Assembly: GCA_002269645.1 (NCBI GenBank)
Contig: NIVC01002913.1
Location: 1-64,000, forward strand
DNA: 64,000 nucleotides
DNA from: Macrostomum lignano
Taxonomy: Eukaryota
Reading direction: 5' to 3'
The notes under the pieces are model-generated. The model was not told the origin of the DNA. It saw only the letters and a list, made by a program, of their open reading frames with translations, and searched no databases. Numbering within the stretch: the first letter of the stretch is position 1; each line of letters begins with the position of its first letter. This document shows, one piece after another, positions 1 to 64,000 of the stretch. The position numbers were made by a program, and so were the translations under genes.

Positions 1-3000
1 TATACTTTGGTACTTCTAGCAAATTTTATGCCAATTTAGCAAAGCAGACAAGCTTTTCTATGGAATTTGATCTTTAGTTTAAATAGGGAACAGTTGACCC
101 CTGACTTCCTCAGATGGCTCATCCAATATACAATAGTTACAGAATGATCTCAGATGACCCCCTCCCCAATTTCTTTTATTCTTAAATCTTGATTCCTTTA
201 GAAGTAATAGATTTTTTAGTATAGACTCCTAGTCTCTGTCAAAAGCACTCTTCTCTTCTTAATTAACCTCTAGCCAAAATAGCAATAGTCATTTTTATAT
301 CTACTATCCTATATTTAGGATTCAGACACTCAGTTTAAAAAAAAAATTTGTTTAAACATTCAAAGCCTAAAAAAATGTGTTTTCAGTAAATTATATATTT
401 GGCTTTTTATTAGGTCCAAACCAAAAGAGTCATAAAGAGATATAACAATAAATTTTTAGTTTTAAATATTGTCAAGTTGTTGTTTCAAAAGAAAAATTAT
501 TGTTCATTATTTTTTGGAAACTTTTTGCATACAATAGTATTTCTTAGTATTCAACAGTGTGCAAGTCAAAATGGGATATAATATTGATATATATATAGTT
601 ATGGTCTAGGGTCAAGGACTATTCAATTCTTGAGAATTGACTAGTCCCTGTCTAGGGTATGCACTTATGCAATTGCAAGATATGTAATAAATGTTTAACT
701 TTAATCTTGACTTATGGCTACTTATCTTAATAATTTTAATTTGGTTGCTTACTTAACTTTTATTATTTCTTTTTTAGTTATTAACTAATATAATATGACT
801 AAACTTGACTTGAAAAAAATAATTTTAGCTTAAAAAACAGTTCAAATAAAGAAAATGCAGTTTTTGCACCTAGCTAAATATTTATACTAAATATTTATAA
901 CAGAAATATATGTTCTAAATGCATTTAATTAAAAATAATTAATGATTTAAATTTTATTACTCATAATTTATAAATTAGTGAGGCTTTTCATATTGCTTGT
1001 TCTGGTTCTAGAACCAAAACCAATTTGTAAAGTATAACTTTCTGTCTCTTTAACTAGAGGGATATGCTTGCTATAAACTTTTAATTATTGAATGAAAATC
1101 GCCAAGAAGAAAGTGAAAAATTGTGCAAAGTGACGCTGTTAAGGCAGTCAAATATTAACAGGTTAAATAGTTATACTGCTGTTTTCTTGAAAGATCCGAA
1201 CCGATTCTGGTTCTGGAATTAGTAATGTGAAGAGGCTTAGTGAATTTAATAATGTGAATGTTTGATAAATGTTTTTAAGAATTAATGCTAAATGTTTTCA
1301 AACATTAATTTAAAAGTATCAAATTTATGCGTTTTCATTAAGAGTGCAATAAATGTTTAAAAATTAAAATATTTTTCTATTAAATAATTTGATAAACATT
1401 TCATGATTTAATACGATTCTGTACAAATGTACATGTAATGCAAATGTAAATGTACATAAATGTACAAAAATCGTTTTCATGATGTTGCAAGTTTTTTTTA
1501 AGAGCAGCATTTATTAATTTGGAAGGTTACTGAAAACAAAGCATCAAAACCCAAATTTTTTTTTCGTAAAGAACTACAAAGTACAAAGTTCAAAGTAAGT
1601 ATCATGACTTCATAAAAATATCCGATCTTTTAATTTACTTTGCAACGTTTTCTTAGTTTTTTCCTCTTTTAAAAAGTTACCGATTTTATATACTAAAACA
1701 AAACAACAGTGCGCACTGCAAGTTACAAAGCTTTTATAGTTCAGTAAAGCAAAAAATACAGTTTTGTACAAAGATAAAAAGGAAATACAAGTAACAATAG
1801 CACCTTTAACACTAGAAAAATAGTGATCAAATTCAATCAGAGATCTTATTTAAAATTATTGTTTAATGTGATCATTATTATTCCGCACGGGCCACATTTT
1901 ATATATAGATGGGTTCAGTTTTTAAAGCATATTTTAGTACATTGAAATAAAGCCTAACAGTTTTTCTCAGTCTTTTTAGATGTTCATCATCCAGCATGTC
2001 AGCAATCCTCGGCTCTATGCTAAAATAAATAATTTTTATAATTTTATAATAATTTTTATAATAAATAATTTTTTTTAAAAATAAATATAGCTCTATGCTA
2101 TATTATACCATTAAGCCTAATTGCACTATTGGAATATCACTGCCAAAAAGTGAAGTATGCAGCGCAGTGGTGACTATGTGGAGAAGCCTCACAACAATGT
2201 TGATGATTAACTTTTGACTGTTATTTCCTCAGCTTTCATGTTGTGGATGTTTTGTTGAATCGTTAAATGTTTCATTGTTTCATGCATTAGGTACGAAGCT
2301 TTGGTCTATGGCAATTTGTAAAAGTAACATAGGGGGTAGGGCAGAAAAGTGCTCATATTTCAAGAATGCCAGCAGATACAGAAATAAGCAGAAAGTCATT
2401 TTAATGGGCAGATAATTCTCTTTTCAACTGTAAACGACTTAATATTTCTGATCAGTCAGAAAAGGCTATAGTGAAGAAAGTGTACCGACTTTTGGGACCC
2501 CTCGTCCCAAATTTAATTGTAAATGTTCCTTTAAATTATTTTGCATTTTTATAATGTTTTGAACTTTTCAATTTGGGCTGTTTGCCAATCGACAAGTAGT
2601 AGACAAATAATATAGTATCCTATGATATAATCCTAGTGTTTCAAAAAAAATCTAGCCTTAGAGGTAAGGCTAGGTTATTATAAAATAAAAGAGTGCTTCA
2701 ATTTTGGCTAAGTTAATAAATAAATATGGCAAAGTAAAAATCTCCCAAAAATCATATTTATTTTTTAGATACCAATAGCAAATGCATTGCCTTACCTAGG
2801 GTTGTTAATAACAATTTAGTGGCTTTTACTTTACCCTATTGTAGCAAATGGCCATTTTTAGAAAGGTATGTAGTATAGATTCACTTGGTAATAGTTTTGT
2901 ATGTAGCAATAAGCATCAGGATATATGCATGCAAAGGATATAAGAGCACATGAGAAGAGGTGGATACAAGAATATACTCATTTGCAAAGATGGAAGTGCA

Positions 3001-5411
3001 AAGGTATATATAGAAAAGATCAATATTTAGCATAAGAAGAAGTATCTAGGTCTACTAGTAATGCAATTTAAAGTGGTATATACATAGCTAAAATAATATT
3101 ATAATAGGCCCAAAAGATAATAATTAAGAAAAGAAGATAGCATGTTGTAAAAATAATTGGCTATGCACTATATCATAATATTAATAGAACTTACTAGCAA
3201 TCTACGCCCCCCCCCCCGTTGGGGAGCTAGCAGGGACTAGGAACAACAGGCCCAGGCGCCTGGCCGCGCCATGGAGTCACCCTTGCCAGTTGCGCTCATG
3301 CCGTCACTCAGTGGGACGCTGCGCGCTGCGCTGACCTCTGCAAGTCCCTGCTATGATGAACTTTGCTGCCACAGCCGAAGTGCAGCCATCCAAGCCAACC
3401 GAGGTCATCCGTGGCCTGGTAATCTGGCCGCGATGCCAGGTGTTAGCACTATTTGCACAGGTGTGCAAATAAAGTGGCTCCATACTGTAAATAATAAAAG
3501 CAAATCTTAAGTAATTTTTAATGCCAGTATATATCTATACTATAAAGCTTAGATGGAAGCTATTGAATGACATTGTATGGTTGAATCCAAAAAATGATAC
3601 AGAAGTAGTATACCGTAATTTTTTAGTGCAATATATTGTTCTTCTTAGTTGTTTTAGGAAGCAAACATACTAGGAAAGCAACATACAAAGTCTTATGCAC
3701 AAGATAAGTATATCCCCAGAAATAAATGCACTTTTTTATTTTGAGAGTGTCCATAAGTAGACACAAGGTGTTGGTAAGTGGACAGAAGGCGTCGGTAAGT
3801 AGACAGAAGGCGTCGGTAAGTGGACAAAAGGCATCAGTAAGTGGACAAGAAGCGCTGGTGAGTGGACAAGAAGCGCCAGTGAGTGGACATTGATTACTTA
3901 TTACCATAGACACACTGCATTCGACAATGCTAAGAGTTAATTATGATTTAGATGTGACATGTATTTGTTTTTTCATTAAGAAAAAACAAAATGGCAAACT
4001 GAAAAGTGTAAAAAGTAATGAATGCTGTACAGTATCTAGTTTATTTTCAATGCAAAAAATTTGTACATATAAAGGCAAACATAATAAACTTTTTTGAAAA
4101 AAGGCTTTTAATTCACCAGCGTTGGTACAAGTGTAGGCAATACAGAAATAAAAAAGTTGCATAAACTGTAGTTTAGAAGGCATTATACAGTTCTTCAATC
4201 CGCTCAAACTCGTCTTCTTCCAAGCAATAAATCAAACATTGTGACGTTGACGACCTTGGAGCTATTCTTGGCGGCGCTCTGCAAACTGCCAGAATAGTAT
4301 ACCAGTATACCATTGCAGGTCCTTCTTACTTTGCCAGGTGAACCTGTGAAGAGAGTCAATTGTTTTTAACTTCGACTTGCATTTTGGTCAGCTGTGTAGT
4401 GCTCATGAAAGACACGTGAATGTTGTCATTGCGTTTTTCTCGAACTTCACCCAAAAACCAGCAGGTTTTGTAGTTGACAGCAACAAATGTGCTGACGGTC
4501 ACTACTGGCACTTCAAGTGGCACAATGCATTTAACATTTACTTCCACAGTCTTGGCTTCATTCGAACTGGCTGTCAGTGGGTTAGGGCTCCAGCTCTGAC
4601 AGTGAAAACACAGACAACCAGCTGCCGCATTGGCAGGCTAAATTGCGTTATATAATGCCTGCTGGCATCCCCTCCACTTGATAGGTCTTAAGGATTCTGT
4701 TCAGCGACAATACCTTGGCCTTGGCGAGAATGGCTTTAAAGGTGTCGATGCTTTCAGAGGTGACAGAGGTGATAAAGAAATCTGTAAATGATCTCTAGCT
4801 TATTGCATTTTACAATGCAAGATTTTAAACAATTTTGAAATGGCTTACTGGAGGAAGCAAAACTTGCGACTCGTGGAGACCACCATTTATTACCGCTTCC
4901 ACGTCTGTCTGTCTGGCCACGGGAGACAACTTCGTTGCAGCGGCGCTTGATAGCTGCCCCCACTCTATCCGGTGCACCTTTCCCATGTCCGGCTTCGCTG
5001 AAGAGCCACTGCCAGTGAGAAATTCCCATGGCCACCATCTCGTGTTGAAATAAGTACATTGTGTACCTATTTCTATATTGAGAGGACGGCGAGTTGGAGA
5101 TCATAGTGACCCGCCTGAGCTCACACAAGGTCCAGCAGTGTTCCAGAACTGGCTGAAGGTGTGCCAGCACAGCTTCAGCAACCTTGCTGCAATTTGATGA
5201 CAGCGTGGCAAAGGCAAGATTGCATAGCATTACACAATACCTACCTTCATGTACAACACGCCCTGATGAATGACCACCTTGGTGTGACTACCGTAGTGTG
5301 AGGATGTTGTCTCTTTGCCTGTCTTTCCAGTGTAATTTTCCAAAAAGTTGACATGCACTACAGCATGACCTTCCTCCAGTGTTGATTGGATGGAGCGCAT
5401 GAAACGAAATT

Positions 5412-5690
5412 CCCTATTGCAGCGCATGGCTTAAGTACGCCAGACGCCTACACAACCTGCGCCACGCTGTGAAATGACTTACCTATGAAAGAAACTCTAA
5501 AGCAAAATTAACGCAGTTTTGGGTAAACGGCAGGAGTAACTATGACTGTCTTATCAAGCCTAAATGCCTCGGCATCTAATTAGTACCGCGCCGCGCCGTA
5601 CTAATCGCCGCGCGCCGTACGCGCCGCGCCGCGCCGTATTAGATCCGCGCCGGACGCCGTCCGCCAAAATGCCCATGCGCTGCAATCAGG
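5412..5690. mobile_element. 279-bp MITE with 18-bp TIRs and 8-bp TSD, carrying a 28S rRNA fragment
   Basis: Perfect 8-bp direct repeat ACGAAATT at 5404-5411 and 5691-5698. TIRs CCCTATTGCAGCGCATGG / CCATGCGCTGCAATCAGG match at 16 of 18 positions. Removing the insert restores the transposase frame (KHQFR-FMRS). Confidence 0.85.
5521..5584 (+). pseudogene. 28S (LSU) rRNA fragment, helix 69-71 region; not a functional rRNA gene
   Basis: GGGTAAACGGCAGGAGTAACTATGACTGTCTTATCAAGCCTAAATGCCTCGGCATCTAATTAGT matches the conserved eukaryotic 28S segment GGGTAAACGGCGGGAGTAACTATGACTCTCTTAAGGTAGCCAAATGCCTCGTCATCTAATTAGT (recalled) at about 54/64 ungapped positions. Weaker similarity extends upstream to ~5457. 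Confidence 0.85.
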
Positions 5691-8600
5691 ACGAAATTGA
5701 TGCTTGATGCGGTAATAGTGGCTAGAGTACTTCTTCAGCATCAGCTAGAAGGAGTTTAATGCCACAGCCAAGTCGTCGCATCTCTATCAATGAACTTTTT
5801 TGTGATATATTGTTTCAAATAAAGGTCAACACTTTTATCTACCACTAGTCGCTGCATATGATCTTTTAAATGGGTACTTTAAAACTGAATTAGCAAACAT
5901 AGTGCAAAAAACCTACCTGAATGCACTGAGTCGACTTGGAATTATTTTTGTTGAACATCAGGGTCCACTGATAATAGGTTAGCCGCAGAGGTGCAGTGTT
6001 GGTCAATTGAATCAGAAAACTCTTCTGGCTGCATTCTAAGCACTCGTAGCAGACAAGCAGCAGGTGCATCGCGGCCACACAAGATGCTCTCCATGAGCTG
6101 GTGCTTAAGTTTTTTTCTGTTTTTAAAAGACATGAAATGCGTATTTTGAATTAAACAAAAGTGCATTTGAGAAAAATAGATAAAAAGTATACTCGACTTA
6201 CATCAAGATTGCTGCACGTCATGCACAGGCAAATGTTACAGTCATTAAGCTTTGGCTAAACAATATAAAAAGGCCTTAAAGCATAGAAAGTTGAATGGCC
6301 AATTGAGATGGTTGGATGTTCAGATTGAAACTTCTCAAACAAAACATCGATAGAGAAGTTAAGAAAACGCTTCTGCATTTTCTTCCCCTTATGCGTCTTT
6401 GTTTCGTTTGTGGAAGCAGTCATTTGTGAGTTGTCATCACATGTGAAGAACTCTTCAACAAGAACTTGACGCTTAAACTTTGCACTGGCAGCTAGGCTGA
6501 TGCTGTTTTTGTCAGTCTCCTTGAGGGTTCGATAGTCAATTCCAAGTCTTTGAACAAAGTAGCCATGGGCATAGTACATCAATTCTATTTAATCACAAAA
6601 ATTTAACATTTGAGAAACAAGCTTACCAGGCATTGCATGCGCTTTTTTAGCCATGAGACTTTAGTAACAAGCTTACTGTTCTCCCTTTTAAGCTCTTTAC
6701 GTTTAGCCATTGCATGCTTTGCCTCACAAGAAAAGGCTGCAGCACTTCAATTTGTGGACTTTGCATCTCCAGTACTGGCAGCTGAAGTTGAAGCACTTTC
6801 ACTATTAGTAGCTGGACTAGAGATAGTGCTTACAGGATCAGAATGAACTGATCTAGGACTAGAATTAGCATTCACAATGCTAGTTGAATTGAGATTATAA
6901 GCATCATCCAAATTGTCAGTTGACAAACTTGCTATAATCAATGGTGCTGGATTAGTAGCAGCTTTTTTGGCTGCTCTTTCGGTTCGTTTTCGTAGCCAAT
7001 CTTTCTTTTGATGATGACGTTTTTCTCTGGCAGACATGTTTGTCTTCTTTCTTTCACTATATTGCTTAGTTGCAGCTGCCTTTCTAGCATTAAAGGCAAT
7101 AGGGTTCTCTGCCTTTTGCTTTTCAACATAGCATTTATCTTGAGCTTTTTTGAGTTCGCGATTAACCATAGTAGCACAGGTTTAAGACTTGAAGTCTGCA
7201 ATAAAAAAAGAAACAATATGTTTAAAATAAAATATCGTTAATTAGCTAACATATTTAATTGACATTTCAAAACTCTTGAAGCATACTAAAGCTCTTAATA
7301 TAATTTTACTTTGAATATACATTAGTTTGTGGCTATTAATATTAAAATTTATAAGCATGTTAATACAAATATTCTAAAAATAATATACTATAAAATATTA
7401 ATAATAAATTTAAATCTTAAAATGATTTTGAGCCTAACAATAGACAAAACAAATAATTAAAAGCAATAAAGTGCCTATTTTATATTTTAGAGAGTCACTA
7501 AAGATTCATTTGGTTTTCTGATCTTTAGAGCTGAAAAGCTTCATGTATTTTCAAAAAGAATAGATACTTGATGATTTAAAATTATTTAAAGATACATTAA
7601 AATAGTTAAAATACCTTATAAGTCAATTTATTAGCTTGCAAAGCTAATTAATTCACTCATTTATGCTCTTTGTCCACTCACCAACGTTACTTGTCCACTT
7701 ACCGACGTCACTTGTCCACTATCGATGCCATTGGTAAGTGGACATTTTGTGCTATTAGAGTATAACTCAAAAAATGTTTTTGCAATGTACAGACACGAAC
7801 AACTTTATCAATGTCTAAGAGATTACATGACAATATGAGTACAAAAGAAATGTTAAAATATATAATAATGCAAATACAACCAACTTACCAAAATTAAATT
7901 CAAGGCATCAATCAGTGGACAATATAGGCATCGATAAATGGACAATGAAATTGGGAGACACACATTTTTCTTGAAAATCAATATGGCTGACACGTTTTAA
8001 ATATTATTAAGTAGTAAAACAACTTTACTTGAATAAAAGGAAAAAAATGACACCAAAATAGAGTATCCCCATTAAGTACTAGTAAAATTATAGTTATTTA
8101 AAAGGAAGGTGCTTCAAAAAAGACATTCGTTTTGTTGAATTTTTCCGAACTTTTTTACAAAATAAACCTTTGCGTTTCATCTTACCAATCTATTTTATGA
8201 TGTTTTACATAGAAATTAGTTATCTAATCATCTTTTTATTGTAATGATGCTGCAACAATTCTCTGTTTGCTGAAAATTTTAGCAAGACACAAAAAATTTT
8301 CTGTATTCATTTTTGGATTCACCCTTATATGCTTTTGAAAAATGATATGAACAAAATGGATAGATCAATGACAAAGTTTATTAAGCTTCTTATAATGCTT
8401 ACTAATAGACTAAAATTGTCATTATTATTGTATTATATTTGGGTTTTTCCTATAAAAGCATATCTTTATCCAAATATAAATATATACGAGTAAACATAGA
8501 CTATTGACAAAAAAGTTATAATATGAGTGTATCATCCACTAAAGATACTTTAGGGGAAGGGTATTTATTTTTCAATCAAAATGTTATGATTTTATATCTC

Positions 8601-8750
8601 TACTAGAATTTTGTGTCCCCTATTGAAGCAAATCTAAAGAGCACTAATTGCCTTATTTGACAGGTGTATAAGCATGCAGGCAAACTTTTATCTTAGGCAT
8701 GTAGCTATATAGGATCATAGGAATACAGTTTCATTACAAACCTAAGCTTT

Positions 8751-9797
8751 CCCGTTGGATTTTGAGTTTTTAAAGTAGGCATGAAAGGTGAAGAGTTTTG
8801 CACCTTCTGCCTGACTTTCGCCTCTCTTATGCCTATTTTGTGCCACTTGTGCACCTTTTGTTCACCTGAGTGCCTCTGCAGGGTCAGAAGGTGAATTTAA
8901 GGCACGAACTAGGCGGTAGGGGCACAGGTGTCGTAGGGGATTTAGGTGCATAAAAAGTGTACAGTGTGCACTGGAGGCACGAAAGGTGAATAAAAGGTGC
9001 ACAGTGGGCACTTTAAGCGTAGAGGCAATGCAAGGGGCGTTAAAGTTTCAACTGGCGAAGTTCTTTGCTACCTTTTCTCACTATTCGAAATTTTTCCTCA
9101 CTAATGCAAGCCTTTTCATCACTTTTCGGAACTTTTCCTGAGTATTTGAAAGTCATTAAAACTTATCAGTATAGGACATGTTTAGTTTCGTGGTTTGTCA
9201 GGATCAGGAAGGGGATAGCAGCGATTAGTAAAGGTGTAAATAAATCTATGTTCAATCGGTGCGTGCAATATACGAGTATGTAACTCTCAGTTAATTTTTT
9301 GTTACGAATTCTTAATGCGTTAATTCGTGCATAGGCATAAAAGGTGAGCGAGGTGCACAGAAGAGGCACTTTAGGGGTATATTTCGAGCGTGTTTTGGAA
9401 ATGCACCTGTATACATATTTACGCCGCACATGTACACCTTATACACCTCTTATTCACCTTTCGTGCACTTTCTGCGCCCCTTCAGCACCTTTCCTACACC
9501 TGCTGTGCCTCACTTGTGAGCCTGCTGTTCACCTTTTGTGCACCTCCAGTGCCCCTTACGCACCTTTACTGCCCCTACCGCCGCAACCAATCAAAATTGA
9601 GAATTCACCTACTGCCTGACCACTTCACCGATTTTACACCTTTCATGCCTCTTTTCAAAAATATTGGTGACATTTAGGCATAAAAGGTGCACTCAGGTGC
9701 ATTTCCAAAACATGCACGAAATAGGCCACTAAGGTGCCTCTTTTGTGCACCTCGCTCACCTTTTATGCCTCTGCAGGTGCATAACTTTTCCAACGGG
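8751..9797. mobile_element. Non-autonomous TIR element (CCCG termini, TTT flanks) with internal foldback arms
   Basis: CCCGTTGGA at 8751 and TCCAACGGG ending 9797, with TTT on both flanks. A ~75-bp internal inverted repeat lies at 9333-9409 vs 9694-9770. The body is rich in GCACCT/AGGTGC motifs and has no credible ORF. Confidence 0.6.
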
Positions 9798-10107
9798 TTT
9801 ATTCAGTTTTTGTTACTCCTTGAGTGGTCAAGAACAGGTTTTTATACAATTTGAATTTTAATGAATTTTCAAGTTGAGAAGTTTTAGGCATGTTTAAGCA
9901 GAAAGGCACATCAATTGATTTCCTTTTCTAAGAAATGCTATCTGCATAGACCAACATTTGCTTCAATAGTGTTTTGTATTTAGCATTGGTTATTAATTGT
10001 TTTTTGTTTTCTGTATGCATGATTGTATTATAGCATTCAGCAATCGAACATTTGAAAGCACTAATAAGAATTCAAGCAGCATTGGCGGTTAATCTGTCAG
10101 CTGCACA

Positions 10108-13100
10108 ATGGAACTGCGACAAAAGGCTGCCCTAATGGCACTGAAGGGTGCGCTGGTTCGAGATGTCAATTTTCACGACATCGAAGATTCTCTGTTAAGC
10201 TTTGGTCTCATTTCCCCTGAGGAGAAGCAGATAATTAACAGAGCTGGAAGTACAGATAGACAGACTAGCACATTGGTGGATATTCTTGTGGACAAAAATG
10301 ATGTGAGAACATTCGACTGTCTCATTTCAAGTCTAGAACCTACTTACGATTTTCTGTCCAAGGAGTTGGCTAATTTCCGTGAAAATCCGCAAATTTATCT
10401 GACTAAGTCAACTAAAGATTACGAAGGCGTCTTCATCGAAGGTGGTATTCCTATCACTCCAGTGGGTAACATTGAGCTTAAGTACGTGGCAGAACTCAAG
10501 GAAAGCTTGGTAAAGCTATCGGTCCGCTCTGATGGGGGCTGGATTCTCGTGAAAGGCCACGGTGGTGCTGGAAAGTCGGTAGTTGTTTCTCAAGCAATAA
10601 GAGGCAAGGCCTCTGACGGAAGTCCAATTGCCTCCTATTTTTTCAATCGAGTATTTTGGTTCACAATAGGCAACCTGCGCACCGACGAATTGGAGTCGAT
10701 GCTCCTGGCTAAGATGCAGAACATTTGCATCCGATTGGATCCTAAGCTGCGTGCGTCGCCTCCAACAAGCCTTGATGATGCAAAAAATTTGTTTCGCAAA
10801 ACCATGCTAGAAAAGTACCCGTGCGGGCTTATCGTTCTAGATGACGTTTGGGAGCCAAAAATTTTGCGCTATTTCAATGTTCAAGCAAGGATCGTTGTTA
10901 CATCAAGAAAGGCCGATATTTTCAGCAAAATTCAGCCTGGAGATGCGCAGCGATGCATGAAAATCTCCGTTGATGAAGGTTTACCCGAAGAATTGACTTC
11001 TAAGCTTCTTACTGAGATTATCAACAGCGAAGTTTCACCTGGTCAAGTCTCTGATTCGTTCAACGATGAAGACATGGAGCGTGTTCGAAGGCTTCATTCC
11101 AAGTGCAAAGGAAATCCTTTTATTGTTTCCATCTTCGGTGGCCTTCTTCGTGGCCGACTCTCTCAATTCGAGAGATATTTGAAAAAGTTTAAAACTGATC
11201 TTTTTAAGAAAGTCGACTTAGAGCTGGGTGATTATGAGTATGGAAGCATCATAGATGCCATTCTAGTTAGTATTGACGATCTAGATGAAGAGCAAAAGGA
11301 ACGGTATCTTCACTTGTCTATTTTTCCTGAGGACACTTTTTTATCTGCGCAATTTCTGTCAAAATATTGTTGGCGAAACGAAGATGGCAACCCACTACCT
11401 GTGGATGACTCTTTAGATGTGATGGAAGGATTTGTTCGTCGTTCTATTGCCACGATAGAGAAGTACCGGCCGGATGAAGAGCTCCTTACTCTTCATGACT
11501 TAATTGTGAGTGCCATGAAAAGTGAGTACAAAGAAAAACGAACGAGCTTCAACAATCAGTTTGTTGAAAGAGTGCTCAGCCATCGGGCAACGGTGGGTAG
11601 TTGGATGGATGTTGACAGCAACGATCAAATGCACTATTTGGCCTACAATTTTGTCTACCACTTAGTCTTTTCTGACGCAGTTCCGCTAGACAGAAAGTTA
11701 AGTATCCTGCGTGACTTCGACTTTATTTCGTGGCTTTGCTGTCGGATTGGTGCCGAGAACCTGACGTTTGTTTACCAGTATTCCATTAAGATCCTTACGA
11801 TTGACGAGTCAGCAAGGAAAAGCTTGACAGACTTCGTCGAATTTTTCCGATCGCCGATTCTTCGCATTCAGGCAACCAATTTGGCTACTAGGCGATCTGA
11901 CTCGGCCGTGATTCAACTGGCTCTCACTCTACCAGAAGAGAACTCTGTTCGCGAGTGTGCCGTGGAGGCTGCTAAAAAGCATAGACAGTTTTTCTGCTTT
12001 TACTATTGGCTTAATGTCGACCAGACGGAAGAACAGATCCACAATACATTCAAAGTTGACAGCGATGTTTCTACATTCGCTCTAGATCGTGATTGTAAGC
12101 ACGCTGTTGTTGCAAGCGAATCATCTGCAGTTATTTTAGACCTAAAAACGGGCTTACGCAACTTCCGTGTCCGCAAAGAGGACATGGCCTGCAGCAGTGC
12201 TCGAGGCGATGCACAGGACAGCATTCAAATTGTTTCTGCTCTCTTCAGTCCTGACAATCAATCACTGTTAGTCCTGACTGAATTCGCGCTGTTTCGCTTC
12301 AAACTACCTCCTAGTGCTTTTGAAGTAGGTGTTCGACCTTCCCCAGCTGCGCCTTTACCTTCTGAAAAGGGGAGCTTGCATTTTCCTCAAGGCAGGCCCA
12401 GATCTGGCACAACTGGAAAATCTCCGCTAGAACTCACTCCAAACGAACCGGTCTACAATGAGGAGGAGAAAGAGAATTCTTTTTTTACTGCCATGTGCTT
12501 TGAGTCGGACGCCAAGCTTCTGGTTGGAAGCAGTGATGGAAATATCAAGGTGTTTACCTTGGCTGATCAAGTGACCAACCTAAGCTCCGAATTCGACATA
12601 GATCAGAATATTCCAGCAGGCGCACAGTCCCAGATCAACCACATTGCAGCTTCACAATCAATGTATTCAACTTCAATTGCCGTCTCTGGTCCAAATGACT
12701 GTGTTTACGTCTACAAAAGTCGTTTTGACATTAAGAAGTACTCGGGACACGCTAAGAATTCGAATCCCATTCGCTGCGCTTTTGAGCCACGTCCTGAGCC
12801 GCGATTTGCCGCATCGATTGCAAATAACGAAATTCATCTTTGGCACCCGAAGACTCAACAAAGGTTAGTCCGTGAATTTGGACCAAAGAGCACATCCTTT
12901 ACGAGCATTGCAATCAGCAGTGAAGGTGTTTACATAGCTGTTGGCACTAGCACACGAGCGCACATTTATCTCTACAGGGTAGAGAATCTGACTGAGTCAT
13001 CCTGCAGGCTGCAGCTAGTGGACGAGTTGAATGGCTCAGGTAGCTATACTAAGTGTCTGGCTTTTCAAACTTCGGAAAAGTCATTCTTATATTCAATGTC

Positions 13101-14433
13101 CGAGATGTCAACCGAAGGTGTTCTTACTTGCTGGCGCACCAGTCTCAGTACCACACCTTTTAACGCCGATTATCAGCGTAGTAGCTCTATTTTTTTCGGA
13201 CCGGAAAATGCTACTCTTCGACTGCGAACTGTGATTGATGCTGTCAATGTCAATGGCGAGATTGTTGTCGCTTGCCAATCAGTCCGAAGATCTCTGCTTA
13301 TTCTTAAGTCAAGCGGCAATCACTTGCAAAATGACGAAAGCGGCAAGCTAAGTGGAAAAGAACACCCATTTTCAAAGGCCGCTGCTATTCGTATTGCTCC
13401 TACTGGAAACTACGCCGTCTTTACTTTCTCCAATGAAGTTGTTATCGCAAAAAGATTCAACGATGTCTGGACATTCGATTTCAAACCCATCAATGTTGAA
13501 ATTGTTGACATTGTCTTTCTGCCCAACTGTCAAGGTTTCATCGGATCGAACAGAAGCAACAAGCTTGTTGAGTTTCACGATTCTTTGTGCGTCAAACAAG
13601 TAGATTTGTCTCATAAGCAACTCTATTCTATTGATTCAGTTCAGCCGCTTGCCAATCCCGCCGCTCTATTGTTGTTTGATCGTGGCTGGAACTACTTATT
13701 GCCCGATTCTCTGTGCGTCAATGAGAATTTCGGAGGCTCTATTGGCGATCAACTTCAAGAAAGCCTACTGTGCTGCAACTTTTGTCCCGCTCTTAGTGGT
13801 TTCGTTGCCGGCGGAACAGACCTTGGAAGTTTGATTCTGTGGGAGGTGGCAGCTGATAATACGGCTAGCATTGTGGCAACGCGCAGCCGAATAGAGGATG
13901 AATCCCGCAATTGTCCATTGCGCTGCTTACAGTTTTCGCATCAAATTATCCAGGACTGTTACCTGTTGGCTGCCGCCTTTGACGACAATCGGTTTTCATT
14001 GTGGGCCCTACGAGATGGCCATCTGATCGATTTGGTAAATTGTCAGCCTGTGCAAATCGGCCTCCCACAGCAGCCAAGCAATATCGGCTGCATTGCTTGG
14101 ACTATGCACACAGATGAGGATGGGACGCGTCACCACAAGCTAATCATAGCGTCAGACTGTGTGCACGTGTGCTGCCTGCCCGAGCAGGAAATCCTCGGCG
14201 CGGCGAGATCAGCGCAGCAGACACCAGACTTGAAGCTTGGTACGGTGTCCTTGTACTCGCGTCAGAGTGTCAGCAAAGTTCACGTGCTCAACAATGGCCA
14301 AGATCTGCTGTTTGTTGATAATTCTCACACCGTATTTTGGATGCGCACTTTGCACTCGGAAGATGGAGCTGGACCGGCTAGACAGGAGTGTTCTGTGCCA
14401 TTGATTCCCTTCGGCGAATCCCAAGAATTGTGA
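10108..14433 (+). CDS. APAF1: Apoptotic protease-activating factor 1-like (CARD + NB-ARC + degenerate WD40 propellers), single exon, 1441 aa
   Basis: N-terminal CARD-like ~90 aa. Walker A GHGGAGKS, Walker B LIVLDDVW, CKGNPFIVSIFG (GxP motif) and LHDL (the MHD-equivalent of Apaf-1). A long beta-rich C-terminus follows. AATAAA at ~14611; splice-acceptor-like CAG at 10100 just before the ATG. Confidence 0.92.
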   Translation: MELRQKAALMALKGALVRDVNFHDIEDSLLSFGLISPEEKQIINRAGSTDRQTSTLVDILVDKNDVRTFDCLISSLEPTYDFLSKELANFRENPQIYLTKSTKDYEGVFIEGGIPITPVGNIELKYVAELKESLVKLSVRSDGGWILVKGHGGAGKSVVVSQAIRGKASDGSPIASYFFNRVFWFTIGNLRTDELESMLLAKMQNICIRLDPKLRASPPTSLDDAKNLFRKTMLEKYPCGLIVLDDVWEPKILRYFNVQARIVVTSRKADIFSKIQPGDAQRCMKISVDEGLPEELTSKLLTEIINSEVSPGQVSDSFNDEDMERVRRLHSKCKGNPFIVSIFGGLLRGRLSQFERYLKKFKTDLFKKVDLELGDYEYGSIIDAILVSIDDLDEEQKERYLHLSIFPEDTFLSAQFLSKYCWRNEDGNPLPVDDSLDVMEGFVRRSIATIEKYRPDEELLTLHDLIVSAMKSEYKEKRTSFNNQFVERVLSHRATVGSWMDVDSNDQMHYLAYNFVYHLVFSDAVPLDRKLSILRDFDFISWLCCRIGAENLTFVYQYSIKILTIDESARKSLTDFVEFFRSPILRIQATNLATRRSDSAVIQLALTLPEENSVRECAVEAAKKHRQFFCFYYWLNVDQTEEQIHNTFKVDSDVSTFALDRDCKHAVVASESSAVILDLKTGLRNFRVRKEDMACSSARGDAQDSIQIVSALFSPDNQSLLVLTEFALFRFKLPPSAFEVGVRPSPAAPLPSEKGSLHFPQGRPRSGTTGKSPLELTPNEPVYNEEEKENSFFTAMCFESDAKLLVGSSDGNIKVFTLADQVTNLSSEFDIDQNIPAGAQSQINHIAASQSMYSTSIAVSGPNDCVYVYKSRFDIKKYSGHAKNSNPIRCAFEPRPEPRFAASIANNEIHLWHPKTQQRLVREFGPKSTSFTSIAISSEGVYIAVGTSTRAHIYLYRVENLTESSCRLQLVDELNGSGSYTKCLAFQTSEKSFLYSMSEMSTEGVLTCWRTSLSTTPFNADYQRSSSIFFGPENATLRLRTVIDAVNVNGEIVVACQSVRRSLLILKSSGNHLQNDESGKLSGKEHPFSKAAAIRIAPTGNYAVFTFSNEVVIAKRFNDVWTFDFKPINVEIVDIVFLPNCQGFIGSNRSNKLVEFHDSLCVKQVDLSHKQLYSIDSVQPLANPAALLLFDRGWNYLLPDSLCVNENFGGSIGDQLQESLLCCNFCPALSGFVAGGTDLGSLILWEVAADNTASIVATRSRIEDESRNCPLRCLQFSHQIIQDCYLLAAAFDDNRFSLWALRDGHLIDLVNCQPVQIGLPQQPSNIGCIAWTMHTDEDGTRHHKLIIASDCVHVCCLPEQEILGAARSAQQTPDLKLGTVSLYSRQSVSKVHVLNNGQDLLFVDNSHTVFWMRTLHSEDGAGPARQECSVPLIPFGESQEL

Positions 14434-16325
14434 CAGGTTTCGGTTGCATGAGTTATTAACCTTTTCGGTGGTATGCGATGCCGGGCCTTTGTATTACCCA
14501 TGGCTGCATGTTAATTTTTGTTGTATACTCTCCCGCCATATGCCTAACTAAATGTTGCCATTAAATTGCTTAAAATTGATTGCGCGATCTGCTAATATGA
14601 AAATGAAATCTAATAAAACGTTAGCGCATAAGAACAATGCTTGTAAATGAGATCTGGACGTTTGGAAATGTTGCCACTAATTAAGAGTTGTTAAACGGGG
14701 GTGGAGAGCTAGGCTCACCTCAGATCAGCTCAGGGAAGGGCTCTGTCGCGGGATCTATAACGGCAATTCTACCAGGGGCATAAAGCCCGGGTAGCCAGTA
14801 TTGGGGCTTAGCGGACTTGCCCTAGCAGAGCTCAGAGCTCAACTAATGTTGGGGACACCGAGGACCCTCCAGTAGAATCAGGTGGACGGATGCAAAGACG
14901 GCCCCCAGGCCACCCAACAACAACATAACAGCACCAAAAAGTAAAAGGACGCCGGGCTCAGCCGGTTTTCCCCGATTCGGGACGGACCCTTCCCAGGACT
15001 ATACTCAATCTACAGTCAGTGATGAGAGCAGAGACACAAAAGCAGGGAGACAACCAGAGGAGACAGCAGGGGGGACCAAGGGATCGGATGGAATACCAAA
15101 TAGCAGAGATCTACTCCAAATTTTGGGTTGGCTCATGACCAAAGATAAAACCAATAAAAGAAGGGGAGTTCGAGCATTCATTTTAAGACACTGCCAATCA
15201 TATTCAATGCTTCTACTTTCGTCTATGGTCAAAACAGTCTATGGTGCTTGGCCATACACGCAGTTCAATTTAGACAAGTCATGCCAGCCGTGTAAATGGA
15301 ACTGGAGAGGCCACCAGACTAAATCAATCTAGAATTGGCGCTCCATGGTACTGCAAAGAATCGTGGAGTCAGGCGTGGGGATGTCATATCTGATTGAGCA
15401 CATGTGGTCTGACAGTTTAGTCACAGTCTGTGTCACAAAATAAACAACTTTTGTCTAATGGCTCTGAGTTTCAAGTCTGAATTGAAGTACAACACGGTTT
15501 TGCCCATAGCCAATCGTCGAAGCATTGTGTCGACTATGATTGGCCGCGTCTTAAATATGCTTGAAAAAATATAAATGCTACATCATCCACTTTTAATTTA
15601 AAAAGTGTATTAATTTTACATGTATATTTTTATAAATCTTATTTAATGAAATAATTTTAAATGGCGTGCAAATATTAACAGTTATTATAATCTACAGCGG
15701 TATTGTTGCGAACTAGTCTAATACGAGCTAAATCGATTTTCATTAACCCAGTGCAAAATCTGTTGATTGTTGATTCAGAATTGTTACGTACGCTGTTGCA
15801 TTGCTCATTTTTTATACTAAAATTTTGCCAAAAATTTTACTCTCCCCCCCCCCTAATGCTGTTATTAAAATCTTTACTCACAAATAATCAATATTGCTTT
15901 GTTTTGCCTTTTTCACGTTTAATTAAATCTGTAGTGCCTGCTTCAGCACTGTTTTTAATGCTTTAATTGTTATTGGCATATGAACTTTATAATTTTTTCC
16001 TAGCTTTTACTGTTGTTGTCCCCCCGTATTGATTATTGTAGCGCTTCGATCATTAACTATATCATTCTGCGCGAATGAGTGACTGGTGCCTAATAAAACA
16101 GTGCTAAAACATTTGAAATTAAATTGAGTAAATTTTACCGCTGGCTTATTTAGTTATTTAAGAACTTCTTAACAAAAATGCTAATTGTTGCAGTAATGTT
16201 TTGAGTGCTTCATTTTTTGTGTGGGTAGACTTTATGTAGATTTGTGTTAATAGATTGTTTTAGATTTGTCGGTAGATTCTGTATAGATTAGATATATGTA
16301 TATTCTTCTAAACTGTAGAATCATG

Positions 16326-17034
16326 TGAGTAGATCCTCCTGTAGATTGGATGTGGGTAGATTCTAATGTAGAATGGATATGGGTAGATTCTCATGTAGAA
16401 TGGATATGGGTAGATTCTCCTGTAGATTGGATGTGGGTAGATTCTCATGTAGAATGGATATGGGTAGATTCTCATGTAGAATGGATATGGGTAGATTCTC
16501 ATGTAGAATGGATATGGGTTGATCCTCCTGTAGATTGGATGTGGGTAGATTCTCATGTAGAATGGATATGGGTAGATTCTCATGTAGAATGGATATGGGT
16601 AGATTCTCATGTAGATTGGATGTGGGTAGATTCTCATGTAGAATGGATATGGGTAGATTCTCATGTAGAATGGATATGGGTAGATTCTCATGTAGATTGG
16701 ATGTGGGTAGATTCTCATGTAGAATGGATATGGGTAGATTCTCATGTAGAATGGATATGGGTAGAGTCTCATGTAGATTGGATGTGGGTAGATTCTCATG
16801 TAGAATGTATATGGCTAGATTCTCATGTAGAATGGATATGGGTAGATTCTCATGTAGATTGGATGTGGGTAGATTCTCATGTAGAATGGATATGGGTAGA
16901 TTCTCATGTAGATTGGATGTGGGTAGATTCTCATGTAGATTGGATATGGGTAGATTCTCCTGTAGATTGGATGTGGGTAGATTCTCCTGTAGATTGGATA
17001 TGAGTAGATTCTCCTATAGAATGGATATGGGTAG
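16326..17034. repeat. 27-bp minisatellite (GTAGATTCTCATGTAGAATGGATATGG), left part
   Basis: About 26 tandem units. The array resumes after the LTR element. Confidence 0.95.
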
Positions 17035-17209
17035 TGTAGTGTACGCTCTGCGCGGTAATAATGTACTTGGCTTGGTCGATGAACTAACTCGTAGCAATAC
17101 TCTTATTACGCAATGCTCTTGTGCCTATAAATATATTGAATTGAGCAGTCGGCTCATTTAAGTGCATCGTTTCTCTCGCCAAACTAAATAGCTAGTCTGA
17201 GTCATTACA
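17035..17209 (+). repeat. 5' LTR
   Basis: TG...CA termini, TATAAATA inside, followed directly by the PBS. Confidence 0.95.
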
Positions 17210-17231
17210 TGGCGTCGCAAGCAAACTCTCA

Positions 17232-19904
17232 GTGAGGCCAACCCCCCGCGCACTGATAACGACCGGTGATTCGGCAAATATGGCACAGGCCCTGCAACTC
17301 GCGGCACCAGACGCCTTTGACCTCGAAGGCGATCCTCTGACAAGAGCTCAGCGATGGAAAACCTGGACGCGAAGGTTCAACAGCTACATACGCGCAGCTG
17401 GCATCACAGATGCGACACAGCAGCTGGAGCTCTTAGTTTACACTGCGGGCGAGAAGCTGGAAGACTTCATGGACGATAGCGGCGTCAAGAAAGGAGAGTC
17501 CGCGGAGGAGCTCATCAAAGAGTTGCATGGTATCTTCGACCAAAAGAACAGCGTTGTCTTCCTCAGGTACCAGTTTGAAATATGCCGGCAGGAGGAAGGA
17601 GAGTCAATTGAGGCCTGGTATCATCGGCTACGCAAGGCTGCGGACCAATGCACATTCGGCGAACTCCGAGACTCGCTCATCAGGGACAAGATCGTGGCTC
17701 ATTACCGGTCCGAGAGGATCAGGAGGGAACTCCTGCAGCTCAACGATGTCTCCTTAGACGACGTTTTGAAGCGAATCCGAGCGAGGGAGGCAGCGGAGCA
17801 GCAGGCCCAGGCCATGGAGATCGGCGCCGCAGCCGACACGGGCCATCCTTCCGCTTCGAATGTGGCGGCGCTGCGTCCACCTCGTAACCGACCATCCCAT
17901 ACAACCAGGCCGGCTGCCGCGGCAAGAGACAGCGGCATCAACTGCGATCGCTGCGGGCGACCAGGACATCAGACGTGCGAGGCAGCCCGTAACAAGGCGT
18001 GTCGACGCTGCGGAAAGATGGGTCATTTCGCTCGGGCGTGTCGAGGAGCAGCTAAAGTCCCTCTGAGGACCGTTGACGAGCCGCAGGAGGAGGCTCCGCC
18101 GGGTCGAGTCGAATATCTGCAAGACGACCCCATCGAGCACGAGCTATTCACCCTGAGGAACTACGGCTCTACTTGGACGCCTGCGACAATTAACGGGCTC
18201 AAGACAAAGGTGCTCATCGACAGCGGCGCGGCCTGCAACATCATCGACAGGGCGGCCTACGACAGGATGCCGCAAAAAGCCGCGCTGCAGCCCGCCAGCG
18301 ACAAGGTCTACCCATACGGAAGCCAAGAGCCGCTGAGATTGCTGGGCAAGGCAGACCTGCATGTCAGCGTGTTCGAGATCCACGAGACACTACCGTTCTT
18401 GGTGCTCGACGGTGAGGGCGCTTGCATCATTGGCCGGAGAAGCGCTGAAAGACTTCAGATTCTGCGAGTCGGCCCGGAGAACAAGGTGGCATGCCAGATG
18501 CGTCCGTCTCCCGAGGTCTCGCTAGACAGCATGCTAACAGGGATCCCAAAGGACGTCCTACATGCGCCGGGGGCACCGGCCCTGCACGAACTCCTAACGG
18601 AGAACGCACTAGTCTTCAGCGGAATCGGCAGGCTCAAAAACTATGCCGCCCGCATCTTCCTGGAGGAGGGAGCCAGGCCGGTCTGTCATCCCCCATCAAG
18701 GGTGCCAATACATCTCGCACAGGCAGTCGACGCCGAGCTGCAGTGCCTCGAGGACCAAGGCATCATCGAGCCGGTGGAAGGCCCCTGTCCGTGGGTAGCC
18801 CGCATCGTCGTCGTGCCCAAGCAGACTCCAGGCGAGATCAGGATTACGCAGGACTTGAGAGACCTGAACAAGTCGGTCATTAGAGAGCGGCATCTCATCC
18901 CGACATTCGAGGAGGTGACGGGAGACATGGCAGGAGCGCAGCTATTCTCAGAGCTCGACATCGCGAAGGCATTTTATCAAATCCCAGTCGCCGACGAATG
19001 CCGCCATCTTCTGACTTTTTCGACACCACGAGGCCTGCGGCGGCTGACACGGCTCTGTATGGGACTGTCTACGGCCCAGGAAATTCTCTAGGCGGTCATG
19101 TCATCCGTGCTAGCTGGACTCCCGAAAGTAAAATGGATTCACGACGACATCATCGTGTATGGGCACAGCGTGGCGGAGCACCACATCAACCTGCAGGCAT
19201 GTCTGCGACGACTGGCACAGCACGGGCTGACGCTGAATCCGTTAAAATGCAAGCTCGCCCGTACTGAGGTCACGTTTATGGGGATGCAGCTGTCCAGTGA
19301 AGGTGTCAGACCAACCCAGTCCAAGTTGGAAGCCATCCACGCATTTGCCGAGCCAAAGACCGCCACAGAGGTGCGCTCGTTCCTAGGCCTGGTCAACTAT
19401 CTGGCCTCATTCACCCCCGGGCTGGCGGATGTAGCGAGGCCACTGCGCAATCTGACTAGTAAAGGCGAGCCCTGGGCATGGACCGACCTCGAGAAACGAG
19501 CTTTTGACGACGTGAAGACCCGGATTGCGACCAGCGGCACCCTCGCCTTCTTCAACCACCGCCTAGCGACGCAACTCATCGTCGACGCCGGCCCAGCGGG
19601 CCTGGGCGCGATCCTAACGCAGACGCAAGCGGACGGCACCAACCGGCCTGTCGCGTACGCCAGCCGGACGCTATCCGATGTTGAGCAGCGCTACTCCCAG
19701 ACTGAGGAGGCGCTGGCCGTCAAATACGGCTGCTTGAAATTTCAGTACTATCTGCACGGCGCTCCGACATTTACGGTGGTGACAGACCACAAGCCGCTCA
19801 TCGCATTGTTCAGCAGTGGCTCAAGGCCTCCCCCGAGGATCGAAAGAATTGCGCTGCGACCACACCCCCGAGAGGCCAAGGTGAAAGTGAACTATAGGGT
19901 TTAA
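17232..19904 (+). pseudogene. gag-pol (capsid, two zinc knuckles, protease, RT, RNase H); premature stop at 19089-19091; integrase deleted
   Basis: CxxCxxxxH knuckles (CDRCGRPGH, CRRCGKMGHFARAC), protease LIDSGA, RT LDIAKAFYQ and WIHDDII, RNase H VDAGPAGLGAIL..YASRTL..TDHKPL. ORFs 17232-19091 and 19098-19904 share a frame across a TAG. After IERIALR the sequence jumps to a C-terminal-like PHPREAKVKVNYRV; no HHCC or DDE integrase motif is present. Confidence 0.9.
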
Positions 19905-20133
19905 CTATAACTCGCGCTTGGCAGACTGACGCTAATATCTTGTTTGATTTTGCTTTTGCGTCTTGAGATTGCGGATAGAAAATTGTTCATTCTCCAGCTA
20001 AGGCATTACATGTACAATCAGTAACATTTTCTGTATTGATGTTTCTTCTTTGCAAGATTTTACTCGTATTTGTGGTAATTTTCAGTTTTTAAAAAACCTT
20101 TTGCAGTAAAACTTAATCCAAAATGAGGAGAGA

Positions 20134-20308
20134 TGTAGTGTACGCTCTGCGCGGTAATAATGTACTTGGCTTGGTCGATGAACTAACTCGTAGCAATACT
20201 CTTATTACGCAATGCTCTCGTGCCTATAAATATATTGAATTGAGCAGTCGGCTCATTTAAGTGCATCGTTTCTCTCGCCAAACTAAATAGCTAGTCTGAG
20301 TCATTACA
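20134..20308 (+). repeat. 3' LTR
   Basis: 174/175 identical to the 5' LTR. Confidence 0.95.
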
Positions 20309-20476
20309 GGTAGATTCTCCTATAGAATGGATATGGGTAGATTCTCCTGTAGAATGGATATGGGTAGATTCTCCTGTAGAATGGATATGGGTAGATTCTC
20401 CTATAGATTCGTATGGGCAGATTCTTCTGTAGATTAAATGAAGGTAGATTCTCATGTAGATTGTATGTGGGTAGAT
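20309..20476. repeat. 27-bp minisatellite, right part
   Basis: Same unit as 16326-17034, decaying rightwards. Confidence 0.9.
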
Positions 20477-20582
20477 TTCGCTGAGTAGGGATCGATATTA
20501 TCGAGGCCTATTTCAGTCTATTGACATGGGTGGTAATGAAGCCCAGCCATTGCAATATTACTGATGCCTCGATCACAATCAG

Positions 20583-20834
20583 TTTCACTGCAGCAGAAGT
20601 GGCGGCGCTATCGCTCGCTGCCTGCGCCAGGCGCTGGCGTCAAATCATCCGCGCCGATGCAAATCAATAGTCAGGCGGCGTATCGAGCGCGCCACTACGG
20701 AATTCGATTTGACCGCCGGTCGCCGGTCGACGTCGGCCAGGCAGCGGCTGTACGCCTGCGGCTGGCCGGTGACCGGCGCCCTGGGCATCGCCCGGTTCGC
20801 CCAGCCCACGCCAGGCAGGCCGCTGCGTGAACAG
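20583..20834 (+). CDS. RCC1L: RCC1-like mitochondrial protein (WBSCR16/RCC1L), coding exon 1 (5' boundary inferred)
   Basis: A frame not reported in the ORF track reads FHCSRSGGAIARCLRQALAS...RQRLYACGWPVTGALGIARFAQPTPGRPLREQ and resembles the RCC1L N-terminus (RVFVWGFSFSGALG). Phase-0 donor CAG|GTCGGT at 20834/20835; acceptor CAG at 20580-20582. Confidence 0.7.
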
Positions 20835-20875
20835 GTCGGTTAAATCTCTGACTGCTGAACCCTGTCAGGTAGTAA

Positions 20876-21607
20876 TCCCTCCTGACACATACTGATCCCT
20901 TCTGACACATGCTGATTCCTCCTGATACATGCTGATCCCTCCTGACACATGCTGATCCCTCCTGACACATGCTGATTCCTCCTGACACATGCTGATCCCT
21001 CCTGACACATACTGATCCCTTCTGACACATGCTGATCCCTCCTGACACATGCTGATCCCTCCTGACACATGCTGATCCCTCCTGACACATGCTGATCTCT
21101 TCTGACGCATGCTGATCTCTTCTGACACATGCTGGTCCCTTCTGACACATGCTGGTCCTTCCTGACACACACTGCTCTTTCCTGACACATGCTGGTCCTT
21201 CCTGACACACACTGCTCTTTCCTGACACATGCTGATCCCTCCTGACACATGCTGATCCCTACTGACACATGCTGATCCCTTCTGACACATGCTGATCCCT
21301 CCTGACACATGCTGGTCCCTTCTGACCCATGCTGATCCCTCCTGACACATGCTGATCCCTACTGACACATGCTGATCCCTTCTGACACATGCTGATCCCT
21401 CCTGACTCATGCTGGTCCCTTCTGACCCATGCTGATCCCTCCTGACACATGCTGATCCCTCCTGACACATGCTGATCCCTCCTGACACATGCTGATCCCT
21501 ACTGACACATGCTGATCCCTCCTGACACATGCTGATCCCTTTCTGACATGCTGATCCCTTTCTGACACATGCTAATTCCTCCTGACACATGCTGATCCCT
21601 CCTGACA
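20876..21607. repeat. 20-bp intronic minisatellite (CCTGACACATGCTGATCCCT)
   Basis: About 36 tandem units filling RCC1L intron 1. Confidence 0.95.
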
Positions 21608-21718
21608 ATTAGTGATTTCTTTTGACATGGCCAGCCGGTTTTTGTGTTAAATTTGAGCCTTCGAAAAACCCTGGTCGTTCTACTGACATTAGCTCCGCCC
21701 TCGCCACCCACCGCGCAG

Positions 21719-22459
21719 GTGCTGGCCCCCGCCCGTCTAGCCGAATTGTCGTCTCGCGGCCTCAGCGTCGTAGATGGCGCCGCCGGCTACGGCTTCACTC
21801 TGCTGGCCTGCCGCCGCGGCGCCAACCGCGGCATCCTGATGGCCTGCGGCGCCAATAACGACGGCCAGTTGGGGCCGCTGCAAACCAGAGTCTCCGACGG
21901 CGCCGACCCCGCCCAGGACATATTATTGTCGTCGTCATTAAACTCGTCGTCTTCAGGCGTCGCCAGGCACCGTCTGGTGCTCCGGCCTACTCAGGTCCGC
22001 CTTCCGGTGCACCCGGCCGAGCTGGCGTCCGGCCGGTGCCGCCTGCTGCGCTTGTCGGCCGGCCGGGCGCACTCCCTGCTGGTGACCAGTCACGGCGCCT
22101 ACGCATTCGGCAACAATGCCTTCGGACAGTGCGGCCGGCCGGCCGGCGGCGAATCCGCTGCCGTGGCCAGGCTGGCGCTGCCCTGCCCGCCCGAGTCTGT
22201 GCAGCGGCTGGTCTGCGGCCAGGACAGCACCTACCTGCTGACTGCCGACGGCCGAGTCTACAGCTGCGGCCTCGGCGCCGACGGCCAGCTCGGCTTGGGC
22301 GGCTTCGACAACTCCGACCGATTTCAGCTGGTTGACGTCGGCGCCCCGGTGGCCGATCTGGCCTGCCGAGCCGACACCGTGCTGGCGCTGGGCGAGGACG
22401 GCTGCGTCTACGGCTGGGGCAACTCCGAGTACGGACAGCTGGGCACCGATGCGCTGCAG
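21719..22459 (+). CDS. RCC1L: RCC1L coding exon 2 (RCC1 repeats)
   Basis: [77 protein letters not shown] and [12 protein letters not shown]. Branch-point-like TACTGAC at 21681, acceptor CAG at 21716-21718, phase-0 donor at 22460. Confidence 0.9.
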
Positions 22460-22486
22460 GTCAGCTTGGAGTCTGACTGACACTGT

Positions 22487-22500
22487 GAGACAGACAGACC

Positions 22501-22585
<85 letters not shown>

Positions 22586-22678
22586 CACAGACAGATAGAC
22601 ACACAGACAGACAGACAGACAGACCAGACAGACAGGCAGACAGACAAACAGGCAGACAGACAGACAGACAGACAGATG

Positions 22679-22722
<44 letters not shown>

Positions 22723-22794
22723 GTCAGTCAGAAAGACAGACAGACACACAGACAGATAGACACACAGACAGACAGACAGACAGACAGACAGACC

Positions 22795-22843
<49 letters not shown>

Positions 22844-22850
22844 GTCAGAA

Positions 22851-22885
<35 letters not shown>

Positions 22886-22887
22886 TG

Positions 22888-22955
<68 letters not shown>

Positions 22956-23146
22956 GTCAGACAAACAGACAGACAGTCAGACAGACAGACAGAGACAGAC
23001 AGACACCAAGACAGACACTAAGACAGACATCAAGACAGACACCAAGACAGACACTAAGACAGACACCAAGACAGACACCAAGACAGACACCAAGACAGAC
23101 ACAGACAGACACCAAGACAGACACCAAGACAGACACCAAGACAGAC

Positions 23147-23195
<49 letters not shown>

Positions 23196-23354
23196 TGGAC
23201 AGACAGACAGACAGACAGATGGACAGACAGACAGACAGACAGATGGACAGACAGACAGACAGACACACATACAGACAGACAGACAGACACACAGACAGAT
23301 AGACACACAGACAGACAGACAGACAGACAGACCAGACAGACAGGCAGACAGATG

Positions 23355-23391
<37 letters not shown>

Positions 23392-23454
23392 TCAGAAAGA
23401 CAGACAGACAGACAGACAGACAGACCGACAGACAGACAGACAGACAGACAGATG

Positions 23455-23526
<72 letters not shown>

Positions 23527-23701
23527 GTCAGACAAACAGACAGACAGTCAGACAGACAGACAGAGACAGAGACAGACAGACACCAAGACAGACACTAAGA
23601 CAGACATCAAGACAGACACCAAGACAGACACCAAGACAGACACCAAGACAGACACCAAGACAGACAAACAGACAGACAGTCAGAAAGACAGACAGACAGT
23701 C

Positions 23702-23736
<35 letters not shown>

Positions 23737-23862
23737 GACAGACAGACAGACACCAAGACAGACACTAAGACAGACACCAAGACAGACACCAAGACAGACA
23801 CTAAGACAGACACCAAGACAGACACCAAGACAGACACCAAAACAGACACAGACAGACACTAA
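22487..23862. repeat. (CAGA)n microsatellite with CAGACACCAAGA 12-mer blocks
   Basis: About 1.4 kb filling RCC1L intron 2. Confidence 0.95.
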
Positions 23863-23899
23863 GACATTAAGTAATGGCAACAACAATGCAATGCGGCAG

Positions 23900-24343
23900 G
23901 TGGACCGGCCTATCCGATTAGATCACGTGATGCACTCAGTTCTATCAGCCAATCAGCAAGTTGACCGGGTGGCCGCGGTCGGCTCAATGTGCGCCCTGCT
24001 GACCCGCTGCGGCCGAGTCTGGGTCTGGGGCTACGGCCGGCTTGGCCTCGGGCCGGACGTCACCCAGCTGGCCGAGCCAAGGCCAATTCCGGACGGTCTG
24101 TTCGGCCGGACGCAGTTGGCTAAAGATGTGCGCATTGTCCAGCTGGACGCGGGCATGTACCATTTTGCCGCAGTCACCAATAGCGGCTCGCTGTACACCT
24201 GGGGAGATCAACGGTCGGGCAGTCTGGGCCTCGGTCACGACGACAACCAGTGCTTCCCGCTGCAGGTGTCCCTGGCCTGCCGGGTGCAGTGGACTCGATG
24301 CGGCGTTGATCACACTATCATTTGCGGCACCGCATTTGCCTGA
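23900..24343 (+). CDS. RCC1L: RCC1L terminal coding exon
   Basis: VWVWGYGRLGLGP, LDAGMYHFAAVTNSGSLYTWG, GSLGLGHDDNQCFPLQV, CGVDHT. Phase-0 acceptor CAG at 23897-23899. The spliced product is about 479 aa. Confidence 0.9.
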   Translation: MDRPIRLDHVMHSVLSANQQVDRVAAVGSMCALLTRCGRVWVWGYGRLGLGPDVTQLAEPRPIPDGLFGRTQLAKDVRIVQLDAGMYHFAAVTNSGSLYTWGDQRSGSLGLGHDDNQCFPLQVSLACRVQWTRCGVDHTIICGTAFA

Positions 24344-24419
24344 CCTGCTTGGTTAATACCTGGCATTTTGGCTCAGCTTTTGTGTGATTTTGGCAGTTGT
24401 GTGAACTCGATTGCAGTCA

Positions 24420-24720
24420 ACTGGATTCACGCAACTGTGTATGCATTGCAACTGGGTTCACACAACTGTCGTATGTATTGCAACTGGGTTCACACAACTG
24501 TCGTATGTATTGCAACTGTGTTCACACACTGTTGTATGGATTGCAACTGGGTTCACACAACTGTGTATGCATTGCAACTGAGTTCACACAACTGTGTATG
24601 CATTGCAACTGTGTTCACACACTGTTGTATGGGTTGCAACTGGGTTCACACAACTGTCGTATGGATTGCAACTGGGTTCACACAACTGTCGTATGGATTG
24701 CAACTGAGTTCACACACTGT
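24420..24720. repeat. 32-bp minisatellite (GCAACTGGGTTCACACAACTGTCGTATGTATT)
   Basis: About 9 units just 3' of the RCC1L stop codon. Confidence 0.9.
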
Positions 24721-25489
24721 TTTATGTTGGTGTTCTTACAAAAATTTAGATTTGCTCTGTCAGAAACTACTCGTACTTGCAGAGCAACTAGACTTGTACA
24801 GTCTATACAATTATCAGACCTATAATAATAAAACTGTGAAGTTTGCCCAGAGCCCTGTTATCATGCTGCGCCCAAATCGTCAGTGTTATCTCGTGCTAGC
24901 AAATTCTATTAAAAGCAGCAGTTACCTAATTGCTATTTATGCATTTTGGCGAATTCTGATAAGTTTAGTCCTGTTTAAACTCATTTTTTGAAAATAAAAT
25001 TTCTTACTGGCTGGTTTAAGTAGCAAAGTGAGAATTTTATTTTAAAATAAGTTTCAATTTATTTATATATTTAAATGAGTTCCGAGTTAAGTTAATTTGC
25101 TGTCCCAATTTTTGATGAGGCTAAAATAGCGCAAGCCAAATTTTAATGCAATTATTCAGTTGGTCATGCAAATTTAATTATCTTAATTGATCAGTGGCGC
25201 TAGAATAAAAACTTCCTTGACTTTTAGCAAAGTAAAACGATTGTGTTCTTTACCTGGGTGGCAACGTATGGCTCTTAACAATATTGAATTATTGATTTGA
25301 CATTTCTCGTCAATTTAGTTACGATGGGCATATTTTGAGAACGGAAGAAGCCATTTCGTTCTCGTTCAAGTATCTAACACAAGTAATTCTGCCTTTTTTA
25401 GATATTGAAACTTTTTAAGAAAAAGTAAGATAGTAGAATTTCTCCCTTTTATCAGCACTTTCGATAGGGACAGCTGAAGCAGAAGGCCG

Positions 25490-25790
25490 CTGCACTCGAA
25501 AACCGTGCAGATTTCGCTGCGAACTGCACTGGCGAGGTGGGAAGTTTCCAGTTCTTCAGCACTGAATTCCCAATATCTCACCTGCTGGACTCCCGAATTG
25601 CAGATGCAGCCAGCAGGTGTTTTGTCCGAGCTGCGCTCACAAGTTTATCAAGCTGCTTTTTCATGAACTGCTGCCGGAGACCGGCAAGCAAGCAAAGTTG
25701 CGGCGAAATTGCAGCTGCTCCTGTCTCTGCAGTGTTTTGTCTGGACGGATTTGTCTATGGCCAAACCCCAGTCAGCGCTGTGCAGAAAAA
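25490..25790. repeat. Partial copy of the foldback element at 53172-54083
   Basis: Reverse complement of ~53780-54083, with near-identical text. Confidence 0.8.
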
Positions 25791-27049
25791 CGAATCATTG
25801 GAAGTTCAGTTGAGATATCGGGAGTTCAGTGCTGAAAAATTTCAGCGGCGTTCTACTTGAGTTTTCTGTACAAAGCAAATTATAACCAATTTGTTCACCT
25901 TTTCTGCATATCCTGACTTTCAGTCGGTTATGTGTCATCACTCCCGCTTCTACTCGTAATTACAGGTTCTGGAATTTTTAACAAAAGCTTTAAAACAGGA
26001 AAAAATCATAGCCTATGTCTAACTCCTACCTCAAATTTTCTTCTGGCTGGGTTTCCTCCAGTTAAGATAACAACCATTTATCATGGCGATGATCGCAATG
26101 TGTATAATTATTAATATGCGACATGTAAAGCAACATCATTTGTGTGCTTTTGCCATGCTAAGTTAGAAAACGGAGACATCCAAAGCTGAGATCCTATAGA
26201 GCAGAGACGGCTTGGGCCATAGACAACACAGATTTCTGACTGAGAAACTCGACTGAGAGATCAGCAAGCCTAGAATTAAGCATCCAAACTTAGAAAATAT
26301 GTTTAATCCCCGCTTTGGCCCGGCCAGCTGCCTATCTTCTCTGTGTATTTCATTTCTTGGACTCCAAGAAATAATTGTCTATGGCTAAAAAACATTATTT
26401 AAATGAGTTGAGGCTCCCATCAGGCGTTTCTTGGAGGCCAAGAAATAATTGTCTATGGTAGAAACACAAAGATGCTGTTGTACTTTTGAAACAAGACCGG
26501 TTTCACAACACTGAATAGCAACAAATGGGGATCGAAAGTGAAAAATCTAACTCTCAACTCTTACGGAGACTGATTCGAGTAGCGTCCAGTGTCAGAGGGA
26601 GCAACCACGGCCACGGCGTCCTTGACGACGGTTGCCAATGAATGACGTCCAATTGAAGAGCGGCTTCAATAGGTCCAGCGTTATCCCCAAGCTTCAGGAT
26701 GAAATCCAGTAGGTCCGGCGAAATCTCCATATCCGGGGCTTCAACAACGACAGCAGCAGAGATGTCACCCATATTCGGTACCAAGCTACACACAACTGAA
26801 GCTTTTCTGATCTTACACAGAATATTCGGCTTTATAGAGCTTTATAGCCTTTATAGTCTAGTATATGGCCAAGGCTTAGTCTCATTTCCTCCCGCTGGCT
26901 GCGGCAATTAAATATTATAATCCCCACTTGATTTCGTTTCTTTGGCCTAGGAACGGCTGAGGACTGCGTTTCTAGGCCGAGGCGAGGCCTTAGACTTCTG
27001 TTGCTAATTCTAATTAATTACTCTTTCACTTGAGTTTCTGAGTCAGGAA

Positions 27050-27800
27050 TCTGCGTGTTGTCCATGGCCAAAGTATCAACCTATCTGCGTGTTGTCTATG
27101 GCTCAACCTATCTGCGTGTTGTCTATGGCCCAACCTGTCAACCTATCTGCGCGTTGTCTAATGACCCAACCTATCAACCTATCTGCGCGTTGTCTAATGA
27201 CCCAACCTATCAACCTATCTGCGTGTTGTCTATGGCCCAACCTGTCAACCTATCTGCGTGTTGTCTAATGGCCCAACCTATCAACCTATCTGCGCGTTGT
27301 CTAATGACCCAACCTATCAACCTATCTGCGTGTTGTCTAATGGCCCAACCTATCAACCTATCTGCGTGTTGTCTATGGCCCAACCTATCAACCTATCTGC
27401 GCGTTGTCTCATGACCCAACCTATCAACCTATCTGCGTGTTGTCTAATGGCCCAACCTATCAACCTATCTGCGTGTTGTCTAATGGCCCAACCTATCAAC
27501 CTATCTGCGCGTTGTCTAATGACCCAACCTATCAACCTATCTGCGTGTTGTCTATGGCCCAACCTGTCAACCTATCTGCGCGTTGTCTAATGGCCCAACC
27601 TATCAACCTATCTGCGCGTTGTCTAATGACCCAACCTATCAACCTATCTGCGTGTTGTCTATGGCCCAACCTGTCAACCTATCTGCGCGTTGTCTAATGA
27701 CCCAACATATCAACCTATCTGTGTGTTGTCTATGACCCAACCTATCAACCTATCTGTGTTGTCTATGACCCAATCTATCAATCTATCTTTTGTCGTCTAT
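27050..27800. repeat. 35/36-bp minisatellite (CAACCTATCAACCTATCTGCGTGTTGTCTAATGGCC)
   Basis: About 20 tandem units. Confidence 0.95.
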
Positions 27801-28097
27801 GGTCCAAACTCTAATTTTATTATACCTATTGAGATTTTACGAACGTATATTTTGGAGAAATCTAGCTAAATGTATAAGTCATTGTATTTTGGCTGTATAG
27901 CTATCTCGTAAAACTGTGTTCACTAGAAAGTTCACAGGCCTATCTGTTAACCTGTGTTCACTTGAAGGTTGAACGATGAACGTTTGTTAGCCCATACGTG
28001 TAAGTGTTTGAGGATGTAATCGGATACTTGGAAGGCCTGTTGAATTTGTAACACGCAAAACAGGCCGTGCTGCCCTGCATAGTAGAATTAAATATGC

Positions 28098-31000
28098 ACG
28101 AGGCCAACTCCTCCGTTGGCGGAGTAAGGGGATAGAACTCCCATCGCCAGAATTTCATTCCCTGAAATCCATCAGCTAAATCCAATGACACGAATCCCAT
28201 CGTCCAAATCCTCTCCAAATCCTCTATTAACCTCCCAAAAACCATGTTGTTTTACCTGTTAGCAAAAATTGACTGCCTGCCATTGTCCAGACTGAGACTC
28301 TCGTCTGTCCCTCTCTCCTCTTTGCTCTCTCATCTCTAATCTCTCCTATCTCCTCTCTGCTCTCATCTGCTCGTTTATCAATCATTTCTCATCTCATCTC
28401 TCATCTCTCATCTCTACTCTCTTATCTCTCCTTTCTGCGCTCTCATATCTACTCTCTTCTTTCTCCTCACTACTTTCTCCTCTCTACTTTTTCCTCTCTC
28501 CTCTTTTATCTCTTCTCTCTCCTCTCCTTTATCTCCTCTCTGCTCTCTCATCTCTCCACTTTCTCCCCTCTCCTTTCTCCCTTATCCTCTCGCTTCTCTC
28601 TCCTCTCTCTCCCCTCATCTCTACTCATTTATCTCTTCTCTCTCGTCTTTTGGCTCTACTCCCTCCTGTCTCCTCTTTCTCCTCTCTTACCCCTTCTCCT
28701 CTCTCCTCTCAATTCCCTCATCTCTTCTCTCGCCTTTATTCTCTTTTTCTTTTCTTTAATTTGTCCCTTTTGATTCTCTCTTTTCATGTTCTCTTTCATC
28801 TAATTATTTATCTACTCTTTCCTTTTCTCTTTTCTCTATTCCCTTTCATTTAGCCATTTCATCCTCTCCATGAAACAGATATCATCAAAATCATTTTCGT
28901 TAAATGCAATCCAGCGTGTATCATCTCCTTCAAGCTACAATCCATCAATTTAAAAAATATTATCTCTATCAAATTTCAGTCACTCAAGACTATGAAACTG
29001 AAGTCTATAAAAATATGCTTTTTACTTGTCTAGGTATACGTCAAAAAATTTAAAAAATCCTCCATAAAACCTCTGATATATCATAGCATGTTTTCCCTGT
29101 TTGCAAAAATTGACTGCCATCGTCCAGACTGAGACTCTCTCCTGTCTCCTCTCTCCTCTTTGCTCCTTTATCTAATCTCTTCTCTCTGCTCTCATCTTCT
29201 CTCTCCTCTCTACTCTTACTTTCTTATCAATCACCTCCTATCTCTCATCTCTCCTCTCTGCGCTCTCTATTTTCTCATCTCTATTCTCTCATCTTTCCCC
29301 TCTCCTCTCTACCGTCTCCTGTCTCATCTCTCCTCTCTCTTCTATCTCCTCTGTACTCTCTTATCCCTCCTCTCTCCTCCCATCTTTCCTCCCTCCTTTG
29401 CTCTCTCATTTTCCTCTCCCCTCCTTTCTTCCCTCTACATTCTCTTCTCTTCACTTTCCCTCTTCATCATTCCTGCCTCACTCCCCTCTTCTCTCCCCTC
29501 TTTCGTCGACGGACTGAAAGCACCGATATAATTAAACCAATTGAAATTTGTCACCCGCCTCCTCCATTACTGAAATTACTCAAATGACAGCTGGCTTGAA
29601 TTTCTGTACGCAACCCCCCTCCAAGTACAATCTTGGCAGAAAGTTTAAAAGTATGGAAATCGTTTTTTCAATGCTGTGCTTTTTGTTTTCATATTTAAAG
29701 CAAATAACTTATATCCCCAAACTCAGCGTTGCAAGATCTTTCCAGCAATATAAATTCTCTCCTCTCAAAGCTTAAAACTCGAGGAACAGTTAGCGTTTAA
29801 ACTTCCCGATTTAAAGCATTGAAGTATCTATCGAGTGTACATTCACTGCCTGCTAGCTAGTAAGAGGCTCGCAAGTTTATTCATTGAATTAGCTGCCCAG
29901 CTAAATACACAGTCTTGAAAGACGCCGATAATAAAACCAATTGAATCTCGACACAGTCCTTATCTATCTGTTTACACAGTACATTGCTATGTACACTCAG
30001 CCCAAACCAACCCCCCCTATTCCGGGCCGGGGGGAATCATTAAATTTTACTTCACCCCCAACACGCGGGGTTTTATTAGCATTGAACCCAGAACACGCGT
30101 CACCCACCCCTCCAAAACACAGCGACCCGCGGGAGGAGGTTGGGGTGGTTGTTTTTACAATTATGCCACTACCCCTCCACTGGAGAGGCAAAGTGGCCAA
30201 AGAAGGTTAAGAAAACAGTTTTCTGCTTTTTTAACTGACTTAATTTTGGAAATTTCAACATTAAAATAGCCTATTTGTTGCGTAGGAAAATTCTGGATTG
30301 ATATATATAAGTCCCGCATTTGAGTTGCCAGCCGTCTAGGAGGAGATACGCGTTAAACCCGGCCGGTCGATCGATCCACTCAGCTTTAGATATAACGAGG
30401 CCAACTCCTCCTTCGGAGAAGAAAGGGGAAGAACATCAGCGGAATTCCATTCCCTGAACTCCATCAGCGGAATCCCATTTTCCAACACCTCTCCGCGCAA
30501 CAGAAATCGTCTCCGTGAAACTGAACACTATCGAAATCCTCTCCGTGAAACTGAACACCATCGAAATATTCTCCGCGAAATAGAAATCCTCTCCGTGAAA
30601 CTGGACTAAATCGAAATTTCTACGTCAAACAGCCTAGCTCTCAGAATTCATTGGTTAGGGTTAGGGTTAGGGTTAGAGCTACACACAGCTGCGTGTTGAA
30701 AGGCGCCGTAAAAACATTGAACCAATTAAATTGCGCAACTTATTTCTCAGGCAGTCAGTATCAGCCTCAGTTAAAGTTAACACAAAGATTGCGCAATCTA
30801 AATCAACCCTCCAATACACAGCAACCGACCCCCCTTCCAATACGCAGTGCAGCTAGAAATTGAACCCCCCCTACTAACTATTGGGGGGGGGGGGTCGGTC
30901 GAACCCCCATTGAACTCCAAAATGAGCAAAATCTTTGCAGAAAGCTAAAAGTATGAAAATCTTTTCTTGAATGCTGTGAATTTAATTTTCATATTTAAAG

Positions 31001-34000
31001 CAAAAAACTTATATCCCCGAACTCATCGCAGCAAGATCTTTCCAGCAATATAAGTCTCTCCTCTCTAAGTTCAAAACTCGAGCAACAGTTAGTGTTTGAA
31101 ACTTTCTGATTTTAAGCATTGAAATATCGAGTGTACGTTCACTGCCTGCTAAAGATGCTCGCAAGTTTATGCATTAAAATGCACTGAATTTCACTGTGCA
31201 AAAAATACACAGGGCTTCCTGTTAAAAAACAGAACACAAATAGTTGCGCAATTGTCTATAAAGTCAGCCAGTGAGCCAGGGTCCAATTGTACACACGCCG
31301 CCAATGAGAACGCGCCCATTCCCCCACAGGAGAGAAAATGCACTGGCGACATAGGAAAAAGTTGTGGCGTAATCACTCAAAATTCATGCAAATTTTCAGC
31401 TCCGAGCAGAAAGAGGGTACAATTAAGATTATCAAAGGTCAGAATTGCCGTTTTCTGCTTTTTTAGGGATCTTAAAATGTAAAAATAAAAGATTAAAATA
31501 GCCTAAAGCCATCCTCGGAAAATTTGCAGTTTTCCCACATAAGTTTCAACGCTGACTTGCAAGTATTCTAGGAGGAGTTATCCAACAAACACACACACAC
31601 ACGGACAAACAACGCACCAACTTTAGTATTAACGACGAGGCCAACTCCTCCTTCGGAGAAGAAAGGGGAAGAACTCCAATCAGCGGAATTCCATTCCCTG
31701 AACTCCATCAGCGGAATCCCATTTTCCAACACCTCTCCGCGCAACAGAAATCGTCTCCGTGAAACTGAACACAATCGAAATCCTCTCCGTGAAACTGAAC
31801 ACCATCGAAATATTCTCCGCGAAATAGAAATCCTCTCCGTGAAACTGGACTAAATCGAAATTTCTACGTCAAATAGCCCAGCTCTCAGAATTCATTGGTT
31901 AGGGTTAGGGTTAGGGTTGACAGCTGCGTGTTGAAAGGCGCCGTAAAAACATTGAACCAATTAAATTGCGCAACTTATTTCTCAGGCAGTCAGTATCAGC
32001 CTCAGTTAAAGTTAACAAAAAGATTGCGCAATCTAAATCAACCCTCAAATACACAGCAACCGACCCCCCTTCCAATACGCAGTGCAGCTAGAAATTGAAC
32101 TTCCCCCACCAACTATTGGGGGGTCGGTCGAACCCCCATTGAACTCCAAAATGAGCACAATCTTTGCAGAAAGCTAAAAGTATGAAAATCTTTTTTTGAA
32201 TGCTGTGAATTTAATTTTCATATTTAAAGCAAAAAACTTATATCCCCGAACTCATTGCAGCAAGATCTTTCCAGCAATATAAGTCTCTCCTCTCTAAGTT
32301 CAAAACTCGAGCAACAGTTAGTGTTTGAAACTTTCTGATTTTAAGCATTGAAATATCGAGTGTACGTTCACTGCCTGCTAAAGATGCTCGCAAGTTTATG
32401 CATTAAAATGCACTGAATTTCACTGTGCAAAAAATACACAGGGCTTCCTGTTAAAAAACAGAACACAAATAGTTGCGCAATTGTCTATAAAGTTAGTCAG
32501 TGAGCCAGGGTTCAAGTGTACACACGCAGCCACTGAGAACGCGACCATCCCCCCACTTGAGAGAAAATACACTGCCAAGATAGAAAAATTTTATGGCGCA
32601 ATCACTAAAATTGATGCAAATTTTCAGCTCCAAGCAGAAAGAGGGGACAATTAAGATTATCAAAGGTCAAGACCGCCATTTTCTGCTTTTTTAGGGATCT
32701 TAAAAATTGAAAATGAAAGATTAAAATAGCCTAAAGCCATCCTCGGAAAATTTGCAGTTTTCCCATATAAGTTTCAACGCTGACTTGCAAGTATTCTAGG
32801 AGGAGTTATCCAACAAACACACACACACACAGACAAACAACGCACCAACTTTAGTATTAAGAGTGGAACTCCTCCTTCGGAGGAGAAAGGGGAAGAACTC
32901 CCATCACCGGAATTCCATTCCCTGAAATCCATCAGCTGAAACTCCATGACTTGAATCCCATCTTCCAAATCGTCTCCAAATTCTTTACAAAATTTTGAAA
33001 GACCATAGCTCAAAGACTCTCACGTCTCTCATATCTCCTCTCTCCTCTCTTCGCTATTATCGTGACTCTCTTCTCTCTCCTCTCTCTCCTCTCATCTCTA
33101 CCCCTACTCCCTTATTTATATCTTCTCCCTGGTCTTTCGTCTCTACTCTCTCCTGTCTCATTTCTCCCCTCTTTTCTCCTCTCTTCTCTCTCCCCTCTCC
33201 TCCCTCATCCCTCATCCTTCATCTCACTCTTTCTTTCTTCTCTACTCTCCCCTCTCATCTATTTCCCCTGTACGCTCTTATCCCTCATCTCTATTCTCTC
33301 TCCTATCATCTCTCCAAATTCTTTACAAAACCTTTCAAAGACCATAGCTCAAAGACTCTCACGTCTCTCATATCTCCTCTCTCATATCTCTTCCCTCATC
33401 TCACTCTTTCTTTCTCCTCTACTCTCCCCTCTCTTCTATTTCCTCTGTACGCTCTTATCCGTCATCTATTCTCTTTCCTATTATCTCTCTTGTCTCCCTC
33501 TGCTATCTCATATCTCCCCTCTCATCTCCTCTCTCCTCTTCTCTTCTCTCTCCCTCTTCGTTTCCGCCTTACTCCCCTCTTCTCTTCCATCGGTCATGTC
33601 TAATCTATCCACTCATTTCTACTCTGTTTTATACCATCTCATGTCTCTTCTCTTTTTGATCTTCTCTTTACTCTCTTTTATGACTGATTGAAGATGCCAA
33701 ATCTATCAAGATCCTCTCCGCGAAGCAGAAATCCTCTCCGTGAAACTGAAAACCATTGAAATCCTCTCCGCGAAACAGAAATCCTCTCCGTGAAACTGAA
33801 AACCATCGAAATTATCTCTTTAAAACTGGACTCAATCGAAATTTTCTCCGTCAAAAAGAATAAAATATTAGGATTCATTGGTTAGGGTTATTGTTAGGGT
33901 TAGGGTTAGGGTTAGAGCTACACACAGCTGCGTGTTTAAATAAAAAATTGAGCCAATTGAATCAATTGATAGCGCAACCGATTTCAAAGTCAGTCAGTAT

Positions 34001-37000
34001 CAGTCTCAGGTAAAGTGAACAAAAAGATTGCGCAATTTAAATCAACCCTCCAGTACACAGAGACCGGCCCCTTTTCAATACGCAGTGGCAGTTAGAAATT
34101 GAACCCGGGTGTTGGGGCATTGAACTAAAAATGAGTACAATCTTTGCAGAAAGCTAAAAGTATGGAAATAGTTTTTGTATGCTGTGTTTTTAGTCTTTAT
34201 ATTTAAAGCAAACAATTTATATCCCCGAACTCAGCGTTGCAAGATCTTTCCAGCAATATAAGTCTCTTCTTTCAAAGTTTAAAACTCGAGGAACAGTTAG
34301 CGTTTGAAACTGTCTGATTTATAGCATTGAAGTATCGAGTGTACGTTCACTGCCTGCTTGCAAGTTGATGCATTGAATTTCAATGTCCAACAAATACACA
34401 GGACTGCCCATTGAAAGGCAGGAAAACTTATCAGTAGCCATATCATTGCGCAATTATCTATACAGTCAGCCAGTGAGCCAGGGTCCAAGTGTACACACGC
34501 AGCCACTGAGAACGCTCCCACCCCCCACTGGAAAGAAAATGCACTGCATAGATAGGGAAAAGTTGTGGCGCAATCACTTGAAATCATGAAATTTTCAGCT
34601 CCAAGCAGAAAGAGGGGACAATTAAGATTATCAAAGGTCAAGACCGCCGTTTTCTGCTTTTTTGAGGATCTTAGAAATTAAAATTTCAGAATTAAAATAG
34701 CCTATAGCCGACCTCGGATAATTTCCAATCTTCCCATATAAGTTTCAACGCTGAGTTGCCACTATTCAAGGAGGAGTTGTCGAAATGACACACACACACA
34801 CACACACACACAGACAGACAGACAAACAACACGTCAACTTTAGTATATATAGACGAGGCCAACTCCTCCTTCGGAGAAGAAAGGGGAAGAACTCCAATCA
34901 GCGGAATTCCATTCCCTGAACTCCATAAGCGGAATCCCATTTTCCAACACCTCTCCGCGCAACAGAAATCGTCTCCGTGAAACTGAACACTATCGAAATC
35001 CTCTCCGTGAAACTGAACACCATCGAAATATTCTCCGCGAAATAGAAATCCTCTCCGTGAAACTGGACTAAATCGAAATTTCTACGTCAAATAGCCCAGC
35101 TCTCAGAATTCATTGGTTAGGGTTAGGGTTAGGGTTGACAGCTGCGTGTTGAAAGGCGCCGTAAAAACATTGAACCAATTAAATTGCGCAACTTATTTCT
35201 CAGGCAGTCAGTATCAGCCTCAGTTAAAGTTAACAAAAAGATTGCGCAATCTAAATCAACCCTCAAATACACAGCAACCGACCCCCCTTCCAATACGCAG
35301 TGCAGCTAGAAATTGAACTCCCCCCCACCAACTATTGGGGGTCGGTCGAACCCCCATTGAACTCCAAAATGAGAACAATCTTTGCAGAAAGCTAAAAGTA
35401 TGAAAATCTTTTCTTGAATGCTGTGAATTTAATTTTCATATTTAAAGCAAAAAACTTATATCCCCGAACTCATTGCAGCAAGATCTTTCCAGCAATATAA
35501 GTCTCTCCTCTCTAAGTTCAAAACTCGAGCAACAGTTAGTGTTTGAAACTTTCTGATTTTAAGCATTGAAATATCGAGTGTACGTTCACTGCCTGCTAAA
35601 GATGCTCGCAAGTTTATGCATTAAAATGCACTGAATTTCACTGTGCAAAAAATACACAGGGCTTCCTGTTAAAAAACAGAACACAAATAGTTGCGCAATT
35701 GTCTATAAAGTCAGTCAGTGAGCCAGGGTTCAAGTGTACACACGCAGCCACTGAGAACGCGACCATCCCCCACTTGAGAGAAAATACACTGCCAAGATAG
35801 AAAAATTTTATGGCGCAATCACTAAAATTGATGCAAATTTTCAGCTCCAAGCAGAAAGAGGGGACAATTAAGATTATCAAAGGTCAAGACCGCCATTTTC
35901 TGCTTTTTTAGGGATCTTAAAATGTAAAAATAAAAGATTAAAATAGCCTAAAGCCATCCTCGGAAAATTTGCAGTTTTCCCACATAAGTTTCAACGCTGA
36001 CTTGCAAGTATTCTAGGAGGTACACAGGGCTTCCTGTTAAAAAACAGAACACAAATAGTTGCGCAATTGTCTATAAAGTCAGTCAGTGAGCCAGGGTTCA
36101 AGTGTACACACGCAGCCACTGAGAACGCGACCATCCCCCCACTTGAGAGAAAATACACTGCCAAGATAGAAAAATTTTATGGCGCAATCACTAAAATTGA
36201 TGCAAATTTTCAGCTCCAAGCAGAAAGAGGGGACAATTAAGATTATCAAAGGTCAAGACCGCCATTTTCTGCTTTTTTAGGGATCTTAAAATGTAAAAAT
36301 AAAAGATTAAAATAGCCTAAAGCCATCCTCGGAAAATTTGCAGTTTTTCCACATAAGTTTCAACGCTGACTTGCAAGTATTCTAGGAGGAGTTATCCAAC
36401 AAACACACACACACACAGACAAACAACGCACCAACTTTATTATTAACGAGGCCAACTCCTCCTTCGGAGAAGAAAGGGGAAGAACTCCAATCAGCGGAAT
36501 TCCATTCCCTGAACTCCATCAGCGGAATCCCATTTTCCAACACCTCTCCGCGCAACAGAAATCGTCTCCGTGAAACTGAACACTATCGAAATCCTCTCCG
36601 TGAAACTGAACACCATCGAAATATTCTCCGCGAAATAGAAATCCTCTCCGTGAAACTGGACTAAATCGAAATTTCTACGTCAAACAGCCTAGCTCTCAGA
36701 ATTCATTGGTTAGGGTTAGGGTTAGGGTTAGAGCTACACACAGCTGCGTGTTGAAAGGCGCCGTAAAAACATTGAACCAATTAAATTGCGCAACTTATTT
36801 CTCAGGCAGTCAGTATCAGCCTCAGTTAAAGTTAACAAAAGATTGCGCAATCTAAATCAACCCTCCAATACACAGCAACCGACCCCCCTTCCAATACGCA
36901 GTGCAGCTAGAAATTGAACCCCCCCCACCAACTATTGGGGGGTCGGTCGAACCCCCATTGAACTCCAAAATGAGAACAATCTTTGCAGAAAGCTAAAAGT

Positions 37001-40000
37001 ATGAAAATCTTTTCTTGAATGCTGTGAATTTAATTTTCATATTTAAAGCAAAAAACTTATATCCCCGAACTCAGCGCTGCAAGCTCTTTCCAGCAATAAA
37101 AGTCTCGTCTCTCAAAGTTAAAAAATCGAGCAACAGTTAGCGTTTGAAACTTTCTGATTTTAAGCATTGAAATATCGAGTGTACCTTCACTGCCTGCTAA
37201 AGATGCTCGCGAGTTTATGCATTAAAATGCACTGAATTTCACTGTGCAAAAAATACACAGGGCTTCCTGTTAAAAAACAGAACACAAATAGTTGCGCAAT
37301 TGTCTATAAAGTCAGCCAGTGAGCCAGGGTCCGATTGTACACACGCCGCTAATGAGAACGCGCCCATTCCCCCACAGGAGAGAAAATGCACTGGCGACAT
37401 AGGAAAAAGTTGTGGCGTAATCACTCAAAATTTATGCCAATTTTCAGCTCCGAGCAGAAAAAGTGTCCAGAGAAGGTTAGGAAATCAGATTTCTGCTTTT
37501 TTAGGGATCTTAAAATTAAAAATGAAAGATTAAAACAGCCTAAAGCCGATTCCGGAAAATTTGCAGTATTCCCATATAAGTTTCAACGCTGAGTTGCACG
37601 TAGTCTAGGAGGATATCCTACAAACAAACAGACAAACAAACAAACAAACAACGCACCAACTTTAGTATTAACGAGGCCAACTCCTCCTTCGGAGAAGAAA
37701 GGGGAAGAACTCCAATCAGCGGAATTCCATTCCCTGAACTCCATCAGCGGAATCCCATTTTCCAACACCTCTCCGCGCAACAGAAATCGTCTCCGTGAAA
37801 CTGAACACTATCGAAATCCTCTCCGTGAAACTGAACACCATCGAAATATTCTCCGCGAAATAGAAATCCTCTCCGTGAAACTGGACTAAATCGAAATTTC
37901 TACGTCAAACAGCCTAGCTCTCAGAATTCATTGGTTAGGGTTAGGGTTAGGGTTAGAGCTACACACAGCTGCGTGTTGAAAGGCGCCGTAAAAACATTGA
38001 ACCAATTAAATTGCGCAACTTATTTCTCAGGCAGTCAGTATCAGCCTCAGTTAAAGTTAACACAAAGATTGCGCAATCTAAATCAACCCTCCAATACACA
38101 GCAACCGACCCCCTTCCAATACGCAGTGCAGCTAGAAATTGAACCCCCCCCCAACTATTGGGGGTCGGTCGAACCCCCATTGAACTCCAAAATGAGAACA
38201 ATCTTTGCAGAAAGCTAAAAGTATGAAAATCTTTTCTTGAATGCTGTGAATTTAATTTTCATATTTAAAGCAAAAAACTTATATCCCCGAACTCAGCGCT
38301 GCAAGCTCTTTCCAGCAATAAAAGTCTCGTCTCTCAAAGTTAAAAATCGAGCAACAGTTAGCGTTTGAAACTTTCTGATTTTAAGCATTGAAATATCGAG
38401 TGTACCTTCACTGCCTGCTAAAGATGCTCGCGAGTTTATGCATTAAAATGCACTGAATTTCACTGTGCAAAAAATACACAGGGCTTCCTGTTAAAAAACA
38501 GAACACAAATAGTTGCGCAATTGTCTATAAAGTCAGCCAGTGAGCCAGGGTCCGATTGTACACACGCCGCCAATGAGAACGCGCCCATTCCCCCACAGGA
38601 GAGAAAATGCACTGGCGACATAGGAAAAAGTTGTGGCGTAATCACTCAAAATTTATGCCAATTTTCAGCTCCGAGCAGAAAAAGTGTCCAGAGAAGGTTA
38701 GGAAATCAGATTTCTGCTTTTTTAGGGATCTTAAAATTAAAAAATGAAAGATTAAAACAGCCTAAAGCCGATTCCGGAAAATTTGCAGTATTCCCATATA
38801 AGTTTCAACGCTGAGTTGCACGTAGTCTAGGAGGAGATATCCTACAAACAAACAGACAAACAAACAAACAAACAACGCACCAACTTTAGTATTAAGACGA
38901 GGCCAACTCCTCCTTCGGAGAAGAAAGGGGAAGAACTCCAATCAGCGGAATTCCATTCCCTGAACTCCATCAGCGGAATCCCATTTTCCAACACCTCTCC
39001 GCGCAACAGAAATCGTCTCCGTGAAACTGAACACTATCGAAATCCTCTCCGTGAAACTGAACACCATCGAAATATTCTCCGCGAAATAGAAATCCTCTCC
39101 GTGAAACTGGACTAAATCGAAATTTCTACGTCAAATAGCCCAGCTCTCAGAATTCATTGGTTAGGGTTAGGGTTAGGGTTGACAGCTGCGTGTTGAAAGG
39201 CGCCGTAAAAACATTGAACCAATTAAATTGCGCAACTTATTTCTCAGGCAGTCAGTATCAGCCTCAGTTAAAGTTAACAAAAAGATTGCGCAATCTAAAT
39301 CAACCCTCAAATACACAGCAACCGACCCCCTTCCAATACGCAGTGCAGCTAGAAATTGAACTCCCCCCACCAACTATTGGGGGGTCGGTCGAACCCCCAT
39401 TGAACTCCAAAATGAGCACAATCTTTGCAGAAAGCTAAAAGTATGAAAATCTTTTCTTGAATGCTGTGAATTTAATTTTCATATTTAAAGCAAAAAACTT
39501 ATATCCCCGAACTCATTGCAGCAAGATCTTTCCAGCAATATAAGTCTCTCCTCTCTAAGTTCAAAACTCGAGCAACAGTTAGTGTTTGAAACTTTCTGAT
39601 TTTAAGCATTGAAAAATCGAGTGTACGTTCACTGCCTGCTAAAGATGCTCGCAAGTTTATGCATTAAAATGCACTGAATTTCACTGTGCAAAAAATACAC
39701 AGGGCTTCCTGTTAAAAAACAGAACACAAATAGTTGCGCAATTGTCTATAAAGTCAGTCAGTGAGCCAGGGTTCAAGTGTACACACGCAGCCACTGAGAA
39801 CGCGACCATCCCCCACTTGAGAGAAAATACACTGCCAAGATAGAAAAATTTTATGGCGCAATCACTAAAATTGATGCAAATTTTCAGCTCCAAGCAGAAA
39901 GAGGGGACAATTAAGATTATCAAAGGTCAAGACCGCCATTTTCTGCTTTTTTAGGGATCTTAAAAATTGAAAATGAAAGATTAAAATAGCCTAAAGCCAT

Positions 40001-41350
40001 CCTCGGAAAATTTGCAGTTTTCCCATATAAGTTTCAACGCTGACTTGCAAGTATTCTAGGAGAGTTATCCAACAAACACACACACACACAGACAAACAAC
40101 GCACCAACTTTAGTATTAACGAGGCCAACTCCTCCTTCGGAGAAGAAAGGGGAAGAACTCCAATCAGCGGAATTCCATTCCCTGAACTCCATCAGCGGAA
40201 TCCCATTTTCCAACACCTCTCCGCGCAACAGAAATCGTCTCCGTGAAACTGAACACTATCGAAATCCTCTCCGTGAAACTGAACACCATCGAAATATTCT
40301 CCGCGAAATAGAAATCCTCTCCGTGAAACTGGACTAAATCGAAATTTCTACGTCAAACAGCCTAGCTCTCAGAATTCATTGGTTAGGGTTAGGGTTAGGG
40401 TTAGAGCTACACACAGCTGCGTGTTGAAAGGCGCCGTAAAAACATTGAACCAATTAAATTGCGCAACTTATTTCTCAGGCAGTCAGTATCAGCCTCAGTT
40501 AAAGTTAACACAAAGATTGCGCAATCTAAATCAACCCTCCAATACACAGCAACCGACCCCCCTTCCAATACGCAGTGCAGCTAGAAATTGAACCCCCCCC
40601 CCACCAACTATTGGGGGGTCGGTCGAACCCCCATTGAACTCCAAAATGAGAACAATCTTTGCAGAAAGCTAAAAGTATGAAAATCTTTTCTTGAATGCTG
40701 TGAATTTAATTTTCATATTTAAAGCAAAAAACTTATATCCCCGAACTCAGCGCTGCAAGCTCTTTCCAGCAATAAAAGTCTCGTCTCTCAAAGTTAAAAA
40801 ATCGAGCAACAGTTAGCGTTTGAAACTTTCTGATTTTAAGCATTGAAATATCGAGTGTACCTTCACTGCCTGCTAAAGATGCTCGCGAGTTTATGCATTA
40901 AAATGCACTGAATTTCACTGTGCAAAAAATACACAGGGCTTCCTGTTAAAAAACAGAACACAAATAGTTGCGCAATTGTCTATAAAGTCAGCCAGTGAGC
41001 CAGGGTCCGATTGTACACACGCCGCCAATGAGAACGCGCCCATTCCCCCACAGGAGAGAAAATGCACTGGCGACATAGGAAAAAGTTGTGGCGTAATCAC
41101 TCAAAATTTATGCCAATTTTCAGCTCCGAGCAGAAAAAGTGTCCAGAGAAGGTTAGGAAATCAGATTTCTGCTTTTTTAGGGATCTTAAAATTAAAAAAT
41201 GAAAGATTAAAACAGCCTAAAGCCGATTCCGGAAAATTTGCAGTATTCCCATATAAGTTTCAACGCTGAGTTGCACGTAGTCTAGGAGGAGATATCCTAC
41301 AAACAAACAGACAAACAAACAAACAAACAACGCACCAACTTTAGTATTAA
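28098..41350 (+). mobile_element. Head-to-tail array of a non-autonomous Helentron/HINE-like element (~1.23-kb units with short (TTAGGG)n tracts)
   Basis: Units start near 28098 (long, diverged), 30395, 31635, 32861 (long), 34853, 36446, 37671, 38897 and 40119. Each has a 5' subTIR AACTCCTCCT plus a CTCC-TTC-GGAG hairpin, internal ~35-bp subrepeats and 3-4 TTAGGG. Most have a 3' subTIR AGGAGGAGTT/AGGAGGAGAT, followed by a (CA)/(CAAA) microsatellite and an AT-rich end. There is no coding capacity. Confidence 0.75.
28300..29505. repeat. CT-rich low-complexity blocks within the long array unit
   Basis: Polypyrimidine tracts at 28300-28860 and 29140-29505; a similar block lies at 33015-33685. 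Confidence 0.85.
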
Positions 41351-42309
41351 GAGAGAGAAGAGAGAGAGACGATATGAGTATATTGGTACCAAACAGGCTT
41401 AAATTTACCGTTTTTGTTTACGCATCCTCACGTGACCCATCGATACTGCGGCTTTATAAGTACGTATGCATCAATTCTTGTCTCTAGTCAGTCTGTGTTT
41501 TCAATCGAGGCACTATAGAGATGGCAGCTGTCTGCATTGATTATTCATTTTCACCAACTTATTTCCCGTGTTAGTTCTTTATTATCAGGTGCTTGAAGTG
41601 AAGCCTAACTGTCATGAAACAATTCGCAGCGATTGAATGATTTATTAAAAATGATTGAAATTTTTTTCTAAGTCAAAGTCGACTGCAAATTTTCAATGTC
41701 AGCGGTCAATCAAGCTGTCAAAATTGTCACGTATTCCAGAGTTGACTGGTGAAGAAAGGATTAAGTATATGCCATAAAAGCTCATACGAGGATGCTTAAA
41801 AATTTCAGGCATATCGCGTTTGAGATTTGGTGGAATCAGTTCAATATGGTGGTCCAGGCTTCGGTTTTATGACTCTGAGCAATGCATAGTTGATTATAAA
41901 TTCGAATTGGCTGAACTCTGTCAGAATGAGATTAGAAATCAAATCGGTCAATTGCGCCATGCGCTAATGCACTTAGGCCCCGAAAACCCCTGGGTTAGGG
42001 CCACAGACACCAGCTACTGCTGCTACTAATGCTTGAGAGCTTATTTCTAATTGTTTTCAGGCTATTAACAGTTGTTGCTTTTGGCTTTAAGCTAATAAAA
42101 TTGATGCTGGGAATTTGTTAAGGCTTGTGGGGGAATTGCTGAGATGTCAAGGCTTACAAGGGATTGCTGAGGTTATTGCAAAGAGACACTACATGTAGTT
42201 TATTACGAAACTTGTATTGCATTTTTTGGCTCCCCAACGGGGGGCGCTGATGGCTACTAGTGAACTCTGACCAGATAGAGTTAGTAATAATAATAATAAT
42301 AATAATTGA

Positions 42310-43100
42310 TTACACCTGCCCTAATAGGCAGACGTGCAACCGACAGCTCAGCCGCAGCTATTGCGCGGCGCATCTGAAGGCTGCGTACGGCTGTTCAGTC
42401 CAAGGACTGCAGGGGGTCGCCACACACGCCCTCAATTATCCCAGCTAATGCTGGCACCCATTTTACAGCTGGGGGAACTGAAGCAATGCAGAGTTCAGCA
42501 GTGGTGTGATTCAGGCGCAAATTCGCGCCAGGCGCGAAAATGGCGCGAATGCGCGAATCCTGGGGGTCTGGCGCGAAATTTTGTGGAACCATGGGCGCGA
42601 AAATTGCATTCTTATTTTCTGCTTTTTACACTTATTCTCTTGTCAGACAGTATGAAATACAAGAATGTCATAGCTTAGGATATTAATCTAACAAACTGAG
42701 TTCAATCTCAGGCGTCAGCAGCAGAATGTGCAGAAGAAGAAACAGAAGGAGGCAGAGAAGCTAGCTGAGCTCGTCTTAAAGCGCAAGGCTGCTGAGCTGC
42801 TGTCAACGTCGTCAATCACCAGCACGAGCAGTCGTCTGCCTGCAGACATCGCCAACAAGAAGTTCAGGGGGACACGGCTGTGACTTAAGAGACATGCTAA
42901 TTGGTAGCCAGACGCATCTTCAAAAGTGTCATCAATTGACTTATTTGGCTGTCAGTAGAATATTATTGGCATGGCGCGAAAATTTTCAGTCGGCGCGAAA
43001 TTTGGCAAACTTTCCAATCACACCACTGGAGTTCAGTGTCTTGCTCAAGGACATAAATTGTTCCGAATAGGTCGAGAATCGAACCCCGACCTTTTCCTGT
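42310..43100 (-). mobile_element. 5'-truncated tRNA-derived SINE split by a hAT-like MITE
   Basis: 42310-42498 plus 43029-43100 are the reverse complement of the SINE at 62330-62625. The B box GGTTCGATTC is retained and an (ATT)n tail lies at 42284-42306. Confidence 0.85.
42499..43028. mobile_element. hAT-like MITE, 530 bp
   Basis: Perfect 13-bp TIR CAGTGGTGTGATT. 8-bp TSD GAGTTCAG at 42491-42498 and 43029-43036. Subterminal GGCGCGAA motifs at both ends. Confidence 0.9.
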
Positions 43101-43523
43101 AGCGTATACATTGTTGAGTCTGAGGGGTGGACCCATGAATATGGAGCACTTATTGAGACTCCATATCTACCTCCATGTACGAGTTCAAACTTTATGAAGA
43201 AAATGTCAGAGTTGAGCTAGAGAAAATCCCATTGGAGGAGCGACTCGGAGACCAGTCCTCTCCCAAATGCTTCCCCTCTCTCCTCGACAGTCCTGCTAAA
43301 TTTGCATTGCCCACCTCTGCGCATAGTCTCTCTCGCGCGAACCCTCGGCCAACCGACTGACTGCCTCTTCTCTCTGTCTATCCCTATTTATCATTTCAAT
43401 CTTTTGTGAAAGCAACTTGCTGTAAGTTTAAAAATCAGACTGTCGCAGACAGGGACTTGAGTCAGATTACTCCGTTGCTACTACTCGTATTTTCTTAACG
43501 CTTTCAGGTAGGCGCCTAAGAAG

Positions 43524-43593
43524 ATGCATCTTCTACAGTTGGCTGCGCTAGTCGGGTCGCTAATCTCCGCGTCTGTCATCGTTGCTAGCGAAG
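43524..43593 (+). CDS. Neuropeptide precursor exon 1 (signal peptide MHLLQLAALVGSLISASVIVASE)
   Basis: Hydrophobic N-terminus. Phase-1 donor G|GTCTG at 43593/43594 matches the downstream acceptor. An upstream acceptor TTTCAG lies at 43507. Confidence 0.85.
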
Positions 43594-43733
43594 GTCTGTT
43601 GTTGACAAGGCCTACTGTCTACCAATTATATATACTTTTTCGTATCTAAAGTAATCACCATTTAATAATTAAACTTGAGGTTCGAAATTTATGCAAACAC
43701 AGCATAGTAAAGTACTTTTTATCCTTTCTGTAG

Positions 43734-44053
43734 CTTCATCAACATCTCGACGGGATATCTACAACAATGATGACTTGGCCCGTTCGTTAGCAGCCTATCC
43801 ATCATATTCGAAGCGCCAGCAGCGCTGGTCGAGCTCGTTCGGAAAGCGCCAGCCCCAGGTGTGGTCGAGCTCGTTCGGAAAGCGCCAGCAGCGCTGGTCG
43901 AGCTCGTTCGGAAAGCGCCAGCCCCAGGTGTGGTCGAGCTCCTTCGGTAAGCGACAGCGCCAGATGTGGTCGAGCTCCTTCGGCAAGCGACGTCAGCGAT
44001 GGTCGAGCTCATTTGGAAAGCGCGACTCTGGATTCGAAGATAACGACGAGTAA
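43734..44053 (+). CDS. Neuropeptide precursor exon 2: six xWSSSF-amide peptides
   Basis: Acceptor TTTCTGTAG at 43733. KR-flanked QQRWSSSFG x2, QPQVWSSSFG x2, QRQMWSSSFG and RQRWSSSFG. Gly-Lys-Arg is the amidation/cleavage signal and N-terminal Gln can form pyroglutamate. AATAAA at ~44186. Confidence 0.92.
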
Positions 44054-44403
44054 AGTTGTTTTAAAAAATGGCGTCTAAACTCCCGTCGATGAGAATCAGT
44101 TACAGACCATTTTGGCATCAAATATCGAATTGATATGCGCTCCTCTCTTCCCAGCTCTGTCGGATTCGGTCCAACTGAACTTTGAATAAAAATAGACGCC
44201 TATAAGTTAAAGAACTCTAGCGATGCAGATCACGAGATTTGATTTTGAGTTCATTAAACTATTGCGCCTTGCGTTTGAGTCTGGTTATTTTTTATATGAT
44301 TTCGAAGAAACACTTCTTAGAAACTATAGTACGGCATGGCACTGAGCTGCTGGGAAAGATTTTTAAAATTTAACAAAATTCCTGACGTTTTAAATTTATT
44401 GCA

Positions 44404-47400
44404 CAAGTAGTATGAAGACGCACACGTCTTTTTGCCACCAGTGAACGGGCTTCTTTTTAGACGTGGGTCTTCATACTACTTGATAAACCTAGTTTTGTAC
44501 CGATGAAAAAGAACTTTGAGAAGCTCAATAAAAATCTAAATCTCTACTTCTCCCATTTTCTCTCTTTGTCTGTTCTGTTTCTCTCCACTCTAATCTCTCT
44601 CTAGTTCCACCAGTGAACGAGCCGAGCCCGGCGCCGCCGAAGGCGGCGTCGGGCGAGAGCGAGAGAACCCGAGGCCCCGCCAGGGGCCGAGCGCGAGTGA
44701 ATAATTTCTACCCATGGCGGCCGAAGGCCGACATGGGCTAGAAAGTATTTACGAGTAAATAAGTTAGACTCTAATGCATTTTGAAATTTCACGTTTTTCC
44801 GCCAAAAAATGCTCCTGTTTTGCAACCACTGCACCGATTGAGTTGAGTGAGGTGTCGATCGATAGAAAACTTTTAGATCTATCGAATGAAGGTACTTTAA
44901 AATGCAGAGATTTTTTAAATGAGCCGTAAATTAACTGGAAAGACGATTTTTTCAAAAGTGCTTCTAGGAGATCTCAAAATTCTGGTACACCTTACGAGAT
45001 ACAGCTTCGACATCTGAGAATCAAAGTTGTAAAACTAAATTTCCTACAAAATGGTATATGGCGCTTTGATTTATTTTGGTATCTTTATGTAGTTTTGGTG
45101 GGTTTTTTGGGTAAAAAAATGACCCTCATTTTATTATTTCCCCACTTTTTCCTACGAACCTTTTTAAGTTTCGGCTTCAAAGCAGTGCATTTGGATGCGC
45201 AATGCAAATATCTACAAGTGTCTAAAGCTTTGTTTTCCTACGCTTCTGCAGTGCTGAGAAAATTGACAAAAATCGATTTTTCAAAAAATCACATGTCTTT
45301 CGCATTATTGCTCATTATAATTTAGAGAACATGGTGCGAATAAGCCAATATCGAATTTCTATAGCATAGTTGCTGTACTATATTGGTGTAAATTGCTGCC
45401 GTCTGCTTTCGCTGCTTTCGGATTGAAAAATCGATCAGAAATCGATAATTTGTGATTTTTGGCTGATGGAGTGCCAGAAAATGGGTGATTAAAATTTTAA
45501 AAGAATGCTAGATCAAATGTGGATACTGCAACGAGTTGTACTAATGTCTGGCTAAAATTGACCAAGTTTTTGAGTGTCTGCAACAAGTGCTCATGTGTCA
45601 AAAGTGATTGGAAATCGATCAGAGTAGTGATTTTTTAATATTTTGCTTGAAATCAGGCAAAAAAACGCAATAAGACGGCATTATTTTTATGACGGCTGAT
45701 TTCCCAAAAAACGAGGTATATTTGTGTGCAATTTCTAGTGATTCGGTTTATTTAGTAAAAAATTATCGATAAAAAACTGAAAACTTGACTTTTTACTTTC
45801 ATGTTAGTTCCGGGGCTATTTAAACTGGAAATGGTAGGAATTTCGCACTGAAACCAATGCACAGTGTTCCATATAGTTAATTTAACAAATTTCTTGAATT
45901 TCATAACCATTCGATGTTTTTTTTCATGTAAAAAATGCCTTTTTTGCATCGAAATTCATCACATTAAGCTGCATACCGCTTTGCATAATCTGCATTTGCA
46001 TGTGATTGCTTGCATGGCTTTGGCATTGGGCTGAGTTAAGCTGGTTAGAAAGGAAGGAAAGGAAAGGAAAGGAAGGAATAATCGTACATACAATGTACAC
46101 ACCCGTCCCTTCCAAGTGGGGTTGTGGCAACGCGAGAGGGCTTGGCGGCTTGGTTTGGAGGGCGTGTAATAGAGCTTCATTTGACTCGCACACAGACCAA
46201 GGGAAATTAGATCGATAAACGGGCGTCACGTGATTAGAATTTCGTATTAAATTTAGCTCTTTAACTGCACATTTGAATTGCAAGCCCAGTACAAAGTTTG
46301 TCGGGCGCAAGATCCAAGTCACTACGTGTACAATCCTCCCCCCGGCTAAAAAGTCAGGCGATACGGCTTCTGAAGTAGGAATGTACAGTGTTTTGGAAAG
46401 ACTTTATTTATAGCTTTCTTTGCAAAATATAACCCTGCTACGCTCTGGAGTCATTAGAAATTTTTTTATATCGAGGCCTTCTAAAGCCTATTATAGAAGA
46501 CTCGATTCCAGCTCATGGCTGCGGGTCAGATGAGAGAGAAAGAGAATAGAGAAGAGATAAGACTAAAGAGAAGATAAGAGATAAAACGAGAGCTAGAAGC
46601 GAGAGGAGAGGAGAGGGGAGACTAGAGAGAGATTAGAGTGGAGAGAAACAGAACAGACAAAGAGAGAAAATGGGAGAAGTAGAGATTTACATTTTTATTG
46701 AGCTTCTCAAAGTTCTTTTTCATCGGTACAAAACTAGGTTTATCAAGTAGTATGAAGACCCACGTCTAAAAAGAAGCCCGTTCACTGGTGGCAAAAAGAC
46801 GTGTGCGTCTTCATACTACTTGTCTCCCCTCTCCTCTCCTCTCGCTTCTAGCTCTCGTTTTATCTCTTATCTTCTCTTTAGTCTTATCTCTTCTCTATTC
46901 TCTTTCTCTCTCATCTGACCCGCAGCCATGAGCTGGAATCGAGTCTTCTATAATAGGCTTTAGAAGGCCTCGATATAAAAAAATTTCTAATGACTCCAGA
47001 GCGTAGCAGGGTTATATTTTGCAAAGAAAGCTATAAATAAAGTCTTTCCAAAACACTGTACATTCCTACTTCAGAAGCCGTATCGCCTGACTTTTTAGTC
47101 GGGGGAGGATTGTACACGTAGTGACTTGGATCTTGCGCCCGACAAACTTTGTACTGGGCTTGCAATTCAAATGTGCAGTTAAAGAGCTAAATTTAATACG
47201 AAATTCTAATCACGTGACGCCCGTTTATCGATCTAATTTCCCTTGGTCTGTGTGCGAGTAAAATGAAGCTCTATTACACGCCCTCCAAACCAAGCCGCCA
47301 AGCCCTCTCGCGTTGCCACAACCCCACTTGGAAGGGACGGGTGTGTACATTGTATGTACGATTATTCCTTCCTTTCCTTTCCTTTCTAACCAGCTTAACT

Positions 47401-48834
47401 CAGCCCAACGCCAAAGCCATGCAAGCAATCGCATGCAAATGCAAATTATGCAAAGCGGTATGCGGCTTATTCTGATGAATTTTGGTGCAAAAAAGGCATA
47501 ATTTTTGCCTGAAAAGAACATCGAATGGTTATGAAACTCAAGAAATCTGTTAAATTAGCTGTATGGAATACTGTGCATTGGTTTCAGTGCAAAATTCTTA
47601 CCATTTCCAGTTTAAATAGCCCCGAAACTAACATAAAAGTAAAAAGTCAAGTTTTCAGTTTTTTATCGATAATTTTTTACCCAATGAACCGAATCTCTAG
47701 AAATTGCACACAAATATGCCTCATTATGTGGGAAATCAGATTTCATAAAAATCTTGTCGTCCTATTGCGTTATTTTGCCTGATTTCAAGCAAAATATTAA
47801 AAAATCACTACTCTGATCGATTTCCAATCACTTTTTTTGACACATGAGCACTTGTTGCAGACACTCAAAAACTTGGTAAATTTTAGCCAGACATTAGTAC
47901 AACTAATTGCAGTGTCCGCATTTGATTTACCATTCTTTTAAAAATTTAATCACCCTTTTTTCTGGCACCCAATCAGCCAAAAATCACAAATTATCGATTT
48001 CTGATCGATTTTTCAACCCGAAAGCAGCGAAATCAGACGGCGGCAATTTAAACCAATATAGTACAGCAACTATGCTATAGAAATTCGAAGTCGGATTATT
48101 CGCACCATGTTCTCAAAATTATAATGAGCAATAATGCGAAAGTCATGTAATTTTTTGAAAAATCGATTTTTGTCAATTTTCTCAGCACTGCAGAAGCGTA
48201 GGAAAACAAAGCTTTAGACACTTGTAGATATTTGCATTGCGCATCCAACTGCACTGCTTTGAAGCCGAAACTCAAAAAGCTTCGTAGGAAAAAGTGGGGA
48301 AATAATAAAATGAGGGTCATTTTTTTACCCAAAAAACCCACCAAAACTACATAAAGATACCAAAATAAATCAAAGCGCCATATACCATTTTGTAGGAAAT
48401 TTAGTTTTACAACTTTGATTCTCAGATGTCGAAGCTGTATCTCGTAAGGTGTACCAGAATTTTGAGATCTCCTAGAAGCACTTTTGAAAAAATCGTCTTT
48501 CCAGTTAATTTACGGCTCATTTAAAAAATCTCTGCATTTTAAAGTACCTTCATTCGATAGATCTAAAAGTTTTCTATCGATCGACACCTCACTCAACTCA
48601 ATCGGTGCAGTGGTTGCAAAATAGGAGCATTTTTTAGCAAAAAAACGTGAAATTTCAAAATGCATAAGAGTCTAACTTATTTACTCGTAAATACTTTCTA
48701 GCCCATGTCGGCCTTCGGCCGCCATGGGTAGAAATTATTCACTCGCCCTCGGCCCCTGGCGGGGCCTCGGGTTCTCTCGCTCTCGCCCGACGCCGCCTTC
48801 GGCGGCGCCGGGCTCGGCTCGTTCACTGGTGGAA
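44404..48834 (-). mobile_element. Helitron2/Helentron-like non-autonomous element, copy 2 (44404-44604 + 46823-48834), interrupted by copy 1
   Basis: The two parts rejoin to give the CTAG|TCTCCCC junction seen intact in copy 3 (49046/49047). The rejoined length is about 2213 bp. Confidence 0.75.
44605..46822 (+). mobile_element. Helitron2/Helentron-like non-autonomous element, copy 1 (2218 bp), nested in inverted orientation
   Basis: Starts TTCCACCAGTGAACG (subTIR) followed by a CGCCGCC-GAA-GGCGGCG hairpin. Ends in a hairpin with 16-bp arms (CAAGTAGTATGAAGAC...GTCTTCATACTACTTG) whose loop holds the partner subTIR CGTTCACTGGTGG. No TSD. Confidence 0.8.
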
Positions 48835-51214
48835 CAAGTAGTATGAAGACGCACACGTCTTTTTGCCACCAGTGAACGGGCTTCTTTTTAGACGTGGGTC
48901 TTCATACTACTTGATAAACCTAGTTTTGTACCGATGAAAAAACTTTGAGAAGCTCAAAAAATATAAATGTAAATCTCTAGTCTCTACTTCTCCCATTTTA
49001 TCTGTCTGTCTGTTTGTTCTGTTTCTCTCATCTCTAATCTCTCTAGTCTCCCCTCTCCTCTCGCTTCTCTCTCGCCTTATCTTTTATCTCCTTTTTTCTC
49101 TTCTCCCTTTATTCCCTTTCATTTCCTTCCTTATCTGGCCCGAAGCCATGAGCTGGATTCTTCTATAATAGGCCCTCGATCTAAAAAATTGTCTAAATTA
49201 AAGTCTCCAGAGCGTAGCAGCTAGCAGGGTTATACCACCCCATTAAGCTGGTTGTTTCGGCGCAAGATCCTCTTAGCATCAGCTTAAGTGAAGTGCTTGG
49301 AAAGCCAGGCCAGTTTTGTGGGATATAATACTCGTACTCTCAATCAGATAAACGAGATAGTAAGTACACTTAAGATACCCTAAGCCTCTTCTCCAATGGG
49401 GTTGCAAAGAAAGCTAAAAATTAAGTCATTCCAAAACACTGTACATAGCTGCTTCATAAGTCGTATCGCCTGACCTTTTAGTCTGGGTGGATTGTACACG
49501 TAGTGACTTGGAGCTTGCCACCGGCCAAACTTTGTACTGGGCTTGCAATTCAAATGTTGAGTTAAAGAGCTAAATTTAATACGAAATTCTAATCACGTGA
49601 CGCCCGTTTATCGATCTAATTTTCCTTGGTCTGTGCGCGAGTCAAATGAAGCTCTATTACACGCCCTCCAAACCAAGCCGCCAAGCCCTCACGCCACAGC
49701 CCCCCACTTAGAATGGACGGGAGCGTGTGTACATTCTACGATTATTCCTTCCTTTCCTTTCCTTTCTAACCAGCTTAACTCAGCCCAACGCCAAAGCCAT
49801 GCAAGCAATCGCATGCAAATGCAAATTATGCAAAGCGGTATGCGGCTTATTCTGATGAATTTTGGTGCAAAAAAGGCATAATTTTTGCCTGAAAAGAACA
49901 TCGAATGGTTATGAAACTCAAGAAATCTGTTAAATTAGCTGTATGGAACACTGTGCATTGGTTCCAGTGCAAAATTCCTACAATTTCCCGGTTATTTAGC
50001 CCCGGAAGTAACAAAAGTATCAAAAGTCAAATTTTCTGTTTTTTATCGATAAATTTTTACCTAATGAACCGAATCTCTAGAAATTGCACACAAATATGCC
50101 TCATTATGTGGGAAATCAGATTTCATAAAAATCTTGTCGTCCTATTGCGTTATTTTGCCTGATTTCAAGCAAAATATTAAAAAATCACTACTCTGATCGA
50201 TTTCCAATCACTTTTTTTGACACATGAGCACTTGTTGCAGACACTCAAAAACTTGGTCAATTTTAGCCAGACATTAGTACAACTCGTTGCAGTATCCGCA
50301 TTTGATCTAGCATTCTTTTAAAATTTTAATCACCCATTTTTCTGGCACCCAATCAGCCAAAAATCACAAATTATCGATATCTGATCGATTTTTCAATCCG
50401 AAAGCAGCGAAAGCAGACGGCAGCAATTTACACCAATATAGTACAGCAACTATGCCATAGAAATTCGATATTGGCTTATTCGCACCATGTTCTCAAAATT
50501 ATAATGAGCAATAATGCGAAAGTCATGTAATTTTTTGAAAAATCGATTTTTGTCAATTTTCTCAGCACTGCAGAAGCGTAGGAAAACAAAACTTTAGACA
50601 CTTGTAGATATTTGCATTGCGCATCCAACTGCACTGCTTTGAAGCCGAAACTCAAAAAGGTTCGTAGGAAAAAGTGGGAAAATAATAAAATGAGGGTCAT
50701 TTTTTTACCCAAAAAACCCACCAAAACTACATAAAGATACCAAAATAAATCAAAGCGCCATATACCATTTTGTAGGAAATTTAGTTTTAAAACTTTGATT
50801 CTCAGATGTCGAAGCTGTATCTCGTAAGGTGTACCAGAATTTTGAGATCTCCTAGAAGCACTTTTGAAAAAATCGTCTTTTCAGTTAATTTACGGCTCAT
50901 TTAAAAAATCTCTGCATTTAAAAGTACATTCATTCGATAGATCTAAAAGTTTTCTATCGATCGACACCTCACTCAACTCAATCGGTGCAGTGGTTGCAAA
51001 ATAGGAGCATTTTTTAGCAAAAAAACGTGAAATTTCAAAATGCATAAGAGTCTAACTTATTTACTCGTAAATACTTTCTAGCCCATGTCGGCCTTCGGCC
51101 GCCATGGGTAGAAATTATTCACTCGCCCTCGGCCCCTGGCGGGGCCTCGGGTTCTCTCGCTCTCGCCCGACGCCGCCTTCGGCGGCGCCGGGCTCGGCTC
51201 GTTCACTGGTGGAA
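48835..51214 (-). mobile_element. Helitron2/Helentron-like non-autonomous element, copy 3 (2380 bp), head-to-tail with copy 2
   Basis: Tandem junction GGTGGAA|CAAGTAG at 48834/48835; right flank CTAGTT. An extra ~170-bp segment with ACCCCATT/AATGGGGT ends lies at ~49235-49402. Confidence 0.8.
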
Positions 51215-53171
51215 CTAGTTCAACACAGCTTTACTGTTTGATTCTAGGTATGCCTTTCGAAGAAATATATAATCTGGTTGAAGTTTCCAACTCGCAAATT
51301 CAATTCCGACACTTTTCAATCGATTAAGACAATTAGCTTGGCTGAGTTGAGGGAGGGGGCAGACGCAGACCGCTTTAGGGTTTGAGAGGTTGACATACAG
51401 ATTGCAGCGATACAATAAACTGGGGCATCAGTTGGAGAGAAGGTTAGGCAAGAAAACTAATCGATAGCATGTACACAAGCTAATGTTAACCCTCCAATGG
51501 GTTTGCAATGTGGATACGTACATTTGAATTAAATTGATAAGATCGACTTTAGAGTACTGTGTGCACCCTGGCGCACATTAAGCGACATTGTGAGGCGCAT
51601 TACTGCCTATTCCGCCGACTCCCCTGAGCACACAAGCCAGTGTACAGCGGCCCTAACTTAATTTATCGTTAGGCATGTACACTTCACTGTGCCTTGGGGT
51701 TGGGGGTTGGGCCTCAAAAGTGTTAATTGCACGAGCAGAGCCAAACCGAGATTCTAATCAGACCACTAGGCTGTACTAGCGAAGGAAGTTCTGGAAATGA
51801 ACTAAAAACTAAAATTATTAAACACACAGACGCGTTGCAACTATTAATAGAACGTTGCAAACTACCGTTTGAAAGAAAAAACTACCGAAATCAGGACGAA
51901 TATTCCTTTCGTGAACTCTAAATATTACGATTTTGACGTTTTGACAAAAGATTTATTCAGAATTTTTTTATAAAATCGTAATTAGATTCACGAACGACTG
52001 AACGCAAAATTCGCATTAGCGTGTCAATTAAATGAAGATTTAAAAAATAGGACTGAATCTAATTATTCTACGACCTAATTCAAATTAATCAAATACGCTT
52101 GTAACTAGAGAAAAATCTTGTAGAATAGAAAAAAATTGATGCAGCGCAGGCCGACGGAATGTCGTGACAGAGTTAAACGGAAATGAATAAGCTTATCCGA
52201 GAATGCCGAACCAAATCAAGCAGTTTTTTCTACCTTTTCACCCACCGTCCGAGTTGCGAATCTTTTTTGCCAACAATTTTTTTGCTTTGCAGTCGTATCG
52301 AATTAAATATTAATTGCCAATTATATTGTTTCCTACTACTCGTCACCAGTAGGAAAGAATAGACAAAATCTAAAATTCAGCAGCCAGCGTCTTGTCAGCC
52401 AAAGACGATTGTAGTATACCAGCTTTTCTTGCGAGCTAATCGAAATTTCTGCTGTTTGGGCTCGTTCAGCTAATTAATGACTTATGCCAGAGAACTTGCG
52501 ACCTGGCTCATTCAGATAGGTCTCACGAAGAGCAAAGCCTTCGGTTTCTGCCTTGAGTCCTTAAATAAGAGAAACTTGTCAGACAAGCATTGCTATGATG
52601 TGGGCAGGGTTTATCCTTGATCCTCGGGTCTCTCTCCAAGCACAGGTAGCTCTCACGTGCACGCTCGGCTAAGCATTTGAATTACCGTTCCATTAGTAAT
52701 TTCTAATTCAAGGTTTTAATTCAGCTCTAAGACGCGGAACTGTTCAGGTGGTTACAGCGTACTGGTTTCGAATCTGGTGCACTGAATCGCTGTCGGAATG
52801 TCTGCCCCAACGCTTGCGGACATGTCCGAGTCTGACATCGACATATGCTGCCTCACACCGCCAACTGACATGCAAAACAATCGAGTGTCAAATTTCCTGG
52901 TGTTGCATTTCGCCCATATCTGGTTTCTGAATTTTGTCTTTGCTTTTTTTCTTTGGAATAATTCATTTCATAATTTCGCCTCAAGGCATGAAAATCAAAA
53001 TAATCAGTAAAGGGCTTGCAGAAGCATTTTTTGTTTAGTCCATTCTGCCTATCGGTTCCACACCAAATCATGGGCTGCTTTCTTGAGATCAAGATTTCAT
53101 GAGCTCCAAGTATCGTCGAGAAGTCACTTTCAGGATTACAAGAAGTTTCGAGCGTGCACAACACAAGTAGA

Positions 53172-54083
53172 AGGCCGGACACTGCACTCGCAAACCGTGC
53201 AGATTTGGCTTAGGGATTGCAATCCCGGGATCTCGAAATCACGTTATTATTTTTTCAAAAAGTTTTATAATATGAACATAATTGGGCCCACAGCTAGTTC
53301 ATTATACTGCGCTAATTTTCGTTAATTGCCTCACGTAGCGTGGCGCCTTTTTTAAACCCCGCATCACAGATTTAAATGTCAAATTTATTCCAATGTAAAT
53401 TTGATATTTGATTTGCTTCTTAACTACTAATTAGTACTTTTTATACTACTTATTAACTTACTTAAATACGTCACAAGATAATGCTGTTTTTCATCTGCAA
53501 AAAGATAACTATCTCTATAACAATCGAAAATGAAAGCAAAAATACGTTTAGCGCATATTTTGCCATTTTGTCTTGAAATTTCAACCCAGAAGCTTAAAAA
53601 TCTGTATTTTTCTGATCACGGGATCGCGAAAAACCGGGATTTTGCAATCCCTAATTTCACTGCGAAATGCACTGGCGAGATGGGAAGTTTTCAGTTTTTC
53701 AGCACTGAATTCCCAATATCTCACCTGCTAGACTTCCGAATTGCAACAGCCAGCAGGTGTTTTTTGTCAAATATTTGCATATTGCACAGCGCTGACTGGG
53801 GTTTGGCCATAGACAAATCCGTCCAGACAAAACACTGCAGAGACAGGAGCGGCTGCAATCTCGCCGCAACTTTGCTTGCTTGCCGGTCTCCGGCAGCAGT
53901 TCATGAAAAAAGCAGCTTGATAAACTTGTGAGCGCAGCTCGGACAAAACACCTGCTGGCTGCATTTGCAATTCGGAAGTCCAGCAGGTGAGATGTTAGGA
54001 ATTCAGTGCTGAATAACTGGAAACTTCCCATCTCGCCAGTGCATTTCGCAGCGAAATCTGCACGATCTGCAAGTGCAGCGGCC
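53172..54083. mobile_element. Foldback MITE-like element with ~130-bp inverted arms
   Basis: The left arm (53180-53210 + 53654-53764) is the reverse complement of the right arm (53946-54080). A second partial copy lies at 25490-25790. Confidence 0.7.
53211..53653. mobile_element. hAT-like MITE nested in the foldback arm
   Basis: TIRs TAGGGATTGC / GCAATCCCTA. Flanks ATTTGGCT and ATTTCACT each differ by one base from the uninterrupted ATTTCGCT, consistent with a decayed 8-bp TSD. Confidence 0.75.
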
Positions 54084-54863
54084 CTCTGCTTTAGCTGTCC
54101 ATGACTTCAACCTTGTAAAACTTCGAGCATATGAAATGTCCCCCAACTCATGACCTAATTTTGGTTTAGTAGTCCACGAATAAATTAAGAATATTTGAAT
54201 AACAAAAATCAGCTGATTGTTAAGCATTATGATTCTATTTATAATATAAGTGGGCAAACGAAGGCAGACATGTACAATGGCATCAAAATAATTGTTGTTT
54301 TTAATGAAAGAAAAGTTCAGAAGAGCCTATTTACACCACCACTATACTCGGCAACAGTCAAAGTGAGCACCCCTAGCGATAGGGGCGACTTTTGCGGCTC
54401 GAAAGAGAGGGAAATTCATGCCCTCGATAGGGTGCTTGCCTGATTTGAACTGAGAGTTGAGAAGTAGCCTCACGCTAAAGATTATGCTATTTACTGTTGT
54501 CCTAGCAAAACGATAAATATACGTTCCTTACCGGCCTTTATAAGAAAACCTGTTGCGCCTTTCTTCTCCAGTTTCGGATTGCAACAAGCATAAAATTCAA
54601 AAAAAGCATTTTTTGCTTCTGACTTCTTTGGCTGAGCAAAAATAACTCAGATGAATACGAGGTGTTGCTCGCAGCATACTACTCAGCGTTACGACCTTAG
54701 CAGTAGAAGGATGCGAATATTTCTTCATAATTGAACAATGCCCAACCAGACGGTATCTACAGGATCGCAAAGCAATTATTTGGATCGGACAGATCAAATT
54801 TGGGGAGGAAGTTTGAAAACCGACGGGATCGCAAAATCCAGCTGCCGTGGCGTGCCGTTTTGA

Positions 54864-55667
54864 AGAGAGGAGAGGAGAGCAGAGGAGGAGAGGAGAGGAG
54901 AGAAGAGGAGAGGAGAGGAGAGGAGAGGAGAGGAGGAGAGGAGAGGAGAGGAGAGGAGAGGAGAGGAGAGTAGAAGAGGAGGAGAGGAGAGGAGAGGAGA
55001 GGAGAGGAGAGGAGGAGAGGAGATGAGGAGAGGAGAGGAGAGGAGAGGAGAGGAGAGGAGGAGAGCAGAGCAGAGGAGAGGAGAGGAGAGGAGAGCAGAG
55101 CAGAGGAGAGGAGAGGAGAGGAGAGGAGAGGAGAGGAGAGGAGAGCAGAGCAGAGGAGAGGAGAGGAGAGGAGAGGAGGAGAGCAGAGCAGAGGAGAGGA
55201 GAGGAGAGGAGAGGAGAGGAGAGGAGAGGAGAGGAGAGGAGAGGAGAGGAGAGGAGATGAGGAGAGGAGAGGTGAGGAGAGGAGAGGAGAGGAGAGGAGA
55301 GGAGAGGAGAGGAGGAGAGCAGAGCAGAGGAGAGGAGAGGAGAGGAGAGGAGAGCAGAGCAGAGGAGAGGAGAGGAGAGGAGAGGAGAGGAGGAGAGCAG
55401 AGCAGAGGAGAGGAGAGGAGAGGAGAGGAGAGGAGAGGTGAGGAGAGGAGAGGAGAGGAGAGGAGAGGAGAGGAGAGGAGAGGAGGAGAGCAGAGCAGAG
55501 GAGAGGAGAGGAGAGGAGAGGAGAGGAGAGGAGAGGAGAGGAGATGAGGAGAGGAGAGGTGAGGAGAGGAGAGGAGAGGAGAGGAGAGGAGAGGAGAGGA
55601 GAGGAGAGCAGAGCAGAGCAGAGGAGAGGAGAGGAGAGAAGAGAAGAAGAGGGGAGAGGAGAGGAGA
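54864..55667. repeat. (GAGGA)n pentanucleotide microsatellite
   Basis: About 800 bp, directly 3' of the Mint stop codon. Confidence 0.95.
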
Positions 55668-55795
55668 CGTGTGCGCGCCTTTTTTAGCCGTCCCTCTCAC
55701 GGGGTCCTCTTGTGACACCGCTGTGCCACAGCCCAACCCCAATAACTGGTGGCCATCGCAGTCTTCCATGCATTTGAGCAGCGCTCTATCTGAGC

Positions 55796-56551
55796 TCAAA
55801 CATATCGCGGCGAATCCAGCCCGGTCAGCAGTCTGTACACCGCCTCCGGCATGGTTCTCAGTCGGATTTCGCCCACAGCCGAGGCCAGGGCGGCCACGAT
55901 CCGGTCGTGCGGGGCGGCCGCCACCGACCGACCGTCGATCTCCACTATCCGGTGGCCGATTCGGACGCCGCCGCGCTCGGCCACGCCGCCGCGGAGCAGG
56001 GCGCAGACGACGCCGTCGCGGACGCTGAAGCCGAGCGGCCGGCGAGGATCCAAACGCTGGATGACGGCCTCGGACACGGGCGGCCGGGGCAGTACGCGTA
56101 GTCGGACAGTAGCGGCCGAGCGGCAGGCCCGAAGCCGACGTCTGCAGGCGGCCAGCGGCAGGCCGACCAGACTGGTGCCGTCCACCGCCAGCAAAAAGTC
56201 GCCGACGCTGAGCTGTCCGGAGCGAACAGCCGGGCCGCCTGGCCGGAGGTTGGCCAGTAGAACGGACGGCAGCAGGGCGCCCCAGCCGCTATCGACAAGG
56301 GCGATGCCGAGTGCTTCGCCGCGCTCCTTATAGATTGTCACCTCTAACGGCGCGGTGTCCTCCAAGCCGTTGTTGCTGTCGTCAACCTGGTCGTTGTCGT
56401 TGTCGAAGTCGACTCTGACAGCGGAGGTGCCGCTGACGCTGTCGCCGTCGTTGCCCGGCGTCGTCTTTGGCGGCACGGCGCCGCCGCGGTGCACGAATTG
56501 CGCGTAGGCGGCGTTGAACGCGCAGCCAATGGTGTGCGCCACCTGCGAGGC
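55796..56551 (-). CDS. APBA: X11/Mint/LIN-10 (APBA family) terminal exon: end of PTB plus two PDZ domains
   Basis: ASQVAHTIGCAFNAAY; EVTIYKERGEALGIALVDSGWGALLPSVLLANLRPGGPAVRSGQLSVGD; LGFSVRDGVVCALLRGGVAERGGVRIGHRIVEI; C-terminus PRYV (cf. Mint PVYI). Phase-0 acceptor at 56552-56553. Confidence 0.93.
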   Translation of the reverse strand, partial: ASQVAHTIGCAFNAAYAQFVHRGGAVPPKTTPGNDGDSVSGTSAVRVDFDNDNDQVDDSNNGLEDTAPLEVTIYKERGEALGIALVDSGWGALLPSVLLANLRPGGPAVRSGQLSVGDFLLAVDGTSLVGLPLAACRRRLRACRSAATVRLRVLPRPPVSEAVIQRLDPRRPLGFSVRDGVVCALLRGGVAERGGVRIGHRIVEIDGRSVAAAPHDRIVAALASAVGEIRLRTMPEAVYRLLTGLDSPRYV

Positions 56552-56709
56552 CTGGCGGGTGTGGTGCGTGGAATTGGCGCCAATTCAAATTATTAATTTA
56601 CCGCATGCACGCGGACAAGTACGTACGTGCCCAGGAAGTGAACCCAATGTACTTTAGCACTAGAATCGGACGCGGCGCCAGTGTGCTGCCCTGTCCCCTT
56701 ATTGCTCAC

Positions 56710-56943
56710 CTGGTCTGTGTGGAACAGGTGGCAAACCACTTTGCACGGGCCGGCAGTCCCTGTGGGGCAGCCGGCTCGCCTGACCATGAGCACCAGCAGG
56801 TTGTCCATGTCGGCCGTGTGAGTCACCGTCCGCAGGGCGTGGTCCATCATGGCCAGCCTGGATGTCGGGTTCAGCACCATCAGGCGTTCGATGGACACGA
56901 ATAGATCTACAGGCACACTGGGCTGCTTCTCGCCCTCTGGTGC
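56710..56943 (-). CDS. APBA: Mint PTB-domain exon
   Basis: APEGEKQPSVPVDLFVSIERLMVLNPTSRLAMMDHALRTVTHTADMDNLLVLMVRR...CHLFHTDQ, with AG/GT boundaries in phase 0. Confidence 0.9.
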
Positions 56944-57103
56944 CTGTGGTGGCAGAGAAATTAGCGTGAAAATATTGTTGACCTTTGTAGGACTAAAAGT
57001 ACTAGTAATATGCTGATTGGAAACAGCAGCGCTTCAGGCAAACTGAAGTCTTTAATCGACTGTAGCTGATGGTTGAACTAACCAATGAATCAACAACAGC
57101 AGC

Positions 57104-58285
57104 AAGGTGCTAAAACAGTCTCAAAGGTGCTAAAACAGTCCCAAAGGTGCTAAAACAGTCCCAAAGGTGCTAAAACAGTCTCAAAGGTACTAAAACAGTC
57201 CCAAAGGTGCTAAAACAGTCCCAAAGGTGCTAAAGCAGTCCCAAAGGTGCTAAAACAGTCCCAAAGGTGCTAAAACAGTCCCAAAGGTGCTAAAGCAGTC
57301 CCAAAGGTGCTAAAACAGTCCCAAAGGTGCTAAAACAGTCCCAAAGGTGCTAAAACAGTCTCAAAGGTACTAAAACAGTCCCAAAGGTGCTAAAACAGTC
57401 CCAAAGGTGCTAAAACAGTCCCAAAGGTGCTAAAACAGTCCCAAAGGAGCTAAAACAGTCTCAAAGGTGCTAAAACAGTCTCAAAAGTGCTAAAACAGTC
57501 TCAAAGGTGCTAAAACAGTCCCAAAGGTGCTAAAACAGTCCCAAAGGTCCTAAAACAGTCTCAAAGGTACTAAAACAGTCACAAAGGTGCTAAAACAGTC
57601 CCAAAGGTGCTAAAACAGTCTCAAAGGTGCTAAAACAGTCCCAAAGGTGCTAAAACAGTCTCAAAGGTGCTAAAACAGTCCCAAAGGTGCTAAAACAGTC
57701 TCAAAGGTGCTAAAACAGTCCCAAAGGTGCTAAAACAGTCTCAAAGGTGCTAAAACAGTCCCAAAGGTCCTAAAACAGTCTCAAAGGTACTAAAACAGTC
57801 TCAAAGGTGCTAAAACAGTCCCAAAGGTGCTAAAACAGTCCCAAAGGTGCTAAAACAGTCCCAAAGGAGCTAAAACAGTCTCAAAGGTGCTAAAACAGTC
57901 CCAAAGGTGCTAAAACAGTCCCAAAGGTGCTAAAACAGTCCCAAAGGAGCTAAAACAGTCTCAAAGGTGCTAAAACAGTCCCAAAGGAGCTAAAACAGTC
58001 TCAAAGGTGCTAAAACAGTCTCAAAAGTGCTAAAACAGTCTCAAAGGTGCTAAAACAGTCTCAAAGGTGCTAAAACAGTCTCAAAAGTGCTAAAACAGTC
58101 TCAAAAGTGCTAAAACAGTCTCAAAGGTGCTAAAACAGTCTCAAAGGTGCTAAAACAGTCTCAAAGGTGCTAAAACAGTCTCAAAAGTGCTAAAACAGTC
58201 TCAAAAGTGCTAAAACAGTCTCAAAGGTGCTAAAACAGTCTCAAAGGTGCTAAAACAGTCTCAAAAGTGCTAAAACAGTCTCAAG
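57104..58285. repeat. 20-bp intronic minisatellite (AAAGGTGCTAAAACAGTCCC)
   Basis: About 59 units filling a Mint intron. Confidence 0.95.
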
Positions 58286-58373
58286 GTACCGGCGGTTGAT
58301 CTTCAATGCTGAACGCATCCGAACAGCAATAAACAACCATAGACTTCGCTATGTGCCTCGCTGCCCGGCTCAC

Positions 58374-58528
58374 CTTGATGCGCACGACCGCCTCCTGAGC
58401 CAGGGCCATTCGCGTTGCCCGACTCGGCCGCGCCTCCAGCGCCAGCTGCGTGGAGCCCAGGTAGGCCGCCCGGTGCAGCAGGCCGCGCAGGCGGGCCGAC
58501 GGCGGCTTCTCCGGGTGCCGCATCGAGA
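58374..58528 (-). CDS. APBA: Mint exon, start of the PTB domain
   Basis: RAAYLGSTQLALEARPSRATRMALAQEAVVRIK resembles X11 AANYLGSTQL..RMxQAQEAVSRxK. Donor GTGAG at 58373; phase-1 acceptor at 58529-58530. Confidence 0.88.
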
Positions 58529-59883
58529 CTGGAATGCGTTTCCATGATAAGACGCTTCACAAGCTCGAAACTTTATGCATGTATTGTCCAAGTTTTCAAG
58601 TATTATTTATGAATTATGAATTTCGAATTATTGATGAATATTATTGATGAATTTAGAATTTAAAATTTTGCATTTTGACTTCTGATATTACACTAAAAAA
58701 CTGTGCATCTATTGCTACTCACAGTAGACGAAAATATTTCTGACAAGTTTTCAGTTTCTAGGTTGATGATTCAGAAGTAGAATAGCACCATAAAAGTTTG
58801 GAAAGATATAGCCTTTTGCAGCTCATTTGGGTTTACACGCATTGAATTTAATCCAAGATACGTTTGCCGAAGTACTGGAGCTTTTGTCTGTGGTGGCAAG
58901 GCTGGCGGCAGTTAATGGAGGCTTTGCAGGAGCCAGATGAGACCCATGAGAATCGTGGACCTGATTCTAGACTGTCGAACGAACGACAAGGGCTTGTGAT
59001 CGAATTTGTTTTTGTTAAAATTGACCAGATTGTATTTTTGACGTCACCTTGTATTGGTGCAGTGAAAAGAGCTGAAAATTCACACGAGTTTCCAGTGCAG
59101 GCTGGCAAATTAGACGTGGTGCATGATCAGCAATACTGCGCTCCCAGGTCTATACAGAGCCAGATGTATCAATAGACGAAGCTAAGACTTCCCGAAAACA
59201 TTTATATCCCATTTTTCTCCGGCAAGATAATCCCAGTCGTGGGCCGAGATCCCACTAGAAGATTAAGGGAACGTCGCACGCAACTGGGGGGGGGAGATCG
59301 GGTGTTGAGTCCTCTTTACTCATCTCCTTCTCCTCCCCCGACTCCGCTCCCAGCTGCTCAGCTGTCCCATATTATGCAGCGGCGGCAACCTCTCTCTCTC
59401 TCCTCTCCTCTCTCCAGAATCTCTCCAAGGGGGATTTTAAATTTCGGGCCGACACAGAGACAGGGATCCGGCTCTATCCCGGATGCGGAGGCCGGGGTTC
59501 GCGTGTTTTAAAGCAACGAATGGCGCACAAGTATTAAAATTGAAAACCTGGGATGGCTGCACCTGGGGACAGCAAAAGCCTCCCTTAAGCCTCCATCTCG
59601 TGCAGCTTAGCGTCTTTTTTCCTTCTTTATAGGATTTTTCTGCCCGCCCAAAGAACCAGAGACTTTTGGGGTTGTTCCCGAAAGCTAGGCATGAAATGAG
59701 GGAGCTGAGTAAGAGTTAGTTTTTCGCCGCGGTTTTAACCACGTGGGGTGTGGGTCAAGTCAAGGGCTCCTGCACTTATCAATAAATTTAAAGTCCATTG
59801 TCAGACTTACCGTCATACTTTCATTTCTCATGCTTGCACCCTCCCCAACTTTTCACCTCGAACACGAAAACTGCTTCTGGCAC

Positions 59884-60968
59884 TGTCAGTGTGTGTGCCA
59901 ATCAAACTGCCAGTGTGTGTGCCAATCAAACTGCCAGTGTGTGTGTGCCAATCAAACTGCCAGTGTGTGTGCCAATCAAACTGCCAGTGTGCGTGTGCCA
60001 ATCAAACTGCCAGTGTGTGTGCCAATCAAACTGCCAGTGTGTGTGCCAATCAAACTGCCAGTGTGTGTGCTAATCAAACTGCCAGTGTGTGTGCCAATCA
60101 AACTGCCAGTGTGTGTGCTAATCAAACTGCCAGTGTGTGTGCCAATCAAACTGCCAGTGTGTGTGTGCCAATCAAACTGCCAGTGTGTGTGCCAATCAAA
60201 CTGCCAGTGTGTGTGCCAATCAAACTGCCAGTGTGTGTGCCAATCAAACTGCCAGTGTGTGTGCCAATCAAACTGCCAGTGTGTGTGCCAATCAAACTGC
60301 CAGTGTGTGTGCCAATCAAACTGCCAGTGTGTGTGCCAATCAAACTGCCAGTGTGTGTGCCAATCAAACTGCCAGTGTGTGTGCTAATCAAACTGCCAGT
60401 GTGTGTGCCAATCAAACTGCCAGTGTGTGTGTGCCAATCAAACTGCCAGTGTGTGTGCCAATCAAACTGCCAGTGTGTGTGCCAATCAAACTGCCAGTGT
60501 GTGTGCCAATCAAACTGCCAGTGTGTGTGCCAATCAAACTGCCAGTGTGTGTGCTAATCAAACTGCCAGTGTGTGTGCCAATCAAACTGCCAGTGTGTGT
60601 GTGCCAATCATACTGCCAGTGTGTGTGCCAATCAAACTGCCAGTGTGTGTGCCAATCAAACTGCCAGTGTGTGTGCCAATCAAACTGCCAGTGTGTGTGC
60701 TAATCAAACTGCCAGTGTGTGTGCCAATCATACTGCCAGTGTGTGTGCCAATCAAACTGCCAGTGTGTGTGCCAATCATACTGCCAGTGTGTGTGCCAAT
60801 CATACTGCCAGTGTGTGTGCCAATAAAACTGCCAGTGTGTGTGCCAATCATACTGCCAGTGTGTGTGCCAATCATACTGCCAGTGTGTGTGCCAATCATA
60901 CTGCCAGTGTGTGTGCCAATCATACTGCCAGTGTGTGTGCCAATCATACTGCCAGTGTGTGTGTGCCA
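59884..60968. repeat. 24-bp minisatellite (GCCAATCAAACTGCCAGTGTGTGT)
   Basis: About 44 units, with occasional 26-bp variants. Confidence 0.95.
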
Positions 60969-61375
60969 ACCAAAAGCCTCATAGTAACAGATGAAGTTTA
61001 TTCTCAACTGCAGTCAGCCTATAGCTGTCTGAACGTATATTCTGTGGTCTGAACAAGGGAAACATGCGGAAGAGCCTTGAATTTGCTGCGTAACGGCTAG
61101 GAGAAGAAGATAGAAATTGAAGAGACACGAAAAGCATTGGAAAAGAGGCTTTCTTGCGCGCAGCATCTGGTCCTTTCTCGGCCATCTGCGCACGAGCGAA
61201 ATGGCCGTTGAGGGAGCCTTTTGCTGTCCGGGTCCAATTATTTCTTCGGCTATTAAAGCTGCTTGGAAATTGGCTGTCAGCTAGGAAAATAATGGAAATC
61301 TCCATTCGCTTTCAAGGAAAGGTAAAATATTTTTACTTGTCCTGCTCTGTCCAGTGCCTTGCAGTTTGACAGTCT

Positions 61376-62943
61376 GACAGTCTGACAGTGTCTTGTAGAA
61401 TCTGACAGTGTCCTGTAGAATCTGACAGTATCCTGTAGAATCTGACAGTATCCTGTAGAATCTGACAGTGTCTTGTAGAATCTGACAGTGTCCTGTAGAA
61501 TCTGACAGTATCCTGTAGAATCTGACAGTATCCTGTAGAATCTGACAGTGTCTTGTAGAATCTGACAGTGTCCTGTAGAATCTGACAGTATCCTGTAGAA
61601 TCTGACAGTATCCTGTAGAATCTGACAGTGTCTTGTAGAATCTGACAGTGTCTTGTAGAATCTGACACTATCCTGTAGAATCTGACAGTATCCTGTAGAA
61701 TCTGACAGTATCCTGTAGAATCTGACAGTGTCTTGTAGAATCTGACAGTGTCCTGTAGAATCTGACAGTGTCTTGTAGAATCTGACAGTGTCTTTTAGAA
61801 TCTGACAGTGTCATGTAGAATCTGACAGTATCCTGTAGAATCTGACAGTGTCTTTTAGAATCTGACAGTGTCTTGTAGAATCTGACAGTGTCTTGAAGAA
61901 TCTGACAGTGTCCTGTAGAATCTGACAGTGTCTTTTAGAATCTGACAGTGTCATGTAGAATCTGACAGTATCCTGTAGAATCTGACAGTGTCTTTTAGAA
62001 TCTGACAGTGTCTTGTAGAATCTGACAGTGTCTTGTAGAATCTGACAGTGTCTTGTAGAATCTGACAGTGTCCTGTAGAATCTGACAGTATCTTGTAGAG
62101 TCTGACAGTCTCCTGTAGAGTCTGACAGTGTCATGTAGAATCTGACAGTGTCCTGTAGAATCTGACAGTTTCTTGTAGAATCTGACAGTGTCTTGTAGAG
62201 TCTGACAGTGTCCTGTAGAGTCTGACAGTGTCCTGTAGAGTCTGACAGTGTCTTGTAGAATCTGACAGTGACTTGTAGAATCTGACAGTGTCCTGTAGAG
62301 TCTGACAGTGTCTTGTAGAATCTGACAGTGACTATGTAGCCTAGTGGTCAGAGCGTCGGACTCACGACTTGAAGGTCGGGGGTTCGATTCCCGATCCTAC
62401 TGGAACAATTTGTGTCCTTGAGCAAGACACTTAACTCTGCATTGCTTCAGTTCACCCAGCTGTAAAATGGGTGCCAGCATTAGCTGGGGTAATTGAGGGT
62501 GTGTGTGGCGACCCCCTGCAGTCCTTGGACTGAACAGCGTACTCAGCCTCAGATGCGCTGCGCAATGGCTGCGGCTGAGCTGTCGGTTGCACATCTGGCC
62601 CAATTGGGGCAGGTGTAATCAATTGTTATTATTGTTATAATTATAATAATAATAGTATAATAGTATTAATAATATAATAGTATAATAGTATAATAGTATA
62701 ATAGTATTAGTATTAATTATATTGACACCTAATTGTAGACTATAATAATAATAGAATATTATTAATCTATTAGAATAGACACAGTATTCAGACTATACGA
62801 GCGTATTATTATAGTCTGACAGTGTCTTGTAGAATCTGACAGCATCTTAAAGAGTCTGACAGTGTCTTGTAGAATCTGACAGCATCTTAAAGAGTCTGAC
62901 AGTGTCCTGTAGAATCTGACAGCATCTTAAAGAGTCTGACAGT
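61376..62943. repeat. 20-bp minisatellite (TAGAATCTGACAGTGTCTTG) interrupted by a SINE
   Basis: Units at 61376-62330 and again at 62813-62943. Confidence 0.93.
62330..62720 (+). mobile_element. tRNA-derived SINE with an AT-rich simple-repeat tail
   Basis: A box TAGCCTAGTGG and B box GGTTCGATTCCC, then GTGTCCTTGAGCAAGACACTTAAC and CAGCTGTAAAATGGGTGCC. A (TAA)/(TATAATAG) tail follows. A second copy lies at 42310-43100. Confidence 0.88.
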
Positions 62944-63012
62944 AACTCTAACCTGTAGAACCTGTAGATTCTACAAGAAGCAAGAGGTTCGAACCAATGA
63001 AAATCAACTCAC

Positions 63013-63153
63013 ATTTTTTGCCGCAGCTTCTTGGCGTCTGCATCATCCAATCGTCATCGCTGTCAGCTTCATCCATTTTCGGCGGCTTTCCAGCAGTCTC
63101 CGCTGTTGCTAAGCCTTCATCGCCCGCATCCGATGAGTCCGTGCCCACTGAGC
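63013..63153 (-). CDS. Probable upstream Mint exon (acidic, low complexity); the gene probably continues beyond the window
   Basis: Acceptor CCGCAG and donor GTGAGT bracket 141 nt (SVGTDSSDAGDEGLATAETAGKPPKMDEADSDDDWMMQTPRSCGKK). It is phase 1 at both ends, which is compatible with the 58528 acceptor. Confidence 0.55.
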
Positions 63154-63656
63154 CTGCGGTTTGGAGTGAAAAAAAATCCGATCAATTATAAAGTCGTAGA
63201 AATTCGCTAGCTATGGCAGAAAACGGCGATAAACGCTAATTATGCTACTTAAAATAAGCGTTAAATGTCTGCAGGAAAAATCAAGCATTATTTTAGTAAA
63301 TTTCTAGAAAGAGTAGCTAGAAAATCTTATATGGAATATGAGAGCAGTGCATAACTACAAAATTCAAATATGCAATGAGAAAAATACGGCAGGTGCATTT
63401 AGTCGGGTAACTACATGTACGGGCTTTAGAAATCAACAAATAGTCAACCCCGGAAGGAGCCCTTGTTTACACTGCGTGCGTTTGCCAATGGTGTCCCATA
63501 CCGCCGCTTCTTCCCTAACCCGTAGCCTCTAACAGGCTTGTCAAAATTTGCTGGTGACAAAATTGAGCTGCAGAAATCTTTTAATTTTTCATTGAAAAGT
63601 TTTCGCGATAATCGACAAATGATGTTGTCATTTTTATGTGGTGGGAGCGCTTTTAC

Positions 63657-64000
63657 GAGACCTAAACTACATGAGACCTAAACTTCATAAGACCTAAACT
63701 TCATGAGACCTAAACTACACTAGACCTAAACTTCATGAGACCTAAACTTCATGAGACCTAAACTACACTAGACCTAAACTTCATAAGACCTAAAATTCAT
63801 GAGACCTAAACTATATGAGACCTAAACTTCATGAGACCTAAACTTCATAAGACCTAAGCTTCATGGGACCTAAACTTCATGAGACCTAAACTACATGAGA
63901 CCTAAACTACATGAGACCTAAACTACATGAGACCTAAACTATATGAGACCTAAACTTTATGAGACCTAAACTTCATGAGACCTAAACTTTATGAGACCTA
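63657..64000. repeat. 16-bp minisatellite (GAGACCTAAACTTCAT)
   Basis: More than 20 units, running off the window end. Confidence 0.93.

What the first reader, a model, noticed from the sequence alone, without database searches (positions are those of the whole stretch)
20526..20834. RCC1L has no genomic start codon in frame: candidate for initiation at a spliced-leader-donated AUG
Seen: the frame homologous to RCC1L is open from 20565 to the donor at 20834 with no ATG, and is closed upstream by TGA at 20562. An AG acceptor at 20581-20582 lies exactly in phase. Adding ATG there gives MFHCSRSGGAIARCLRQALASNHPRRCKSIVRRR, an Arg/Ser/Ala-rich, acid-free stretch typical of mitochondrial presequences. 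Established: RCC1L/WBSCR16 is a mitochondrial protein, and flatworm spliced leaders end in AUG that can act as the initiator. Inference: this gene's translation and mitochondrial targeting depend on SL trans-splicing. The immediate upstream region is an LTR element and minisatellite, with no obvious cis exon.
Basis: partly seen in the sequence, partly recalled or inferred. Interest (0 to 1): 0.7.

Follow-up and report, generated by a model that had tools for sequence, protein, structure and literature searches.

The report
Spliced-leader AUG starts flatworm RCC1L
A mitochondrial-type RCC1L gene of the flatworm Macrostomum lignano has no start codon in its own DNA and almost certainly takes one from the AUG at the end of the trans-spliced leader; this is a real but already known flatworm mechanism.

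Summary
The window is positions 1-64000 of Macrostomum lignano GenBank contig NIVC01002913.1. The RCC1L frame is closed by TGA at 20562-64 and then runs to the GT donor at 20835 without an in-frame ATG. An AG at 20581-82 lies in phase.

The published M. lignano spliced leader (SL) ends in ATG. The public, RNA-seq-based gene model BOX15_Mlig030897g4 is a 5'-partial CDS that starts exactly at 20583. That is the expected signature of an SL site when the SL has been trimmed and transcripts have been cut at SL-read peaks.

Four paralogous loci keep the same stop, the same lack of ATG and the same AG|TTTCAC junction. Sequence upstream of the junction diverges about ten times faster than sequence downstream.

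The folded propeller begins at residue 55, inside exon 1, so translation must start in the ATG-less interval. The resulting 55-residue N-terminus is basic, free of acidic residues for 35 residues, and within the length range of orthologues.

I could not see SL-junction reads directly. A nearby acceptor that matches the consensus better (20592-93) is out of phase. [quoted passage not shown] 2006), so this is a new member of a known kind and of modest interest.

The parts
20562..20564 (+). In-frame TGA that closes the RCC1L frame upstream; conserved in all 5 paralogous copies
20526..20564 (+). Short in-frame upstream ORF (MGGNEAQPLQYY*). It is not conserved: group-B paralogues stop earlier at a TAG. 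It lies in the outron and is removed by trans-splicing.
20581..20582 (+). AG trans-splice acceptor (context AATCAG|TTTCAC), in phase 0 with the RCC1L frame. The GenBank 5'-partial CDS starts at the next base.
20583..20834 (+). Exon 1, 84 codons. It encodes a 55-residue basic N-terminal extension when the SL Met is counted, and then the first strand of the propeller (RLYACGWPVTGALGI). There is no ATG in frame.
20592..20599 (+). Three tandem alternative AGs (20592/3 CTGCAG, which matches the consensus; 20595/6; 20598/9). All are out of phase and would give SL-AUG ORFs of 77-79 aa ending at TGA 20828-30.
20835..21718 (+). Intron 1 (GT..AG), mostly a minisatellite with a 20-bp unit at 20875-21607
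21719..22459 (+). Exon 2, 247 codons, phase 0. It contains the first genomic in-frame ATG (Met125, MACGANN, at 21842).
22460..23899 (+). Intron 2 (GT..AG), mostly (AGAC)n at 22488-23858
23900..24343 (+). Exon 3 coding part, ending in stop TGA at 24341-43. The end equals the end of the GenBank CDS.
17035..20308 (+). LTR retroelement private to this copy, inserted in the upstream minisatellite. It has 175-bp LTRs and a GGTAG target-site duplication, and its 3' end lies 275 bp 5' of the acceptor.

Best explanation
The RCC1L pre-mRNA of M. lignano is SL trans-spliced at the AG at 20581-82. This removes the outron, which carries the in-frame TGA, a short upstream ORF and the out-of-frame ATG at 20564. 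It joins the 35-nt spliced leader, whose last three bases are AUG, directly to TTTCAC.

The SL AUG is then the only AUG in frame and acts as the initiator. The product is a 479-aa protein, MFHCSRSGG.... Its first ~55 residues form a basic presequence without acidic residues, followed by a seven-bladed RCC1-like propeller orthologous to mitochondrial RCC1L/WBSCR16.

Without trans-splicing at this site, the first usable AUG is Met125 in exon 2. Starting there would lose the presequence and more than one blade.

Shown: the sequence facts, the species, the SL sequence, the annotated transcript start and the conservation pattern. Inferred: actual SL junction use, translation from the SL AUG, and mitochondrial import.
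For: - Species and gene: the spliced protein is 100% identical to PAA54412.1 BOX15_Mlig030897g4 'partial' [M. lignano], 478 aa, beginning FHCS. The next hits are RCC1L orthologues at 35-40% identity. Pfam finds the RCC1-like domain. PDB 5xgs, RCC1L, matches at E 5e-64.
- Annotated start: the GenBank CDS spans record and window positions 20583-24343, so it starts at the base after the AG.
- How the annotation was made: SL reads were trimmed and mapped, transcripts were cut at SL peaks (TBONE), and ORFs were called with TransDecoder (PMC5730564). A 5'-partial ORF that starts at a splice acceptor is what this procedure gives for an ORF initiated by the SL AUG.
- A second locus, L001 (Mlig031987g2), starts at the same junction.
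- The SL ends in ATG (PMC8629364; PMC5173321). Wiberg et al. note this ATG as a start codon in Macrostomum (PMC10468722).
- Five paralogous copies all keep the TGA, the lack of ATG and AG|TTTCAC.
- Between paralogue groups, the ~140 nt 5' of the junction carry about 12 substitutions plus 15-bp and 6-bp indels. The 252 nt of exon 1 carry only 5 substitutions. Three of the 5 are synonymous in the RCC1L frame and none in the +2 frame.
- The folded domain starts at residue 55 in exon 1 (AF2; alignment).
- The N-terminal length of 55 aa falls within the 45-83 aa of orthologues. The first 35 aa have 9 R/K and 0 D/E.
- SL-AUG initiation is established in flatworms (Cheng et al. 2006, as cited in PMC9851317, PMC12582326 and PMC3510090).
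Against: - I could retrieve no read or transcript showing the SL-ATG|TTTCAC junction. The 90% cluster contains only genome-derived proteins, an N-terminal peptide search returned nothing, and a junction scan of metagenome contigs found 0 matches.
- The acceptor context AATCAG matches only the CAG of the published trans-splice motif [T/C]TNCAG. CTGCAG at 20592-93 matches that motif perfectly but is out of phase. The motif covers only 44% of SL sites.
- The GenBank model of paralogue L002 starts 18 nt further 3', just after GGAAG|T. This could mean an out-of-phase alternative acceptor or simply a ragged 5' end.
- The presequence call rests on composition and a low-confidence helix prediction, not on a validated predictor.
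Confidence: 0.77

Rival explanations
1. The gene is trans-spliced mainly at one of the tandem out-of-phase AGs (20592/3, 20595/6, 20598/9). The SL AUG then opens a 77-79-aa alternative-frame ORF. Full-length RCC1L would come only from a minor in-phase isoform, or the choice of acceptor would act as a translational on/off switch.
For: CTGCAG|C at 20592-93 is a perfect match to the published M. lignano trans-splice acceptor motif [T/C]TNCAG and follows a TTTCACT pyrimidine-rich run. The GenBank model of paralogue L002 starts immediately 3' of GGAAG|T. One search gives the resulting ORFs.
Against: Two independent gene models start exactly at the in-phase junction, and none starts at 20594 or 20597. 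Substitutions between paralogues are 3/5 synonymous in the RCC1L frame and 0/5 in the alternative frame. The conserved propeller needs exon 1 translated in the RCC1L frame.
Confidence: 0.1
2. Translation starts at a near-cognate non-AUG codon in exon 1, for example CUG at 20622 or 20634, independently of the SL AUG.
For: In-frame near-cognate codons exist between the stop and the first conserved residue. A CUG-20622 start would still leave a basic N-terminus.
Against: This is not needed, because an AUG is supplied in phase by the SL at the annotated transcript start. None of the near-cognate codons has a notable context. The mechanism is rare compared with documented SL-AUG use in flatworms.
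Confidence: 0.05
3. An unannotated upstream cis exon carrying an ATG is spliced to the AG at 20581-82.
For: The AG could in principle serve cis-splicing. Sharing of acceptors between cis- and trans-splicing is reported in parasitic flatworms (PMC12582326). About 1.8 kb of unique sequence lies between the upstream gene and the minisatellite.
Against: None of the four RNA-seq-derived models of the paralogues has an upstream exon. The N-terminal length already matches orthologues. The region immediately upstream is minisatellite, and in this copy it also holds a 3.3-kb LTR insertion.
Confidence: 0.05
4. The missing ATG is an assembly error, or this copy is a 5'-truncated pseudogene created by the retroelement insertion.
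For: An ATG at 20564 would come into frame with a 1-nt indel. A retroelement lies 275 bp upstream.
Against: Five separately assembled loci have identical frame relations, and four of them lack the retroelement. All exons and splice sites are intact, and the substitution pattern is that of a coding sequence.
Confidence: 0.02

Closest known systems
Flatworm mRNAs initiated from the spliced-leader 3'-terminal AUG (Cheng, Cohen, Ndegwa & Davis 2006, J Biol Chem 281:733; called 'slORFs' in PMC9851317)
   Same: The SL ends in AUG. The acceptor places that AUG in frame with the major conserved ORF. There is no genomic AUG upstream of the conserved N-terminus. The gene models appear 5'-partial when the SL is trimmed. 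Echinococcus examples include mitochondrial proteins (an NADH-ubiquinone oxidoreductase subunit and COX6B) with the SL AUG in frame (PMC3510090).
   Different: The species is a free-living basal flatworm (Macrostomorpha), not a neodermatan. As far as I found, this gene has not been described as such a case. Here the SL Met heads a presumptive mitochondrial presequence. Translation from the SL AUG is not shown experimentally for this gene.
Human/mouse RCC1L (WBSCR16), a mitochondrial RCC1-like protein (PDB 5xgs; PMC7423155)
   Same: It has an RCC1-like seven-bladed propeller, with 35-40% identity to metazoan orthologues over about 90% of its length. It has an N-terminal extension of similar length before the first blade.
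   Different: Vertebrate and other orthologues encode their own ATG. The M. lignano protein has an extra low-confidence Ser-rich loop at residues ~142-167. Mitochondrial localisation has not been tested.
Alternative SL acceptor use that alters ORFs or targeting signals (Trypanosoma brucei SL trapping, PMC2916883; S. mansoni, PMC5832876)
   Same: Closely spaced alternative AGs would change which ORF is read, or whether a targeting signal is present.
   Different: Only one indirect hint of alternative use here, the start of the L002 model. No read counts are available.

Membership tests
SL-AUG-initiated flatworm mRNA (slORF) | The species has an SL RNA whose exon ends in AUG | tested here: met
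   Species identified as M. lignano by a 100% protein match and by contig identity. The published SL ends ...TTGCATG (PMC8629364; PMC5173321).
SL-AUG-initiated flatworm mRNA (slORF) | The mRNA is SL trans-spliced at a defined acceptor | tested here: inconclusive
   Indirect only. The RNA-seq-based GenBank CDS is 5'-partial and starts at the base after AG 20581-82, in an annotation that cuts transcripts at SL-read peaks. The same is true at paralogue L001. I could not retrieve any SL-junction read.
SL-AUG-initiated flatworm mRNA (slORF) | The SL AUG is in frame with the major, conserved ORF | tested here: met
   Phase 0 at 20583. SL-ATG plus the exons gives a 479-aa RCC1L.
SL-AUG-initiated flatworm mRNA (slORF) | No genomic in-frame AUG is available upstream of the conserved N-terminal region, so the SL AUG is required | tested here: met
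   TGA at 20562 and no in-frame ATG to 20834. The first genomic Met is residue 125. The conserved, structured region starts at residue 55. The same holds in 5 paralogous copies.
SL-AUG-initiated flatworm mRNA (slORF) | Translation actually initiates at the SL AUG in vivo | not testable with these tools
   This needs ribosome profiling, N-terminal proteomics or reporter assays.
RCC1L / WBSCR16 orthologue | RCC1-like beta-propeller whose best matches are RCC1L rather than RCC1, HERC or RPGR | tested here: met
   Top hits are all RCC1L/WBSCR16. PF25390, PF00415 and PF13540 match. PDB 5xgs (RCC1L) scores 220 bits, against 121 bits or less for RPGR, UVR8 and HERC. The AF2 model has pTM 0.81.
RCC1L / WBSCR16 orthologue | N-terminal mitochondrial targeting presequence | tested here: inconclusive
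   The first 35 aa have 9 R/K and 0 D/E. Helices are predicted at 8-21 and 24-41 with pLDDT below 50. Length is similar to orthologues. No validated predictor (TargetP or MitoFates) was available.

The most novel reading that the evidence does not exclude
The cluster of one in-phase AG (20581/2) and three out-of-phase AGs (20592-99) within 18 nt is used as a switch. The choice of trans-splice acceptor would decide whether the SL AUG opens full-length mitochondrial RCC1L or a 77-79-aa dead-end ORF. SL trans-splicing would then control the translation of a mitoribosome-assembly factor rather than merely enable it. The different start of the paralogue L002 model would be the first hint.
Probability: 0.08. 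Interest if true: 0.55.

Novelty: new member of a known kind. Interest (0 to 1): 0.25.

Why it matters
This is a clean, checkable example that flatworm gene models marked 'partial' can be complete once the spliced-leader AUG is added. That matters for annotating M. lignano, a transgenic model organism, where 30-39% of genes are reported as trans-spliced.

It also bears on designing transgenes or knock-ins for such genes: a construct lacking the SL acceptor would need an artificial ATG.

It shows that a protein's organelle targeting signal can depend on trans-splicing. It does not reveal a new mechanism.

Tried and rejected
- Direct RNA evidence. The 90%-identity protein cluster holds only 6 genome-derived M. 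lignano entries and no transcript-derived member, and the exact 479-aa M-started protein is not in the collection.
- A peptide search with the SL-encoded prefix plus the N-terminus returned nothing. It did not even return P0001, so this is a limit of the tool and not evidence.
- A scan of metagenome contigs for SL 3' end + 0-20 nt + TGGCGGCGCTAT found 0 matches, as expected for that collection.
- Supplementary files of PMC8629364 and PMC5730564 hold no per-gene trans-splicing tables mentioning Mlig030897, 031987, 017935 or 031244.
- Cheng et al. 2006 is not in the held library, so I cite it through papers that summarise it.
- There is no SL-like sequence in the window that could be a cis exon.
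- Operon with the upstream NB-ARC/WD40 gene: considered and not supported. In uninserted paralogues the gap is about 2.6 kb, of which about 0.73 kb is minisatellite. This exceeds the 1-kb repeat-adjusted threshold of PMC8629364.
- Statistical rarity of the ATG-less frame: rejected as an argument, since P is about 0.44-0.51 by shuffling.

Full report
**What is in the sequence**

Translating 20526-20834 gives MGGNEAQPLQYY*CLDHNQFHCSRSGGAIARCLRQ...GRPLREQ.
- The stop is TGA at 20562-64.
- From 20565 to 20834 the frame is open and contains no ATG.
- The only ATGs in that interval, at 20564 and 20657, are in the +2 frame.
- 20835 begins a GT donor.
- The AG at 20581-82 is followed by TTTCAC in phase 0.
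- Three more AGs follow closely (20592/3, 20595/6, 20598/9), and all are out of phase. The AG at 20629/30 is in phase again.

The gene has three coding exons, each a multiple of three in length and bounded by canonical GT..AG:

| Exon | Coordinates |
|---|---|
| 1 | 20583-20834 |
| 2 | 21719-22459 |
| 3 | 23900-24343 |

Both introns consist mostly of tandem repeats.

The absence of ATG is not in itself statistically remarkable. Shuffled versions of the interval lack an in-frame ATG 44-51% of the time. The argument is structural, not statistical.

**Whose gene it is**

The spliced protein is 100% identical over its whole length to PAA54412.1, 'hypothetical protein BOX15_Mlig030897g4, partial [Macrostomum lignano]', which is 478 aa.
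- The next hits are RCC1L/WBSCR16 orthologues of annelids, molluscs and insects at 35-40% identity.
- Pfam finds the RCC1-like domain from residue 56 to the end.
- The best solved structure is RCC1L itself, 5xgs, at E 5e-64.
- The encoding contig is NIVC01002913.1, and window coordinates equal record coordinates. The deposited CDS spans 20583-24343.

**Why the annotated start matters**

The Mlig_3_7 annotation was built from RNA-seq in four steps (PMC5730564):
1. Reads carrying the spliced leader were trimmed.
2. The trimmed reads were mapped.
3. The resulting peaks were used by the TBONE pipeline to cut transcripts at trans-splice sites.
4. ORFs were then called with TransDecoder.

TransDecoder begins a 5'-partial ORF at the first codon of the transcript.
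- A transcript reaching further upstream would have yielded ...CLDHNQFHCS.
- A transcript starting at 20594 would have yielded RSGGAI.
- A CDS that starts with F at 20583, the base after an AG, means the transcript model starts at that acceptor.

The same holds for a second locus under a different transcript cluster name, Mlig031987g2 (L001).

The M. lignano SL is CGGTCTCTTACTGCGAAGACTCAATTTATTGCATG (PMC8629364; the same 3' end appears in PMC5173321). Joined at 20583, its terminal ATG is in frame and gives a 479-aa protein, MFHCSRSGG.... [quoted passage not shown]

**Evidence from paralogues**

M. lignano is a neopolyploid. Four further loci carry the gene: L001, L002, L004 and L005.
- All five copies keep the in-frame TGA, the lack of an in-frame ATG and the AG|TTTCACTGCAGC junction.
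- This excludes an assembly indel that would bring the ATG at 20564 into frame.
- It also excludes truncation of this copy by the nearby retroelement, because the other four copies lack that element.

Comparing the two sequence groups (window/L001/L004 against L002/L005):

| Region | Length | Changes between groups |
|---|---|---|
| 5' of the junction | ~140 nt | about a dozen substitutions, a 15-bp indel, and a 6-bp indel directly abutting ATCAG |
| Exon 1 | 252 nt | 5 substitutions; 3 synonymous in the RCC1L frame, 0 in the +2 frame |

The change in constraint falls at the proposed acceptor, and the RCC1L frame is the one under selection from at least codon 10.

**Why translation must start in the ATG-less interval**

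- In the alignment with 12 orthologues, the nearly invariant block R-V-Y-x-W-G...T-G-A-L-G corresponds to residues 56-69, which are encoded in exon 1.
- The AlphaFold model has mean pLDDT 80.9 and pTM 0.81. Residues 1-51 are of low confidence, with helices at 8-21 and 24-41. The first propeller strand is at 55-61, with pLDDT above 80.
- The first genomic in-frame Met is residue 125 in exon 2. That is what the GenBank model of paralogue L004 falls back on, giving 354 aa. Starting there would delete the N-terminal extension and several strands.
- With the SL Met, the pre-domain extension is 55 residues, against 45-83 in orthologues. Its first 35 residues hold 9 Arg/Lys and no Asp/Glu. This is compatible with a matrix-targeting presequence.
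- RCC1L is a mitochondrial protein in mammals (PMC7423155).
- I had no validated targeting predictor, so targeting is inferred.

**What weakens the case**

I could not obtain a single read or cDNA showing the junction.
- The protein cluster holds only genome-derived entries.
- The peptide search failed technically.
- A junction scan of metagenome contigs was negative, as expected for that collection.
- The supplementary tables held as text do not list these genes.

The published trans-splice acceptor motif is [T/C]TNCAG, found at 44% of sites.
- The proposed acceptor, AATCAG, matches only the CAG.
- CTGCAG at 20592/3 is a perfect match but out of phase. It would make the SL AUG open a 79-aa ORF ending at TGA 20828-30.

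The model of paralogue L002 starts 18 nt downstream, right after GGAAG|T. This is either an alternative out-of-phase acceptor or a ragged 5' end. The L005 model starts at a position with no AG and is clearly ragged. Some heterogeneity in acceptor use therefore cannot be excluded.

**Rival explanations**

| Rival | Estimated probability |
|---|---|
| Out-of-phase acceptor dominant, or acting as a switch | ~0.10 |
| Near-cognate initiation (CUG at 20622 or 20634) | ~0.05 |
| Hidden upstream cis exon (no model has one, and the N-terminal length already fits) | ~0.05 |
| Assembly error or pseudogene (refuted by five concordant copies) | ~0.02 |

**Comparison with what is known**

All reported flatworm SLs end in AUG, and this AUG can act as the initiator methionine (Cheng et al. 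2006, as summarised in PMC12582326).
- In Schistosoma mansoni the SL AUG is in frame in 28% of trans-spliced transcripts, and more than 40 cDNAs need it for translation in the correct frame (PMC9851317).
- In Echinococcus granulosus, several cDNAs need the SL AUG to match conserved N-termini. The listed in-frame examples include mitochondrial proteins (PMC3510090).

The present case meets the sequence-level criteria for this class: an SL ending in AUG, an in-phase acceptor, no alternative AUG, and a conserved N-terminus that needs it. The RNA-level criterion is met only indirectly, and the translational criterion is untested. I found no paper describing SL-AUG dependence gene by gene in M. lignano, nor for RCC1L.

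**Verdict**

The mechanism is well known, so this is a new member of a known kind. Its practical value lies in annotation and in transgene design for M. lignano. Interest is 0.25.

Noticed in passing
window 17035-20308: A 3,274-bp LTR retroelement on the + strand. Its 175-bp LTRs are 99% identical (17035-17209 and 20134-20308), it has TG..CA ends and a 5-bp GGTAG target-site duplication. The internal gag (zf-CCHC), RT and RNase H reading frame is split into two ORFs (17232-19091 and 19098-19904), and no integrase domain was detected. It sits inside the 27-bp minisatellite and is absent from the four paralogous loci, so it is a recent insertion private to this copy. The 3' LTR carries a TATAAATA and ends 275 bp upstream of the RCC1L acceptor, so it could read out into the outron.
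   Followed up: partly
window 16314-17034 and 20309-20477; 20875-21607; 22488-23858; 24418-24720: The gene is embedded in tandem repeats: a 27-bp minisatellite upstream, a 20-bp unit repeated about 37 times filling intron 1, (AGAC)n of about 344 copies filling intron 2, and a 31-bp unit repeated about 10 times just after the stop codon. The repeat arrays differ in length between paralogues.
   Followed up: partly
window 10108-14433 (+): An intronless 1441-aa ORF with an ATG start, carrying NB-ARC plus WD40 beta-propeller hits (an Apaf-1-like architecture). It is on the same strand and is the conserved upstream neighbour of RCC1L in at least four of the five loci (the L004 listing shows no upstream gene call, though the upstream DNA aligns). 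The gap to RCC1L is about 2.6 kb in uninserted copies, too long to count as an operon by the published 1-kb repeat-adjusted criterion.
   Followed up: partly
L002 3990-4001, L005 6001, L004 6001: The GenBank models of the paralogues start at different points: after GGAAG|T in L002, at a non-AG position in L005, and at the internal Met125 in L004. The same gene is thus annotated with four different N-termini in one genome, and none of them has the likely true Met.
   Followed up: partly
window 14006-16875 vs L001/L002: Upstream of the minisatellite the window copy is closer to L002/L005 (97.1%) than to L001/L004 (about 95%). In exon 1 and its immediate 5' flank it groups with L001/L004. This suggests recombination or gene conversion between homeologous copies, with the breakpoint around the minisatellite.
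   Followed up: no
window 20564-20830 (+2 frame): An 88-codon ORF starting at genomic ATG 20564 overlaps exon 1 and ends 4 nt before the donor. It is the frame that out-of-phase SL acceptors would open. Its substitution pattern (0/5 synonymous) and the GC-rich composition suggest a chance ORF.
   Followed up: yes
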